Shown here in pieces: positions 1 through 55,798 of a stretch of 55,798 nucleotides of DNA (the stretch's first letter is position 1; each line of letters starts with the position of its first letter). Location of the stretch: IMG/VR virus record IMGVR_UViG_3300036861_000985, positions 1 to 55,798 of that record; one strand, 5' to 3'. The notes below the pieces were generated by a model. The model was not told where the DNA came from. It did no database searches and worked only from the letters and a program-made list of their open reading frames with translations. Origin of the DNA: a virus (Duplodnaviria > Caudoviricetes). The position numbers were made by a program, and so were the translations under genes.

Positions 1-625
1 CGGAGAGGGCGGAGCGGAGGGCAGCGCGGAGCTTCTCGGCTTCGTCGTCGCGGAAGTCCCGGAGGAATGTGCCCACCGCCTCCCGCAGCCCCTCCAGCGC
101 GAGGGTCGCGGCGTCGCGCTCGGCCTTGGTCTGCTCGTGGAGCTTCTCGATGTTCGGATGCGTGCGCATGCGGACGCACTTGCAGCCTTCGATCAGGCAG
201 GCATCAGCGTCATAGTGGTCCGAGACAGGATGCTCGCAGAGGTCGCACGCCTCGTTGAGGCGCGTCACCTCCGCCTCCAGCGTCGTCCCCCGCTCACGAA
301 GGGCCCCGGCCGTGGCGCGCCATGCGTCGAGTTCGGCGAGCAAGGCCGTCGCGCGATCGGGGCCGTCCGCCATGGCTCCCCACTGAGCGCGCAGATGCGC
401 CTCGCGATGTGCGGGCATCGTCAGCGTCGCCTGCACCCTCGCGAGACGGGCCGTCGTGCGGGCGGCAATGGCGGATTCGAGGGCCGCCATCGCAGCGGTC
501 AGTCGATCCACTTCGGCAGCCCCGCGGTGCTGCTGGTGCTCCACCTGCGCCGTGGCGAGCGCGTACCACGCCTCCCTCACCGCCACGTCCTCCGGTGCCT
601 CGCTCCGCGGGTCGTCGGTCGTCAT
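1..625 (-). CDS. Hypothetical protein, runs off the window edge (coiled-coil-like plus a Cys/His motif)
   Basis: ATG at 625; open frame MTTDDPRSEAPEDVAVREAW...CDLCEHPVSDHYDADACLIEGCKC read by hand to position 1; not in the ORF track. Confidence 0.55.
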   Translation of the reverse strand, partial: MTTDDPRSEAPEDVAVREAWYALATAQVEHQQHRGAAEVDRLTAAMAALESAIAARTTARLARVQATLTMPAHREAHLRAQWGAMADGPDRATALLAELDAWRATAGALRERGTTLEAEVTRLNEACDLCEHPVSDHYDADACLIEGCKCVRMRTHPNIEKLHEQTKAERDAATLALEGLREAVGTFLRDFRDDEAEKLRAALRSALS

Positions 626-650
626 TGCTCTCTCGTCCTGCGCGTGTAGC

Positions 651-1241
651 TCATCGGCCGCTCCTGTTCTTCGCCTCGGCCGCGGTCTCCGCCAACATCT
701 TCGCGATCGTGGCGAGTGCCTCAGTGGCCGACGGGGACACGTACCCTCCGACCTTCCACAAATCATGCACGCGATCGAGCAGCGCCGAGAGGCGCGCAAC
801 TTCGGCGACAGCAGTGTCCCGCTCGGCTACGATGCGCGCCGCGACAGCAGGCAGATCGGACCAGTCGTAGGAGACAAGCGGCGGCGGCGGGCCCTTGAGC
901 GCGTCGCACACGCCCTTGAGCAACGGCGGAAAGAGCTGGTAGGCCCGATCGCTCTCCGCCGTCGCGTCGTCATGCTCCTTCCGAAGACGATCTATCTCCT
1001 CGTCCCGCGCGACCCTCCCGAACAGCGCCTCGAACGCCGCGCGCTGGCCACTGACGCTGTTGAGCGGATGATCGTCATTCCACATCACCTCGCGCGTCTC
1101 CATTGACATAACGGTCGGGCCGATGATGTGGTTCGGGTAGCGCGTGTCCTCGAGGAGTGCCTTCGTCTCTTCGGGGCCAAGCTGGTCGTGGTCCACGAAC
1201 AGCAGCACCATCTTGTAGACCTTGGTCGGCTCGCCAGTCAT
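651..1241 (-). CDS. Hypothetical phage protein
   Basis: MTGEPTKVYKM...; ATG overlaps the stop of the upstream gene (ATGA), with a GAAGG-type sequence upstream. Confidence 0.6.
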   Translation of the reverse strand: MTGEPTKVYKMVLLFVDHDQLGPEETKALLEDTRYPNHIIGPTVMSMETREVMWNDDHPLNSVSGQRAAFEALFGRVARDEEIDRLRKEHDDATAESDRAYQLFPPLLKGVCDALKGPPPPLVSYDWSDLPAVAARIVAERDTAVAEVARLSALLDRVHDLWKVGGYVSPSATEALATIAKMLAETAAEAKNRSGR

Positions 1242-1492
1242 CGCGACGCCGTCGCCTTCAGGAAGGCCTGGATCTCGGCCTCGGAGATGCGCCACTCCGC
1301 GAACCTCCGGGGCGCGCCCGGCTGGTGAGCCCGCAGCGTCTTCTCCTTGATCCAGCGCCGGACGGTCTGCGGCGACACGTTCAGCCGTACCGCCGCCTCC
1401 TTCACCGTGTAGAGCTTCGAGCTGTCGCCCGTGAACGCCGGGAGAGACGCGAGAGGGCCGAACGGACTTCTGCCGCCTTGCTTGATCGTCAC
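1238..1492 (-). CDS. Excisionase-like / MerR-type HTH DNA-binding protein
   Basis: LYTVKEAAVRLNVSPQTVRRWIKEKTLRA...WRISEAEIQAFL is the typical HTH_17 pattern; GTG start overlaps the upstream stop. Confidence 0.8.
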   Translation of the reverse strand: MTIKQGGRSPFGPLASLPAFTGDSSKLYTVKEAAVRLNVSPQTVRRWIKEKTLRAHQPGAPRRFAEWRISEAEIQAFLKATASR

Positions 1493-2346
1493 GTCTCGAC
1501 CTCCGGAATCGGCACGTTGTCGGCGTAGCGCAGCACTTCGCGCTCCTCGTTCGTGCGCCACATGTTGTAGGCGCGGATGCCCTTGTACGCGGCCTCGCGG
1601 ATCGGCAGCATGCCCTGCTTGTTGCGCTGCCGGTTGATGAGGAACTCGAAGTACATCCGAGACGGCCGGACGTCGATCGCGTCGTAGCACTGGAAGCTGC
1701 CCGAGAAGACGCTCCCGAAGAACTCCATCGCCGCGCTCGGGTTGCGGCGCATGCACCGGATGGCGGCCGAGACGGGACCGGCGTTCCACGTGTCGCGCTT
1801 GAACTTCGTGATCGACTTGAGCTTCAGGAGATGCTGCGTGAACGGGCAGCCGTCGTACGCGCTGATCCGTTCCTCGCGCGAGTACCTGCCACGCACGTCC
1901 ACCCAGTTGCTCTTCTCCGCCATCACGCCGGCCAGGATGGCGTTGTCGACGGGGCCGTGCTGCTCGATGGTGAGCTGGTCGCGCATCGAGCGAGGCTTGC
2001 CGAGGTCGATCGACTTGATCGCGTCCGGCGACTTCAACGTGACGAGGATGACGTTCCGCATCGACACGTTGCTCCGCACGCAGGCGGCGAGCCGATGCTG
2101 GCCGTCGATGACCTGCATGTCCGCGTTCAGGCGGATGGTGTCGCCGACCCACCGCCACCGACTTTCCGCCATCGCACGCGCGTACTCGTCGACGAGCTTG
2201 GGGTTGAGCGGCCGGTTGAGTCCACGGTTGTCGAGGAGCGCCTTCGCGAACGACGGCTCGAGAGGGTCCATCATCTCGACCTCGCCCTCCTCGACCTTCG
2301 CGAGGCGCTCGCGACTGACCTTCTTGGTGGCGAGCTTCTTGGTCAC
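1489..2346 (-). CDS. ParB N-terminal-like (ParB/Srx fold) protein, paralog 2
   Basis: NRPLNPKLVDEYARAM..RW...IDGQHRL...IDLGKPRS motifs; GTGA overlap start with upstream GGAGG. Confidence 0.75.
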   Translation of the reverse strand: MTKKLATKKVSRERLAKVEEGEVEMMDPLEPSFAKALLDNRGLNRPLNPKLVDEYARAMAESRWRWVGDTIRLNADMQVIDGQHRLAACVRSNVSMRNVILVTLKSPDAIKSIDLGKPRSMRDQLTIEQHGPVDNAILAGVMAEKSNWVDVRGRYSREERISAYDGCPFTQHLLKLKSITKFKRDTWNAGPVSAAIRCMRRNPSAAMEFFGSVFSGSFQCYDAIDVRPSRMYFEFLINRQRNKQGMLPIREAAYKGIRAYNMWRTNEEREVLRYADNVPIPEVET

Positions 2347-3206
2347 ACGACCTCCGGCATCGGGTTGCCCGCGTCGTAACGGAGAAGCACCAAGTCTTCC
2401 TCCTTGTTGCGGTACGCGTTGTAGGCGCGGATCGCCTTGTACGCGTCCTCGCGCATGTACTTCATGCTGCTGTTGCGCCCCAGCGGCTTGTTGAGGAGGT
2501 ACGTGTAGAGCTTGTGGGCCGGCTCGCAGCGCTCGCCGTCGATCATCGCGGTGCCGTCGAACACCGCGACGAAGAAGTTGAACGCGATGCGCTTGTTCTT
2601 CTTCATGCACCGGATGGCGCCGCTGACGGGGCCCGCGCCCCAGAGCCCACGCTTGATCGTGCAGCGCTCCTTCAGCTTCATGACCTCGGGCAGCAGGGTG
2701 AACTGCTGGTACGCCTCGTTGCGCTCGTCGTTCGAGTAGCGGCCACGAAGCGAAACCCAATCCGACTTCTCCGCCATCATCGCGGAAACCGCGGTAGCTT
2801 CGTGGCGGCCGAGTCCCAGCGACGAGCGCAGATCGGCGAGATTGCGCGAGCGGCCCTGATCGATCGAGCGGATCGCGTTCTTGTTCACCTTCTCCGTGAT
2901 GACGAGCGGCACGTGTTCGAGCGTGACGCCGCTCTGCACGATGGCGAGTAGCCGGTGCTGTCCGTCGATCACGTGCCGCGTGTCGTCGAGTCGGATGCTG
3001 TCGCCGTTCCAGCGCCACCGGCCCTCCTTCATCGCGCGCGCGTACTCGTCGACGGCGGGCTGCCGCACCGACCGCTGGCTAGGCGCGAGCAGTTCCAGCA
3101 GCGTCGTGGCGAGAGCCGGGTTGAGCTTCGGGATGACCTGGATGGAACCGTGCGGCGTCCGCAGCTTCTGTGCACTTCCGAGGATTTCGTCGATGGTCTT
3201 CTTCAT
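2343..3206 (-). CDS. ParB N-terminal-like (ParB/Srx fold) protein, paralog 1
   Basis: QRSVRQPAVDEYARAMKEGRW...IDGQHRL...IDQGRSR; colinear with the downstream paralog. Confidence 0.75.
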   Translation of the reverse strand: MKKTIDEILGSAQKLRTPHGSIQVIPKLNPALATTLLELLAPSQRSVRQPAVDEYARAMKEGRWRWNGDSIRLDDTRHVIDGQHRLLAIVQSGVTLEHVPLVITEKVNKNAIRSIDQGRSRNLADLRSSLGLGRHEATAVSAMMAEKSDWVSLRGRYSNDERNEAYQQFTLLPEVMKLKERCTIKRGLWGAGPVSGAIRCMKKNKRIAFNFFVAVFDGTAMIDGERCEPAHKLYTYLLNKPLGRNSSMKYMREDAYKAIRAYNAYRNKEEDLVLLRYDAGNPMPEVV

Positions 3207-3241
3207 GATGTTCTTGTCTCTCTTGGCCGCGATTGCGGCCG

Positions 3242-3553
3242 TCACTCCGCCTTGCCGCGCACGATCGCGTCGGCGCGCTTCACGGCGCGCTCGATGGCGC
3301 TCGCCGAGGCATCGATGTCGTCGTCCTTCACGCCGAGCTGGCGCAATCGAGTGCAGACGTTGTCGGACTCGCAGAGCAACGCCTGCAGTGCTTGCGCGAG
3401 CTGGTCGGCCACGTCGGCGCGCTCGTCTGCGCGAACGGCGGTTTCGACGGCGATGACGGCGTTCTGGAGATCTGCGACCTCTCGGGATGACCACGTCCGG
3501 CGCCGAATGATGTCGTACAGACGCGTCTTCGCGTCCGTGATCGGGTTACCCAT
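3242..3553 (-). CDS. Hypothetical protein
   Basis: Helical protein-like composition; fits the tightly packed minus-strand run. Confidence 0.55.
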   Translation of the reverse strand: MGNPITDAKTRLYDIIRRRTWSSREVADLQNAVIAVETAVRADERADVADQLAQALQALLCESDNVCTRLRQLGVKDDDIDASASAIERAVKRADAIVRGKAE

Positions 3554-3788
3554 GGGACCTCGGCAGGGCGTGCAGATGTTGTTCGACATCGACCATCTCG
3601 CCGTTGAGGTCGTACCGAATCAACTCCGCAGGGAGGTTCACGATCACCGCGTCGGCTCGCCTGAACCACTCTCGCTGCGTCTCCGAGCTGCGCCGCAGGA
3701 ACTCCTCCACGTCGGCGTTCGTGCCGTGGATGACGCGGCTGTCGTCGCGATAGTCGCCACGACGATCCTTGATGACAGTCCAGGCCAT
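3546..3788 (-). CDS. Hypothetical protein
   Basis: MAWTVIKDRR...; abuts its neighbours. Confidence 0.55.
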   Translation of the reverse strand: MAWTVIKDRRGDYRDDSRVIHGTNADVEEFLRRSSETQREWFRRADAVIVNLPAELIRYDLNGEMVDVEQHLHALPRSHG

Positions 3789-4010
3789 CTAGCTCTCCTT
3801 CACGATCTGCGTGAACCGCGCGAGAAAACTCTCCTCTGTAGCCGAGGTTGCGTTGACGCGCGGAACCATTAGCCCGCGTCCACCATTCGGCAGGGCCGAC
3901 AGCCACGCGTAGTGGTAGTAGACGCGCCCGCCGTACGCGTGAAGCACGTGTGCGATGCGCCCGCTCTTATTGTTGCGCCAACGCGTGCACTTCTCGACGG
4001 CGGCGGACAT
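3789..4010 (-). CDS. Hypothetical protein
   Basis: MSAAVEKCTRW...; GGAGG RBS, TAATG overlap. Confidence 0.55.
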   Translation of the reverse strand: MSAAVEKCTRWRNNKSGRIAHVLHAYGGRVYYHYAWLSALPNGGRGLMVPRVNATSATEESFLARFTQIVKES

Positions 4011-4243
4011 TAGCCCTCCTCTTCCGCGACAGCCACCCGCAGTTCGTCGATGTGGAACCAGCGGGCAAACCCACGCTGCTCGTTGACGACGCGCGCGTGA
4101 TAGCCCGCCGCCACCGTAACGCGACACCGCAGACCGATGCGCTGGCCTTCGTGCACGTACGGCGCCACGACCTCCATGCCGTCGTCCACCCAGCGGCACG
4201 GGCCCCACGTCTTCCCATCGCTCGTCGTGAACTGGTCCTTCAT
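4010..4243 (-). CDS. Hypothetical protein
   Basis: MKDQFTTSDG...; ATGA overlap. Confidence 0.55.
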   Translation of the reverse strand: MKDQFTTSDGKTWGPCRWVDDGMEVVAPYVHEGQRIGLRCRVTVAAGYHARVVNEQRGFARWFHIDELRVAVAEEEG

Positions 4244-4443
4244 GCCCGGACTCCCTTCGCCCGCTTGCGCAGCCAGCGCGCAACGACATCAGGATCTGCG
4301 CTCGACGTGAACGTGTCCGCCTCGCGCGCTGCCTCTTCGAGCGCCTCGCGCTTCGCCGCGATGATCGCGCTCTCGTCCGCAAAGCGAGGCTTCTCGGCGC
4401 GGGTCGGCTTCTTTGCGCTCTTTGCGCTACGACGAATGACCAC
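4240..4443 (-). CDS. Hypothetical basic protein
   Basis: GTG start after GGAGG; fills the gap in the operon. Confidence 0.45.
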   Translation of the reverse strand: MVIRRSAKSAKKPTRAEKPRFADESAIIAAKREALEEAAREADTFTSSADPDVVARWLRKRAKGVRA

Positions 4444-4702
4444 GGCGCGCCCCTCCGCGAGAAGACCCCATCCCGCCCTTGAACGACCGGCCCTCGCCAC
4501 GCGGCGCTCTCCCACGCAAGTCGGCCGCCGTGAAACGCTTGTGATGAGCGTACAGCCCGCGCACGGTCACCTTCACTCGCCGACCGCACGTGGGACACTT
4601 CGCGCGCAGATCGAGGCCGACGGTCCCCGGCGGTGGCACCGACAGCCGCGGCCCCGAACAGTACCCATCGCGCTGGATATCGTCACGCTTCACGACAGCC
4701 AC
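4427..4702 (-). CDS. Hypothetical protein with C-CxxC-H (Zn-binding-like) motif
   Basis: YCSG...CPTCGRRV...HH. Confidence 0.5.
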   Translation of the reverse strand: MAVVKRDDIQRDGYCSGPRLSVPPPGTVGLDLRAKCPTCGRRVKVTVRGLYAHHKRFTAADLRGRAPRGEGRSFKGGMGSSRGGARRGHSS

Positions 4703-4872
4703 CTGCTGGCGAGAAGGAGCGCGATCCCGAGCGCCACGCTGACGATCAGGCAGATCTTGGCGATACGCTCGACCTTCGCGGTCTGCTCGATGGCGTTGGC
4801 GACGGCACGGCCCATGCGCACGCCGTGCTCGACGTCTTCCTTCCTCTCGACCTTCACGATGATCATCTTCAC
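4690..4872 (-). CDS. Small membrane protein
   Basis: C-terminal hydrophobic stretch ICLIVSVALGIALLLA. Confidence 0.55.
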   Translation of the reverse strand: MKMIIVKVERKEDVEHGVRMGRAVANAIEQTAKVERIAKICLIVSVALGIALLLASRWLS

Positions 4873-5144
4873 GGCGTCCTCCGACGCGTACGCGGCCGAG
4901 GGCTCGCCTGTTGCTTCGTCACGGGGCGCGCATCGGCCTTCGCCAACAGCAGGGCGTTTTCGAGCTTCTCGATCACGGAGCTGGCGAGGTACGCCTGTAC
5001 CGCGCCGAGCGCGGCGATCTGAGCGCTCGCCTTGGTGGTCATCGGATTGGTCACGAAGTCGTGGTCCTCGATCAGCGCGTGGCCGAACCAGAACGGACCG
5101 TTCTGTCTCACGGTCAGCACGATCTTCACTGCGCGGTCAGCCAT
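4869..5144 (-). CDS. Hypothetical protein
   Basis: MADRAVKIVLTV...; coupled to neighbours. Confidence 0.5.
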   Translation of the reverse strand: MADRAVKIVLTVRQNGPFWFGHALIEDHDFVTNPMTTKASAQIAALGAVQAYLASSVIEKLENALLLAKADARPVTKQQASPRPRTRRRTP

Positions 5145-5424
5145 AAGCGCCTGCCTTTCTCCCGCGCTTGGCGGCGAGATCAGCATCGATGCGGAGCATG
5201 CGATACGCCGTGTCGCGCGCCTCCATCATCGCGAACCCGCCGCCGAGCGCAGCGATCTGCTCGTTCGTGGGAAGCTGCTTCGCCCAGAACCGCAGCCAGT
5301 GGGCTACCTCACGCCCATGCTTCCGTGCAGCGCTGATTGCCTGCCGCCGCGTGCGCGGAGAGCGCGCGAGGGTGACCGCACGGTTGAGGGTCCACTGCGT
5401 CTGCTTCTTCTCAGCCACGAGCAT
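5137..5424 (-). CDS. Hypothetical protein
   Basis: ORF track; coupled to neighbours. Confidence 0.5.
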   Translation of the reverse strand: MLVAEKKQTQWTLNRAVTLARSPRTRRQAISAARKHGREVAHWLRFWAKQLPTNEQIAALGGGFAMMEARDTAYRMLRIDADLAAKRGRKAGAYG

Positions 5425-5701
5425 CCGCCTGCGCCGCGATCAGTCGCTGCAAGCCCTGCTCGAACATCTCCGTCAGGCCGGAGAGGTCTTCGTAGGCGAT
5501 CGGGTGCGTGAGCCGGTAGTTGCCGTTGTAGAGGAGCCGGCAGCGCAGAACCACGAGGTCGCGCGCCTGCTCGCGCGTATCGGTCGAGAAGAACGGGAGC
5601 GCAGCGGGGTCGCGCGGCTCCTTGAGCTGCGTGTCGCGGATGAAGATCGTACTGTCCGCGGTGATGTCGAGGATGAAGCGGCGAGAGAGGTGGTGGGTCA
5701 T
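5411..5701 (-). CDS. Hypothetical protein
   Basis: MTHHLSRRFILD... Confidence 0.5.
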   Translation of the reverse strand: MTHHLSRRFILDITADSTIFIRDTQLKEPRDPAALPFFSTDTREQARDLVVLRCRLLYNGNYRLTHPIAYEDLSGLTEMFEQGLQRLIAAQADARG

Positions 5702-5890
5702 GATCGTCTTGCCCTCAGAGGTTCGGGGGGATGAGCCGCAGCTTGTGACCATTGTGCTTGCCGCCGTGCTCGCGGATCCACGCGGCGCAGACGCTCTTGA
5801 CCGGATCGGAGAACACCTCGCGCTTGCCGGCCTTGACGCGCCAGTTGTAAATCGCGCCGCGACCGCGGCTGTGATGTACGTCGCTCGGCA

Positions 5891-6208
5891 TCAGCCCTCC
5901 TCGCCGTCCACCAGCAGGCGCAACGCAGCGCAGACGTGTCCGAGGTCATGTGCGCTCGCGCCATCGCCGACCTCGCTGAGCGCATCCGTCAGCTCGGATT
6001 CGTAATCGGCGAGCGTGCAGAGCGCAGCCTCGAGCCGACGAAGGCCTGCCTTGGTCTTCGCCCCGGGCGCCTTCTTTCCGAGCCCTGAGGCCTTGAAAGC
6101 GGCGCGAAGACGGTCGCGCTCCTCGTCGAGGATCTGTTCGGCGACCTCGATCGAGACCTTCCCGGAATGGATGCGCTTGGCCAGGCCGCTGCGACGATAC
6201 CTGCTCAT
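5891..6208 (-). CDS. Hypothetical protein
   Basis: MSRYRRSGLAKR...; ATGA overlap. Confidence 0.55.
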   Translation of the reverse strand: MSRYRRSGLAKRIHSGKVSIEVAEQILDEERDRLRAAFKASGLGKKAPGAKTKAGLRRLEAALCTLADYESELTDALSEVGDGASAHDLGHVCAALRLLVDGEEG

Positions 6209-6804
6209 GTCTTCCCTTTTGCGCAGAACGCGATGCCCGCGCGTGTGACCGTCCACTTTCGCCCGCGGTACAGGACGCGCGGCTCGGCACGCTCGTGCGT
6301 GCTGCATGCGGTGCCTGGCAACCCTCCGAGGCGCCGAAGAGCCTGCGCGACGAAGGACACGAACAAGCGTTCGCTGCCACTTTGCTGGGACCGCTCATCC
6401 CGCAACGGTCGAGCCACGCCCCGCTCGGTCAAAACCGCTCGCGCGACCGACGTCGTCTGCAGCCCGATGTTCGGCTGCAACACGGTCAGGATCTCGCCGT
6501 CGGTGGCAGGTCGATAGTCGCTCGCGTCCGTCTTTTGGATCGCCGGCCGCGGGATGTCGTCGTTGCACTCCCAGCAGTTCCAGCACGGGTTCTCCGGCGT
6601 GCAGCTCGGGTTGGTGGCGTCAGACGGCGCCGGCTCGTTGTCCTCGCCCGAGACCTCGGCCTGCATGCGGATGAGCAGCATCTGCAGCGCGCGATCGATG
6701 TCCATCTTGAAGCGCCGACGCGACGGCATCTCGTAAAGCTTGGCGACCTCGTCGAGCGACAAGGCATCCCGCTTCCACATGTTGTCGATGGAACGCGCCA
6801 TCAC
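6205..6804 (-). CDS. Hypothetical protein (Cys cluster, possible C-terminal winged helix)
   Basis: CTPENPCWNCWEC motif; coupled start and stop. Confidence 0.55.
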   Translation of the reverse strand: MMARSIDNMWKRDALSLDEVAKLYEMPSRRRFKMDIDRALQMLLIRMQAEVSGEDNEPAPSDATNPSCTPENPCWNCWECNDDIPRPAIQKTDASDYRPATDGEILTVLQPNIGLQTTSVARAVLTERGVARPLRDERSQQSGSERLFVSFVAQALRRLGGLPGTACSTHERAEPRVLYRGRKWTVTRAGIAFCAKGKT

Positions 6805-7037
6805 GCGTCACCTTCGTCCTGCGGCGAGTCGTCGTGGAGATCTTCCATGCGCGGGTCGTCGGCCGGGAGGCGCTCCGCGACGACGCGCCGCAGCTTCTCG
6901 TGCTGACCGGCCCTGTGCCGCTCCATGCACGACGAGCAGACGCGACGCCCACACGTCGGGCACGGACGACGGCGCTTGCGCTGATTGGGCTCGCCGCAGT
7001 CCATGCACTGCACCCGCTGTGCGTAGCTGATGGGCAT
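6801..7037 (-). CDS. Small zinc-finger protein
   Basis: CMDC...CPTC...CSSC...H. Confidence 0.55.
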   Translation of the reverse strand: MPISYAQRVQCMDCGEPNQRKRRRPCPTCGRRVCSSCMERHRAGQHEKLRRVVAERLPADDPRMEDLHDDSPQDEGDA

Positions 7038-7039
7038 GG

Positions 7040-7273
7040 CTACTGCTTCGCCTCCGGAACGAGATGGAACGGCTCCATGCGCTTCGTGGAGCCCTTCGAA
7101 CGACCGAACGCTGACTCGTCGAGCTTCACGACGACGAACATCTGCTCGGTCACGCTTTGAATCGTGACGGGGATCTCGTACGCGCCCTCGTGCCACATCG
7201 CACGCATTCCCGGCACGAGCTGACGCACCGTGATGCACTCGCGCCGCTCTTCGACTGTCGACCGATCCGCCAT
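7040..7273 (-). CDS. Hypothetical protein
   Basis: ORF track; operon packing. Confidence 0.5.
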   Translation of the reverse strand: MADRSTVEERRECITVRQLVPGMRAMWHEGAYEIPVTIQSVTEQMFVVVKLDESAFGRSKGSTKRMEPFHLVPEAKQ

Positions 7274-7276
7274 CGG

Positions 7277-7546
7277 TCAGACCTTCACCGGGAGAGCACG
7301 GATGCGACGCGCAGCCCGACTAGCGGTCTGGCACTGCGTGCACTTGCACATGCCCGAATGCGTCTTGGGGCGGGTCGCTTTCGCGGCACGCTCGCGCATC
7401 TCCTCGGCGCCCTCGGCGCGGCCCGCTTCGAGAAGAGCGTCGAGCGCCGTCTCGGCCGCGGTCGCGTAGATCGTCTCGCCGGTGTCGACGAGCAGCCGCA
7501 CCAACCGCTGCACCTCCTGCCGCGCCTCTTCCGCCTTGCTCGTCAC
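7277..7546 (-). CDS. Hypothetical phage protein
   Basis: EGAEEMRERAAK...IRALP pattern, commonly seen in small phage proteins. Confidence 0.55.
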   Translation of the reverse strand: MTSKAEEARQEVQRLVRLLVDTGETIYATAAETALDALLEAGRAEGAEEMRERAAKATRPKTHSGMCKCTQCQTASRAARRIRALPVKV

Positions 7547-7836
7547 GGCTTCACCGGAAGACGATCGACGATGTCCACGGCCACGCTCAGCGCGCTCGCG
7601 TACGGGCTGCCGATGTCGCGCGGATCGCGATCGCGTTGCGACCGGAGAGCCAGCTTCGCGCGCTCCTTCATCTGAACCGCGCCCGCTTCCGTCGCGGCCG
7701 AGATCAGGATGCCGATTAGTTCGTCGTCAGACGCCACGCGGGGTCCAGGCTCGAAGCCGGGAGTCCTGTACGCCTGGATGCGGTCCCGAAGTGCCCGCCG
7801 AGCCACTTCCATCGACGTCGTGCTGTCCTTGCCCAC
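7543..7836 (-). CDS. Hypothetical protein, probably leaderless
   Basis: GTG 6 nt after a -10 box. Confidence 0.55.
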   Translation of the reverse strand: MGKDSTTSMEVARRALRDRIQAYRTPGFEPGPRVASDDELIGILISAATEAGAVQMKERAKLALRSQRDRDPRDIGSPYASALSVAVDIVDRLPVKP

Positions 7837-7842
7837 GAACCC

Positions 7843-7903
7843 AATCTAACCCACGAACCATTAGCTGTCAATAGCGATCTCACATAATATAGATTATGTG
7901 ACA
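7843..7903 (-). promoter_or_regulatory. Sigma70-type promoter (TTGACA-17-TAGATT) with an upstream AT-rich imperfect palindrome
   Basis: -35 at 7871-7866, -10 at 7848-7843; TCACATATAATAGATTATGTGA at 7880-7901; CCCACGAACC direct repeat at 7832 and 7850. Confidence 0.75.
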
Positions 7904-7931
7904 AGTATTGGGAATCATTCGGCTTTTCGAT

Positions 7932-8207
7932 TTAGCCGCGGAAGGAGCCTCCGGCCCTTCGAAACGCTTCCGCGGGCTTCGCTACGGGCTCGCGCTCCTT
8001 CTTCTTCTCGACCAACCGCAGGCAGCGCCGGCACGGAGCAGCCCACGGCGCCGGAGCTGCGGGCCGATCTCCGTCGGGCCGAGCCATGCCGCAGACTGAT
8101 GTGCGGGGCTCGGTGATCGCGAGGTCGAACGCGTGCTGCATGACGAACACGCGTTCGCGCCCGATCCAGCGGATCGTCGAGTACCAACCCAGCCAGACGG
8201 CATCCAT
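7932..8207 (-). CDS. Hypothetical protein with H-C-CxxC motif
   Basis: QHAF...SVCG...CRRC. Confidence 0.5.
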   Translation of the reverse strand: MDAVWLGWYSTIRWIGRERVFVMQHAFDLAITEPRTSVCGMARPDGDRPAAPAPWAAPCRRCLRLVEKKKEREPVAKPAEAFRRAGGSFRG

Positions 8208-8401
8208 CAGACGAACTCCGAGTCCGAGAGCAAGATGCGACGACAGCGTCCGCACGTCACCTCGCTCGCGACCCAGGTGAACTTCGGCCAGGGCGTCACC
8301 TTCTTCGGCGTGCGTCCCGGCTCGCGTGCAGCTCCGCAGAGCGATTCATCCTCCATCCCCATGAGGGTGTTCTTCGGCCGGTGCACCTTGCGCTCCATCA
8401 C
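8207..8401 (-). CDS. Small Zn-binding-like protein
   Basis: VH...SLCG...VTCGRC. Confidence 0.55.
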   Translation of the reverse strand: MMERKVHRPKNTLMGMEDESLCGAAREPGRTPKKVTPWPKFTWVASEVTCGRCRRILLSDSEFV

Positions 8402-8667
8402 GAACGCGTCCGCTTCATGCGTCGCGCCACGCGCAACGCGAACGTGGCGACGTCGCGCGAAGAGTACGGACCTGGACCCATGCCGGCGTGCTCGGCCTCG
8501 TACGCTTCGTTGAACGCCGCGGCCCCTTCCTCCGTATCGAAGGCGTCGAGCGCTTCGCGCACTTCAAGCACCTCACCCGGTGCCAGGTGCGCCGCGCACG
8601 CCTCGCCCAGGTACGCGCCGAAGCTAGTCATAGGCGCAGGGACCGAAGCCACCAGGCACATGACCAT
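8398..8667 (-). CDS. Hypothetical protein
   Basis: ORF track; start uncertain. Confidence 0.45.
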   Translation of the reverse strand: MVMCLVASVPAPMTSFGAYLGEACAAHLAPGEVLEVREALDAFDTEEGAAAFNEAYEAEHAGMGPGPYSSRDVATFALRVARRMKRTRS

Positions 8668-9091
8668 GCGCCCACTGGAACTCGGAGTTCGCGCTCGCCT
8701 GGCTGTCCGACCCGTGCACCGCGTTGTGCATCATCGGGCCGTCTTTGGAACCAAACCGGCCACGGATCGTCTCCGGCGCCGCCTTCTTCGGGTCGGTGGC
8801 GCCGATGAGCTGGCGCCACTTCTCCACCGCGTTCTCGCCTTCCAGCGTGACGAGGTACAGCGGGCCGCTCGCCATGAACAGGCACAGCGACGGAAAGAAC
8901 GACTTGCCGGCGTGTTGCGAGTAGAGCGCGGCGAAGGCTCCGTCGTGAAGCATCACGCGAGCGAGGTCCGCGATGGCGAAGTTGCGCTCCATGATCGTGA
9001 TGATCTCCCCAACGCAGCCCGCTCGCACTGCGTCCGGCTTGATCATCGCGAACGTGATCTCGTTCTTGGGTACGACGACGTGTTCCTTCAT
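8624..9091 (-). CDS. ndk: Nucleoside diphosphate kinase (in-frame N-terminal extension possible to 9244)
   Basis: TFAMIKPDAV, FMASGP, WRQLIGATDP..A.PETIRG.FG, and NAVHGSDS with the catalytic His; GGAGG RBS before 9091. Confidence 0.93.
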   Translation of the reverse strand: MKEHVVVPKNEITFAMIKPDAVRAGCVGEIITIMERNFAIADLARVMLHDGAFAALYSQHAGKSFFPSLCLFMASGPLYLVTLEGENAVEKWRQLIGATDPKKAAPETIRGRFGSKDGPMMHNAVHGSDSQASANSEFQWAHGHVPGGFGPCAYD

Positions 9092-9240
9092 CCCTGTTCC
9101 TCCGTCGCGCATAGACCGAAGCGCCGCTTCTGTCCGCGACAGTCCTTCGCACACCTTGCACCGGTAACCACCTGCATGTGCCGGGTCCGGCTCCATCTGA
9201 TGAGGGCCACCGGTTGTACACCACTCGTTCACACGCTCTG

Positions 9241-9732
9241 TCATGCCTGTTCTGTTTCTTCGATAGCGCGCCGGAGAAGACCGCTGACGTGCGCGACGCG
9301 CGTCTCGGCGCAGTTGCACGACGACGATAGCGTATCTTCGAGCCCGCACCTGGGGTTCATCGCATCGTGGCCGTTGTAGAGCTTTTTCTCGGCCGCGACG
9401 ACGCTGCCTATGAGCTTCGCAAGCTTCCGCTGGACGACATCGCGCTCATGCGTCGCGATGTCCCGTTCCGCCGCCATGATCGAACCCGCGACGATCGCGA
9501 CGACCTGATCGTCCCTGGCCGACTCTGCCTTCTGTAGCCGCGTGACTTCGGCGCGAGCCGCGTCCATCCCGGAGAGCGCCGAACGAAGCGCGTCCTCCAA
9601 CCCCGGGCCGTACACAGCCTCGAGCCCACGTTCCCGGTAGGCATCGAGCTTGCGCAGCGCCTCCCGAGCCTCGGCCTCCCATTCCTCGGTCTTCTCCATC
9701 GTCTTCACCTCACGCGACTCGCTCGCAATCAT
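9241..9732 (-). CDS. Hypothetical coiled-coil protein
   Basis: ORF track; ATGA overlaps. Confidence 0.55.
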   Translation of the reverse strand: MIASESREVKTMEKTEEWEAEAREALRKLDAYRERGLEAVYGPGLEDALRSALSGMDAARAEVTRLQKAESARDDQVVAIVAGSIMAAERDIATHERDVVQRKLAKLIGSVVAAEKKLYNGHDAMNPRCGLEDTLSSSCNCAETRVAHVSGLLRRAIEETEQA

Positions 9733-10211
9733 TCGTCCCGCTCGCACGAGCAGCCGCGATCGTTGGACCCGCAGTGTCGGCAGAACTGCGCCATCACGTA
9801 CAGCCGTTCGTCATTCGACAACATTCTCATGCCGCGCAGCGCAGCCGTCACTCTCTGCGGACGAGCACGAACCACGTTCCCGCTCTTGTTCCTGATCTCG
9901 ATCGCGTAACGCCTGGCGAGATTGCAGACCGTCTCGTAGACGAATCCAAGCTCACGGGCGATCTCTCGACGTGTCTTCCCTTCTTCGGCGAGACGCCTGA
10001 TGTCGGCTATGGACTGCGACGGCAGCTTGCCCGGCACTCCCGACACTCGAATCGTCACGCCGTTCGCCACGAGCAGCGCTCTGACCCGCTTCGCATCGAG
10101 GCGCATTCTGTCCGCGATCTTGTCGAGCGATTCGCCACCGACGTACGCATCTACGATCTCGCCCGTGCGGCGCTCTATCTGCGCCTTCATCCGCTCGACG
10201 TCGCTCATCAT
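9729..10211 (-). CDS. Tandem-HTH DNA-binding protein
   Basis: GESLDKIADRMRLDAKRVRALL and GKTRREIARELGFVYETV; C-terminal FCRHCGS...CSC. Confidence 0.65.
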   Translation of the reverse strand: MMSDVERMKAQIERRTGEIVDAYVGGESLDKIADRMRLDAKRVRALLVANGVTIRVSGVPGKLPSQSIADIRRLAEEGKTRREIARELGFVYETVCNLARRYAIEIRNKSGNVVRARPQRVTAALRGMRMLSNDERLYVMAQFCRHCGSNDRGCSCERDE

Positions 10212-10822
10212 AGCCGCGCGATCGCTCGCACGAGGTTCCGGCGTGCCTGCTCTTCGAACCGCTCGTACATGACGGGCGTCCAGAAGATAAACTTCCGTTG
10301 GGCGAACTCTTGAAGGATGCGTCGCCGTCCATTGCGGAACGCGTCCTTCTCCACGAACGCGTACTCGTGCCGGATCTGCTCTTCGTACTTCTCGAACGTC
10401 GCCTCGTCGGCGCCGAGGATCGAGAGATCGATGTCGAGCACGAGCTGCTCGTCCGCCGTCTCGGCTTTCCCGTGTGACTCCGTCGCGAGGATCATCCTCG
10501 CGATGCGCATGTGCGCCTCGCCGGCCGCTCCCATCTTCGACAGATCTCGACGTGCGAGATCGGCGCTGCTCAGCTCGTTGTCGCGATGCCCGGGGCGATA
10601 GACCGCATCGTGATAGAGCAACGCCGCCATCACCTCGGCCGGCCGCTCTGCGTGCGCGTGTCCGATGCCGTCGAACAACGCGAGACACGCGTCGATGTGC
10701 GCCACCGTGTGGTAGTAGCGATGCAGCTCGTTGTACCTGTTGACGAGGTTCTCGAGCGCGACCTCGTCGCACCCGATACCGAGCCCGAAGCACATCTCAC
10801 GGAAGTGCGACGCGATCGTCAT
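10208..10822 (-). CDS. Metal-dependent HD-superfamily phosphohydrolase (COG4339-like)
   Basis: RYYHTVAHI, ALLYHDAVY, NELSSA, LDIDLSILG, IRHEY. Confidence 0.88.
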   Translation of the reverse strand: MTIASHFREMCFGLGIGCDEVALENLVNRYNELHRYYHTVAHIDACLALFDGIGHAHAERPAEVMAALLYHDAVYRPGHRDNELSSADLARRDLSKMGAAGEAHMRIARMILATESHGKAETADEQLVLDIDLSILGADEATFEKYEEQIRHEYAFVEKDAFRNGRRRILQEFAQRKFIFWTPVMYERFEEQARRNLVRAIARL

Positions 10823-11157
10823 GCGAGCCAGACGGTGGTCTTCGCGTGCTCGATGAAGTCGGCCGGCGGCTTCACGCTGTGCATCGTGATGTAGTGCGCG
10901 AGCCCCTCCGGCCACACGTACGTGCCGTCGGTGAAGTCGCGACTGCCGGTCGAGACACCGCACACACGACAGGCGGACGGGCCCTTGTACTGCGCGTGCA
11001 CCTTGCCGTGCTGCAAGTGGTTGAGCACCGTGATCCGCTCTCGGTACTGCCACGACGGGTCCACCGTCGTTTCGACACGCGGGTACTTGTCGTTCTCGGG
11101 ACCGTTGCCTGCCCAGAACCCGACCTCGCGCAGCCCCTTGTTGTGCGCGTAGCTCAT
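10819..11157 (-). CDS. Hypothetical protein (CxxC, WPEGLAHY motif)
   Basis: YKGPSACRVCG...DGTYVWPEGLAHYITMH. Confidence 0.7.
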   Translation of the reverse strand: MSYAHNKGLREVGFWAGNGPENDKYPRVETTVDPSWQYRERITVLNHLQHGKVHAQYKGPSACRVCGVSTGSRDFTDGTYVWPEGLAHYITMHSVKPPADFIEHAKTTVWLA

Positions 11158-11353
11158 CGCTGCTGCGCTCGCTTCTCCGTCTGCCGGATGTACATCGCGA
11201 CAGCGTTCTCGATGGCTGCCTCGCTTGATCCGGCGTCTCGCCTTGCGAGTAGATGTCGAGAGCCGGACACCACGACACCCAGAGCCCGAGCACATCGGCG
11301 CTCTGCCAGACACGTGCCTCTAGCTGCACTTCCATGACCCGCGTGATCGCCAT
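11154..11353 (-). pseudogene. HicB-like antitoxin-fold gene with an apparent 1-nt frameshift
   Basis: WVSWCPALDIYSQGETPDQA continues in another frame as EAAIENAVAMYI...; the span is 200 nt, not a multiple of 3. Confidence 0.6.
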
Positions 11354-11670
11354 CAGCGCGCTCCCTTCTCCACGAGTTGCTCCGTGATCTCCTCGTCGCG
11401 CTTGCGCCAGTACGCTTCGGCGCGCCGCACCAGTTCCACGACGTCGATCTCGAGCGCCTCGGCCATCATCTCCGCGTGCGCCGCCGGCATGGTCTGGCTC
11501 GATTCGCCGCTGCCCGGCTGGTGCCAGATCGCCGAAGCTGCCGCGGACTTCTGCCACACGCCGTCGCCGAGCGCGTGTTGTACGTAGAGCCGCATGCGGC
11601 CCCGGCTCAGCGCCGGTGACTCGGCGACAATGTCGACCTCGGTCCGCTCGCGGTAGATCGTGAGGCTCAC
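11353..11670 (-). CDS. Hypothetical protein
   Basis: GTGA overlap with GGAGG RBS. Confidence 0.55.
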   Translation of the reverse strand: MSLTIYRERTEVDIVAESPALSRGRMRLYVQHALGDGVWQKSAAASAIWHQPGSGESSQTMPAAHAEMMAEALEIDVVELVRRAEAYWRKRDEEITEQLVEKGAR

Positions 11671-12032
11671 GATTCCTCCCGACCGAGCACGGCGCTGTCG
11701 ACGGCGATCCCGTCCTCGACCAGGATCCCGCTGATCTGCATCCCAACGAACTTCACGTCGTTCTGCGTCGCCGTCATACGGGCAACCGCCACGATCGGCT
11801 CCGATGTCCAGATTCGCTCCGAACTGAAATCCCGAATCTCGCGACCGCCCACGCTGACCAACCACTGAAACCCACCAGACGGAGCCACTGCGACGCCATC
11901 TGCATGCACGACGAAGAACGAGATGTCCTTGATGACGATCGCGTGCCCCATCGCCTCGATCGTAGCGATCGGAATGCTTGCGGATCCCTCCGAGCACTTT
12001 GCGAAGTACGTTCGTCTGAACATGATCGTCAC
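11667..12032 (-). CDS. Hypothetical protein
   Basis: GTGA overlap with the Thg1 stop. Confidence 0.5.
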   Translation of the reverse strand: MTIMFRRTYFAKCSEGSASIPIATIEAMGHAIVIKDISFFVVHADGVAVAPSGGFQWLVSVGGREIRDFSSERIWTSEPIVAVARMTATQNDVKFVGMQISGILVEDGIAVDSAVLGREES

Positions 12033-12877
12033 GCCGACCTCGACGGTGGCATGGACACCGTGACGCTCTCCGGCCCCGACACCACCGGCGCGCATCCTCG
12101 GAAGAGCGCGCCCGACCGGTTGATGATCGACGCGAGCGGCGGCAGCTCGATGACTTCCACACGCGAGCGCTCGACCAGGAGGTCCGGGTTCGTACGCGCA
12201 CGGTGCTTCTCGGGGAGCGCAGCGATCTCTTCGGCCGTGAACGGCTCCGACGTAGTAACACGGCGCACGTACGTGCCGCGCTTGAACGCCGCCGGGTACT
12301 CGCTCCAGTTGATGCCGTGCTCTTGGAAGAGCATCTCCTGCATCTCCTTGCCGTTCTTGCCCTGTAGCCGCGCGTGCGAGAACTTCGACTGCGCCGCCAT
12401 CGAGATCGAGTTCTTCGTCGCGTCCCACTCGCGCCACATGACGCAGTTGGCTGCTTCTTCCAAGCTCGGCACGTTCCAGACGCGGCAGTCGAACGTCGGG
12501 CACTCGCCGGCCTTCACCGCAAGCGCGCTGTCTCGAAGGAGCGCGTTGAAGTGCACGGACGCGAACGCGGCGAGCGCCGACGTCATCTTCTGGATGCGGC
12601 CGTCGAAGTACGTCTGCGATTCCGGGTCGTCCGTGTACATGACGAGCGTGATCTCGTCCGACTGCGTGTACCCTAGGCGCGCATTGCACTCGCGGACCAG
12701 GAGCGCGGTCAGCTCGCGCATCAGCTGCATCAGGTGCAAGTCGTACGGGCGCGGCAGGTCACGCGTGAACGTGTGGAAGTTCCGCCCGTCGAGACGAGCG
12801 ATTACCGGAAGGAGCGGCATCAGCCGGCGCTGCGCCTCCACGCCCTCGTACATCTTCATGCGATCGCCGAGGTCCAC
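12029..12877 (-). CDS. tRNA(His) guanylyltransferase Thg1-like 3'-5' polymerase
   Basis: LGDRMK.YE, ARLDGRNFHTFT, GYTQSDEITL, FDGRIQK, FDCRV, WRE.DA..NS; the likely GTG start lies 6 nt after the -10 box. Confidence 0.93.
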   Translation of the reverse strand: MDLGDRMKMYEGVEAQRRLMPLLPVIARLDGRNFHTFTRDLPRPYDLHLMQLMRELTALLVRECNARLGYTQSDEITLVMYTDDPESQTYFDGRIQKMTSALAAFASVHFNALLRDSALAVKAGECPTFDCRVWNVPSLEEAANCVMWREWDATKNSISMAAQSKFSHARLQGKNGKEMQEMLFQEHGINWSEYPAAFKRGTYVRRVTTSEPFTAEEIAALPEKHRARTNPDLLVERSRVEVIELPPLASIINRSGALFRGCAPVVSGPESVTVSMPPSRSA

Positions 12878-12883
12878 GGCCGA

Positions 12884-12912
12884 CACGTACTACGTGTCGG
12901 ACAGGTTGTCAA
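12884..12912 (-). promoter_or_regulatory. Operator-containing promoter (TTGACA-17-TACGTG) for Thg1
   Basis: TTGACAACCTGTCCGACAC within the 3' end of the SNF2 gene. Confidence 0.7.
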
Positions 12913-14638
12913 TCGCGACCTCTGACGCGTCCTCGTCGCCATCCTTCTGCCGCGCGGCGAGCACGGACTCGGCCAGCCGGCGGATGCCGTCCTCCGGAGC
13001 CGCGCCGACCTGCTCAGTCAGCTCGGCTTCGGGATCGCGGACGCCCTCGATCTGCGCCTTCTTGAGCCCCAGCACGTCGGCGATGACGGGATCGGACCCC
13101 TCGTCGGCGATCAAGAAGTACGCAGCCACGGGATCCGTCTGCCCGTCGCGGAACGCGCGTCCGATGCACTGCTCCATGACGCCTGGCGACCAGTCCAGCT
13201 CGCCGAACACGACCGTGCGGCACGACTTCTGAATCCCGTCGATCCCTTGTCCTGCGCGCAAGCTCATGATGAGCACCTGCGCGTCACCTTCGATGAACGC
13301 TTTCAGCGCCTGGTCCTTCTGCGCGACACTCTCCTGGCCCGTGTAGAGCACCGAGCGCGTGTCCTCCGCGAACCGCTCCATCCACACGCTGTACACAGCG
13401 TGATGCCATCCGTAGAGCAGCACCTTCTCGCCCGCCTCGACGAGCATCTTGACGAACTCGGCGACGTAGGGCGCCTTCGCGATCCCCGTCGCCTGCCGCA
13501 TCTTCCAGTCCAGCTCGCCGCCGGCCTTCATGCGGTCGAACGACGTTCCCGAGCGCGCGACGATCATCTTCGCGAGCGCCATCACGCCGCTCTTCGCGTC
13601 GTCGAGCGCCTTCGTGTCCGAGTCGACGTAGTGCGAGATCTTGGAGAGCCGGGGCAGTTCGCGTCCGGCGTCACGACGCGTACGCCGGATCATCAGCCCC
13701 GCGTCTCGCACGAACGCACCGAACGCCTTCGGGTCGTCGATCCGTCCACGCCCGTTCTGATCAAGCACGCCGCGGCACCACTCGCGCACGAACTCGCTCT
13801 TCGAGCCTAGCGAGTCGGGCTGGATGACTGAGAGCACGTTGTAGAACTCCGAGCCGTAGCCGTAGATCGGCGTCGCGCTCAGCCCCATGCGGTACTTCGC
13901 ACCAGTCGCGATGTGCTGCGCCGCTTCGTACTTCGCCGACGCGTCTCGACGCAGCTCCTGCGCTTCGTCGAACACGACCGCCTTCATCACGCCGCCGAGC
14001 GACTGCGCCCACCCGTTGAGCTTGTGGTAGTTCACGATCAGCACGTCCGGGAACTTGCCCGCCTTGTTCCTGACGTCGTACGGCGAGCCCTTCTTGATGA
14101 TGTGCGTTCGGAGCGACGGCGCGAACTTCTTGATCTCGCGATCCCACTGCTTCGGCAGGTGGGTCAGCGTCACGACGAGCGCCGGCCGTGTCCGCTTGTC
14201 GGTGAGCATGCAGATCGCCGTCACGGTCTTGCCCAGGCCGAGGTCGTCAGCCACGAGCAGCCCGCCCATCCGCAGCGCCAGGTCGGCGGCGACCTTCTGG
14301 TACTCGCGCGGCGGCAGGGCCAACTCGAAGTCGCGCGGCTCGAGCTTGCCGGTAAGGATCCCGTCGAAGACGCGCGAGCGCTCGTCGTAGAGGCGCGAGC
14401 CCTCGGCCAGTCGCGCCCAGTCGCGCGCGGTGATCACGAGCGGGTAGCGATCCAAGATCCAGAAGAGGTCCCGCCGCACCTCGTCCGAGTCCTTGATCGT
14501 CACGACGCCTACGCGCTCGGCGGCGACGCGCGGGAAGAGCCGCTTCACGCGGATCAGCACATGCGGCTCGGCTTTCAGCCGCCACGTTCCGCTCTCTTCG
14601 GCGAGAGCCAACTCCCCGTAGAGACGCTTCGCTGTCAC
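12890..14638 (-). CDS. SNF2-family (SWI2/SNF2) helicase/translocase
   Basis: ADDLGLGKT, DEAQ, LSATP, IRRT, GIDG, DWSPG..EQCIGR..RDGQ. Confidence 0.92.
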   Translation of the reverse strand: MTAKRLYGELALAEESGTWRLKAEPHVLIRVKRLFPRVAAERVGVVTIKDSDEVRRDLFWILDRYPLVITARDWARLAEGSRLYDERSRVFDGILTGKLEPRDFELALPPREYQKVAADLALRMGGLLVADDLGLGKTVTAICMLTDKRTRPALVVTLTHLPKQWDREIKKFAPSLRTHIIKKGSPYDVRNKAGKFPDVLIVNYHKLNGWAQSLGGVMKAVVFDEAQELRRDASAKYEAAQHIATGAKYRMGLSATPIYGYGSEFYNVLSVIQPDSLGSKSEFVREWCRGVLDQNGRGRIDDPKAFGAFVRDAGLMIRRTRRDAGRELPRLSKISHYVDSDTKALDDAKSGVMALAKMIVARSGTSFDRMKAGGELDWKMRQATGIAKAPYVAEFVKMLVEAGEKVLLYGWHHAVYSVWMERFAEDTRSVLYTGQESVAQKDQALKAFIEGDAQVLIMSLRAGQGIDGIQKSCRTVVFGELDWSPGVMEQCIGRAFRDGQTDPVAAYFLIADEGSDPVIADVLGLKKAQIEGVRDPEAELTEQVGAAPEDGIRRLAESVLAARQKDGDEDASEVAIDNLSDT

Positions 14639-14641
14639 GAG

Positions 14642-14995
14642 TCAGAAGGCGCTGTCGAAGAGATGGACGACCACGATCTTCTTTCCCTCCAACTCGGTGG
14701 GAAGGTCGCGATGCGTCGACCGAGTCGTCACGACGATGAGCGAGGTCACGCGCTCTTGCTTCAAGTACCGGAGCACCTGGTAGCCCAGCTCAGACACGCT
14801 GCCGCCCATCTTCACTTCGATCCCGATACCACCGTCGAGAAGAAAGTCGATGCGCGAGGCCTTGGACAGCACCACCTCGCGCTCGAAGGCGACGCCGTAG
14901 GACGAGAGCAGCGTCGCGATCCCGCGCTGCAAGTCGTCCTCCGACGAGTAGCGGAACCGGGTGCCGCGCAGGAGCTTGACGACGTCGTCTATCAC
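14642..14995 (-). CDS. PD-(D/E)XK nuclease-like protein
   Basis: E..LQ, FEREV, RIDFLL..GIGIEVK, QVLRY. Confidence 0.75.
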   Translation of the reverse strand: MIDDVVKLLRGTRFRYSSEDDLQRGIATLLSSYGVAFEREVVLSKASRIDFLLDGGIGIEVKMGGSVSELGYQVLRYLKQERVTSLIVVTTRSTHRDLPTELEGKKIVVVHLFDSAF

Positions 14996-15345
14996 GTGCC
15001 TCCGTCCTTCCACGGAACGGGACCGCTCGGCGACAGCAGCTCGCCATGACGCTCCTCTTCGAACGGCACCACGCGCACGAGCTTCGTCCACACCAGGTCG
15101 CCGCAGTATCGTCCCCTCGTGGCCTTCTCGGACGGCTCACGCTTCCGGGTCAGCGTCCACATCTGGATGACGTCCTGGACGTTGTGCGCCCGGAACCGCT
15201 CGGCGAAGTACTGCTGGTGGGTGCGCGGGGTAGCCATCGATCCGTAGTCAGTCACCTGAGTCCAGATCGCGACGTACTCGCGCACCGGTGTCGCAAGCGC
15301 GGCAGCACGGAGAGCCTCGACCAGCTCTTCGACGGACGCGGCCAT
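14992..15345 (-). CDS. Hypothetical protein
   Basis: ORF track; coupled to neighbours. Confidence 0.5.
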   Translation of the reverse strand: MAASVEELVEALRAAALATPVREYVAIWTQVTDYGSMATPRTHQQYFAERFRAHNVQDVIQMWTLTRKREPSEKATRGRYCGDLVWTKLVRVVPFEEERHGELLSPSGPVPWKDGGT

Positions 15346-15346
15346 G

Positions 15347-15595
15347 CTACGACCGCTTCTTCTTCCGGCGCAGCGGCGTCAGCACCTCTGCGACGAGCGC
15401 TGCGCACGACGGGCACACGATGCGCGTCTCGTGGCTACCGATGACGCTAGTACCAGCCTTGTCCTTCTTGGACGTGGTCGTTTCTACCCGCATCCAGCGA
15501 GGCGGAGGAATGGTGGTGAGAGGCCCTGCTGCCTCCATCTGCATCGCCTCGCCGCACCGATCGCAGGTGCACTCCGTGTACGTGTTGATGCTCAT
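15347..15595 (-). CDS. Small zinc-ribbon protein
   Basis: CDRCG...W...CPSC. Confidence 0.6.
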   Translation of the reverse strand: MSINTYTECTCDRCGEAMQMEAAGPLTTIPPPRWMRVETTTSKKDKAGTSVIGSHETRIVCPSCAALVAEVLTPLRRKKKRS

Positions 15596-16590
15596 GCTCT
15601 CGTCCTCCGGGGCATCCACTGCGCTTCCCGCTCGCGGACGCGCCAGTGATTCTCCCTAACCTCTTCGGCATGCGCCGCGCACGCGTGGAACTTCTCGTCG
15701 TCTTCCTCGCGTGCACAACGCGAACAGCCGCACGTGTACGCTGCCTGCGCCGGACAGGCGTCGCACTTGCGTTCGAAGAAACGACGATTTAGGCGCGCGT
15801 CGAGTTCCGTGTAGAGCGTCACGGGATCGCAGCACGAAAGCCCGCTCATCTGCCCGTCGTTCAGCTCGACGACCATCCAGCCACCCTCGGCTTTCTCTGC
15901 AACGTCGACGACGTAGAAGCGGGCCTTGTCGCCGATGCGCGCAATCACTTCGTCGAGAACAGGGCCGCGTCCAGGAAGCACGGGCAGAAGGCCGCGGTCG
16001 AGAAGGTCGCCAACGTGCTCCGCCCAGTAGAAGCCGCCCGTCAAGATCTCGCCGTCGCACACGAAGAATCGGTACTCGTGCGAGATCGGGATCCCACCGA
16101 TGCCCTCGCCGAAGGACCGCAGCGGCACATACGGCCGAGCGTAGATCGTCTGGTCTTGCAGAAGCCCGTCCTCCACGAGCCGGCTGCGCACCGCGATCGC
16201 TTCGGCCTTGCCCTGCGCGAACATGTGCGTGCGCCAGCGCCCCTTGCGGGAGTTCGTCTCGCCCTTGACGACGTACGCCTGATCCTCCAGCAGCGTCTCG
16301 AACCGGTCGATCGCCGGAGGCGTCAGCCCTTCGAGGTCGCGCGACCACTGCGAGATGTCGGCGATGTAGCGATGCTGCGCGAGGTTGTTGATGAGCGCCC
16401 CGCCCGACAGCCGCACATCGGCGTCCAGCTCCTCGTAGTACGGCAGCACCGAGTAGCGGCCGATGACGAGATCGCCCGGACGGACCTGCGTGCGCGACGA
16501 CAGCACGCGGTCCGCCCCAAAGACCGCGAACATCGCGCGAACCTCGGCCTCTTCCGCGAGGGACGAGCGCTGCAGGATTACCGAGCGCAT
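15592..16590 (-). CDS. ATP-grasp domain protein (R2K/DUF4343-like) with C-terminal Cys-rich tail
   Basis: YVVKG..NSRK..W, HEYRFFV, YW, FYVVDVA....GWMVVELNDGQMSG. Confidence 0.8.
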   Translation of the reverse strand: MRSVILQRSSLAEEAEVRAMFAVFGADRVLSSRTQVRPGDLVIGRYSVLPYYEELDADVRLSGGALINNLAQHRYIADISQWSRDLEGLTPPAIDRFETLLEDQAYVVKGETNSRKGRWRTHMFAQGKAEAIAVRSRLVEDGLLQDQTIYARPYVPLRSFGEGIGGIPISHEYRFFVCDGEILTGGFYWAEHVGDLLDRGLLPVLPGRGPVLDEVIARIGDKARFYVVDVAEKAEGGWMVVELNDGQMSGLSCCDPVTLYTELDARLNRRFFERKCDACPAQAAYTCGCSRCAREEDDEKFHACAAHAEEVRENHWRVREREAQWMPRRTRA

Positions 16591-16593
16591 GAC

Positions 16594-17889
16594 CTAGACG
16601 TGGACCTCGGACGTCGAGCGTTCGAGGTCGAAGTGCTTCTCGATGAAGTCGATCACGACCTGCGGATCGATGTCGCGCGAGAAGACGATGTTCGGGCCGT
16701 GCCCGTCGAGCATCACCGCGCCGAGCGGCAGCGTCGCTCCGCCGACGAGACGGATCCCGGCCGCCGCGTTCTGCCCGCACTCGTGCGAGCCGCACTCGAA
16801 GAGACGCTGCGACCGCACGCTCAGCTCCTTCTCAGCACCGGGGCGCACCGGGCAGTGGAAGTGCACGATGCAGTCGAGCCCCGGATGGTCACGAAAGATG
16901 GCTCGCTGTGACTGGCCGCCGACCGACGGCTTCGCTCCGTAGGCGATGACCTCGTCGTCACCCTTCGGCTCGATCACCACGAGCCCCGTCGTGTCCAGCT
17001 CGTTGAAGTTCGAGCGACGGATACTCGTCGCGATCTTCCCGTCCCCCATCTTGAACGCGAAGTGCCCGACCGTCTTCCCCATGAACGGCTTGTACGCTCC
17101 GCGCTCGATGCAGTGGTCCACGACGGTCCGAAGCGACGCCGGCACCGAGCTGCCACGCCAGTCCATCGGGCTGCCCTCCACGACCGTGGACCGCGTGAAG
17201 CGCAGCGCCGACCGCGCGACGGTCATCTCGACCAACTCGCGCAGCGCAGCGCCACGGTCCTTCGTCGCGCTGTACGGCGCCTCTTCGGGCGTGACGATCA
17301 TGTTCAGACGCGTGTGGACGTCGTTCGCGAGCACGAGGTTGCACGAGGCGCCCTTGAGCAGCCTGAGCCCCGCCCGGAACTGCTCCTGCGGCGCGAGCCC
17401 CGACGTCGTCTTGAAGCCGACGAGGAAGATGTCCTTCCGCTCCTTGCGGATGCGTCCGATGAGCTTGTCGGCCGGCGTGAGGCGAAGATCGTGCTTCCCC
17501 AGATCCGTCTTCAGTCGGAGCTGGTCCTTGCCCGACGGCTGCACCGAGCCATCGGCGGCGACGACGCCTGCCGTCCAGTCGCAGAGCGCGACGCTCATGA
17601 AGATCACGTGGCGCGCGTCACGATCCTCGTCGTCGAGCAGATCGCTGATGATGTTGCGGTTGATCGAGTCCCAGACGTCCTCGTTCGTCTCGAGGCTGCT
17701 ACCGGACGACGCCATCTTCGTCAGGTAGAGGTGGGCGATGTCACGGTTGCTCTTCCTCGCGATCATGTCGTCGATGACGAGCCGCTCGATCTGCCGTGCC
17801 GTGTGCCCGTAGGCCGGCGCGGAAATCGCGAGATGAGGCCGCACGTGGAACACCGTGCCGCCGCCGTAGATGTGGAAGATGCGTTTCAT
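16594..17889 (-). CDS. CoaB/DFP-like domain fused to a class II aldolase/adducin-like domain
   Basis: GGGT, FMSVALCDW, FLVGFK, LVLAND in the N-terminal part; GHFA, KPSVG, IVHFH, GHG in the C-terminal part. Confidence 0.72.
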   Translation of the reverse strand: MKRIFHIYGGGTVFHVRPHLAISAPAYGHTARQIERLVIDDMIARKSNRDIAHLYLTKMASSGSSLETNEDVWDSINRNIISDLLDDEDRDARHVIFMSVALCDWTAGVVAADGSVQPSGKDQLRLKTDLGKHDLRLTPADKLIGRIRKERKDIFLVGFKTTSGLAPQEQFRAGLRLLKGASCNLVLANDVHTRLNMIVTPEEAPYSATKDRGAALRELVEMTVARSALRFTRSTVVEGSPMDWRGSSVPASLRTVVDHCIERGAYKPFMGKTVGHFAFKMGDGKIATSIRRSNFNELDTTGLVVIEPKGDDEVIAYGAKPSVGGQSQRAIFRDHPGLDCIVHFHCPVRPGAEKELSVRSQRLFECGSHECGQNAAAGIRLVGGATLPLGAVMLDGHGPNIVFSRDIDPQVVIDFIEKHFDLERSTSEVHV

Positions 17890-17911
17890 GTGATCTCCTT
17901 GATCGTGGGCA

Positions 17912-18274
17912 TCACGCCGCTCTCCGAGCCTCGATGCGAACACGGAGAGCGGCGAGCGCGTCGAGCACCTTCCGAAACTGCCGCTCCTTGCATCGGGAGA
18001 AAACGTGATCGTCGTCGAAGGAGTCGACGAAGACGTGCGTGGCACCGCGTGCCGCGGCCTTCATGTACTCGACGGCACGCTCATAGAGCTTCGCGGCGCG
18101 GTGTTCGTCGTTCTCCCAGGTGACGTACGTACGATGGAACTCGTCGAGCCGCCGCAGCTCAGCGCCGCGCTTCGCCCACTTCGCCTCGATGTGAAGACGG
18201 TACTCCGTCGCGGCACGGTATGCAGCGACCGCATCCGTCAAGAGATCCGTGTCGAGCGGAGGCAGGCGCGTCAT
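17912..18274 (-). CDS. Hypothetical protein
   Basis: ATGA overlap; helical composition. Confidence 0.55.
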   Translation of the reverse strand: MTRLPPLDTDLLTDAVAAYRAATEYRLHIEAKWAKRGAELRRLDEFHRTYVTWENDEHRAAKLYERAVEYMKAAARGATHVFVDSFDDDHVFSRCKERQFRKVLDALAALRVRIEARRAA

Positions 18275-18609
18275 TCTTGCGAGTCCCGATGCTGCTGTTG
18301 CCGCTTGATGTCGATGCCGATCGCGTCGCCGATGATGCGCAGGAACGGCCACGGGCCGTGCGGACATCCTGCGTAGACCTCACCAGCGAGGAAAATGTCG
18401 CGGCACACCGGGCACACGATGCACGGTACGAGCGGAACGTTCCGGCCTTCACGAAACACGATGCAGTCAGCGTTCAGACGCAACACGGAGCCGCAGAAAC
18501 AGGTAAACGTGACGTCCGGGATCGGGCCGAGCCCATTTCGTGCGTCACTCACCACGACCGGAGAAGGCTCGCGGAGCAGCCATCGTTTCAGCGTGCGGAG
18601 CATCGTCAT
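18271..18609 (-). CDS. Cys-rich hypothetical protein
   Basis: CFCG...CIVCPVC. Confidence 0.5.
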   Translation of the reverse strand: MTMLRTLKRWLLREPSPVVVSDARNGLGPIPDVTFTCFCGSVLRLNADCIVFREGRNVPLVPCIVCPVCRDIFLAGEVYAGCPHGPWPFLRIIGDAIGIDIKRQQQHRDSQE

Positions 18610-18893
18610 CCGAAGTTCTCCTCCGTGACATCGACCGGCACCTTGAACTGCTTGAAGAGCCACGTGCAGCACAGCTCGCACAGCCGGAACTGGTAACGCG
18701 CCATATCGTTCAGCACCGGGCTGCTGTAGCCACCCGTCACCTCACCTCTGAGCCCGTAGGGCCCGAACGCGTTCTCCGGCACGCAGCTCCCGCCGCAGCG
18801 GTTACAGGTGACGTCCGTCGTCACCTTCCCCGTGCCCTTGCACGTGTTGCACGCCTTAGTGGTGACGACCCTGCGCTTCTTGGGCGTTCGCAT
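18606..18893 (-). CDS. Zinc-finger protein (CxxCxGxG-like)
   Basis: CNTCKGTG, CNRCGGSC, LCELC; first gene after a promoter. Confidence 0.65.
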   Translation of the reverse strand: MRTPKKRRVVTTKACNTCKGTGKVTTDVTCNRCGGSCVPENAFGPYGLRGEVTGGYSSPVLNDMARYQFRLCELCCTWLFKQFKVPVDVTEENFG

Positions 18894-18901
18894 CAGAGCG
18901 G

Positions 18902-18930
18902 ACGCTACTTCCTGTCCGACACCATGTCAA
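18902..18930 (-). promoter_or_regulatory. Operator-containing promoter (TTGACA-17-TAGCGT)
   Basis: Spacer TGGTGTCGGACAGGAAG; ATG 8 nt after -10. Confidence 0.8.
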
Positions 18931-18937
18931 GCTCGTG

Positions 18938-19195
18938 CTACTCACCGTACTCGTGCGCGGGCGAGCTGCCGACGACCTGGCACGCGACGGCGCCTTGCTC
19001 GACGACGGCGATGCAGTCGAGACGACCACAGGGGCAGGGCTTGGACGCTCCCGCGTCACGCGACGAGAGCGCGAGGATAGTGCGTTCACACTTGCTGCTG
19101 CGCCAATACTTCGGTCCGCCCGGCATCGAGTCAGCCCTGTGCGCCGCGCCGCAGGCGGCAAGACAGGCGGTGAGCAGAGCAATGTGGATCCTCAC
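18938..19195 (-). CDS. Putative small lipoprotein
   Basis: MRIHIALLTACLAAC lipobox-like sequence. Confidence 0.5.
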   Translation of the reverse strand: MRIHIALLTACLAACGAAHRADSMPGGPKYWRSSKCERTILALSSRDAGASKPCPCGRLDCIAVVEQGAVACQVVGSSPAHEYGE

Positions 19196-19522
19196 CAGCC
19201 AAGGCTAGCTGCTCCGCGAGGGGCCGCCGTCACAGGTACGTAAGATCTGCCGCCGCTGATTGGCCTCCGGTAGCGCGCCGTCCGTGAGAACACATCGGCG
19301 TTCCGCCGGCCACGCCGGCGGCTCGCCTAACCCAGACCCGTCAGCTCGCCGTCCGTATCTCCGTCAGCGCCACGTAGTGGTCTCGCGTTGGCTGGAGCCG
19401 GAGCTGCCTGGGCCCCTGTCACGACTCCGTCAGCGCTGGTCAACGTGGATGAGGTCGTTGTGGCACCGCACGGGAGAACGAGTGGGCGCGTCGGCATCGG
19501 AAGCCTTGAAGTTGGCACCGCG

Positions 19523-20602
19523 TCAGCGCGGATGCAGACGACGTGCGGGCTTGAACACCCGTGTCTCAATCGACTCAGACGCACGGCAGCGGTACCTGAT
19601 CTGACCCACGCCGGCTACCTCGGCCGGGCCAGCCGGAGCAACGGATTCAAAAGGGGTGTCTCGCGGATCCGCGTCTCCAAATTTCCCAAGAAGATGCTCC
19701 GCCGCAGCGGTAACATGAATGGTTTGTGCAAAACGCGCGATCTGCCGCAGCTCGCGCTCTCTGGGAAGACTACCGTGCGAACACGGATACGGCGTGACAG
19801 CGACACGGAGTCGACCAGACCCCTTGCCGAACACCTCCCAGGCGTTCTCCAGCAAGGCCGTCTTGCTGCCGTGATGCCCTGCCTTTACTATGTCGCACGA
19901 GAGATCAATCCCGAGCCGGAGAATGGCCCCCCAACCCGTCTGGCCCCTGGGCACGTCACTCATGAGTACCGCCCGAGCCACGCCGCTATCAAATAGCATC
20001 GCGGCCGCGCACCGATTCTCGTCAAAGCGCGTCTTCTCGTCGCCCTTGATTGCCTTATTCATAGCAATACTGGCTGCGAGGCCCTGGCTGGCCACGGGAG
20101 AGAGCACCTTCAAGCTCCAACCAGCCTGGCTCGGGGGAAGGTGAACCAAAGCAGACAGCAGAACCGCCGGCATTCCGTGCGACTTCTTCGAATCAAGGAA
20201 GCTAATCACGTCGAATACGTCGCTGGTTGTCCGTGCGGTCTCTTGTCCGCCTGAGCGAGCGACCAGCATGGCCTCAACGTCCTCTCGCATGATGATCCAG
20301 GGGAGTCCCACCGTGAAGCCCGGCCGCCAGTACCGACGCAACAGGTCACCGGCACCAGCAGTGTGATCTTCGTGCCAGTGCGTCAGGAGCAGGCCGTACA
20401 CGTTGGCTGGGGACACACCGATCTTGTCGAAGTACCATTCCGCAACAGGCCTAGGGGTGCCGCCGTCCAGTACCCGGTGAGAGTCGATGACGATCCATTC
20501 GTCTGCATCCGCCGGCTTCAGAACGATGCACTCGCCCTTGCCCGGTCCGAATACCGACACCTCGAGTTGATCTCGCCCGGGGGGCTGGAACTGCTCATTC
20601 AC
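19523..20602 (-). CDS. MBL-fold metallo-hydrolase (ComEC/Rec2-like)
   Basis: FGPGKGECIVL, IVIDS, THWHEDH, N, SD, KAGHHGS. Confidence 0.85.
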   Translation of the reverse strand: MNEQFQPPGRDQLEVSVFGPGKGECIVLKPADADEWIVIDSHRVLDGGTPRPVAEWYFDKIGVSPANVYGLLLTHWHEDHTAGAGDLLRRYWRPGFTVGLPWIIMREDVEAMLVARSGGQETARTTSDVFDVISFLDSKKSHGMPAVLLSALVHLPPSQAGWSLKVLSPVASQGLAASIAMNKAIKGDEKTRFDENRCAAAMLFDSGVARAVLMSDVPRGQTGWGAILRLGIDLSCDIVKAGHHGSKTALLENAWEVFGKGSGRLRVAVTPYPCSHGSLPRERELRQIARFAQTIHVTAAAEHLLGKFGDADPRDTPFESVAPAGPAEVAGVGQIRYRCRASESIETRVFKPARRLHPR

Positions 20603-21128
20603 CAGAACCCGCTCCGAGCAGCTCGTTGATCTTGCGGGAGAGCACCTGCACTCCCGCATCGATCGCCGCCGCGGGCAGCTTCCATTGAGAGGGTCGCAGA
20701 AAGCGCACCGAATATTTGGGATTCCCGCGCGCGTGTACGGCGACACGCACCGGCGCACCGGCTTCAGCAAACTCCCGTTCAGTCTCGGGGATCTTGTCGA
20801 ACGGAATGAACACAGCTCGGCTCGATCCATCGCGACTGGTAACGATGGCCTGCAGTCCACTCTCGTCGATCCAATCGACAAATCCGGAATAGTATTCGAT
20901 CAAACCCTCTGTACTCCGCAGTTCATGCTGAGTCCCCCGCAGCCTGCGAGGCGCGCTTCTACTGTCGAGCGCATGGTGAGACTCTTGCTCAGGAAGCAGC
21001 GTGCTCTTCTCGGCGGGTGTTCGCGGAGACACAGCATCCGGGCGCTTCTTCAAGACGTCAGCGGACATCACGGGGGAATCCTGCTGAACGTTCATCACTG
21101 ACTGCTGTGTCTGAATCACCTGGGTCAT
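20595..21128 (-). CDS. Hypothetical protein (middle gene of the island)
   Basis: Overlaps both neighbours; lower GC than the flanking genes. Confidence 0.6.
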   Translation of the reverse strand: MTQVIQTQQSVMNVQQDSPVMSADVLKKRPDAVSPRTPAEKSTLLPEQESHHALDSRSAPRRLRGTQHELRSTEGLIEYYSGFVDWIDESGLQAIVTSRDGSSRAVFIPFDKIPETEREFAEAGAPVRVAVHARGNPKYSVRFLRPSQWKLPAAAIDAGVQVLSRKINELLGAGSGE

Positions 21129-21676
21129 CGGGCAGGCCCCTCCACGATCGCGTCACGCACGGTACGCGACCGTTCGAAAATAGCGTCCCACCTGTCGAAT
21201 ACTCGCTTCGACAGCTGGTCAGTGGTTCGCATTTCGGAGATTTCGTAATTTTGGTTGATGTAGACGCCTTCGGGCAGGAACACACTTTGCTCAAGTCTTA
21301 CGACGACGCCAAAATCATCCCACTGCGCGCGCACGACCGCACCAATCTTCGCGTTCGTTCCAACGACGCCCAGAAGCTGCTCGGAGGGCAGCCACGACCT
21401 AATTAGGTCGACGACATCGGTCCCCTGCTTACAGGCCACATGCTCTATGATATTGACGCCCGCCGTAGTGACCGGAGTGTGCGAGAGAAGCTTGAACACT
21501 GAAGCGGCGATAGCTCCGATGTCGGTAAACCAATCCTCGCTCGAAGTGGAGAGCATCCAGCGACTATCATCCACGCTCAGCTTGAGCGAACGAAAATTGA
21601 TAAGCGAGAGCCGCAGACACCGCTCCGTGATGTCCACGAGCGACCGCGGGCACGCGATGCCTCGGGCCGTCCTCAA
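21125..21676 (-). CDS. TIGR04255-like protein, probably 5'-truncated
   Basis: FKLLSHTPVTTAGVN, INQNY motifs resemble this family (recollection); N-terminus looks chimeric. Confidence 0.45.
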   Translation of the reverse strand: MRTARGIACPRSLVDITERCLRLSLINFRSLKLSVDDSRWMLSTSSEDWFTDIGAIAASVFKLLSHTPVTTAGVNIIEHVACKQGTDVVDLIRSWLPSEQLLGVVGTNAKIGAVVRAQWDDFGVVVRLEQSVFLPEGVYINQNYEISEMRTTDQLSKRVFDRWDAIFERSRTVRDAIVEGPAR

Positions 21677-22352
21677 GCGTACGGTGCCTCCAGAAGAAGT
21701 TCACGAGGCAGTTGGGCTCGTTGCACTCCGGCATGTTGCAGTCGGCCGGGTTGTCGGGATGCGAGTGCAGCGGTAGGTGGCACGTCGGATGGTCGGCCTT
21801 GGGAAGAAACTCGCACGCCACGTGACGCGAGAGAGGCAGAAAGCACGACGGGCCGCAGGAGTAAAGACGGATCCACCCATGACGTCGCGCGTTCGCGGCG
21901 TCGGATGAACGGTTGCCTTCTTCGTCAGGATCGCAGGTGGTCGGGCGACCAGGTCCGTTCTCGTAGTTGGTGACCCAGCGCTCGGCGCGGTCGATCTGCC
22001 GCACGCGGATGATGTTGCGCTCGTGCACGATGTCGCGGCGTCGCTCGGCCACGAACGGGAGCGTTCCGGGAAGGATGGGCTTGAAGATCGCGGAGTAGTT
22101 CATGGCGCCGCGCGCGATCGTGCTCCCGTGCTTCTCGAAGACACGCAGGACGAACTGGTAATCCGCGTCGTGGCTGTCCGACTCTCCGACGAGCCCCTTC
22201 GCCGGAATGCGCTGCGGACTCTCCGCGTACGCACGACTGCATTCGCTGTAGAACGCGGTCACGGCGACGAGCACGGTGAAGATCACCACCGCGTAGGCGA
22301 AGATGTTGACGGACACTGAGACGACTTGCTTGATCCGTTCCATGAACGTCAT
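21567..22352 (-). CDS. Membrane-anchored Cys-rich hypothetical protein
   Basis: N-terminal transmembrane segment; Cys/His-rich C-terminal half. Confidence 0.5.
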   Translation of the reverse strand: MTFMERIKQVVSVSVNIFAYAVVIFTVLVAVTAFYSECSRAYAESPQRIPAKGLVGESDSHDADYQFVLRVFEKHGSTIARGAMNYSAIFKPILPGTLPFVAERRRDIVHERNIIRVRQIDRAERWVTNYENGPGRPTTCDPDEEGNRSSDAANARRHGWIRLYSCGPSCFLPLSRHVACEFLPKADHPTCHLPLHSHPDNPADCNMPECNEPNCLVNFFWRHRTLEDGPRHRVPAVARGHHGAVSAALAYQFSFAQAERG

Positions 22353-22361
22353 GTTAGACGA

Positions 22362-22811
22362 TCACGAGCGCGCTGCCATGAGCCCCGCGGACCGACACGT
22401 GCACTCGATGTTGTCGGCGATCAGCGACGACGCGATGTTCTGCACGAGCGCGTAGAGATCGATGAAGCTGTCGTCCGGATTGCCCGGTCCTGAGTACGCG
22501 TCGGCGAAGCCTGCGCCCTCGCGACCGTTCTTCCGAACGTTCCACGCGGCGACCTCCGGGATGTCGAAGAGCAACGCTTCGAGCCACGGATGCAGCACGC
22601 TGCGCCGAGGTTGGAGTTGGATGAACGGCGTGTGGTGGTACGGCGGCGCAAGACGCTCGAGGAGCGGGCTCGCGTAGAAGCGCTTCGTGACCTCTGCGAG
22701 CGCCTTGTCGAGACCCTCGGGGCCGGTCTCGTACGGGCTCTGCTGCACGGCCCAGCGGGCGACGTGCCCGCGCAAGCTCTTGATCATCACGACTACCAGC
22801 TTCGGCTCCAT
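22362..22811 (-). CDS. Hypothetical protein
   Basis: GGAGGAG RBS before ATG. Confidence 0.6.
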   Translation of the reverse strand: MEPKLVVVMIKSLRGHVARWAVQQSPYETGPEGLDKALAEVTKRFYASPLLERLAPPYHHTPFIQLQPRRSVLHPWLEALLFDIPEVAAWNVRKNGREGAGFADAYSGPGNPDDSFIDLYALVQNIASSLIADNIECTCRSAGLMAARS

Positions 22812-22837
22812 GGTCTCCTCCTACTTGATCGTCTCGT

Positions 22838-23080
22838 CTACCATGCGTGGACACGCACGAAGCGAAGCCGTTCGTCGTCGCCCGTGCTCAGCTCCGGCAC
22901 CGGGCCGGCGAACTCCTTGAGCGTCCGATGCCGCATGCGGGGCGCGCCTGAGTTGACGCCTTGGACGCTTTCGTAGATCACCAGCTCCTCGCCGATGTCA
23001 TCGTTCCGCGAGATGCCGTAGACGAAATAAATTCCGCCCCTGTAGTGGCGGTAGAAGCCACGCGTGATCGCCTGGATCAT
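22838..23080 (-). CDS. DUF1653-like protein
   Basis: GFYRHYRGGIY.V....E.LVIY...R.LKEF...RF. Confidence 0.8.
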   Translation of the reverse strand: MIQAITRGFYRHYRGGIYFVYGISRNDDIGEELVIYESVQGVNSGAPRMRHRTLKEFAGPVPELSTGDDERLRFVRVHAW

Positions 23081-23610
23081 TTCTTCGGCTCCGTTTCGAG
23101 GTTCGAGATCTCGCGCGCGAGATAGAATGCCGCCTTCCTCAAGTCCTGCAGCAGGCTCGCTCCGGGCTTCTTCCCGGCCCGCGAGATGTACTTCACCGTA
23201 TTGCCGAGATTGAAGCCCAGCTTCCAAGCCTCTATGACTTTTATCGCCTCGAAAGGATCGTCCTTCCCACCGTAGTGCGCCGGGTGGTTGACTGCCTCGC
23301 GCTTCTTCGAGGCGTCGTCATCGACCACGCTAGAGCTGAACTTCTGACAGGGGCAAGGTACCGCGCCCCGCGTATCGCGCGACGCGGTGCAACCGTTCTC
23401 GCCGTGCACGTGCGACTTGCGGTAGTGCCCGCACGTGCAGGGCTCGTATGAAGAGTGACCATCCACCGTCACGTTCAGCTCGAACTTCCGGCAAGCACAC
23501 TGGGCGCTCCCGTGCGTAGACCCTGCGTCGCACGCGTGTCGAAGCGTGCCGGTCACGTGGAACTTGCGGAAGTGGCCGCACGTGCAGGAGTCGTTCTCGT
23601 GTTCCGTCAT
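23077..23610 (-). CDS. DUF3310 (SaV-like) protein with two N-terminal Cys/His repeats
   Basis: VNHPAHY...EAIKVIE...FNLGNTVKYISRAGKK...DLRKAAFYL. Confidence 0.85.
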   Translation of the reverse strand: MTEHENDSCTCGHFRKFHVTGTLRHACDAGSTHGSAQCACRKFELNVTVDGHSSYEPCTCGHYRKSHVHGENGCTASRDTRGAVPCPCQKFSSSVVDDDASKKREAVNHPAHYGGKDDPFEAIKVIEAWKLGFNLGNTVKYISRAGKKPGASLLQDLRKAAFYLAREISNLETEPKK

Positions 23611-23613
23611 CGC

Positions 23614-24519
23614 TCAGTCCCCGTCCGGCACGAGACCGCTCAGCGGCCCGCGCCGAAGCTTCGCGCCGAGGCGTTCCATCTCGGCGATCGTCTCGGCGGT
23701 GACCACGCCGCGGAGCGCGTTCACGGCCGTCGTGAGCGCTTCTGCGCATTGGCGCGCCTCTGTGCGCGTGAACGTCGCGGCGTAGAGGGTGTGCTCCTCG
23801 AAGACCTCCCACGACTTGGGCCAGAGCCGGCGCAAGATCTTCGCGATCTCCTGCGCGTACACGCGGCATTCGAGCTGCACGTCCGTACGCAGGCGCAGGT
23901 TCGAGAACTTGAGCCACGAGAGAAGCGAGCCCTTGAGGCGCAGCTTCGTGTACTGGTTGAGCGGCAGCGCGACGCGTGCGATCTCCGACGACACGCCACT
24001 CGCGATCATCTCTTCGTAGTCGGCGCGGGCCTGGCGAACACCGACCTTGAGAAGGCCCTGCATCTTCTCTTGGACGTCGCGCTCGAGGCTTCCCTCGCTC
24101 CCCTGCTTGTTCGCGACGCCCTTCTTCTGAATCCGTTCGACCGGAGGGACGAAGAAGAGGTCCGGCATCGTCGCGTAGCGCCCGCTGAACTCGTTGCGCG
24201 ACATGAACTGCCGCGCGTTCTCGTCCTGGCTCTCGATCACCGTGCCGTCGTAGTCGACGGTGCGGTGGCGATCGATCTGCCGCAGCACGAAGATGGGGCA
24301 CTGGATCTCGACGACCAGATCGCACATCTCGAACGGTGAAACGTGATGATCACGCCAGAGGCGCGTGCGGAGCGCGTCGTCCTTCGCAACGTCCACGCCC
24401 GTCTCCTTGCCGGTGGACATGCGCGCCGCTTCGAGCGGAGAGAGATCGTCGCCCAGGTGGTCGATGTACTGCACGTAGCCGTGGTCGAGCACCGGTCGCT
24501 TCGCGTTCAGTTCGGTCAC
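23614..24519 (-). CDS. thyX: FAD-dependent thymidylate synthase ThyX (insertion in signature motif)
   Basis: VLDHGYV, AARMS, H.SPFE, PIFVLRQ..RHR, NEFSGRY, EIAR..LP...YT, LR....Q.E.R. Confidence 0.9.
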   Translation of the reverse strand: MTELNAKRPVLDHGYVQYIDHLGDDLSPLEAARMSTGKETGVDVAKDDALRTRLWRDHHVSPFEMCDLVVEIQCPIFVLRQIDRHRTVDYDGTVIESQDENARQFMSRNEFSGRYATMPDLFFVPPVERIQKKGVANKQGSEGSLERDVQEKMQGLLKVGVRQARADYEEMIASGVSSEIARVALPLNQYTKLRLKGSLLSWLKFSNLRLRTDVQLECRVYAQEIAKILRRLWPKSWEVFEEHTLYAATFTRTEARQCAEALTTAVNALRGVVTAETIAEMERLGAKLRRGPLSGLVPDGD

Positions 24520-24740
24520 GTCGTCTCCTTCTTTCGGTCGGGGTACAGGACGTCGATCAGTCGATCTCCCAGCTCGCTTCGCACACGCTGCTCTACCGCC
24601 CACGAGGAGCCGTTCGCCACGTGTTCCGTAACAGCGAGAACCCCACGCACCATGCGGATCGCATCGACGATCGCCCGCACGTCGTCGTCCCGATACTCCT
24701 TGTCTAGTGCCACGGTGAGATGCGTAATTCGATCGGTCAC
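24516..24740 (-). CDS. Hypothetical phage protein
   Basis: TDRITHLTVALDKEYRDDDV..IVDAIRMVRGV. Confidence 0.65.
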   Translation of the reverse strand: MTDRITHLTVALDKEYRDDDVRAIVDAIRMVRGVLAVTEHVANGSSWAVEQRVRSELGDRLIDVLYPDRKKETT

Positions 24741-24964
24741 GTCGGCTCCCTGTCTCTTCGAAACTCGAAGAGCAACACGGCTTGTCTCTGCGGGTTGTTC
24801 ATCGCGTCGTAACAACGATCAAGCTCGCCGAAGGTAAGATGACGGCCCGGGCACTCCGGCAGCAACGAGCCTTCTGCCCCGCCACACACGTCGCACGACG
24901 CGAGACCTCCGATGCAGATCTTGCAGTCCGTGTCCACGCACGAGTGATAGCTGTGCGCGGTCAC
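24737..24964 (-). CDS. Cys-rich hypothetical protein
   Basis: CKICIGGLASCDVCGGAEGSL..ECPG. Confidence 0.6.
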   Translation of the reverse strand: MTAHSYHSCVDTDCKICIGGLASCDVCGGAEGSLLPECPGRHLTFGELDRCYDAMNNPQRQAVLLFEFRRDREPT

Positions 24965-25251
24965 GTGTGACCGTTCCCCTGGTCCCTGGTGCACTTGAGC
25001 ACCCTCTCCTTACACGTCGGGCACGTGGCGCCGTCGTCACGCACGACGTCGCTGATCGCGTGAGAGGACGAGTGCCCGTGCGCGCATTTGACGTTGATCG
25101 ATACGGTCCAGCGCTTGATCTCTTCGAGCAACGCCTGCGCGTTGCGATAGTTCTGCCCCGCCATGACGGAGTTGCGCATCGCGATGATCACGAACGCAAG
25201 CGATGCTGCGCACGCGAGCCACCATCCGAACGGTCCGAACCAGTTGGTCAC
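24961..25251 (-). CDS. Membrane-anchored zinc-ribbon protein
   Basis: N-terminal transmembrane segment; CAHGH...CPTC. Confidence 0.55.
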   Translation of the reverse strand: MTNWFGPFGWWLACAASLAFVIIAMRNSVMAGQNYRNAQALLEEIKRWTVSINVKCAHGHSSSHAISDVVRDDGATCPTCKERVLKCTRDQGNGHT

Positions 25252-25466
25252 GACGCGCTCTCCCGCGCCGCGAGCATCGCGTCTGCGTAGGCGTACGCCC
25301 TCTTCGCGTAGGCCCCCGGCTCCGCAGACCAGCCCCCATCCGCGCCCATCGCCAGAAGCCCAGTCAGCGCTGCCATCGCGAACTCGTCGCGCAACGTCTT
25401 CACCGGCTCGGTTTTGATCTTGAAGGCGGCGGTCGCTTTCTTTTTCTTCGGCATCTTCTTCGGCAT
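25248..25466 (-). CDS. Small phage protein (TLRDxFA...AYxYADAML family)
   Basis: TLRDEFAMAALTGLLA...AYAYADAMLAARE. Confidence 0.75.
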   Translation of the reverse strand: MPKKMPKKKKATAAFKIKTEPVKTLRDEFAMAALTGLLAMGADGGWSAEPGAYAKRAYAYADAMLAARESAS

Positions 25467-25957
25467 CAGAACTCCACGAGCTTGGTGTTGGCAGCGAGGT
25501 ACAGCGGGTGCTTCGGATGGCCGTCTTTCGTCGTTCCGAGACAGCGGATCGGCTTCTTCGTCGCTCGCGCGAGCGCCGCGACGTCCGGGGCGCGGCCCTT
25601 GTCGACCTCGGCCGTCTTCGTGCCCCAGGCGCAGACGACCAAGTCCGCCAGCGACAGGATGCTCCGTGTGTAGTCGTCGTTCTCAGGGCCGACGGGATCT
25701 TTGGTCTTCAGCAGCTCCTTCGGGTCGGTCGCTCGGAACGCGTAGAGGTTCAGGATGTAGAGCTGGCGGTAGCCCCACTCGCGCGAGAAGCCGATGCACC
25801 GGCGGATCGTGGGATCGTCTTCCGTCGCCGTAGCGGTACTTGGGTTGAGCATGATCCACACGACGATGCCGGAGCCGCCCTTGAACTCACGGACGAGCGT
25901 GTAGCGGTAGCGCTCGTCGGCACTGAACGCCGCGGTGCCGTTGGGCCACGTCGTCAT
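25466..25957 (-). CDS. DUF1643-family protein
   Basis: YRYTL, IMLNPSTA...DDPTIRRC, NLYAFRATDP, AWG, PKHPLY. Confidence 0.9.
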   Translation of the reverse strand: MTTWPNGTAAFSADERYRYTLVREFKGGSGIVVWIMLNPSTATATEDDPTIRRCIGFSREWGYRQLYILNLYAFRATDPKELLKTKDPVGPENDDYTRSILSLADLVVCAWGTKTAEVDKGRAPDVAALARATKKPIRCLGTTKDGHPKHPLYLAANTKLVEF

Positions 25958-26166
25958 CGACGCCTCCGCCGCTTCGAGAGTGCCACCACCTTCGGGCCGT
26001 CCTCGGAGTGTTTCGGACAGAGGTGCGCATCGCTGCTGAGCGATCGCCAGCCCGGCGGAAGGGTCGGTCGCATCTTGCCGCCGAGTCCGATCTGGATCTC
26101 GATCTTCGCGTGCGTCGGCCGCACACACTTGTCGCACCAGATCGTGCCGCCGAACCAGATCGTCAC
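25954..26166 (-). CDS. Small Zn-binding-like protein
   Basis: CDKC...PPGW...LCPKH. Confidence 0.55.
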   Translation of the reverse strand: MTIWFGGTIWCDKCVRPTHAKIEIQIGLGGKMRPTLPPGWRSLSSDAHLCPKHSEDGPKVVALSKRRRRR

Positions 26167-26684
26167 GGCAGCAGTCCCTTGATCGCCTCGTCGAATAGCT
26201 TCGCGCCGATGTGATTGCGGACGCGAGCGATGTCCTCTTCCATCTTGCGGGCGCGGTCCTGCATGGTCTTGTGCGCCGCGCGAGCCGCCTCGTTCTCCTG
26301 ACGGAGGCGCGCGATGTCATGCTCGAAAGCCTTCTTGTCCTTGTCGAGCTGCTCGTTCACCTTCGTGAGCCGCCCCTCGTTCACACGCTGGACCTCGGCC
26401 TGCGTTTGGAGCCCCTCGATTGACGCCCGCAGCTCGTCCACCAGCTTGTCCCTCGCCTTGCCCATCACGAAGAGCGGCTGATTGACGACGAAGCGGTCGG
26501 GCTCAGTGTTGCGGCCTTTCGAGCTGTCGTAGGAACCGCCACCACGTTCCATGAGCGCCTGCCCGCTCTCGATGACATGCAGCAGGCGGTACCCTCGAAG
26601 CGTATAGCCCTGGACGCTCTCAGCGTTCACGACGATCACTTCCGCGTAGCTGGCCAGCAGATCGACGACCTCGGTTTTCTCCAT
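26163..26684 (-). CDS. Hypothetical coiled-coil protein
   Basis: First gene after a promoter; GAGGG RBS. Confidence 0.65.
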   Translation of the reverse strand: MEKTEVVDLLASYAEVIVVNAESVQGYTLRGYRLLHVIESGQALMERGGGSYDSSKGRNTEPDRFVVNQPLFVMGKARDKLVDELRASIEGLQTQAEVQRVNEGRLTKVNEQLDKDKKAFEHDIARLRQENEAARAAHKTMQDRARKMEEDIARVRNHIGAKLFDEAIKGLLP

Positions 26685-26699
26685 GCGCCCTCGGTCCCA

Positions 26700-26728
26700 C
26701 GCTTACAACCTGTCGGACACGTTGTCAA
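26700..26728 (-). promoter_or_regulatory. Operator-containing promoter (TTGACA-17-TAAGCG)
   Basis: Spacer ACGTGTCCGACAGGTTG. Confidence 0.75.
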
Positions 26729-26743
26729 CTAGGGCGCGAGTAT

Positions 26744-26965
26744 CTAGCGACGACGGCGGCGGTTCGGCGTGTTTTTCTCGGGCCACCGATGGTTCGTATA
26801 CGCCGTGAAGGCGAGAGTGGCGAGCACGCCCAGCGCAAAACCCATGCCGAGAGTCCGCAATCCTCGCGACTCTGACGACTCGGGCGTCTGCCCGAGCGGC
26901 ACCTGGAGCATCGTGACGCGTTCCATGCCCGCGATGGTAGCACGAGCGGCGGCGGTCCTACGCAC
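26744..26965 (-). CDS. Small membrane protein
   Basis: LGMGFALGVLATLAF; start uncertain. Confidence 0.4.
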   Translation of the reverse strand: MRRTAAARATIAGMERVTMLQVPLGQTPESSESRGLRTLGMGFALGVLATLAFTAYTNHRWPEKNTPNRRRRR

Positions 26966-27056
26966 GACGCCAGATGAAGATCGCCGAGAGGAAGAAGAGC
27001 GCGATCACGATCGCAACGGGGATGTGGTGCTCGATCGCGACGAAGAACTCGTTCAT
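26958..27056 (-). CDS. 32-aa single-pass membrane peptide
   Basis: MNEFFVAIEHHIPVAIVIALFFLSAIFIWRRA with GGAGGTGGAG upstream; below the ORF-track size cutoff. Confidence 0.5.
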   Translation of the reverse strand: MNEFFVAIEHHIPVAIVIALFFLSAIFIWRRA

Positions 27057-27260
27057 GGCGCTACGCTCCACCTCCACGCTACAAGAGGTCCGACGGGAAC
27101 ACAATCGGGACGGACCCTCACTTCACGCTCCTGATGAGGGTAACAAGTTCGTGCATTTCTTCCGGCGAGCTTCTACCGCGTGCCAGGTTCGCAGCGCGGC
27201 AGGCCAGGACAACGTTGCCGCGAACATATCCTCGGCTGCAGTCCAGTCGATCTAGCGTTA

Positions 27261-27278
27261 GGTAGTGGGTCAGTTTGA
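27261..27278. repeat. Candidate terminal inverted repeat of the IS1-family element
   Basis: GGTAGTGGGTCAGTTTGA resembles IS1-family GGTRRTG ends; the partner end was not found. Confidence 0.5.
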
Positions 27279-27290
27279 GTGGCAGAAACA

Positions 27291-27325
27291 CGAACGCCCC
27301 GCGACCTAGGTTCGCGAGGCGTTCG
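27291..27325 (-). terminator. Hairpin, possible intrinsic terminator inside the element end
   Basis: CGAACGCC.CGCGA / TCGCG.GGCGTTCG stem followed by TGTTTC on the minus strand. Confidence 0.45.
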
Positions 27326-27526
27326 AGCCGTCCTGCGTCACGGGACGACCGGCCGTTTCACCGTGGCCGTGGGACGTACGCAGCAGGAGCTGTCGGGGAT
27401 TTTCCGCGGCCCGTCGCGTGATGCTCCTGCCATCGGTCCATCGACCGACCATGCGACCTTAGCAGCTCGGCCTCGTCGAGCAAGGAGCAGTTCTACCCAG
27501 GCCCGTCGTGGTAGCGTCGCCGCAGG

Positions 27527-28483
27527 GTGGCATCGGCGGGGAAGAAGAAGAGGAAGCAGCCGAAGCAAGCGCAGAAGAGCGCCGATCGCCCGTGGTCGGA
27601 TTGGCTACTCCACCGGCTTCGAAGCGCCGCGCACGAATGGGGCATCGCGACCAAGCATCCTGTACTGGTCGGGACTGCACGCGAGCGAGCGCTGATTCGA
27701 CTCGTCCAGGACGTGCTGCCCCGTCAGTACGAGGCCCTCGACGGTGCAATGGCCATCGTCGATGCGAACGGGAACCCGCGCGTCATGCGAGAGCAGTACG
27801 ACCTCCTCATCGCCGACACCTTTCGACATCCGGTTCTTCTGCGCGTAGCGGGCTCTGCGATCGTGCTTCCGCAGGCGGTCAGAGTGATCGCCGAGATCAA
27901 GAGCGAGCTGACGCGCCCGTTCAAGCCTGCCGAAGCGAAGAAGCCCGGCGCGGCTCACGTTGGTGCTGCGGGCCGCGTTCCGGATGTGAGCGCATCGTCG
28001 CTCGCCGAAGCACTCTTCCAACTAGGACGGCTCGCGCCGCTCAGCGCGACCGTCGCATTCACCGCGCGCCGGATGCTCTTCGCGTACGCCGGCCCCTCAA
28101 AGCTCGATACGTTGGAGGACTGGTTCAAGGACGTCGTCGCTGCCCATGCGAACCCAACAAAGTTTGGGCTGAGCGGCGATCAGCGAGCGGCGTTTTCCGC
28201 GGCTGGAATACCAGACGTAGTCTGTGTGCTTGAGGCAGGCCTCTACGCGTGGAAGCAAGGCGCGAAGCTGATGCTGACGAAGGGGAAACCGACGGAGGTG
28301 GTCGCGCAGATTCTCGGAGACGTCCTCGCGGAGGTCCACGAGGAATCGCGGCCGGCGCCACAGAAGCAGTCCGAACTGACGGGCCCGCTGGCACTCGATC
28401 CGCCGCAAAAGGTCTCGCTCGGCGCCTTCTTACAGGACGCACTTCGGCAAGGAACTCCGCGCACGGTAGACTTGCCGGAGTAG
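27527..28483 (+). CDS. DUF6602-like restriction-endonuclease-fold protein (cargo)
   Basis: H...G.ARE..L...LP..Y....G..VD, QYDLLI.D, V..IAEIKSELT. Confidence 0.7.
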   Translation: MASAGKKKRKQPKQAQKSADRPWSDWLLHRLRSAAHEWGIATKHPVLVGTARERALIRLVQDVLPRQYEALDGAMAIVDANGNPRVMREQYDLLIADTFRHPVLLRVAGSAIVLPQAVRVIAEIKSELTRPFKPAEAKKPGAAHVGAAGRVPDVSASSLAEALFQLGRLAPLSATVAFTARRMLFAYAGPSKLDTLEDWFKDVVAAHANPTKFGLSGDQRAAFSAAGIPDVVCVLEAGLYAWKQGAKLMLTKGKPTEVVAQILGDVLAEVHEESRPAPQKQSELTGPLALDPPQKVSLGAFLQDALRQGTPRTVDLPE

Positions 28484-28489
28484 GCGCCC

Positions 28490-28789
28490 ATGTCGATGCT
28501 CGTCATCACGTCGAAGACAGCGGACCCGCTCCTTCAGTTCGCGAAGAGCGGGAAGACGGTGCGCGTCGCGCGCACGGCGACGTACGTGTCCGGTGGCTCG
28601 AACTACCGCAAGCGCGGCGTCCGCCTGCAGTACTGGGTCCAGACCACGCCAACCCAAACGTGGACCTACACGGAAACGTGCGAAGCCGATGCACAAGGCG
28701 TCGTGAGCTTTGCGGGCACACTGCTGGCGGCGCTCCTCTCTACCTCGAACCCCAAGATCGAGGTGGTCAACGTGAGCGGCTCTGTCTGA
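28490..28789 (+). CDS. Hypothetical protein (cargo)
   Basis: ATG 6 nt after the upstream stop; convergent with the transposase. Confidence 0.55.
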   Translation: MSMLVITSKTADPLLQFAKSGKTVRVARTATYVSGGSNYRKRGVRLQYWVQTTPTQTWTYTETCEADAQGVVSFAGTLLAALLSTSNPKIEVVNVSGSV

Positions 28790-28808
28790 GCGCTCCTGGC
28801 GCCGAGGG

Positions 28809-29681
28809 TCAAGCTGCCCGGCGCTGGCGGCGCGAGCCCCACGGCGCCGGCACCGGCACCGGCATCATGGCGATCAAGTCCTCGATCTCCCAGACGCGGT
28901 CCGTCAGCCCAGCGGCCATCGCGGGCGTCACGCGCAGCGAGGCATGAACGCGGCAGAAGTTGTAGTACGCGAAGTGGATCGCGACCGCGTGTTCGAGGTT
29001 CGCAACCTTCTTGCTGAACGCGTTCGTGAGCCGCGTGAAGCGGCGCATCGACATGCGCATCGTTAGGTTCTGGCGCTCGACGTAGCTCGTCGAGACGTGC
29101 TCCTTCTCGGGCGCGCCAGAGATTGGCGTCATGCGGATGCCGATGCAGCTCGGCGGGCTGTACCGCGACTCGCCCTCGGGCACCTCACCGTAGAGCTTCA
29201 CGAGCATCGCGTAGTCGATGTCGGCGCCGAACGCGTCCTCCACGGCGGCGAGATACGGCTTGTGACCGTCCGTGGTGAGCTGCATCCGCGTCGAGCACCG
29301 CGACGCAAGATCGACCATGAACTCGTGCGCGCACGGCGCGTCACGCGTGCCTACGTGGTACGCAGCGATCAGCTTCGTCTCTGCGTCGATGGCGGTCCAC
29401 GTCCAGATGCTCCCGAAGCCGTATGTCGCCTGCATCGACGGCGGCAGGTTCTTGTCTTTGGCGTAACAAAACGACCAGATCTCGTCGCACTGGACGCGCT
29501 TGCACGTCAGGCCGCGCACGCGGTCGTCGTGCAGCGCACGGCAGACCGTCCCGAGGTCGGCGAGGAGCTTGAGCACCGTGCCCTTCGCGACGCCGGTCAT
29601 GCGGCACGTCGCACGGATGCTGTTGCCCTCAACGAGGGCCGCAACGACGCGGGTACGCATGGCGGTCGAGAGAATCTTCAT
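28809..29681 (-). mobile_element. IS1-family DDE transposase
   Basis: N-terminal HTH (EGNSIRATCRMTGVAKGTV); DDE motifs QCDEIW, TTDG, VERQN; RRFTRLTNAFSKK. Confidence 0.88.
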
Positions 29682-29696
29682 ATGCCAGAAGGACGT

Positions 29697-29759
29697 TTGT
29701 ACGTACAATAGACTGACGACGCCCGGACGCCTTGACGCTGCACTGCACGTACGTACAAT
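29697..29759. promoter_or_regulatory. Divergent control region: TTGACG-16-TACAAT promoter and GTACGTACAAT repeats
   Basis: Perfect palindrome TTGTACGTACAA at 29697-29708; second GTACGTACAAT at 29749-29759 overlaps the -10. Confidence 0.65.
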
Positions 29760-29767
29760 CGGCGTAC

Positions 29768-29941
29768 ATGACGGGGAAGAAGAAGCCGGCGAGGCTGCGG
29801 AAGGACGAGCGCGTGCTGCTGCGCGTGACGGCGACGCAGAAGAGCGTCTTGCAGAAGGCGGCGGAGGCGTCCGGGCTCACGCTGTCGAGCTGGATGCTTT
29901 CGGTCGCGCTCCGCGAGGCGACCGCTAGCGCAAAACGATGA
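29768..29941 (+). CDS. Ribbon-helix-helix protein (DUF1778-like)
   Basis: KDERVLLRVTATQKSVLQKAAEASGLTLSSWMLSVAL. Confidence 0.8.
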   Translation: MTGKKKPARLRKDERVLLRVTATQKSVLQKAAEASGLTLSSWMLSVALREATASAKR

Positions 29942-30126
29942 CGCGCCAGCGGTGGCGCTTGCGGAGCGAAGGCAGACCGCAGACGTACGAGTACGTCCGC
30001 GACGGGGCGGTGTGGGAGGCGATCATCGGGCTCTCGCGGGTGAACGACGCCCTTGCCCGCTGATCTGCCTGGAGCTAGCGTCTCCTCACCTCCTCGGTGG
30101 GTGCGCTCCGGGTGACCGGACGGACC

Positions 30127-30160
30127 CGAAAAACGGCGGCCTACCAGCCGCCGTTTTTCG
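30127..30160. terminator. Bidirectional intrinsic terminator
   Basis: Perfect 14-bp inverted repeat CGAAAAACGGCGGC-CTACCA-GCCGCCGTTTTTCG. Confidence 0.8.
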
Positions 30161-30269
30161 TTGGGTCGTTGAAAGAGGTGGCTTGCTCTAGTTCGTGTGG
30201 AGCCGCGCACCATGCGCAGCTTCGCGATCACCATGAGCGCGCCTTCGCCCCGTGATCAAGGGACCACAT

Positions 30270-30306
30270 CCTGTCCGACAGGTTCTCCGACATCCTGTCG
30301 GACGCG
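30270..30306. promoter_or_regulatory. Three tandem operator-like boxes at 12-bp spacing
   Basis: CCTGTCCGACAGG (30270), GTTCTCCGACATC (30282), CCTGTCGGACGCG (30294); no TTGACA. Confidence 0.65.
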
Positions 30307-30355
30307 ACGATCACCCTCGAGATCGCGGCGATCCGACCGCCTGTGAGAGCGCGCA

Positions 30356-30517
30356 CTACGCGCGGCGCGGAGGTGGCGATCGCCGAGGCTCGATGCGGAT
30401 CTTCTTCGTCGTCTCGCTCTTCGCGGACTTCGGCTCCGTCGTCGCTGCGGCGGCGACCGCGAACGCGACAGCGTTGGGGTCTCGCCGGTTGGTCTGCGGC
30501 TTCGAGCGCTTCGACAT
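30356..30517 (-). CDS. Small basic protein (RDPN motif)
   Basis: MSKRSK...RRDPNAVAFAVAAAAT resembles small ORFs recalled beside IS1-like transposases. Confidence 0.5.
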   Translation of the reverse strand: MSKRSKPQTNRRDPNAVAFAVAAAATTEPKSAKSETTKKIRIEPRRSPPPRRA

Positions 30518-30575
30518 TCCGTGATCGTCGCGCGCCGGATGATCTTCGTCAACGAGCCGATGTACCATCCGCGCC

Positions 30576-31007
30576 GTGGCGGAGACGACGTTCTACAGCG
30601 GGCCCGGCGTGCTCGTGACGAACACGCGGTTCGTCGTGTACTCGCAAACGTACGCGATGGCGAACGTCACGTCGGTGCGTTCCGCCGTGACATCGCCGCA
30701 CACCACGACCGGTTGGTTGCTCATCTTGGTCATGCTCGTCCTGCTCCCAATGGCCTTCTTCGCGGCCATCATCACGATGCAGTCCAGCAACAGCGACGAC
30801 ACGCTGCTCGGCCTGCTCGGCGGCGGGATGTGTGCGCTCGTCGGCGTGAGCCTCGGCGCGCTCGGCATCTGGTTGCTCACCATCCGCGACTATCATGTCG
30901 TCCTGGCCACGGCTGGCGGCGAGACGACGGCGCTGATGTCGCGAAGCCTGCCGTACGTGCAGGGCATCGTGCACGGAGTCACCGAGGCGATCGTTCACCG
31001 CGGCTAG
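30576..31007 (+). CDS. DUF6232-like membrane protein
   Basis: FY....V.VTNTRFVV..QTYAMANVTSV; two TM helices; Y.VVL.TAGGE..AL.S. Confidence 0.75.
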   Translation: MAETTFYSGPGVLVTNTRFVVYSQTYAMANVTSVRSAVTSPHTTTGWLLILVMLVLLPMAFFAAIITMQSSNSDDTLLGLLGGGMCALVGVSLGALGIWLLTIRDYHVVLATAGGETTALMSRSLPYVQGIVHGVTEAIVHRG

Positions 31008-31287
31008 CACGCGGTGGTCGCCCGCGCGGGCGTCGTACGGGCTTCGGCGCCGGATCGAGTAGCCGGCGCGGCTCCACGCCGAACGCGTTCGCGAGTCCCG
31101 CGATGGTCTTGATCGTCAGGTTGATCCGCGTGCCTTCGACCTCCTGGTAGTGCTTCAGGTCGAGGCCAGCGCGCTCCGCGGCCTCCGCTTGCGTCCAGCC
31201 GGCCTTCTCGCGCAGCCGCCTCACGTTCGACGTGACGAACGCGGCGACGACGCGCCACGGTTGCGCAGCACGGTTCGGGCGAGGCAC
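30979..31287 (-). CDS. XRE-family HTH transcriptional regulator
   Basis: NVRRLREKAGWTQAEAAERAGLD..HYQEVE...NLTIKTI..LANAFGVEP..LL. Confidence 0.9.
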   Translation of the reverse strand: MPRPNRAAQPWRVVAAFVTSNVRRLREKAGWTQAEAAERAGLDLKHYQEVEGTRINLTIKTIAGLANAFGVEPRRLLDPAPKPVRRPRGRPPRASRGERSPR

Positions 31288-31325
31288 GCCGAGAGCACAG
31301 CGCGCACCGACTTGCCAGAAAACCC

Positions 31326-31382
31326 GCTATGACAGGTCTTGCGAAGACCGGCTATGACAGGCAATGTGTCAGACACCATGTC
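31326..31382. promoter_or_regulatory. Operator-like boxes upstream of the XRE gene
   Basis: GCTATGACAGG at 31326 and 31351; TGTCAGACACCATGTC at 31367-31382 matches the 18913-18928 site at 15 of 16 positions. Confidence 0.55.
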
Positions 31383-31648
31383 GGGTCGACGTCCCGGCAG
31401 GAGGAGGATGACGATATGGAGAGCGAAGAGTCGAGTCCGGCCACCGACAGCTTTACCTCCCGGACGGCGGAGCGCGTCCACTGCGACGCGCGCTCGCCGT
31501 CTTTCACGCAGTTGCACAGCTCGACGATGTGCTTGTACGCGACGTCGTCGTCGATCCCCGCGCTCGACATCGGCGTCTTTAGCGCCGTGATCGCCTCGTG
31601 GGTAGCTCCCTGCTCGGGCGTGAGAGCCGGCACCTCGTTGGCCTTCAT
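31352..31648 (-). CDS. Hypothetical protein
   Basis: GAGGGGG RBS after the NYN stop; C-terminus low complexity. Confidence 0.4.
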   Translation of the reverse strand: MKANEVPALTPEQGATHEAITALKTPMSSAGIDDDVAYKHIVELCNCVKDGERASQWTRSAVREVKLSVAGLDSSLSISSSSSCRDVDPTWCLTHCLS

Positions 31649-31658
31649 GATCGCCCCC

Positions 31659-32234
31659 TCAAGTCACCCGAATCTCGTTGTGCGTGAGCCGGTGGTTCTC
31701 GTCGCACGCCTTCCGCAGCTCGCTGCTCGTCCACGCGTCTGCGCCGTGCCAGAGCACGGTGTACACGCCGAGGTCTCTCGCTGCCTTCACTGCCGGCACG
31801 AAGTCCTGATCCCCGGCCACGAGCACCACGACGTCTGCACGGGACTGGCTCACGAGGAGCGTCATGTCTACGGCGAGTAGCACGTCTACTTGCTTCTGCT
31901 CGTACCGCTTCCCGGGCTGCGTCGATGGTACGAGAACACCGAGCCGGATTTCGCATCCGCTCTCCTCGACGATCCTCTTGAACGCCTCGTACCCGCTGCG
32001 CTCCTCCGCGTCGACGGGCGCCGTGGTGTACACGTTCGTCACCATCGTGCGAAAGCCCGGCGCGAGGATGCTCGGCGTCAGCTTCCACGGGAAACGCGCC
32101 CCCTGGAACTCGTCACGCAGGACACAGTAGAGGTACGCCTCGTCGATGAAGATGCCGGCCCGGAGCGGTTGCCCGTCAGCCGTGGCCTCGAGCTTCCGAG
32201 CCCACGCACTCAACTGAGAGCGCAGCTCGGTCAC
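31659..32234 (-). CDS. NYN-domain (PIN-like) protein
   Basis: IFIDEAYL, EQKQVDVLLAVDM, VLVAGDQDF.P, S.EL...CD. Confidence 0.88.
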   Translation of the reverse strand: MTELRSQLSAWARKLEATADGQPLRAGIFIDEAYLYCVLRDEFQGARFPWKLTPSILAPGFRTMVTNVYTTAPVDAEERSGYEAFKRIVEESGCEIRLGVLVPSTQPGKRYEQKQVDVLLAVDMTLLVSQSRADVVVLVAGDQDFVPAVKAARDLGVYTVLWHGADAWTSSELRKACDENHRLTHNEIRVT

Positions 32235-32473
32235 CGCAGGATGGCCTGCACGCAGTCGCTGCAGATCCGGGAGGGCTCCGCATCGAGCGTTCGGTACGAC
32301 ACCGGCGTCGTGACCCTGTCGCGGCACCGCGCGCACCGCGGACGCGTCCCAGGCGTCCGCCCACGCACCCACTCGCGCGTCCCGCCTGGTCCCGCGATGA
32401 CGATCAACGGCGGCCGGCCGCTCACGTACCGAAAGCCGAGCGTCCCATCAGTCGAGCCGGGCCGAGCGCTCAC
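32231..32473 (-). CDS. Small zinc-ribbon protein
   Basis: CARC...ICSDC; GTGA overlaps. Confidence 0.5.
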   Translation of the reverse strand: MSARPGSTDGTLGFRYVSGRPPLIVIAGPGGTREWVRGRTPGTRPRCARCRDRVTTPVSYRTLDAEPSRICSDCVQAILR

Positions 32474-32634
32474 GACGACCGCGCCTTCCGCTTCAAGCGC
32501 GGCAGCTCTAGCGCCTGGCGGAGAGCAGTGATCAGAGGACCGAACTCGGTCGCCAACCCTGCCTCGTTCCATTCATCGACGAGAATCTTCGCCGCGCGCT
32601 CGATCTCCTTCGTGCGATTTTTGGGTTCGTTCAC
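32470..32634 (-). CDS. Hypothetical protein
   Basis: First ORF after the promoter at 32662-32690. Confidence 0.5.
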   Translation of the reverse strand: MNEPKNRTKEIERAAKILVDEWNEAGLATEFGPLITALRQALELPRLKRKARSS

Positions 32635-32661
32635 GAGATCCCTGCCGGCAGCTCTAGCGCC
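32500..32661. repeat. 16-bp direct repeat CGGCAGCTCTAGCGCC
   Basis: Exact copies at 32500-32515 and 32646-32661. Confidence 0.8.
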
Positions 32662-32690
32662 AAAGTAGTACCTGTCCGACAGGTTGTCAA
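32662..32690 (-). promoter_or_regulatory. Operator-containing promoter (TTGACA-17-TACTTT)
   Basis: Spacer ACCTGTCGGACAGGTAC with the perfect palindrome. Confidence 0.85.
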
Positions 32691-32693
32691 CGC

Positions 32694-32969
32694 TCACGAG
32701 GGCAGGTCGGACTTCTTCGGCGGGGCCTCGTCGTCTTTCAGGTGATGGAGCGCATGAAGCAACACGTGCGATGTGTTGTCCGCGATGAGGTTGTTCGCGT
32801 GGAGCAGGGTGCACCGTTCATCATCGGGCGTGCCCACCGGGCAGACCACGACGACCGCGATCTCCGCCGTCCCGTCGAACTCCTCTTCGAGAATGTCCAT
32901 CGCGCGACGCATGGCGTCGAGTTCGGGATCAGTAGGGTCTCTCATTTGGTCTCCACGCCTCCCGCTCAC
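32694..32969 (-). CDS. Hypothetical protein
   Basis: ORF track; start may be 32945. Confidence 0.55.
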   Translation of the reverse strand: MSGRRGDQMRDPTDPELDAMRRAMDILEEEFDGTAEIAVVVVCPVGTPDDERCTLLHANNLIADNTSHVLLHALHHLKDDEAPPKKSDLPS

Positions 32970-33511
32970 CAGCGCTGCCCGCGATTTGCCGGCATGACGA
33001 TAGACGGGGGCACGTCATCTCCTGGGCGAATACCACTCTTGTACAGTCGAGAGGCGATGCAAGCCGTTTTCACCCCGGCAATCTCGGCCATCTCTGCACG
33101 GCTAAGCATGGCGCCACACAATCTATAGACGGTCACCCGCGGCATTTTACGCGTGTCCGACTTACGCCAGCACGCGCGTGAGCACCAGCGCGCCGTGCTG
33201 CTTGCTTTTGTCGGCGGACGATACGACGCACCGCATTCTTCACAGACTTTACTTTCTCTTCGACTGATGTACGCGCCCCAGCACTTTTTGCTGTGAAACT
33301 GCCCGGCCATCGTTTGCTTCTCTAGCTGTTCCTTGCGCGGACGGAACATCGCGTCACAGCTATCCAGCTTGCACTTTCTCAAGGGAACGATCGGCAACCG
33401 TTGTCCGAGGCTTTGACACTTTCGCCCGCAATAGACGCCCGGCGCACTGCGCTTCGGCGCGAACGTGCGCTGACACTGCTTACACTCAGATGTGCGCGCC
33501 GGGGAGTTCAC
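32966..33511 (-). CDS. Repeated treble-clef-like Zn-finger protein with C-terminal HTH-like segment
   Basis: Three CxxC...F...YC/CS..C units; no HNH motif seen; lower GC. Confidence 0.6.
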   Translation of the reverse strand: MNSPARTSECKQCQRTFAPKRSAPGVYCGRKCQSLGQRLPIVPLRKCKLDSCDAMFRPRKEQLEKQTMAGQFHSKKCWGAYISRRESKVCEECGASYRPPTKASSTARWCSRACWRKSDTRKMPRVTVYRLCGAMLSRAEMAEIAGVKTACIASRLYKSGIRPGDDVPPSIVMPANRGQRW

Positions 33512-34823
33512 GAATCACCTGATCGATCCATTCCTTCGGCAACCGCCGCCGTGCTGCCACCTCGACGAGTCGCCCCCGGATCGCCTCTCTCTCCGCTTTT
33601 CCGATCGCGAGTCGCTCCAGATCGGCATCGTGTGCTGCCGCTTCCTGTCGCTCCCGCTTTGTAGCCGGCTGCTCTGCCGCGCAGTGCGGACACGTCTTGC
33701 ACGACAGCGGGATCATCCGCTCGCACTCGGCGCACTGACGATTGGGCTCCTCGCCCGTCTCGCGCTCCGCGCCACCGTCAAGCGACCACGCGTAGTCTAC
33801 GCCGGGCAGGAGATGCGTGTAGCAGTTGCCCGCGTGGTCGAGAATAATCGCGCGTCTCTTGTTGCCAGGCACGATGCGCGCTGCCCGGCCGCAGTACTGA
33901 AGGAACCGCGTGCGGCTCCTCGTCGGCCGCGCGATCGCGATGCACGACACGAGCGGGCAGTCGAAGCCCTCAGAGAGCACATCGACGTTGACGACGATCT
34001 GGATCATGCCGTCACGCAGTTCGCTTGTAATGCGATCGCGCTCATCAGAAGGCGTCTCTCCATCGAGATACGCCACAGCGCGACCGGCCCGCTTGAACGC
34101 CGCCGCGAGCTTCTGGCCGTGCGCACGGTTGACGGCGAAGACGAGCGTCTGCCGTCCCGCTGCGAGCCGCTGCGTCTCCTTCACGACATCGCCGACCAAG
34201 GCGGTACGCTTCGACGCGGCATCCAGCGAGGCTCCCGTATAGTCGCTCTTGCCGCGTCGTAGGCCAAGCGTCTTCATCTTGTCGCGAGGGATCCCATACG
34301 TTTCCGGGCGTGCGAGCCAGCCGTCCGCGATCAACTCCTCTTGCGAGGCAACGACCAACATCTCATTGAAGACGTCGCCCATGGGTGTACCGTCTAGACG
34401 CCACGGCGTAGCGGTCAGCCCAAGCACGTGGAGCTGGCCGCCTAGGATATGCCGATATGTCGCTGCCGCCGCGCGATGCGCTTCGTCGATCACAACGAGA
34501 TCGGCACTCGGAACATCACGCGCCGCAAGCCCAATGCTTGCGACGAGGACGCGCGCGCCCGCATTGTCCTTGTCCGTACCACTAAGGATGCCCACGTCAC
34601 TCTCCGGAACGCCCGCGGCGAGCAGCTCTGTGCGTGCCTGACGCAGCAACTCGCGGCGATGCGCGACCCACAGCACGCGCTTGCCGCGTATGCGCTGAAC
34701 GACGGCAGCGCCGATCACACTCTTGCCGCTCCCGGTCGGGCTCACGGCAACGACGCGGCATGGCGCAGCAACGCGCTTGACGAGGTCCGTTACGGCGCGC
34801 TCCTGGTAGTCCCTGAGCTTCAC
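33486..34823 (-). CDS. SF2 DEAD/DEAH-box helicase with C-terminal zinc finger (RadD-like)
   Basis: LRDYQ, PTGSGKS, DEAH, GLTATP.R, EGFD.P, Q..GR..R, CAEC...CPHC. Confidence 0.92.
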   Translation of the reverse strand: MKLRDYQERAVTDLVKRVAAPCRVVAVSPTGSGKSVIGAAVVQRIRGKRVLWVAHRRELLRQARTELLAAGVPESDVGILSGTDKDNAGARVLVASIGLAARDVPSADLVVIDEAHRAAAATYRHILGGQLHVLGLTATPWRLDGTPMGDVFNEMLVVASQEELIADGWLARPETYGIPRDKMKTLGLRRGKSDYTGASLDAASKRTALVGDVVKETQRLAAGRQTLVFAVNRAHGQKLAAAFKRAGRAVAYLDGETPSDERDRITSELRDGMIQIVVNVDVLSEGFDCPLVSCIAIARPTRSRTRFLQYCGRAARIVPGNKRRAIILDHAGNCYTHLLPGVDYAWSLDGGAERETGEEPNRQCAECERMIPLSCKTCPHCAAEQPATKRERQEAAAHDADLERLAIGKAEREAIRGRLVEVAARRRLPKEWIDQVIRELPGAHI

Positions 34824-35308
34824 GTCGCCCTCGTCTCCAGCATGCGTAGCGCGCGGGTCACGTGCTCGGGCATGAGACCGTCTTCCCACGTCGTCCGCAC
34901 GAGCCAGGGCAGGAGGTGCGCCATGTCGTCGCTGTCGTCGAGGATGACGAAGCGATCGTACGGGTGGCGGTTGAGGTAGTCCTGGATCTCGTGCCCGCGG
35001 ATCTCGTGCTCGATGGTCTTCTCCGAGTCCATCTCCGACCCGAACGGCGTCCTGCCAACGAGATGGCCCTGAAATCCGCGCTTGCGAAGAAGCGCCTCCA
35101 TCTCGTGCACCTCGACGATGTGCCGCCAGGACGAGGAGAGAACGAAGTCGTACGCAGCGAGCGCGTTGAGGAGCGGGACGGAGGACGGGTCGAGATCGTG
35201 GAGTCGCCGCCAGAAGACCGGATCCTCCGGCACGGTCTTGTCCCGCTCTCGAAAGTAGCGGGCGCTGTTGCAGACGCCGTCGATGTCCAGAAAACAGACG
35301 CCCTTCAT
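34820..35308 (-). CDS. HAD-family phosphatase (Swiss Army Knife RNA-repair-like)
   Basis: FLDIDGVCN, VLSSSWR, RG.EI, FVILDD..D, GL. Confidence 0.85.
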   Translation of the reverse strand: MKGVCFLDIDGVCNSARYFRERDKTVPEDPVFWRRLHDLDPSSVPLLNALAAYDFVLSSSWRHIVEVHEMEALLRKRGFQGHLVGRTPFGSEMDSEKTIEHEIRGHEIQDYLNRHPYDRFVILDDSDDMAHLLPWLVRTTWEDGLMPEHVTRALRMLETRAT

Positions 35309-35477
35309 CGGCGGCTCCGCGCAGCAGCGAATGCGCTCACGATCTTCTCCAACTGCTCGGGCGTGAACGGGTCGGGCACGCAGTTGTCGCAGGTGTCCGT
35401 CGGATGCAGGCGGCTGAAATCCGGGCGCGGGTCAAACGGCGTGCCGCACTTGCGGCACGGGATGAGCTTCTCGTTCA

Positions 35478-36137
35478 TCATGTCTTCCGCTCGGTCCTGA
35501 ACTCAGGAAGCATGATGCCATCCACGTCGCAGACGTGTCCGCCGCTCGCCAGCGTAGCGTGCATGCGCTGCTGGTCGTCATACCAGGTGGCGCTCCCCTC
35601 ATCTACCTGCTCCCGATGGTAGTCGAGCGTGTCCCAGAGCGCCTTCTCGATGTCGTCGCGTTTCCACGGATAGTCGGGCGACGCGTTGCAGCCGCAGAAG
35701 CAGTGATCGTTCTCGCGGCTGTCGTGGAACTGGACGAAGTAGCTCGGCTTCCAGAGCGTCACGTCGTAGAGGAAGCGAGCGCGACGGTTGCGGTGACTCT
35801 TCCGGATACCCTTCCACTTGTACACGAAGGAGTACTGCGGCTCGATCTTCGTGATGCGATGGTTAAAGTAATCGCAGTCGTTCGCGAGGTCGCCGACCTT
35901 AAAGCTCAGCTTCCGTTGCAGCATCTCGCGACGCCCGGGCTCGCTGAACCAGAACCGCGAGAGCTTCTTCGGCCCGTACCACGGCTTCCCCTTGTACGTT
36001 CTTCCGCGGAACCGCCACGTCCCAGGCAGCTCGAAGCGAGAGCAGCGGCACAGGACACACCGCAGCGGATCGCGCGGACGCTTCCCGTTCTTGTGACCGG
36101 CGAACGGATGCCCGCACTTGCAGGCAGGGTCGCTCAT
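35478..36137 (-). CDS. Hypothetical protein with N-terminal Cys/His motif
   Basis: CKCGH...H...CVLCRCSRF. Confidence 0.55.
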   Translation of the reverse strand: MSDPACKCGHPFAGHKNGKRPRDPLRCVLCRCSRFELPGTWRFRGRTYKGKPWYGPKKLSRFWFSEPGRREMLQRKLSFKVGDLANDCDYFNHRITKIEPQYSFVYKWKGIRKSHRNRRARFLYDVTLWKPSYFVQFHDSRENDHCFCGCNASPDYPWKRDDIEKALWDTLDYHREQVDEGSATWYDDQQRMHATLASGGHVCDVDGIMLPEFRTERKT

Positions 36138-36508
36138 GACGGCTTCGGGCGCCCGCACCACTTCACGTTCGGCGTGGGCGGGCCTGACACCGCGCCCATC
36201 TTACGAAGCGCGGCGCGAGCCTCCTCGGTCATGCGATCGTTGTCCTGGTTCCAGTCGTAATCGCCGATGAGCATGGCGCGGATACGCGCGACCTCAGTCT
36301 CCGACGGCGGCTGACGATCCTTCCGCGAGAAGGACACCATCGGCGGCATGTACTCCCCGTTGACGCGGCCCTCGCCGGAGACGAGCACGATGTAGATCGG
36401 CGTGTGGTACTCCAAGCCCATCTCGCCGGTGAACGGGTTTCTCCACGACTTCTTCTTCCAGTCGAGAGGAAGTGGATGTTTCAGGAGCGGCTTCCCCATG
36501 ACGATCAA
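36134..36508 (-). CDS. Hypothetical protein
   Basis: Coupled to neighbours; VSFSR.DR.P motif. Confidence 0.55.
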   Translation of the reverse strand: MIVMGKPLLKHPLPLDWKKKSWRNPFTGEMGLEYHTPIYIVLVSGEGRVNGEYMPPMVSFSRKDRQPPSETEVARIRAMLIGDYDWNQDNDRMTEEARAALRKMGAVSGPPTPNVKWCGRPKPS

Positions 36509-36849
36509 CGAGCCTTCACGCCCAGGATCGCTGCCGCGACGGCGGCGATCTCCTTGCGCGGGATCTTCTCGGCCTGATCACGCCCGAACATCCCAGCGAA
36601 GACCGCAAACACGACGTCCTCGACACCGCGTGCCGTAATCGTCGCCGTGACCTTCTTGCCGGTCTTCCCAAGACTCACCGCGCAGTGGCCATGCGCGAGC
36701 AGCTCCACGAGCTTCTTCGCCTCGTGGTCGTACTCGTCGCTGGGCGCGCCGATCTTCACGAGCCCCATGAGATCCGCCTTCTTGAGCGACTTCTTCACGT
36801 GCTCCTCGAGCCGCTTCACGTCGCCGTAGATCTGGTTCACGAGGTTCAT
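36505..36849 (-). CDS. Hypothetical protein (DUF1871-like)
   Basis: D.MGLV..GAP.DEYD.E...I, F..MFG. Confidence 0.55.
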   Translation of the reverse strand: MNLVNQIYGDVKRLEEHVKKSLKKADLMGLVKIGAPSDEYDHEAKKLVELLAHGHCAVSLGKTGKKVTATITARGVEDVVFAVFAGMFGRDQAEKIPRKEIAAVAAAILGVKAR

Positions 36850-37040
36850 CGCTTCATCGCCTTCTTGATCGGGTCCAGGTCGTACGCCTCGACGCCCGCA
36901 TCACGGAGCATCTTCACGGTCAACCCGTCGCCGTCCATGCAGTTGCGTACGATCGTCGGCTGGTCGTGCTGCCGATCCACATTCGCGAGCGCCGCGGCAT
37001 ACCCGCAAAGCCACGCGTCCCGCTCCTTCTTCGTTCTCAT
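36846..37040 (-). CDS. Hypothetical phage protein
   Basis: MRTKKERDAWLCGYAAALA...AGVEAYDL. Confidence 0.55.
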   Translation of the reverse strand: MRTKKERDAWLCGYAAALANVDRQHDQPTIVRNCMDGDGLTVKMLRDAGVEAYDLDPIKKAMKR

Positions 37041-37483
37041 TCGAACGGCGCCCCGCGATTCATCCAGTCGGCGAGCACGGCCAGCATCGCTTCCTTGATC
37101 GACTTGAACTTCCGCACCTCTTGCAGACGCTGTAGCGCCGCGTACTCCCTGGGCGGAACCTTCACGCCTACAGTCTTCGCGCCTGACGGATCCGGCGTTG
37201 CCGGTCGACGTGCCTTCTTGTCGCTGCTCTTGCCTGCCATCTCCGGCTCCGGTTCCACGTGCTCCGCTCCCTCGCCCTCGATGTCGAACGACGCAGGCGG
37301 CCGAGGGCCCAGCTCCCTGCGAGGAAGCGGTCGAGCCCCGCTGCCTTTTTGCGGCGGACGCACGAGCGGCGTCTTCTTGACGTCGCTCGGCAGCTCGCCC
37401 GTCCACTTCTTGCGGCGTCCCGTGTCGATGTCCGACTTGAACTTCTCCAACCGCTTCTGGACCTGACTCAGCATGCCCGACAT
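37037..37483 (-). CDS. Hypothetical protein with possible C-terminal ribbon-helix-helix
   Basis: KTVGVKVPPREYAALQRL...SIKEAMLAVLADW after a disordered N-terminus. Confidence 0.6.
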   Translation of the reverse strand: MSGMLSQVQKRLEKFKSDIDTGRRKKWTGELPSDVKKTPLVRPPQKGSGARPLPRRELGPRPPASFDIEGEGAEHVEPEPEMAGKSSDKKARRPATPDPSGAKTVGVKVPPREYAALQRLQEVRKFKSIKEAMLAVLADWMNRGAPFE

Positions 37484-37909
37484 CTAGTCTTCCTCGACGA
37501 TGCGCAACGCCAGGTGGAGCGCGTGCTTCCGGCACAACGGGTGCCGCCCGACCTGCTCGCAGCGATGGCCGTCCACGAACGAACACGGCTCGTCCGCGCC
37601 GGGCGGCGGATCTTCGTCGAACATCTTCGCCGCCTCGACGAGCGGCGCGTACTTCGCGACCATCGCGGCGTGCTCCGACTCCTGGTTCTGCGCCCAGCCA
37701 AACAAGCCGCGCATAGGCAGCACCTTGCCGTGGTAGTCCATCAGCGTCGGGAAGGTAGCCGCCAGACGTCCGTTGAGCACCACGATGAGACCGTCCCAGC
37801 CGACGTAGACGCCGTCGGGGATCGAGACGGCGTCGCCGATCGCGACGTCCTTCATCATCGGCTCACCAGCCTTCGTCTGGATGCCGTTGTACTCGTCGTA
37901 GATGCCCAC
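37484..37909 (-). CDS. Hypothetical protein
   Basis: MGIYDEYNGIQTKAG...IGDAV.IPDGVY. Confidence 0.6.
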   Translation of the reverse strand: MGIYDEYNGIQTKAGEPMMKDVAIGDAVSIPDGVYVGWDGLIVVLNGRLAATFPTLMDYHGKVLPMRGLFGWAQNQESEHAAMVAKYAPLVEAAKMFDEDPPPGADEPCSFVDGHRCEQVGRHPLCRKHALHLALRIVEED

Positions 37910-38082
37910 GCTCGTTCTGACCTTTCACACGCGCGAGCATCGGCAGGCATCTCGGAAGGAAGGAGTTAGAACCCTCCGGTGACCAGGCCCTGCGCGATGC
38001 CCTCCTAGAAACTGCTCGGTCTAGTTGCCGTCCTGCGTTTGTCCCTGGATTTCTCCCCGGCACCGGAGGCGCCGGTGAAGAT

Positions 38083-38643
38083 CTAGCGCTCCTCGACGCC
38101 GAGAAGGTCCGACTCGTGGAGGATGATGTGGCGCACCTCGCCGATCTGCACCTCCGAGCCGTGGTACTTGCCGACGAACACGATGTCGCCCGTCTTGACC
38201 TGCGGTTCGAGACGGCGGCCGTCGTCGAGCAGCCGGCCCGGCCCCACTGCGACCACCTCGGCGCGCGCCGCGGGGCGGTTGTCCTGCGCCGTGTCGGGGA
38301 TGTGGATGCCACCCGCGCTCACGCGCTCGCGCTCCATCACCTTCACCAGAACACGGTCACCCATCGGGCGCAGCTTGCTCATCTCGTCCATGGTCTCGTT
38401 CTCCTCGTTCTCTTCGTCCAGCGCATCGTCGTCGAAGTCGCCCCATGCACTTCGCAGCGAGTCCAACATCTGACGCAGGAATCTGTCCGAGCCCATCTCC
38501 TTGATGGCTCGCTTCGCGGCCTTGATCCACATCTCGTCCGGCACGAGCTGCTCGAACGGACCGAAGCCAGCATACGTGGGGTCGCAGATCGTCGCCGCTA
38601 CCGACGTCTCCGTCCACTTCTCGCCTTCGAGCCCCGCCGACAT
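38083..38643 (-). CDS. groES: Co-chaperonin GroES with an in-frame 84-aa N-terminal domain (internal start possible at 38391)
   Basis: LRPMGDRVLVK, GGIHIPDTA, EVVAVGPG, VKTGD.V...KY.G.EV, ESDLLG. Confidence 0.9.
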   Translation of the reverse strand: MSAGLEGEKWTETSVAATICDPTYAGFGPFEQLVPDEMWIKAAKRAIKEMGSDRFLRQMLDSLRSAWGDFDDDALDEENEENETMDEMSKLRPMGDRVLVKVMERERVSAGGIHIPDTAQDNRPAARAEVVAVGPGRLLDDGRRLEPQVKTGDIVFVGKYHGSEVQIGEVRHIILHESDLLGVEER

Positions 38644-38649
38644 CGCCGG

Positions 38650-38700
38650 ATAGTGAGACCTGTCGGACAGGTTGTCAACGACCATCCTGCCTGATAGGAT
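38650..38700. promoter_or_regulatory. Divergent promoters, each with an operator: minus TTGACA-17-CACTAT, plus TTGTCA-17-TAGGAT
   Basis: CCTGTCGGACAGG at 38659-38671 and degenerate CCTGCCTGATAGG at 38686-38698. Confidence 0.8.
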
Positions 38701-38710
38701 TCGCGAAACC

Positions 38711-38917
38711 ATGCGCACCCCGGCCGAGAGAAGAAGCGAAACGCTCAGGCGCTTGCGCGGCGCGGTCTACGCGGCCGTCATCGCCGGGGCCACAGACGAC
38801 GAGATCACCCGCGAGATCGAAGACGCTGTGGCCTCCGGCGACGATGACCTTGTCAGAGGAACGTGGGATACGGACTACCCGGGGTCTCGTCGTCGTCGCG
38901 GACTGCGTCGTCGCTAG
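38711..38917 (+). CDS. Hypothetical protein
   Basis: ATG 10 nt after the plus-strand -10. Confidence 0.55.
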   Translation: MRTPAERRSETLRRLRGAVYAAVIAGATDDEITREIEDAVASGDDDLVRGTWDTDYPGSRRRRGLRRR

Positions 38918-38990
38918 TACCCGGGGTATTCATCGTGCCAGGAAGCGCGACCCACTTCGCCCGGATGCCGGTGCTGTCCTAGGTAGGACA

Positions 38991-40448
38991 TCACCCGATC
39001 TTGGTGACCCCATTAGGCGGAGGCATCGAGTACACGCGGCCATCCGCGTCGATCGCCAATGCGGGCGCCGTCGTACCGTCCGGAAGTACCTGCATCGCGC
39101 GCTCGCTGATCGTCACGATGCCCGTCGCTGTCCCACGCGGATAGAGTTTGAATCGAACGGCGTCTCCGGGATGAAGATCGCGACCGTTCCGATCCTGCGC
39201 GGGAGCGTACTCCACCGTCGTTTCGAGCGGTGCTGCCGTCGCAGTCTCGGCGCCGCCACGCAGTTCGCTGTACCACCGAAAGGCTGCGCGCTGCGCAGTG
39301 CCGTGCGTCGGGAGCCGCCCATGTCCGGTCGAGACAAGCGCGAAGCTGTCTCCCCACGCAGCGGCGGGATCGCCGCCAGGCTCTTCGCCGCCAGCGCGCT
39401 TCGGCAGAAGCGCTATCTGCGTTAGTGCACCCTCCGGAAGGAGGACCAGCGCCGTGCCCTGAGGCTCACCATCTTTCCACGGGAAGACCACCGAACCGAC
39501 CGGAAGTTCTGCGACATCGGCCGCGCGAAGAAGCGTCATGCCAGCATTTGACACCATGGCGCTCTGCCGGTGGGCTCCGATCGGCAGTTCCGGCACCCTC
39601 ACCCCGTCGTACCGATCGTCGACGAAGACGGCATGGCCGGGGTCGGTGATGACGTTCACGAGGCCGCCGTGATCACCGCGGTACGCGCGACCGATGTTTC
39701 CGCCGTGCACATCGGCGAGCAGGATGCCGTGGTCTTCGAAATAGAAGCGCAGCGCTCCGCCGACGAGGTGGACACCGTTGGTGTTCTCCATCATGTCGAA
39801 GCACCAATCCAAGATCCAGTACAGCACCTGCGCTCGGAACGGGCCGCGTGGCGCGCGACGCGTCAGCGACGTCCTCATGTGCTGGTCTTCGTCTCGCCCA
39901 GACCGGAAGACGTCATCGGCGATCTCGAACGCTACATCGCGCGCCCGATTGTCATCGCCGAGCGGCGCGTGATCCTTCTGCTCGCGAACCAGTGCGGCGG
40001 CAGCCTTGAATGTGTAGACGAGGCGCATCGCCTCTTCGTCTACGTATCGAAGATTGTCGGGCTGATGCAGGCTTGCTCGCTGAATCCCGACGTCATCGGC
40101 TTCTTCGCGCCAAATCACGAAGACGCCGCGGTTCCGAAGTTTCTCAGGGAGCGCGACGATGCGCTCGTAGCGCACGATGCCGTCGGGAAACTCGCCGATC
40201 GAGAGAGCAGACGCAACGAACGCGGCCTCAGTGGGATCGCTCGTCACCTTCATGACGATGCCGTCCGAGTGCGTCGGCATGACGGTGCCGTAGTGGCCGG
40301 TCCCCAGCTCCTCCACCTCGACGCGCTTGCCCTTCGTCGGCGCGCCCACGGTCGTGAGGAGCGGCATACGCTCTTCGCCCACGAGACGCTCCAGGTCGCC
40401 CCAGAACTGCGTGAGCGTCCGATTCACCCAGGCGGGGTTCGGCTGCAT
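38991..40448 (-). CDS. Protein-kinase-like fold protein with extra C-terminal domains
   Basis: LGTGHYGTV (Gly loop), VMKVT, E, LADVHGGNIG (catalytic loop), ITDPG. Confidence 0.7.
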   Translation of the reverse strand: MQPNPAWVNRTLTQFWGDLERLVGEERMPLLTTVGAPTKGKRVEVEELGTGHYGTVMPTHSDGIVMKVTSDPTEAAFVASALSIGEFPDGIVRYERIVALPEKLRNRGVFVIWREEADDVGIQRASLHQPDNLRYVDEEAMRLVYTFKAAAALVREQKDHAPLGDDNRARDVAFEIADDVFRSGRDEDQHMRTSLTRRAPRGPFRAQVLYWILDWCFDMMENTNGVHLVGGALRFYFEDHGILLADVHGGNIGRAYRGDHGGLVNVITDPGHAVFVDDRYDGVRVPELPIGAHRQSAMVSNAGMTLLRAADVAELPVGSVVFPWKDGEPQGTALVLLPEGALTQIALLPKRAGGEEPGGDPAAAWGDSFALVSTGHGRLPTHGTAQRAAFRWYSELRGGAETATAAPLETTVEYAPAQDRNGRDLHPGDAVRFKLYPRGTATGIVTISERAMQVLPDGTTAPALAIDADGRVYSMPPPNGVTKIG

Positions 40449-40453
40449 GGCGA

Positions 40454-41401
40454 TCAGTTGTGGCGCCAGTAAACGAAGCCCGACGGCGTGTCGTGCAGCG
40501 TGCCGTCGTAGGGCGAGAGGAAGTGGCCTACGCCGTCCACGTTGACGGCCTCCTGCGCGGCGGCGTCGATGTCGAAGCCCACCATCTCCATCGCCTTGCC
40601 GGTCGCTTCCTCACCGTAGATCTCTTCGAGCCACTGCATCGGATCTTTGAGCTGCGCCTTCGCCTGGCTCTCGGCCAGTTCGTCGATCTGCGCATTCGTG
40701 GGATCGGGACGGTCGCCATCCTCGTCCTCGTCAGGAGCCGTGAAACCTTCCGCCTCGTACGCATCCCAGAAGTCGCCCGGACGCATCTGGTCGGCGTCCT
40801 CGAAGCGCATGTCGTACACGTCGCTGTAGAGCGCGTCGCGGAGCTTGCCCGTGTCGATGTGCGACTCGAGAAAGCTCTTATTGAAAATCTCGGGCTCGTT
40901 CTCGAGATCTTGTTTCACCATCGCGAGTGCCAGCTCTTCGGCCTGGTCTTCGTTTTCGGCGACGTAGTACTCCTCGTGACCCGACTCCACGAGGTAAATC
41001 TTGCCAGCGCCGAAGTCGGCGTAGTGGCTCTCGCGAATCGCGAGGCGGTCCACCCCCAGCTCCTTCGCCATCTCCTTCCCGACGGCATCCTCGTCGTCGA
41101 AGTCGACCTGCTTACGCGCTGCGCGCTTCGGGTTCCTCTTGGCCATGGCCAAGCCTACCACGCGCGTCGCTTGATCGTCATGCGCGTCCCAGTCGTCGGG
41201 ACGACCCCACGCTCCGCGGCCGAACCTGAAGCCGTTGTCCTTGAACCACTTCTTCTCGACGGCGCTCGTGAGCCGACCGAGCTTCATGACCCAGCCATGC
41301 ACGTACGGAGAGTGGGGCGGGTTGCCGCTCCACAGGACGCGCTTGAACTTCTCGCCGAGAAGAGAGTCTGGGATCGGCGTCTTCGTCAGCAGCGTATCCA
41401 C
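40454..41401 (-). CDS. Hypothetical protein with acidic C-terminal domain
   Basis: Protein-like composition; start uncertain. Confidence 0.6.
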   Translation of the reverse strand: MDTLLTKTPIPDSLLGEKFKRVLWSGNPPHSPYVHGWVMKLGRLTSAVEKKWFKDNGFRFGRGAWGRPDDWDAHDDQATRVVGLAMAKRNPKRAARKQVDFDDEDAVGKEMAKELGVDRLAIRESHYADFGAGKIYLVESGHEEYYVAENEDQAEELALAMVKQDLENEPEIFNKSFLESHIDTGKLRDALYSDVYDMRFEDADQMRPGDFWDAYEAEGFTAPDEDEDGDRPDPTNAQIDELAESQAKAQLKDPMQWLEEIYGEEATGKAMEMVGFDIDAAAQEAVNVDGVGHFLSPYDGTLHDTPSGFVYWRHN

Positions 41402-41403
41402 CG

Positions 41404-41601
41404 CTAGCTGATGTTCCTCTTCGCCTGCATCGCGTTGCGCGCTTCGCGAACGAAGTCCTGCGGCTCCATCTGCTTGAACTTCTCGCACATGGGCATCGCG
41501 TGACTGAGCCCGTCCGGGCGCCCGCTCACGTCCATCGTGTACCCGAAGTCCTTGCCGCAGAAAGGACACTCGCCGATGCGGCTGCCCCGAGCGAACGCCA
41601 T
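41404..41601 (-). CDS. Small zinc-binding protein
   Basis: CPFCG...H..P.C..F. Confidence 0.6.
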   Translation of the reverse strand: MAFARGSRIGECPFCGKDFGYTMDVSGRPDGLSHAMPMCEKFKQMEPQDFVREARNAMQAKRNIS

Positions 41602-41708
41602 TTAGTGACCGGTCAGGCTGTAGGCGATCCACGTGATGAGCGTAGCCCACAGCAGCACGGAGCACGACCAGAACACGGCTCGCTCTGCCTTGCCCACGTT
41701 GCCCATGC

Positions 41709-44165
41709 TCAACTCTCCGCGTCGAACCAGTCGAACGCCGGCTCCACTGCGCCGCCCGGGTTCGCCGCGAGCGCTGACGTGAAGAGCGAGCCGAAGACGG
41801 CCGAGACCGCGTCCTCCTCGCTCATCGCGACGCCGTCGACGACTGCGGCGATCGTCGAGACCTTGTCCTTGAGGAGGTTCGAGATCGCGACGTCGATCGT
41901 GCCGGCGCCGTCCATGTAGGTGATCTGCACCGCGTTCTTCTGCCCGATGCGGTGGATGCGGTCCTCTGCCTGCACGAGGTCTGCCGGGCGCCACGCGCGC
42001 TCGATGAACAGCATTTCCTGCGCGGCCGTCAGCGTGATACCGACGCCAGCCGCGAGGATCGAGCAGACGATGACGTCGAGGTCTCCACCCTGGAACGCGT
42101 CGATGCTCACCTGACGCGTCGGCTGCGGATCGCTGCCGAGGATCGTGCCGACACGCAGGCCGGCCTCGCGCAGCTCGCTGATGATCTCCTGGAGCGCCGA
42201 TGCGTGATGCCCCATGACGACGAGCGGCCGACCGGTGCTCTCCTTGTGCTCCTTGATCCACTCGACGGCCGCCGGTGCCTTACCCTCGGCCGCGAGGCGA
42301 CGCAGCGCCGTCATCTTCACGAGAGCCTCGGCCTTGCGAGCAGCGTTGACCGCCTTCGGACCGCCTTGCTGCCGTACCCACTCGATGAACTCCTCGACGG
42401 CGAAGCGATAGGCCTTCGCGCGCTCTTCTTCGAGAACGACCTCCATGCTCCCGCGCTGCTTCTCCGGCAGGTCTTGCAGCACCTCGGCCTTGAGACGGCG
42501 GAGCATGTACTTCCCGACGATGCGCTCGTGCAGTTCCTGCTCGTTGCTGCTGCCCGAGAAGTCCCAGCCGAAGCGGCCCCTGTAGCCAGCGCAGTAGCGG
42601 AGGCCGAACGAGAAGAACTTGTCCCACGTCTTCGGGTCGATGATGTGCAGGAGCGGCCACAGCTCGTTCGGGCGGTTCAGGATGGGCGTGCCGGTGAGCA
42701 AAAGCCTGCGACGCACATGACGAGCGATCGTCGCGCCGGCTGCGGCGCGCTTCGAGCCCGCGTACACCATCTCGCCGCCACCTTCGGACGTCGGACCGAC
42801 GTCAGCGTCCTTGGCGCCCTTCTTCTTCAGCTTGAGCGTCTTGAGGTAGTGCGCTTCGTCGGCGACGAGCGTCGTCCACTTCCGCGAGAGCAACGTCTCG
42901 ACATGCGCATCGACGATGTCGTAGTTGCAGATGACGACGTCCGCGACGAGCGTGCGAGGATCGATCGGCTTGCGACCCGAGATGATCTGCGACGTCAGCT
43001 CGGGACGCCACCTCGCGATCTCTCTCACCCAGTTCACGCGCAGCGTCGCGGGGCACAACACGAGCACCGGCGGGTCCACCGCGATGATCGACTGCAGGGT
43101 CTTGCCGGTGCCTTGCTCATCGGCCAGCAGCCCAGACCCCACGCTGTCCATCCAGCGCACACCTTCGATCTGATAGTTGAACATCGTCTCGGGGATCTTT
43201 CGATCCACCGGCGGCAACTTCTCCGGTGCCTGCGCTCCCGCGGCGTGCGCGTCATCGCGCTCTGTCTTGTCCGCCTGCGCCTCGATCGCCTTCACCTCGG
43301 ACGCCGGCAACGGACGCACCTCCGCGAGCGAGAGGAACTCGAAACCGCGACGGCCAGGGATCTTCAACCCGACGCGCGGCGCGCTGTCGCTCCCGCCGAC
43401 CCAGCCGACCTCGTACTCCTTGCCGTCCGGACCGATGACCCGGTCGCCCTTCGTGACCTTGACGGGCGCCGGCTTCTCGCCGGTCTGCTCGGTCGGCGGA
43501 CCCGCAGGCGGCGTCACCGGCGGCGCGACGGGCTGGGCCACCATGGGAATCGGGAACGCGCTCCCGTCCGCGTCGAGCGCGATCTCTCCCGGGAAGCCCG
43601 CGACGAGCGCGTTGATCGCCTCTTGCAACCGGTCTTTCGGCACCGACCAATGCGGCGCCGGGTGCTTCGAGAAACGGCGCCCAGGGACGTTCTTGATCGC
43701 CGCGACGAACGCCGCGTTGTAGGGCGTGAAGATGCGCAGGTCGTTGCCGGCCGCCTCGATGCGGACCTGACTCCCCGAGAAGTGCATCTCGGCGATCTTC
43801 CCCGCCGTCGTGTGGTAGCCGGCCGCCTGCGCGATCCCGTGCGCGGCCGTGAGCGCTTCCTTCGAATGCGGACCGCCGAACTCGGCGGCGATGGCGGCGT
43901 GCCAGATCGCGCGCTGGACGGCGCCCTTCGTGTCCCCGGAGCGCAGGTACGGCAGCACGTCCGCCTTCAACTTCTCCGGCGCCGTGTCCACCATCAGCTC
44001 GAGCTTCTCCCGGTCCACGGGACCAGGCGCGCCGACCACACCGTACTTCCCCCGACAGTCCGGTCCGGCGCCAGCCTCGACGCTCACCGCGTCCACGAGC
44101 GGGCGGTCACAGAACACGCACCGCGTCGCCATCTGGCGCGTGTTGATCGCGTCTTCGTAGCTCAT
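41709..44165 (-). CDS. SNF2 helicase with N-terminal DUF6011-like Zn finger and HARP-like domain (SMARCAL1-like)
   Basis: CVFCDRPL.D..S...G.GPDC; PYNAAFVAAIK.VPGRRF...W; ADEQGTGKT, DEAH, LTGTP, LRRLK, GITLT, QAEDRIHRIGQ. Confidence 0.9.
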   Translation of the reverse strand: MSYEDAINTRQMATRCVFCDRPLVDAVSVEAGAGPDCRGKYGVVGAPGPVDREKLELMVDTAPEKLKADVLPYLRSGDTKGAVQRAIWHAAIAAEFGGPHSKEALTAAHGIAQAAGYHTTAGKIAEMHFSGSQVRIEAAGNDLRIFTPYNAAFVAAIKNVPGRRFSKHPAPHWSVPKDRLQEAINALVAGFPGEIALDADGSAFPIPMVAQPVAPPVTPPAGPPTEQTGEKPAPVKVTKGDRVIGPDGKEYEVGWVGGSDSAPRVGLKIPGRRGFEFLSLAEVRPLPASEVKAIEAQADKTERDDAHAAGAQAPEKLPPVDRKIPETMFNYQIEGVRWMDSVGSGLLADEQGTGKTLQSIIAVDPPVLVLCPATLRVNWVREIARWRPELTSQIISGRKPIDPRTLVADVVICNYDIVDAHVETLLSRKWTTLVADEAHYLKTLKLKKKGAKDADVGPTSEGGGEMVYAGSKRAAAGATIARHVRRRLLLTGTPILNRPNELWPLLHIIDPKTWDKFFSFGLRYCAGYRGRFGWDFSGSSNEQELHERIVGKYMLRRLKAEVLQDLPEKQRGSMEVVLEEERAKAYRFAVEEFIEWVRQQGGPKAVNAARKAEALVKMTALRRLAAEGKAPAAVEWIKEHKESTGRPLVVMGHHASALQEIISELREAGLRVGTILGSDPQPTRQVSIDAFQGGDLDVIVCSILAAGVGITLTAAQEMLFIERAWRPADLVQAEDRIHRIGQKNAVQITYMDGAGTIDVAISNLLKDKVSTIAAVVDGVAMSEEDAVSAVFGSLFTSALAANPGGAVEPAFDWFDAES

Positions 44166-44222
44166 GGAACGGCCGCCGGAAGCATGGCCCGAGGCTACCA
44201 CACGGCCCGTGTCACCGTCCAC

Positions 44223-44280
44223 GCTCGACATCCTGTCCGACAGGTTATCAATGGTCAAGCGCTTTCGAACGCGCTAGAGT
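44223..44280. promoter_or_regulatory. Operator-containing divergent promoter region
   Basis: CCTGTCCGACAGG at 44232-44244 next to TTGATA (minus); alternative minus promoter TTGACC-17-CAGGAT; plus-strand TGGTCA-17-TAGAGT before ATG 44289. Confidence 0.7.
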
Positions 44281-44288
44281 CCTGTGCG

Positions 44289-44672
44289 ATGAGCGACAGC
44301 CCCGACTACCCTCCCGTCATCTGGTTCGTGTGGACCATCCACGAGGCGCTACGCCGCCTCGGATTCATCTCCGACGACATCTTCGTCCACGCCGATCCTC
44401 TCGGTACCGTCGCCGTCGAGCTGCGCACGCAAAACAAGTCCTTCAGCGCCGTCGTCGGTCCCTCCGGCATGACGCAGGCCGGCTTCGTCGCTGCCTGGTA
44501 TGACTTCGCCACCAACCTCAGCTCAAACAAGATCTCGCAAGACGACCTCGTCAAGCGCTGGGACGAGTCGCGCGCGAAGCACGACCCCTCGTTCATCACC
44601 GCGCTTCTCAACGCAGGCTTCACGTTCCCGCGCGAGAACGAAGACGAACCGAAGCCGGCCGACCTGAACTGA
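44289..44672 (+). CDS. Hypothetical protein
   Basis: MSDSPDYPPVIWFVWTIHEALRRLGF...; has its own promoter. Confidence 0.65.
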   Translation: MSDSPDYPPVIWFVWTIHEALRRLGFISDDIFVHADPLGTVAVELRTQNKSFSAVVGPSGMTQAGFVAAWYDFATNLSSNKISQDDLVKRWDESRAKHDPSFITALLNAGFTFPRENEDEPKPADLN

Positions 44673-44674
44673 TC

Positions 44675-44790
44675 GTGACCACGCCATCACTTGCGCAAAA
44701 GCACTGAGGTGACGGCTTCTCGGAGCTACGCAGCGACACTGCGCGCCTCCCGCAGGCTGAGCCCCAGCCTGTACACATTCCGCGCCGCAT
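44675..44790 (-). ncRNA. Putative TnpB omega/reRNA scaffold and IS200/IS605 right end
   Basis: GAAGCCGTCAC...GTGATGGCG hairpin ending GGTCAC at 44675, directly after and overlapping the tnpB 3' end; 5' boundary approximate. Confidence 0.6.
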
Positions 44791-45853
44791 TTACGTCGCG
44801 GTCCAGCACCAGCCCGCACCCGGGGCACTCGTGTACCCGAACCGACAGGTCCTTCGGCACGTGTGCCTGACAGTCCGAGCACGTCTGCGAAGTCCCGCGC
44901 GGGTCCACCAGCACTACCTCGCGGCCGGCGCTTTCAGCCTTGCTCACGAGGATGCTGATGAACTGCGTCCAGCCCGCGTCGTGTACCGACTTGGCTAGCG
45001 CTCCCGCTGCGAGACCCTTCACGTTCAAGTCTTCCACCGCGATCCAGTCGTTCTGTTTCACCAGGCGCAGCGCGATCTTCCGATGATCGTCACGACGCTG
45101 CCGCGCCACTTTCAGGTGCAGTTTTGCGAGCACCGCCTTCGTCTTCTTGCGACGGTTGCTGCCGCGCTTCTTCGTTGACAGCTCGCGCTGAAGCTCCGCG
45201 AGCCGCTCCTGCGCATGCCGGCCTCGGCGCTCGTTCTCGATGAGCGTGCCGTCGCTGAGAGCAGCGAACGTCATTAGTCCCAGGTCGATGCCGATGCCGC
45301 GCCCGGTAGCCAGTAGCGGCTTCGCCGCGACGTCGGCGCAGACGAAGTCGGCGTACCAGTGGTCGTCGCCAAGACGGATGATGCGAATCTGTTTGAGCTT
45401 CCCCTCGTGTTCACGGTGGAGCTTGATTTTGACGTTGCCGATACCGTGGACGTAGAGACGCTTGCCGCCGGACACGAGACGGACACCATTGCGATGGGCC
45501 GCGTCCTTGAATGTGAAACTGTGGTACCGGTCGCGAGACTTAAAGCGAGGGTAGCCAGGCTTCTCACCGGATTTACAGCGGCGGAAGAATGACTTGAACG
45601 CGAGGTCCGCGCGCAGAACGACATCTTGGAGCAAATGGAAGTGGACGTCGCCGTAGTCAGGGTCGGCGTCACGGATGGCCTTGAGCTGCGTGTCCTGCAT
45701 CTTCTTGCTGACCGAAATGCTCTGGCGCTTCCATGCGGTGCTGCGCTCTTCGATGCAGGCGTTGTAGAGACCGCGCAGAAGCCAGAGCGTTCTAAAGAGC
45801 GCAAAACTCTGTGAGCGCGACGGGTACAGGCGGTAGCGGTAGACGCGGTTCAC
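44726..45853 (-). mobile_element. tnpB: IS200/IS605-family RNA-guided endonuclease TnpB (no TnpA nearby)
   Basis: YRYRLYP, GYPRFK, RuvC motifs GIDLG / AVEDL / DRDVNAARN, Zn finger CSDC...CPGC. Confidence 0.95.
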
Positions 45854-45920
45854 TCTCGTTGAATCCTACCACCTGGATGCCGCTGGCGCCTAACGCCGCA
45901 GACACCTGCCCGTAGCTGCG

Positions 45921-45949
45921 TTGACAACCTGTCCGACAGGTTGTAGACT
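45921..45949 (+). promoter_or_regulatory. Operator-containing promoter (TTGACA-17-TAGACT) for the RNA ligase operon
   Basis: ACAACCTGTCCGACAGGTTGT extended palindrome; ATG 9 nt after -10. Confidence 0.88.
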
Positions 45950-45958
45950 GCGACGATC

Positions 45959-46825
45959 ATGTCCTATATGCACGTCGAAAACCTGTACAGGCCGAGTGCC
46001 CAGGTCATCCTCCTCTTCCGCGAGTGCTACGCGCTCGAGAAGCTGCACGGCACCTCCGCGCACATCGCGTGGCGCGACGGGAAGGTCTGGCTCTCGCCGG
46101 GCGGCGAGTCCGCGGACCGGTTCCGGCGTCTCTTCGACGAGGCGGCTCTCGCGGCGGCGTTCGAGAAGCTCGGTCATCCGAGCGTGATCGTCTACGGCGA
46201 GGCCTACGGCGGCAGCCAGCAGAAGCAGGCATGGCGCTACGGCAAGGAGCTGCGCTTCGCTGCGTTCGAGGTGCAGATCGGCGAGCACTTCGTGAACGTT
46301 CCGGTCGCGGACGAGATCGTGAAGGGCCTCGGCTTGGAGTTCGTGCACTACAAGCGGATCCCGACCGACCTCGCCGCGATCGACGCCGAGCGCGACGCGC
46401 CGTCGGAGCAAGCTCGCCGCAACGGTGTCGAGGGCGACCAGCCGCGCGAGGGCGTCGTGCTGCGTCCGCTCATCGAGCTGCGCGACAACAGCGGTAGCCG
46501 GATCATCTCGAAGCACAAGCGCGACGAGGAGCGCGAGACGAAGACGCCGCGCGAGGTCGTCGACCCGGCGAAGCTCGCCGTGCTCACGAAGGCGACCGAG
46601 ATTGCCGAGGAGTGGGCCACGCCGACTCGGCTCGAGCACATCCTACAGAAGATGCCGCCCGAGACGAGCATCGAGAAGATGCGCGAGGTCATCGCGGCGA
46701 TGACGGAGGACGTCCTTCGCGAGGGCGCGGGCGAGCTGGTGGACAGCCGCGAGGCTCGTGCGGCGATCGGCAAGCGGACCGCGACGCTCTTCAAGGAGCG
46801 GCTGCAGAGCACGCTCAAGGGCTGA
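45959..46825 (+). CDS. RNA ligase (Rnl2-like nucleotidyltransferase)
   Basis: EKLHGTS (motif I), VYGEAYG, FAAFEV, EGVVLRP, ISKHK. Confidence 0.85.
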   Translation: MSYMHVENLYRPSAQVILLFRECYALEKLHGTSAHIAWRDGKVWLSPGGESADRFRRLFDEAALAAAFEKLGHPSVIVYGEAYGGSQQKQAWRYGKELRFAAFEVQIGEHFVNVPVADEIVKGLGLEFVHYKRIPTDLAAIDAERDAPSEQARRNGVEGDQPREGVVLRPLIELRDNSGSRIISKHKRDEERETKTPREVVDPAKLAVLTKATEIAEEWATPTRLEHILQKMPPETSIEKMREVIAAMTEDVLREGAGELVDSREARAAIGKRTATLFKERLQSTLKG

Positions 46826-46904
46826 CGCTGTGACAACTGCATCGGACTAACGAGAACCAGGCGGGCTCCTCCTCGTCTTCGACATCTACAAAGACAATGC
46901 ACTC

Positions 46905-47486
46905 ATGCGCCGAACGCAGGTGCAGACGTCACGATCGAAGACCGTCGTCAAAATCGGGAAGCTACAGTCCGCCGACCTCAGACTCGAAGACGACAAGGTC
47001 TCGCGCATGCATGCGGTGATCGAGGTCCAGGGCGACGACCTGAGCGGCTACTGGGTCCACGCCATCGATCTCGGCTCGGAAGCCGGCTTCTACGTCAACG
47101 ATCAGAGGCGCAAGGCGATCAAGGTCCGTCTCGTCTCCGGCGATCGCCTACACATCAGCCCGTTCACGGTGATCGTGTACTTCGACGGCGCGCCCGAGAC
47201 GCCGCTCGTCGCGCCGCACGAGAAGCAGGCAGCACGCTACCCAGAGCACGAGAAGATGAACGCGCTCCTCGGCAAGCGCGACGCCGTCGCGCGCTTCCTC
47301 GAATGGATGGAGACGACGGGCTACGTGATCTGCATCGCTCAGCGTGTCGGCGGCTACCGCGACAGCACGGCTACGTACGAGCCCGTCCGCAAGACGGCCG
47401 AGGAGTGGCTCGCTGACCATTTCGGAATCGACCTTCAGAAGATCGCCGCCGAAAAGGCCGCGATGCTCGCAGCACGAAAGGCATGA
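46905..47486 (+). CDS. FHA-domain protein fused to a small phage-type domain
   Basis: VKIGK..SADLRLEDDKVSRMHAVIE, IDLGS..G.YVN, L.SGD.L; similarity seems to extend upstream of the ATG. Confidence 0.8.
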   Translation: MRRTQVQTSRSKTVVKIGKLQSADLRLEDDKVSRMHAVIEVQGDDLSGYWVHAIDLGSEAGFYVNDQRRKAIKVRLVSGDRLHISPFTVIVYFDGAPETPLVAPHEKQAARYPEHEKMNALLGKRDAVARFLEWMETTGYVICIAQRVGGYRDSTATYEPVRKTAEEWLADHFGIDLQKIAAEKAAMLAARKA

Positions 47487-48157
47487 CCACCATCATGACC
47501 ACCAAGACCAAGAAGCAGCCGCATCGTGCCAGCGCCCCGGAAGACACGTCACGAGTCGATCCTCTCTTCCACCTCGCCGGCATGATGGAAGGCGGCACCT
47601 CCCGCTACATCGAAGAGCAGGAGCGCGAGGGGCAGCGGCAGCTCGTGAAGAGCACGTCACTGCCCACGCAGCTCATCGGATGCACGGAAGACGAAGTGCG
47701 CTCGCTCGGGATCGAGCTGGGCCCGGTGCCGACGACAGGAGACAGTCTCTTCCGTCCGGCCACGCTCCCCGGAGGCTGGAAGCTCGTGCCGACCAGTCAC
47801 TCGATGTGGAGCCAGATCATCGACGACCGCGGCTTCGTCCGCGCGGCGATGTTCTACAAGGCGGCGTTCTACGACCGCGCCGCGCACCTCAACCTCCACG
47901 TGCGCATCCACGTACGCAAGGACTACGACGCGGAGAAACGCGACGGGACGACCATCGTCCTCGTCACCGCCGACATGCCCGGGCAGAGCCCGGCGGGAGA
48001 GCAGAACGTCAAGGTGATCCATCGCCACGTGGACGCGAGCGACCTGTCCGACAAGTGGAAGAAGGCAGACGCCGCCGATGCCGCTGCACGCGCCTGGCTC
48101 GACGAGCACTACCCCGACTACAAGAGCGTGACGGCGTATTGGGGCACGGAGTTCTAG
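47483..48157 (+). CDS. Hypothetical phage protein
   Basis: IEEQEREGQRQLV, LFRPATLPGGW, HSMWS, FYKAAFYDR. Confidence 0.7.
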   Translation: MTTIMTTKTKKQPHRASAPEDTSRVDPLFHLAGMMEGGTSRYIEEQEREGQRQLVKSTSLPTQLIGCTEDEVRSLGIELGPVPTTGDSLFRPATLPGGWKLVPTSHSMWSQIIDDRGFVRAAMFYKAAFYDRAAHLNLHVRIHVRKDYDAEKRDGTTIVLVTADMPGQSPAGEQNVKVIHRHVDASDLSDKWKKADAADAAARAWLDEHYPDYKSVTAYWGTEF

Positions 48158-48718
48158 ATGGCGGGCAAGCACCGTCATCGCTGGCGCCGCTGGGCATCCA
48201 ACGGACGCACGAGCCTACGCGGCATGATCGTCTACGAGCGCTGCTCCGGCTGCGACGAGGAGAAGCGACGCAAGGCGACGCCAGAGGAAGTCGCTCAGCG
48301 ACAAGAGGAAGAGCGCGCCAGCCGTAAGCTCCATCGCCTCGCCTTCGAGCTGGACCGGAAGATGAAGAAGAGCGTCGGCTACGCCGCGATGCAGGCGTTC
48401 GAGCGGTTCGCGAAGTCGCACCCGAAGGAAGCCTTCGCGGTGCGCGTCGACGACGCGGTGTTCGCGAACAGCGACATCGGCTTCGTCCTCAACGCGAACG
48501 AGAACGAGCTGTGGTGCATCACCGGCATCTACATGCCGCAGTGCGGGTCGGGGAGCATCAACGAGCACGGTGACGTGTCTCCGCGCTACTTCCACCTCTA
48601 CCCGGGCCACCTCGAGAACCTCTACGAGACGATCGTCCGCTTGCGCCGCATCGCCATGAAGTACCCGGAGTGGCGCGCCGACGTCCGTCGTCGTCAGCGC
48701 TGGAAGCGACACAGGTGA
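48158..48718 (+). CDS. Hypothetical protein
   Basis: Abuts its neighbours in the operon. Confidence 0.6.
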   Translation: MAGKHRHRWRRWASNGRTSLRGMIVYERCSGCDEEKRRKATPEEVAQRQEEERASRKLHRLAFELDRKMKKSVGYAAMQAFERFAKSHPKEAFAVRVDDAVFANSDIGFVLNANENELWCITGIYMPQCGSGSINEHGDVSPRYFHLYPGHLENLYETIVRLRRIAMKYPEWRADVRRRQRWKRHR

Positions 48719-49431
48719 CCGAGTTCCGGCCCAGCCTGTTTCGCAGGGCGTTCGGCTCTCTCGGGAAGGCCGTCCTCGGCCAATCCATCGAGACGTTCTA
48801 CGTGCGCGTGCGCCAGTTCGCGACTCTCGATCGCGCGTCGAGCTTCCCTCCCGCCGCGATCGGTCCCGAAGAGTTCATCGCCCGCGTCTTCGCCTACATG
48901 GACGCCGAGAAGCGCTGCATCGCCGAGACGACCGGAGACATCGCCGCGTGGCTCGCGCTGCCTCAGCGGATCCGTGAGACCGTCCGCCGCGCACTCAGCC
49001 CGGTGCGGTTCGACCCGGCTCCCTGTCCGTGCCGCGGCCTCTCGCTGCATACTCTCGACTGGACCGTCTGCACGCTCTGCGGCCACGCCTGGACTGCTGA
49101 CACCACGGACCGCGTGGTCATCAGCGATGTGCGCGAGATCTTGACCCTCAACCACGCGGCGCTCACGCACGTCGATACCGACGGTGAGCCGACGGGCGAG
49201 TGCGTCTACTGCCACGAGCAGATGCTGCGCAAGTTCCTCACACGCGACCACGTGTGGCCCAAGCGCCTGCGTGGCCCGGGCGGCCACTCTCCGATCGTGC
49301 TCGCGTGCGTCCGATGCAACAACAAGCGCGGCGAGATGACCGTCGTCTCGTTCACCGAATGGCTCGCGTCGCCGAAAGGCCAGAACTGGCTCGCCTCGCG
49401 ACCGCGTACACCGAAAGCTCCATGGAGATGA
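48715..49431 (+). CDS. HNH endonuclease-domain protein
   Basis: CVYC...TRDHVWPK...G...VLACVRCNNKRG. Confidence 0.75.
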   Translation: MTEFRPSLFRRAFGSLGKAVLGQSIETFYVRVRQFATLDRASSFPPAAIGPEEFIARVFAYMDAEKRCIAETTGDIAAWLALPQRIRETVRRALSPVRFDPAPCPCRGLSLHTLDWTVCTLCGHAWTADTTDRVVISDVREILTLNHAALTHVDTDGEPTGECVYCHEQMLRKFLTRDHVWPKRLRGPGGHSPIVLACVRCNNKRGEMTVVSFTEWLASPKGQNWLASRPRTPKAPWR

Positions 49432-49432
49432 T

Positions 49433-50065
49433 ATGAGCAGCGATCACTGCGCACACGGAACCGACATCCGCAACAAGTGCGACGAGTGCGACCGCATCTC
49501 CGCGCTCGAGGGTGACGCTTACATCGCCGAGCGAAAGCTACGCGCAGCCGAGGTCAAGGCGATCGAGGTGCTCGTCGGGATGGACGCCGAGAAGCCGCTC
49601 GACATCATGCCGGAGCTGGCCAAGGTTCGCAGCCAGATCATGGTCGGCCGCGCGACGCTCGCTTCGGCACGTGCTCTAGTCACCGCGGAGAGGGACAAGG
49701 CCAAGCCGCCCTGGATGAAGGCGACGCGATGCGGGCACTGCTCCTCGTGCTGGATCGAGACGCACGGCTGCGGCTGCGACGGCGCCCTCGACGACGGTTG
49801 CTTCAACTGCAACGAACGCAAGCCCCGTCCCGCGTGTCCGGCCTGTGCAAACTGCGGCCAGTACATCTACGAGGCCGCCGCGCCGCACAGCGCCCTTCTC
49901 CACGTCGAAGGCGACGCTTTCTATTGCGACGTCGCGAAGCTCTTCGCGAGCACGCCGAAGCCGAAGTGCCACATCTGCGAAACGGAGACCGACCGTCACG
50001 GTATGTTCTGCTCCGCCGCTGGCGCCCCGCGTCATCGGGCCACCGTCAAGCCCGCGTCACGATGA
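49433..50065 (+). CDS. Cys-rich hypothetical protein
   Basis: Multiple CxxC motifs; coupled to def. Confidence 0.55.
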   Translation: MSSDHCAHGTDIRNKCDECDRISALEGDAYIAERKLRAAEVKAIEVLVGMDAEKPLDIMPELAKVRSQIMVGRATLASARALVTAERDKAKPPWMKATRCGHCSSCWIETHGCGCDGALDDGCFNCNERKPRPACPACANCGQYIYEAAAPHSALLHVEGDAFYCDVAKLFASTPKPKCHICETETDRHGMFCSAAGAPRHRATVKPASR

Positions 50066-50556
50066 CTGTCCTGCGCGTCCTCCGCTATCCCGATCCGCGG
50101 CTCATGCAGAAGAGCCGACGCGTCGGCGATGGCGATGACATCCGCGACCTCGTGCAAGACATGATCGAGACCATGGACGCCGAGGACGGCGCCGGACTCG
50201 CCGCGCCGCAGGTCGGCATCCACCTCCGCGTGTTCGTCCTTTCGAAGGACGTGTGCGAGGCGCAGCAGGTGTTCGTGAACCCGTCCTGGGACGCGCACGG
50301 CGGCAACTCCGAGATGACCGACGAAGAAGAGGGCTGCCTGTCCTTTCCCGGCGTCTACGTGAAGGTTCGTCGTGTCGCCAGCGTGATCGTCACTGCGACC
50401 TCGCTTACCGGTAAGCTGTTCTCGCTGCCCCTCGACAGCCTCGCCGCTGTCGCCGTCCAGCACGAGACCGACCACCTCGACGGACGCCTGATGATCGACG
50501 ATCTGCCGCGTCATGAGCGGCGGCGAATCATCGCGACGAAGATGCGGCGACGCTAG
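50062..50556 (+). CDS. def: Peptide deformylase
   Basis: YPDPRL, GAGLAAPQVG, EGCLS, QHETDHLDG. Confidence 0.95.
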   Translation: MTVLRVLRYPDPRLMQKSRRVGDGDDIRDLVQDMIETMDAEDGAGLAAPQVGIHLRVFVLSKDVCEAQQVFVNPSWDAHGGNSEMTDEEEGCLSFPGVYVKVRRVASVIVTATSLTGKLFSLPLDSLAAVAVQHETDHLDGRLMIDDLPRHERRRIIATKMRRR

Positions 50557-50959
50557 CCTGGATCTTGTCCAGGAACGCGAAGAGCGCGTCGTTGCTGATC
50601 GTCACGGGTCGAATCGCCTCGTCAGCCACGCCCGTGTCCACGTAGTACCAGCCACGGCCGCCGTCCTTCACCGGCCTGTCGAACTCGACCAGCCGCCCAC
50701 TGACCGAGTCCTTCGTGCCGAGCTGTTCGCGAAGCTCGATGTCCTTCGGGACGTCGATCTCCATGTCCACCGCTTCGGATACTGTCCCGAACGGCGCCCC
50801 GGTGTCGTAGTGGTACTCGGTCGCGAGGTACCGGTCGCCGAACTTCGTCCGGATGCCAATGAAGCCGGTGTTCCCGTTGAACACTCCAACGGCGAGGTTG
50901 CGGCTGCGCAGCAGGTAGAGACGGCCACGGATGCACTTGCTGAGTGACGGCAGCTTCAC
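50528..50959 (-). CDS. Hypothetical phage protein
   Basis: LY.LRSRNL.VGVF...GFIGIRTKFG..YL..EYH.D.G.PFGTV. Confidence 0.65.
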   Translation of the reverse strand: MKLPSLSKCIRGRLYLLRSRNLAVGVFNGNTGFIGIRTKFGDRYLATEYHYDTGAPFGTVSEAVDMEIDVPKDIELREQLGTKDSVSGRLVEFDRPVKDGGRGWYYVDTGVADEAIRPVTISNDALFAFLDKIQASVAASSSR

Positions 50960-50961
50960 CG

Positions 50962-51282
50962 TCAGCCCTCCACCTTCACGAGCAGGCCGAAGATGTTGCG
51001 TCCGCTGGTCCAGCCGTTGATGCCGCCGCGGTTGTTTCCGATCTGAAAGCGGTCCTCTTGGATCGCCTTCACGACGTGCAGATACTCGCGTCCGCGAACT
51101 CGGCAAAGCACGATGTCGCCGACCACGATGTCGCCGATGCGCACCTCGCCGGTCGCCGACACCGGCCTCACCGTGCAGAGCTGCCCGGACTCGACGCGAG
51201 GCCGCATCGAGTTACCCGTCGGCCGGAACGAAACGGTCTCTCCGGTACGCAACTTCGCGATGTGTCCCGACGCCCAACCCAT
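50962..51282 (-). CDS. S24/S26 peptidase-like protein
   Basis: RPTGNSMRP, GDIVLC.V.G..YLH.VK; 15-nt-period tandem duplication encoding IGDIV-VGDIV. Confidence 0.7.
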   Translation of the reverse strand: MGWASGHIAKLRTGETVSFRPTGNSMRPRVESGQLCTVRPVSATGEVRIGDIVVGDIVLCRVRGREYLHVVKAIQEDRFQIGNNRGGINGWTSGRNIFGLLVKVEG

Positions 51283-51830
51283 CACACGGCGCCGTCGAGC
51301 ATCTTCCGCATCGCCTTCACGTACCAGACGTTCTCGATGTCTTCGTCGGAGATCTGCTTCAAGTCGTCTTCCGACTCGATCGGTCCCCACCACGACTCGT
51401 AGCCGAACACGATCTTCCCGAGCATCGGCACCACGACCGCCGGGTTGCCAACGCCGAGGCCAATCTCCATCACGCCCGACCTGCGATCGTACTTCGTGGA
51501 CACGCCGATAGGCAGATTACCGATGTGGATGCCGACGTACGTCTTCGTGCCATCGCATGGACGAATGGCCACGAGGCGCGGAGAGCGCATCTTGATTTCC
51601 CTCTCCGTCCACACGACGCCACGGATGACCATGGGCTGTTCCGCCGCGCGCGTCGCTCGCTCGGCGTCCTCCTTCGCGATCTGCTCGAGCGCACGAGCCT
51701 GCGCATCGAGACAGACCTTCTCGTCATCTGGCGCCTCGACCGACGCCCGGTAGATCGCAGCGCGGCGCTCTTCGAGCGCGGCCATCTCCGCGTCGATGCT
51801 CGCCAGCTCAGCCGCGAGATCGCGCCCCAT
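51282..51830 (-). CDS. Hypothetical phage protein
   Basis: VAIRPC..KTY.GI.IG..P, NPA, IVFGYESWW. Confidence 0.65.
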   Translation of the reverse strand: MGRDLAAELASIDAEMAALEERRAAIYRASVEAPDDEKVCLDAQARALEQIAKEDAERATRAAEQPMVIRGVVWTEREIKMRSPRLVAIRPCDGTKTYVGIHIGNLPIGVSTKYDRRSGVMEIGLGVGNPAVVVPMLGKIVFGYESWWGPIESEDDLKQISDEDIENVWYVKAMRKMLDGAV

Positions 51831-52795
51831 CAGCGCCCTGTCGCCACCGAGATCATCGGCGTCGCGCCTCCGGCCACCGTCGGAAGCTTCCCGTCCCAGC
51901 GCTCGATGCGGCGCATCTCGATGACCTGCGGCGTCAGCGATTGCGTGATCGTGCGGTTCGCGTTGGCCTCTGCCGTAGCCATCAGCTCACGGTTCTGCGC
52001 GTCGGCGTGGGTTCGAATGAGGAGCGCGTCGGCGTCTCCCTGTGCTCGCGCTCGGGCGGCATTCGCTTGCCCCTCGGCCTCGGCGACATTCTGTCGCGCT
52101 TCCGCCTCGACCTGCGCCACGCGGTTCTGCGCCGCGACGGCGTCCTGCGTCGCCTGCATGGCACGGTTGATCGCCTCGACGACGTTCGGCGGGAGGCGAA
52201 GCGCTCCCTGGAAGGAGAGCTGGTCGACGACGAAGCCGTCGTGACCCATGCGTCGCTGCACCGAGACGAGCGCGCTCGCGAGCATGGCGGTCTTGCCGGC
52301 ACCGTAGATGTCCTGGATGGCGAGCTGGCACGCCTCCTCGTTCAGCGCGTCGCGTACGAGGTTGCGAACGTAGCCGTGCGTGAGCGTGTCGAGGTCCGTC
52401 GTACGGAAGCGCGTGTAAAGCCGTCCAGCGTGCTGGGCATCGACGTGGTAGCTCAGGGCCACGTCAGCGCTCACCGAGACGCCTTCCTTCGACGAGAAGG
52501 TGATGCTCTCGTCGATGGCATTGCCCTCGTTGGCGTTCTTCGTCCAGATGGCCGTCTGCACGGTGGTAGGAAACTCGATGACCGTCTCGGAGATGGGGTT
52601 GTACGCCACCCAGCCCGACACGATCGGCAAGTCCTGCACGCCTCGGTTCGCGCCCGCACGTTCGACACGGATGCCGATGTGCCCGGGCTCGATCAGCGTG
52701 CACGAGTTGCACGAGCACACGCCCGCCGTCGCCAAAAAGACGACGCCGAAGACCACCCACGCGATTGCACGGCCCCCGCCGCTTCGTTCGCTCAT
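51830..52795 (-). CDS. SPFH/prohibitin-domain membrane protein
   Basis: N-terminal TM, IEPGHIGI.V, EFPT, AEA-rich coiled coil, IERWDGKLP. Confidence 0.88.
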   Translation of the reverse strand: MSERSGGGRAIAWVVFGVVFLATAGVCSCNSCTLIEPGHIGIRVERAGANRGVQDLPIVSGWVAYNPISETVIEFPTTVQTAIWTKNANEGNAIDESITFSSKEGVSVSADVALSYHVDAQHAGRLYTRFRTTDLDTLTHGYVRNLVRDALNEEACQLAIQDIYGAGKTAMLASALVSVQRRMGHDGFVVDQLSFQGALRLPPNVVEAINRAMQATQDAVAAQNRVAQVEAEARQNVAEAEGQANAARARAQGDADALLIRTHADAQNRELMATAEANANRTITQSLTPQVIEMRRIERWDGKLPTVAGGATPMISVATGR

Positions 52796-52802
52796 TGCCC
52801 CA

Positions 52803-53021
52803 TCAGTCCTTTCGGAACCACGTCCTGACCGCGGACGCCAGCAGAGCACCCGATGCCAGAACGACCAGCGGACCCAGCACGTACAGCCCGCCGAACGCGA
52901 CATCCGACGTCGAGTTCACGAGCAGCCTGAAGAGAAAGCCGCCGAGCATGAGAAGCCCGAGGCCCATGACGAGCAGCATGCAGCCGCGCACCACCAGTAC
53001 GCGGCTGAACGGCCGGCTCAC
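52803..53021 (-). CDS. Small two-TM membrane protein
   Basis: Two hydrophobic segments. Confidence 0.55.
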   Translation of the reverse strand: MSRPFSRVLVVRGCMLLVMGLGLLMLGGFLFRLLVNSTSDVAFGGLYVLGPLVVLASGALLASAVRTWFRKD

Positions 53022-53323
53022 GCCGCGTCCTTACGCAGATCGATGAACGCCTTCCACGCGTCCAGGCGATCACTCCGTGCCGGCCCCTCGAAGAACGTGT
53101 GATGCCCCGGTACGAGCGCCACGACCGCGAACGCGTACCCGCTCGCCTTCACGATGATGTTCGCGTAGACGGCCTTCCATGTCTCGAGCGCCACCCGCTG
53201 CAGGCGGTCGCACTCGACCCAGTACTCGGCGGGGAACTGCTCTAGCGCCGACGACTCGGTCGGCTCGTGTTGCGCCTCGGCGGGCGCGTCTTCCGGCAGA
53301 TCACTGAGCGGGCTGAGCGGCAT
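53018..53323 (-). CDS. Hypothetical protein
   Basis: ORF track; GTGA overlap downstream. Confidence 0.5.
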   Translation of the reverse strand: MPLSPLSDLPEDAPAEAQHEPTESSALEQFPAEYWVECDRLQRVALETWKAVYANIIVKASGYAFAVVALVPGHHTFFEGPARSDRLDAWKAFIDLRKDAA

Positions 53324-53346
53324 CCTTTGGTCCTGAGAGTGGAAGC

Positions 53347-53427
53347 CGTGGCGACGGAGATGGCAGAGAACATGTCCCTTGCGGGAACCGATTACGAGTC
53401 GATGTAGTCTCTACCGCATTCGCCACG
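53347..53427 (-). ncRNA. Y RNA-like hairpin 3, displaying a Thr(CGU) anticodon stem-loop
   Basis: CGUGGCGA/UCGCCACG terminal stem, GGCGAAUG motif, UACAUC, AUCGA-CUCGUAA-UCGGU, UCCC-GCAA-GGGA. Confidence 0.75.
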
Positions 53428-53441
53428 AGCTACCGGAAAGT

Positions 53442-53507
53442 GTGCCGACGGAGGTTGACGCAGACGTTTCTCTTAGCAGGGGATGTAGTCTGCGCCGCAT
53501 TCGGCAC
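53442..53507 (-). ncRNA. Y RNA-like hairpin 2, displaying a Ser(GCU) anticodon loop
   Basis: GUGCCGA/UCGGCAC stem, GCCGAAUG motif, UACAUC, UCCC-CUGCUAA-GAGA. Confidence 0.75.
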
Positions 53508-53514
53508 GGAAAGA

Positions 53515-53537
53515 GCGGACGACAGACACTCGTCCGC
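53515..53537 (-). terminator. Hairpin between Y RNA-like units (weak terminator or processing signal)
   Basis: GCGGACGA/UCGUCCGC 8-bp stem followed by UCUUU. Confidence 0.45.
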
Positions 53538-53545
53538 AGAAAAGT

Positions 53546-53604
53546 GGAACCGACGGGGAGTGGCGAGTGGTGTATCCGATGTACACCCGCCGGTATTCGG
53601 TTCC
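53546..53604 (-). ncRNA. Y RNA-like hairpin 1 (minimal unit)
   Basis: GGAACCGA/UCGGUUCC stem, CCGAAUA variant motif, GGCGGGUG/CACUCGCC inner stem, UACAUC; starts 6 nt after the Ro60 stop. Confidence 0.7.
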
Positions 53605-53610
53605 TGACGT

Positions 53611-55209
53611 TCAGATGTTCGTCGCCTCGATCTCCTTGACCCAGGTGTCCGGGCCCTCGCCGCGCATGAACGCCGCGATCTGGTCGAACATGTGATCACC
53701 GTAGCCGCCCACGTTCAGGACGGCGTTCTTCTGGTCGTAGACCTGCACCGACGTGGTCGGCGCGATGTCGATGCAGACGAGGCGAGCCTTCGGGTTCTTG
53801 CCCCGGATGCGCGCCCACTCGTGTGCCATGTCGGTTCCACGGCGTCCGTCGCCCATGGTCGGCGACTGCATCCAGGACTCGTTGTCCGAGATCATAACGA
53901 TCAAGTCCACCTCGCCCTTGATCACGCGCAGCGGCGCAGCGCAGTCGGTGCCGCCCTGCGGCAGCTCCGCGATCTTCCGTGCATTCGTCATCACCGCGTC
54001 ACGCGGGTTCAGGTCGATCGAGTGCACCCGATCGTTGAACGGGATGACGCGCGCATCCCCGTTCGTGCGCAGGATACAGCTCGCGATGAGCGACGCCACG
54101 TCGAGCACCGACACCTTGGTCGTCGCGGTACCGCGCGAGCCCGTCACCGGGTCGTGCATCGAGCCCGAGACGTCCGGGCAGATCACGACGCGGCCGGGGA
54201 TCGCCGGCACGTTGCCCGTCACGTACTCGAGCGCGTCCTGCAACGCGTTCTTGATCGCGACGTCCACCTCCGCGTTCATGTACGCGACGAGGAGCTGGTA
54301 CGGGAAGACGCGCACCTTCGCAAGCGTCTCCTCGTCGCGGAGGCGCTTCGCCACGTTCTTCACCATCGCGGCGTCCTCGAAGACGCCGTGACGCTTGAAC
54401 GTGTTGAGGTTCATGCGGAGCGTGTGCCAGTTGGCGCGGGAGGCGATCGTCTTCCAGTGCTCGTCCGAGATCTGCGTCCCGGTGAGCATCTGGAACGGCA
54501 GGTCCGGCATCGGCTGCGTGGCGTCCTTCTTCCACGCCTCGAACGCCTTCACGACCTCCGGCAGCTTGCTGAGATCCGCACGCGGACGCGCCGCCGTCGC
54601 CTTCATCTTCTCGACGTCGTGCTCCATCATGTACGCGCGGAGCGCGCGCTCCTCTTCGTCACGAGGAGCCGGGCGCGCCATCCTGATCACGTCCACCATC
54701 GACGGACGAGTGCCGATCGAGTCGCGGAAGATCTTCTCCGGCGTTCGAGCTGCGAACCAGCCGTTGATGAGCTTCTTCACCGCGGTGCCGAAGCTCTTCC
54801 GGCCCGTCGCGCCCGAGCGCACGATCTGCACGAAGTTCCGCAGCATCTTCCCGTTGTCGATGACGACCGGGAAGACCGCCTTGAGCAGACGGAGCGACTC
54901 CGGGTCCTTGCGCGACGCGAGCACCGCGCAGAGGAACGCCGGCATGTCCTTCATCTGGCCCTTGTCACGCGCGAAGCACGCGAGCTGCGCGATGAAGCGC
55001 GAGTCCACCTTCGACGCGAGGTCGAGCACGGCCGCGAGCTGCTGGTCCGCCGACGTGTAGTACTTGTCGGTGAAGACGCCGGTCATCGCGTACTGCCCGA
55101 GGCTGTGCTTCGCCCCCGGATCGTATGCGTGTCCGCCTGCCTCGTTGGTCGTATCCGTCACCCGCGGCGTCTTGCCGCGCGTGCTCGTGAAGAGCTGCGT
55201 ATTCGCCAT
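53611..55209 (-). CDS. rsr: Ro60/Rsr TROVE-domain RNA-binding protein with vWA domain
   Basis: NEAGG.AY, L.QYA.TG, MKDMPA, DNGKMLRNFVQI.RSG..GRKS.G, LRMNLNTF.RHG, FPYQL, DVSGSM, GGTDC, SDNESW. Confidence 0.95.
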   Translation of the reverse strand: MANTQLFTSTRGKTPRVTDTTNEAGGHAYDPGAKHSLGQYAMTGVFTDKYYTSADQQLAAVLDLASKVDSRFIAQLACFARDKGQMKDMPAFLCAVLASRKDPESLRLLKAVFPVVIDNGKMLRNFVQIVRSGATGRKSFGTAVKKLINGWFAARTPEKIFRDSIGTRPSMVDVIRMARPAPRDEEERALRAYMMEHDVEKMKATAARPRADLSKLPEVVKAFEAWKKDATQPMPDLPFQMLTGTQISDEHWKTIASRANWHTLRMNLNTFKRHGVFEDAAMVKNVAKRLRDEETLAKVRVFPYQLLVAYMNAEVDVAIKNALQDALEYVTGNVPAIPGRVVICPDVSGSMHDPVTGSRGTATTKVSVLDVASLIASCILRTNGDARVIPFNDRVHSIDLNPRDAVMTNARKIAELPQGGTDCAAPLRVIKGEVDLIVMISDNESWMQSPTMGDGRRGTDMAHEWARIRGKNPKARLVCIDIAPTTSVQVYDQKNAVLNVGGYGDHMFDQIAAFMRGEGPDTWVKEIEATNI

Positions 55210-55229
55210 GATGAAATCCCCAGGTCGCG

Positions 55230-55258
55230 AAGTTAGACGCTGTCCGACAGGTTGTCAA
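55230..55258 (-). promoter_or_regulatory. Operator-containing promoter (TTGACA-17-TAACTT) for Ro60
   Basis: Spacer ACCTGTCGGACAGCGTC. Confidence 0.85.
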
Positions 55259-55268
55259 GACGAATGCA

Positions 55269-55478
55269 TCAACGAGCCTTCTCTTCGTCGAGCAAGATCT
55301 GCACGAGCACCCCGCCGAGCTGCCGCGCCGTCAGCATCTGCGGTGGCTCTGCGGCATCCGCGAGCGCGTGGAAGTAGTCGCCGAGAGCGCGCAGTGTGCC
55401 GCGTGGCCCGTGAAACCAGAAGAGGAACAGCACGAGGCCGAGCGGGTTCCCCGGCGTTGCCTTCTTCCGAGCAGCCAT
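55269..55478 (-). CDS. Hypothetical protein
   Basis: TGATG overlap with the upstream gene. Confidence 0.5.
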   Translation of the reverse strand: MAARKKATPGNPLGLVLFLFWFHGPRGTLRALGDYFHALADAAEPPQMLTARQLGGVLVQILLDEEKAR

Positions 55479-55714
55479 CAGGTCTTCTTCCTGCCCTGGA
55501 AGTCCTTCCAGCGCACGGTCGATCCAGCCGGCACCGTTGCGTCGAAGACGTCACCCTGCATCGCGCCGTAGCGCGCCTCGTCCTCCTCGTACGCACGCGT
55601 GCACAGCTCGTGATCCGCCTGCGACGAGCGGCCCTCCTTCGAGCGGCAACGTGCCCGGAAGACCTCCTCCCACTCGCGCTCGGTGAGCTTCGCCTTCGCC
55701 TTGCGCCTAGCCAT
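55478..55714 (-). CDS. Hypothetical protein
   Basis: MARRKAKAKLTEREWEEVFRARC... Confidence 0.55.
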   Translation of the reverse strand: MARRKAKAKLTEREWEEVFRARCRSKEGRSSQADHELCTRAYEEDEARYGAMQGDVFDATVPAGSTVRWKDFQGRKKT

Positions 55715-55798
55715 CACTCGCCCCGGATACGCTGCGAGACCGCGATTGCTGCGCCCCACGCCTTCAGGAGCAGAAGCCGGTCCAGCGCCTGACCACCA

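What the first reader, a model, noticed from the sequence alone, without database searches (positions are those of the whole stretch)
53347..55258. Ro60 followed by an array of three Y RNA-like hairpins, two presenting tRNA anticodon loops (candidate anticodon-decoy system)
Seen: three homologous minus-strand units start 6 nt after the Ro60 stop (53604-53546, 53507-53442, 53427-53347). They share the layout stem1-CGAAUR-C-stem2-UACAUC-variable-stem2'-pyrimidine tract-CCGUCG-stem1'. The stem sequences differ between units but stay paired. The variable part of unit 3 is a 5-bp stem with the 7-nt loop CU-CGU-AA (Thr anticodon) plus a GCAA-capped arm. Unit 2 has UCCC-CU-GCU-AA-G, matching the tRNA-Ser(GCU) anticodon arm as I recall it, with an imperfect stem. 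Both loops follow the Y32-U33-anticodon-R37-A38 rule. Known: bacterial Y RNAs lie next to rsr and carry a GNCGAAN(0-1)G motif; the described YrlA tRNA mimicry involves the D, T and acceptor arms, which are absent here. Inference: a modular scaffold with swappable anticodon loops held by Ro60 could decoy or sense host anticodon nucleases during infection.
Basis: partly seen in the sequence, partly recalled or inferred. Interest (0 to 1): 0.9.

Follow-up and report, generated by a model that had tools for sequence, protein, structure and literature searches.

The report
Phage Y RNAs showing anticodon-like loops
A soil phage fragment carries a Ro60 gene followed by three small Y RNA genes, two of which display a hairpin shaped like a tRNA anticodon arm; the same hairpin recurs in many other Ro60 loci and may point to what these RNAs bind.

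Summary
A Ro60 gene (53611-55209, minus strand) is followed after 6 nt by three homologous Y RNA-like units at the stated coordinates. A fourth unit is reduced to an 8-bp stub; about 92%-identical relatives carry 112-128 extra letters at that spot.

Such arrays are ordinary. A covariance model seeded on these units found 665 units in 243 searched sources, all on the Ro60 strand. They comprise short units and about 130-nt tRNA-like (YrlA-type) units.

A 7-nt loop CU-NNN-AA, closed by a covarying 3-4 bp stem, sits at a fixed offset after the conserved UACAU motif:
- It occurs in 59 of 286 units (12.5 expected).
- It occurs in 23 of 142 units of an independent bacterial set (5.7 expected).
- At least 24 different triplets are seen.

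In tRNA-like units the hairpin lies exactly where an anticodon arm plus 5-nt variable loop would precede the T arm. Published work calls it a "less-conserved V" stem-loop, and Rfam's YrlA model treats it as an insertion.

No function was shown. A decoy or tether for anticodon-loop-binding proteins is plausible but untested. Verdict: a real feature and a new variant of a known kind.

The parts
53611..55209 (-). Ro60 (TROVE/vWA) gene, 532 aa
   Evidence: Pfam vWA_Ro60 E=1.4e-13; TROVE 22.1 bits, just under its 23-bit cut-off. PHROG 850 'RNA-binding protein' 5.1e-39. 44% identity over full length to the Myxococcus phage Mx1 TROVE protein. 7998 of 8000 scored homologues had E<=1e-30.
55230..55258 (-). 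Possible promoter seen by eye (TTGACA, 17 nt, TAACTT) about 20 nt upstream of the Ro60 start
   Evidence: Read only. The consensus scan did not call it (0 promoter-like sites), so it is weak.
53546..53604 (-). Y RNA-like unit 1: short, simple apical loop, no anticodon-like hairpin. Its 5' motif is ACCGAAUA instead of GNCGAAUG.
   Evidence: Fold -23.6 kcal/mol, z -2.68. R2 56.4 bits. Homologous in place and in the AUAC variant to L084 unit A.
53515..53537 (-). Stub hairpin (8 bp, 7-nt loop): remnant of a fourth unit's basal stem
   Evidence: Fold. In contigs of runs X3 and X10, 112 letters replace 53524-53529. In X7, 128 letters replace 53524-53542 (table 5). L084, the 59% relative, has a 128-nt tRNA-like unit at the same place whose stem starts with nearly the same letters.
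53442..53507 (-). Y RNA-like unit 2: loop CUGCUAA (53479-53473) on an imperfect stem (C.A mismatch)
   Evidence: Fold -24.3, z -3.25. Rfam YrlA 21.9 bits, E 0.03, below the 69-bit gathering score, with the tRNA-like part missing. R2 51.3 bits. In the X3 relative the stem changes at three places to a perfect UUC/GAA while the loop is unchanged (tables 3-4).
53347..53427 (-). Y RNA-like unit 3: anticodon-arm-like hairpin (53403-53387, loop CUCGUAA) plus a GCAA-capped hairpin (53386-53375)
   Evidence: Fold -31.1, z -3.03. R2 51.6 bits. Same two-hairpin design as L160, L119, L106, L157, L086, L148, L017:4268 and L109:3186. No difference listed in the X3 relative, while the flanking ORF differs at 10 of about 124 places.

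Best explanation
The locus is a phage Ro60 operon. The Ro60 gene is followed by an array of Y RNA genes of the YrlA/YrlB family: three intact short units and one unit deleted down to a stub.

Inferred from the family: the RNAs are co-transcribed with Ro60, cut out, and bound by the Ro60 ring through the conserved basal helix (GNCGAAUG on the 5' side, CCGUCG on the 3' side).

Shown here: the apical module of units 2 and 3 is a small hairpin that copies the loop of a tRNA anticodon arm (C32 U33 NNN A37 A38). This module is under selection and recurs, with many different triplets, in roughly one fifth of the units next to related Ro60 genes in phages and bacteria. In the tRNA-like units it occupies the exact place of an anticodon arm.

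Most likely mechanism (inferred, not shown): Ro60 holds these RNAs as stable anticodon-arm look-alikes that bind proteins recognising anticodon loops. In a phage, these would most plausibly be host anticodon nucleases or other tRNA-directed enzymes, which would be titrated, tethered to Ro60, or reported on.
For: Identity of the protein.

Family of the RNAs:
- R1, built on 5 short units, found 76 matches.
- R2 found 153, 228 and 284 matches in 84, 79 and 80 sources. All lie on the Ro60 strand.
- Basal stems are 95.3% paired against 59.1% in shuffles, with covariation 0.92 against 0.23 (that alignment is fitted to the model).
- Weak Rfam YrlA match that skips the tRNA part.

Loop motif:
- Of 51 seven-nt hairpin loops in minimum-energy folds of 150 short units, 14 fit YU-NNN-RA and 31 fit YU-NNN-R.
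- CU...AA loops on stems of 4 or more pairs number 31, against a mean of 1.9 (maximum 6) in 200 shuffles.
- Chosen by loop and position alone, there are 59 of 286 units (12.5 expected). Flanking pairs 1-4 are paired in 81, 85, 76 and 56% of cases, against 37-40% background.
- Tool count: 66.6% paired against 38.1% in shuffles, 0 of 500 shuffles as high; slid controls 26-41%.
- Replication in 142 new units from named bacterial genomes: 23 (5.7 expected), pairs 83, 100 and 78%.
- The 54 strict cases lie in 49 loci, form 36 clusters at 80% identity, and show 24 triplets.

Geometry in tRNA-like units: the distance from UAC to the T stem peaks at 24 = 5+7+5+5. The 5 nt before the T stem are NGGUY in 80 of 179 units. 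ARAGORN reads the hairpin as the anticodon arm in 4 units.

Selection in the window: the X3 relative keeps units 1 and 3 unchanged and repairs unit 2's stem, while Ro60 differs at 139 of 1771 places.

Context:
- An Rnl2-type RNA ligase lies 7 kb away.
- Related loci sit inside tRNA gene arrays.
- RtcB follows the arrays in 65 of the 242 loci searched besides the query's own locus L003.
- Hughes 2020 links the rsr-yrlBA-rtcBA operon to anticodon-loop cleavage.
- A phage Ro60-like protein counters a defence system in the PhageMaP preprint.
Against: - No expression, processing, Ro60 binding or partner protein was shown for any of these RNAs.
- The stems are short. Pair 5 is at background (36%, 26%), so most hairpins have 3-4 pairs rather than a tRNA's 5.
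- Only about 13% (strict, 54 of 428) to 19% of units carry the motif, so it is not needed for Y RNA function in general.
- Unit 1 lacks it, unit 2's stem is imperfect, and L084's homologue of unit 2 has no such loop.
- The units are homologous, so counts are not independent events. The shuffles do not preserve relatedness.
- Conserved C32, U33, A37 and A38 could reflect a stable U-turn fold or tRNA ancestry rather than protein mimicry.
- R2 found nothing near Ro60 in phages Mx1, ET08, Myrna and phiLo. The enterobacterial YrlB/YrlA units in L003 lack the loop.
- Triplets matched a tRNA gene of the same locus in only 6 of 19 cases by my hand count, which is about chance.
Confidence: 0.55

Rival explanations
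1. Ordinary Y RNAs whose anticodon-like hairpin is a structural leftover. The family arose from tRNA, as in the dimeric-tRNA model quoted in the Wang 2018 preprint, and kept the first tRNA's anticodon arm as a stable U-turn hairpin. On this view the RNAs act only as Ro60 gates or tethers to PNPase, and the triplet has no meaning.
For: - The hairpin sits exactly where the first tRNA's anticodon arm would lie before the variable loop and T arm. This fits the model quoted.
- Most units (about 80%) do without it.
- Positions 34-36 look unconstrained, with 24 triplets.
- Phage phiLo Ro60 with its Yrl RNAs binds host PNPase.
Against: - A useless relic should not keep C32, U33, A37 and A38 and a covarying stem across 36 clusters at 80% identity and three collections.
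- Short units have lost every other tRNA part yet keep this one.
- The stem is repaired by compensating changes in a 92% relative.
Confidence: 0.3
2. RNA-RNA contact module. The U-turn loop presents three to five bases for fast kissing with a complementary loop or single strand. The target could be a tRNA, a tRNA fragment or an mRNA site, which would be guided to the Ro60 ring or an attached nuclease.
For: - The 7-nt loop begins with a pyrimidine followed by U and has a variable middle.
- Triplets differ between two units of one array in all 10 arrays that had two.
- From recall: U-turn loops speed antisense pairing in bacteria.
Against: - Three variable bases give very little specificity.
- The invariant A37 and A38 are typical of tRNA rather than of antisense loops (recalled).
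- No complementary partner was looked for or found.
Confidence: 0.08
3. Not RNA genes at all: intergenic palindromes, terminators or repeat elements that follow the Ro60 gene by chance.
For: One terminator-like site was called at 53388-53374, which is the GCAA hairpin. No RNA evidence exists.
Against: - That single call is at chance level (1 found, 1.1 expected).
- 665 model matches all lie on the Ro60 strand.
- Both stems covary strongly.
- Rfam YrlA resemblance.
- Units 1 and 3 are unchanged in a relative whose coding flanks differ by 7-8%.
Confidence: 0.02

Closest known systems
Short second Y RNAs of bacteria (S. Typhimurium YrlB, M. smegmatis YrlB, D. radiodurans Yrn2; Chen et al. 2014, PMC4201824, passages read)
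   Same: Encoded beside Ro60 on the same strand in an array. Long stem formed by the two ends, with the CGAA motif. No full tRNA-like domain. The enterobacterial YrlB in L003 even shares the UACAUC block.
   Different: [quoted passage not shown] The L003 YrlB has a 6-nt loop without CU...AA. Window units 2 and 3 carry an anticodon-like 7-nt loop.
YrlA, the tRNA-like Y RNA (Rfam RF02553; Chen 2014; Wang et al. 2018 preprint 10.1101/312249, passages read)
   Same: Same basal scaffold. Relatives of the window and L084 have such a unit inside the same array. The hairpin studied here lies where Chen 2014 drew the 'V' stem-loop.
   Different: The window's units lack T, D and acceptor-like arms and score 21.9 bits against a 69-bit gathering score. 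The literature calls V 'less-conserved' and states that YrlA lacks an anticodon loop. Rfam's model has no V hairpin.
D. radiodurans Yrn1 'anticodon arm' (Chen 2014, passage)
   Same: A Y RNA drawn with a 5-bp stem-loop likened to an anticodon arm.
   Different: Its loop has 6 nt and a different arm order. No loop consensus or triplet variety was reported there. I did not examine the Yrn1 sequence.
Thermus phage phiLo Ro60 with Yrl1/Yrl2 (NAR 2025, PMC12135203, passages read), and the Bas63 Ro60-like gp130 that counters the ppl defence (PhageMaP preprint PMC11482910, passage read)
   Same: Phage-encoded Ro60 with nearby Y RNA-like genes. A counter-defence role was proposed or shown for the protein.
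   Different: The phiLo RNAs lie upstream of Ro60 and are not matched by my model. No anticodon-like loop is mentioned in the passages read.
Anticodon-arm mimics that bind proteins, such as the thrS mRNA operator and viral tRNA-like structures (recalled; search listing only)
   Same: A hairpin with an anticodon-like 7-nt loop outside a tRNA, used as a protein-binding site.
   Different: Those are parts of mRNAs or viral genomes with one fixed anticodon. Here the hairpin rides on a Ro60-binding scaffold and comes with many triplets.

Membership tests
Ro60-associated bacterial/phage Y RNA (YrlA/YrlB type) | Encoded within about 2 kb of a Ro60 gene | tested here: met
   Units start 6 nt after the Ro60 stop, on the same strand. 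The feature is as stated in Chen 2014.
Ro60-associated bacterial/phage Y RNA (YrlA/YrlB type) | GNCGAAN0-1G motif on the 5' strand | tested here: met
   Unit 2 has GCCGAAUG and unit 3 has GGCGAAUG. Unit 1 fits only in part (ACCGAAUA). The motif is taken from the Chen 2014 passage.
Ro60-associated bacterial/phage Y RNA (YrlA/YrlB type) | Stem formed by the 5' and 3' ends, an internal loop, and a second stem, all kept by covariation | tested here: met
   Folds. The family alignment has 95.3% of cells paired, and all 16 pairs show changes on both sides (alignment fitted to the model).
Ro60-associated bacterial/phage Y RNA (YrlA/YrlB type) | Made as a stable small RNA that binds Ro60 | not testable with these tools
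   Needs RNA sequencing and Ro60 pull-down.
Rfam YrlA (RF02553) | Score at or above the gathering score of 69 bits | tested here: not met
   No match in the window at gathering threshold. The best is unit 2 at 21.9 bits.
Rfam YrlA (RF02553) | tRNA-like domain with T and D arms | tested here: not met
   The 61 model positions of that domain are replaced by 14 nt in unit 2. No unit under 90 nt has a T-loop motif.
tRNA | Cloverleaf found by ARAGORN or the Rfam tRNA model | tested here: not met
   0 tRNA genes in the window. No Rfam match.
tRNA anticodon arm (resemblance only) | 5-bp stem with a 7-nt loop: pyrimidine 32, U33, purine 37 | tested here: inconclusive
   Unit 3 has 5 pairs (one U.G) and the loop CUCGUAA, identical to the loop of the tRNA-Thr(CGU) gene in L088. 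Unit 2 has the right loop but a mismatched stem. Family-wide, the stem is 3-4 pairs.

The most novel reading that the evidence does not exclude
Y RNAs of this widespread family carry a programmable anticodon-arm mimic. The scaffold and loop positions 32, 33, 37 and 38 are fixed, and the triplet is free. Ro60 would hold sets of these mimics as decoys, traps or cleavage-sensing baits for anticodon nucleases. Phages would use them, with RNA ligases and their own tRNA arrays, against tRNA-cutting defences. Bacteria would use them in rsr-Y RNA-rtcB repair operons. The published 'V arm' of YrlA would then be a true anticodon-arm equivalent, and the Ro60-binding stem an insertion between the D and anticodon arms.
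Probability: 0.25. Interest if true: 0.9.

Novelty: new variant of a known kind. Interest (0 to 1): 0.7.

Why it matters
What the effector modules of bacterial and phage Y RNAs bind is an open question. [quoted passage not shown]

A conserved anticodon-loop look-alike with a free triplet narrows the search to proteins that read anticodon loops: nucleases, modification enzymes and synthetases. It also gives a clean mutational handle, because the four conserved loop bases can be changed separately from the triplet.

It fits current work on tRNA-cutting phage defences and on phage tRNAs that evade them (listing). It also suggests redrawing the YrlA cloverleaf.

For annotation, it explains why tRNA finders sometimes call 'tRNA-Ser' or 'tRNA-SeC' inside Y RNA genes.

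Tried and rejected
- A locus search with the single Ro60 protein found no relative. The alignment-based searches worked.
The model was then rebuilt from its own matches.
- R2 found no match near Ro60 in Mx1, ET08, Myrna or phiLo, so the model covers one Y RNA subfamily only.
- Expression: no RNA holder was listed for the stretch. Run X7 is labelled RNA-Seq but flagged as probably DNA, and only contigs were laid, so nothing is said about transcripts.
- The promoter scan called nothing. The one terminator-like call is at chance level.
- I asked whether hairpin triplets match tRNA genes of the same locus. My hand count gave 6 of 19, against roughly one in five expected, so I dropped the idea.
- A link between G36 and G37 (7 of 14, against 7 of 70 for other bases at 36) is suggestive. 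Alternative registers could produce it, so it is not used as evidence.
- ARAGORN calls only 6 of 428 units as tRNA, which is weak support only.
- Coverage: only the best 150 matches of each search were available as sequences. That is 450 of 665 matches, or 428 distinct, so 215 weaker matches were not examined.
- Papers: the two Wolin-lab reviews (PMC10870794, PMC6047535) are not held.
- Searches behind the claim that the loop motif is not described: plus passages.
- The 112-128 letters inserted in the relatives could not be read, so their tRNA-like nature is inferred from size, place and L084.
Full report
**What the window is.** The window is a 55,798-base virus record judged 33% complete, with about 65% G+C and no tRNA gene. 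The ORF at 53611-55209 on the minus strand encodes a 532-aa Ro60 protein:
- Pfam vWA_Ro60 at 1.4e-13, and TROVE just under its cut-off.
- PHROG 850.
- 44% identity over its full length to the TROVE protein of Myxococcus phage Mx1.
- A very large family of homologues, with a 91% and a 60% relative in metagenomes.

**The observation.**
- They align with invariant CGAAU.C, UACAUC and CCGUCG blocks and differing stems.
- Each folds into stem1, internal loop, stem2 and an apical module, with z-scores of -2.7 to -3.3.
- Unit 3 has the loop CUCGUAA on a stem of up to 5 pairs, plus a GCAA-capped hairpin.
- Unit 2 has the loop CUGCUAA on a stem with a C.A mismatch.
- Unit 1 has only a simple loop.

**What kind of RNA.**
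- Rfam gives no match at gathering threshold.
- In a permissive search, unit 2 aligns end to end with YrlA at 21.9 bits (gathering score 69), with the 61-position tRNA-like core replaced by 14 nt.
- The enterobacterial rsr fragment L003 shows Ro60, a short YrlB with the same UACAUC block, two tRNA-like units, and then rtcB.
- The closest relative with DNA in hand is L084 (59% Ro60 identity). It has a short unit, a 128-nt tRNA-like unit and another short unit directly after Ro60.

**Family search.**
- A covariance model of the five short units found 76 matches.
- Rebuilt from those matches, it found 153 matches in 84 sources, 228 in 79 metagenome loci and 284 in 80 bacterial genome loci.
- Every match is on the Ro60 strand, and there are up to about ten per locus.
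- In the window, only the three units match.
- Both basal stems covary strongly.
- Unit lengths are bimodal: about 60-80 nt without a T-loop, and about 130 nt with one.

An array of Y RNA genes after Ro60 is therefore the normal state of such loci. It is already in print for several species (Chen 2014).

**The lost unit.** Contigs from four other runs were laid on the stretch. Three of them (X3, X7, X10) hold relatives about 92% identical across it.
- In X3 and X10, 112 letters replace window positions 53524-53529. In X7, 128 letters replace 53524-53542. Both lie at the loop of the stub hairpin.
- With the stub's 8-bp stem, this gives about 130 nt, the modal size of tRNA-like units.
- L084 has such a unit at the same place, with a nearly identical stem start.
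- I infer that the window's phage has lost the body of a YrlA-type unit. I could not read the inserted letters.

In the same X3 contig no difference is listed in units 1 and 3. Ro60 differs at 139 of 1771 places, and the next ORF at 10 of about 124. Unit 2 differs by four substitutions and one deletion. Three of these changes turn the mismatched stem UCCC/GAGA into a perfect UUC/GAA, while the loop CUGCUAA stays the same. Caveats: this is one contig, 14 of its 15 substitutions in that piece are listed, and the table was cut.

I analysed the 450 best matches (428 distinct sequences) out of 665.
1. In minimum-energy folds of 150 short or medium units, 51 of 214 hairpin loops have 7 nt. Of these, 14 fit YU-NNN-RA (all begin CU) and 31 fit YU-NNN-R.
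2. Loops of the form CU...AA on stems of at least 4 pairs number 31, against a mean of 1.9 (maximum 6) in 200 shuffles.
3. Among all 256 patterns that fix loop positions 1, 2, 6 and 7, this one ranks third, behind only two T-loop patterns.
4. Choosing sites only by the loop motif and its place (4-12 nt after the conserved UAC) gives 59 of 286 units, where composition predicts 12.5. The flanks pair in 81, 85, 76 and 56% of cases for pairs 1-4 and 36% for pair 5, against 37-40% background.
5. The pair-counting tool on these 59 windows gives 66.6% paired against 38.1% in shuffles (0 of 500 as high), covariation 0.650 against 0.180, and slid controls of 26-41%.
6. In the independent bacterial genome set (142 units not seen before), the motif occurs 23 times against 5.7 expected, with pairs 1-3 at 83, 100 and 78%.
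7. The 54 strict cases (at least 3 contiguous pairs) lie in 49 loci, form 36 clusters at 80% identity, and carry 24 triplets. GUU, UGA, GUA, UGU and UUU are the most common.
8. With a looser loop pattern (YU-NNN-R-N), 58 of 104 loci have at least one such unit. All 10 arrays with two have different triplets.

Window unit 3 belongs to a recognisable two-hairpin subclass, and unit 2 to a one-hairpin subclass. Unit 3's loop is identical to the anticodon loop of a real tRNA-Thr(CGU) gene in L088.

**Where the hairpin sits.** In 179 units with a T arm:
- The distance from UAC to the T stem peaks at 24 nt, which is 5+7+5+5.
- The 5 nt before the T stem are NGGUY in 80 cases.
- The stem reads CAUNN/NNACG, with a conserved A.C mismatch.

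This is the layout of an anticodon arm followed by a five-base variable loop and the T arm. That this matches a class I tRNA is my recollection of tRNA numbering. ARAGORN reads the hairpin as an anticodon arm in four units, and this produces spurious tRNA-Ser and tRNA-SeC calls inside Y RNA genes.

**What is in print about this hairpin.**
- The Wang 2018 preprint says YrlA "lacks the anticodon loop".
- Rfam's model treats the hairpin as an insertion.
- The Salmonella-type units in L003 lack the loop, which may be why it went unremarked.
- I found no description of the CU-NNN-AA loop in the searches. However, two reviews and all supplements could not be read.

**Function.** Nothing here shows what the RNAs do. 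The following points favour a tRNA-conflict role:
- An Rnl2-type RNA ligase lies 7 kb from Ro60 in the window.
- Ro60/Y RNA arrays are embedded in tRNA gene arrays in many related loci, with up to 28 tRNA genes in L078.
- RtcB lies downstream of the arrays in 65 of the 242 loci searched besides the query's own locus L003, nearly all non-viral.
- The Salmonella operon is switched on by anticodon-loop cleavage, and its authors suggest that YrlA may competitively inhibit the nuclease.
- A phage Ro60-like protein counters a defence system.

These points argue for caution:
- The stems are short.
- Four fifths of the units lack the motif.
- The counts are inflated by homology.
- A plain structural or ancestral explanation remains possible.

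I put the Ro60/Y RNA identity above 0.9, the reality of the conserved anticodon-like module at about 0.85, and a role in binding anticodon-loop-reading proteins (decoy, tether or bait) at roughly 0.3-0.4.

**Verdict.** The feature is real and was correctly described. The array itself is a known kind. The anticodon-arm look-alike appears to be an unreported, widespread variant module, and it turns a vague question into specific experiments.

Noticed in passing
window 53515-53537 (-): Stub hairpin between units 1 and 2. Relatives about 92% identical carry 112-128 more letters inside it, so the window seems to have lost a roughly 130-nt (probably tRNA-like) Y RNA unit.
   Followed up: partly
window 45959-46825 (+): 288-aa RNA ligase (Pfam PF09414 at 5.5e-10; PHROG 548 at 1.8e-21), 7 kb from Ro60. 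It is a possible RNA-repair partner. No RtcB was found in the window.
   Followed up: partly
window 44726-45853 (-): IS605 OrfB/TnpB-type transposase (OrfB_IS605, Cas12f1-like TNB and HTH domains; PHROG 506 at 1e-99) inside the phage fragment.
   Followed up: no
window 41709-44258 (-) and 38083-38718 (-): An SNF2-family helicase with an N-terminal DUF6011, and a 211-aa protein whose C-terminal half is a GroES/Cpn10 domain.
   Followed up: no
L078, L063, L157, L096, L082, L088, L115, L139, L148, L037: Ro60 and its Y RNA array lie inside or beside large same-strand tRNA gene arrays, with 8 to 28 tRNA genes within the fetched 4.6-6.7 kb. The contigs look phage-like.
   Followed up: partly
L053:6348-6415, L115:2022-2087, L122:460-589, L005:1933-2074: ARAGORN calls tRNA-Ser(gct), tRNA-SeC(tca) or tRNA-Ile(gat) inside Y RNA units, using the anticodon-like hairpin. 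These are likely annotation artefacts in phage genomes.
   Followed up: yes
L002 about 5170-5275 (Myxococcus phage Mx1): A stretch before tRNA-Gly with GGAAUGC, UACAGC and a closing stem looks by eye like a divergent Y RNA. My model does not match it. A peptidyl-tRNA hydrolase gene follows.
   Followed up: partly
L003 (OR845705.1): The record is labelled 'UNVERIFIED_ORG Escherichia phage'. It is a 1.7-kb piece with the 3' end of rsr, one short and two tRNA-like Y RNA units, and the start of rtcB. That is the layout of the Salmonella rsr-yrlBA-rtcBA operon, but with two YrlA-like units.
   Followed up: no
L240 4950-5860 (Undibacterium sp. Di27W): A cultured isolate whose rsr-Y RNA-rtcB locus has a unit with the loop CUUUUAA and two with UU-start loops. 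It is a possible experimental system.
   Followed up: partly
units with a T arm in A7/A8/A10: A subgroup of about 103-nt units (for example L091:4378-4480 and L110:2159-2261) has the T loop UUCGAAU closed by GCGGA/UUCCG and AACCA before the T stem. This is a layout distinct from the main YrlA type.
   Followed up: no
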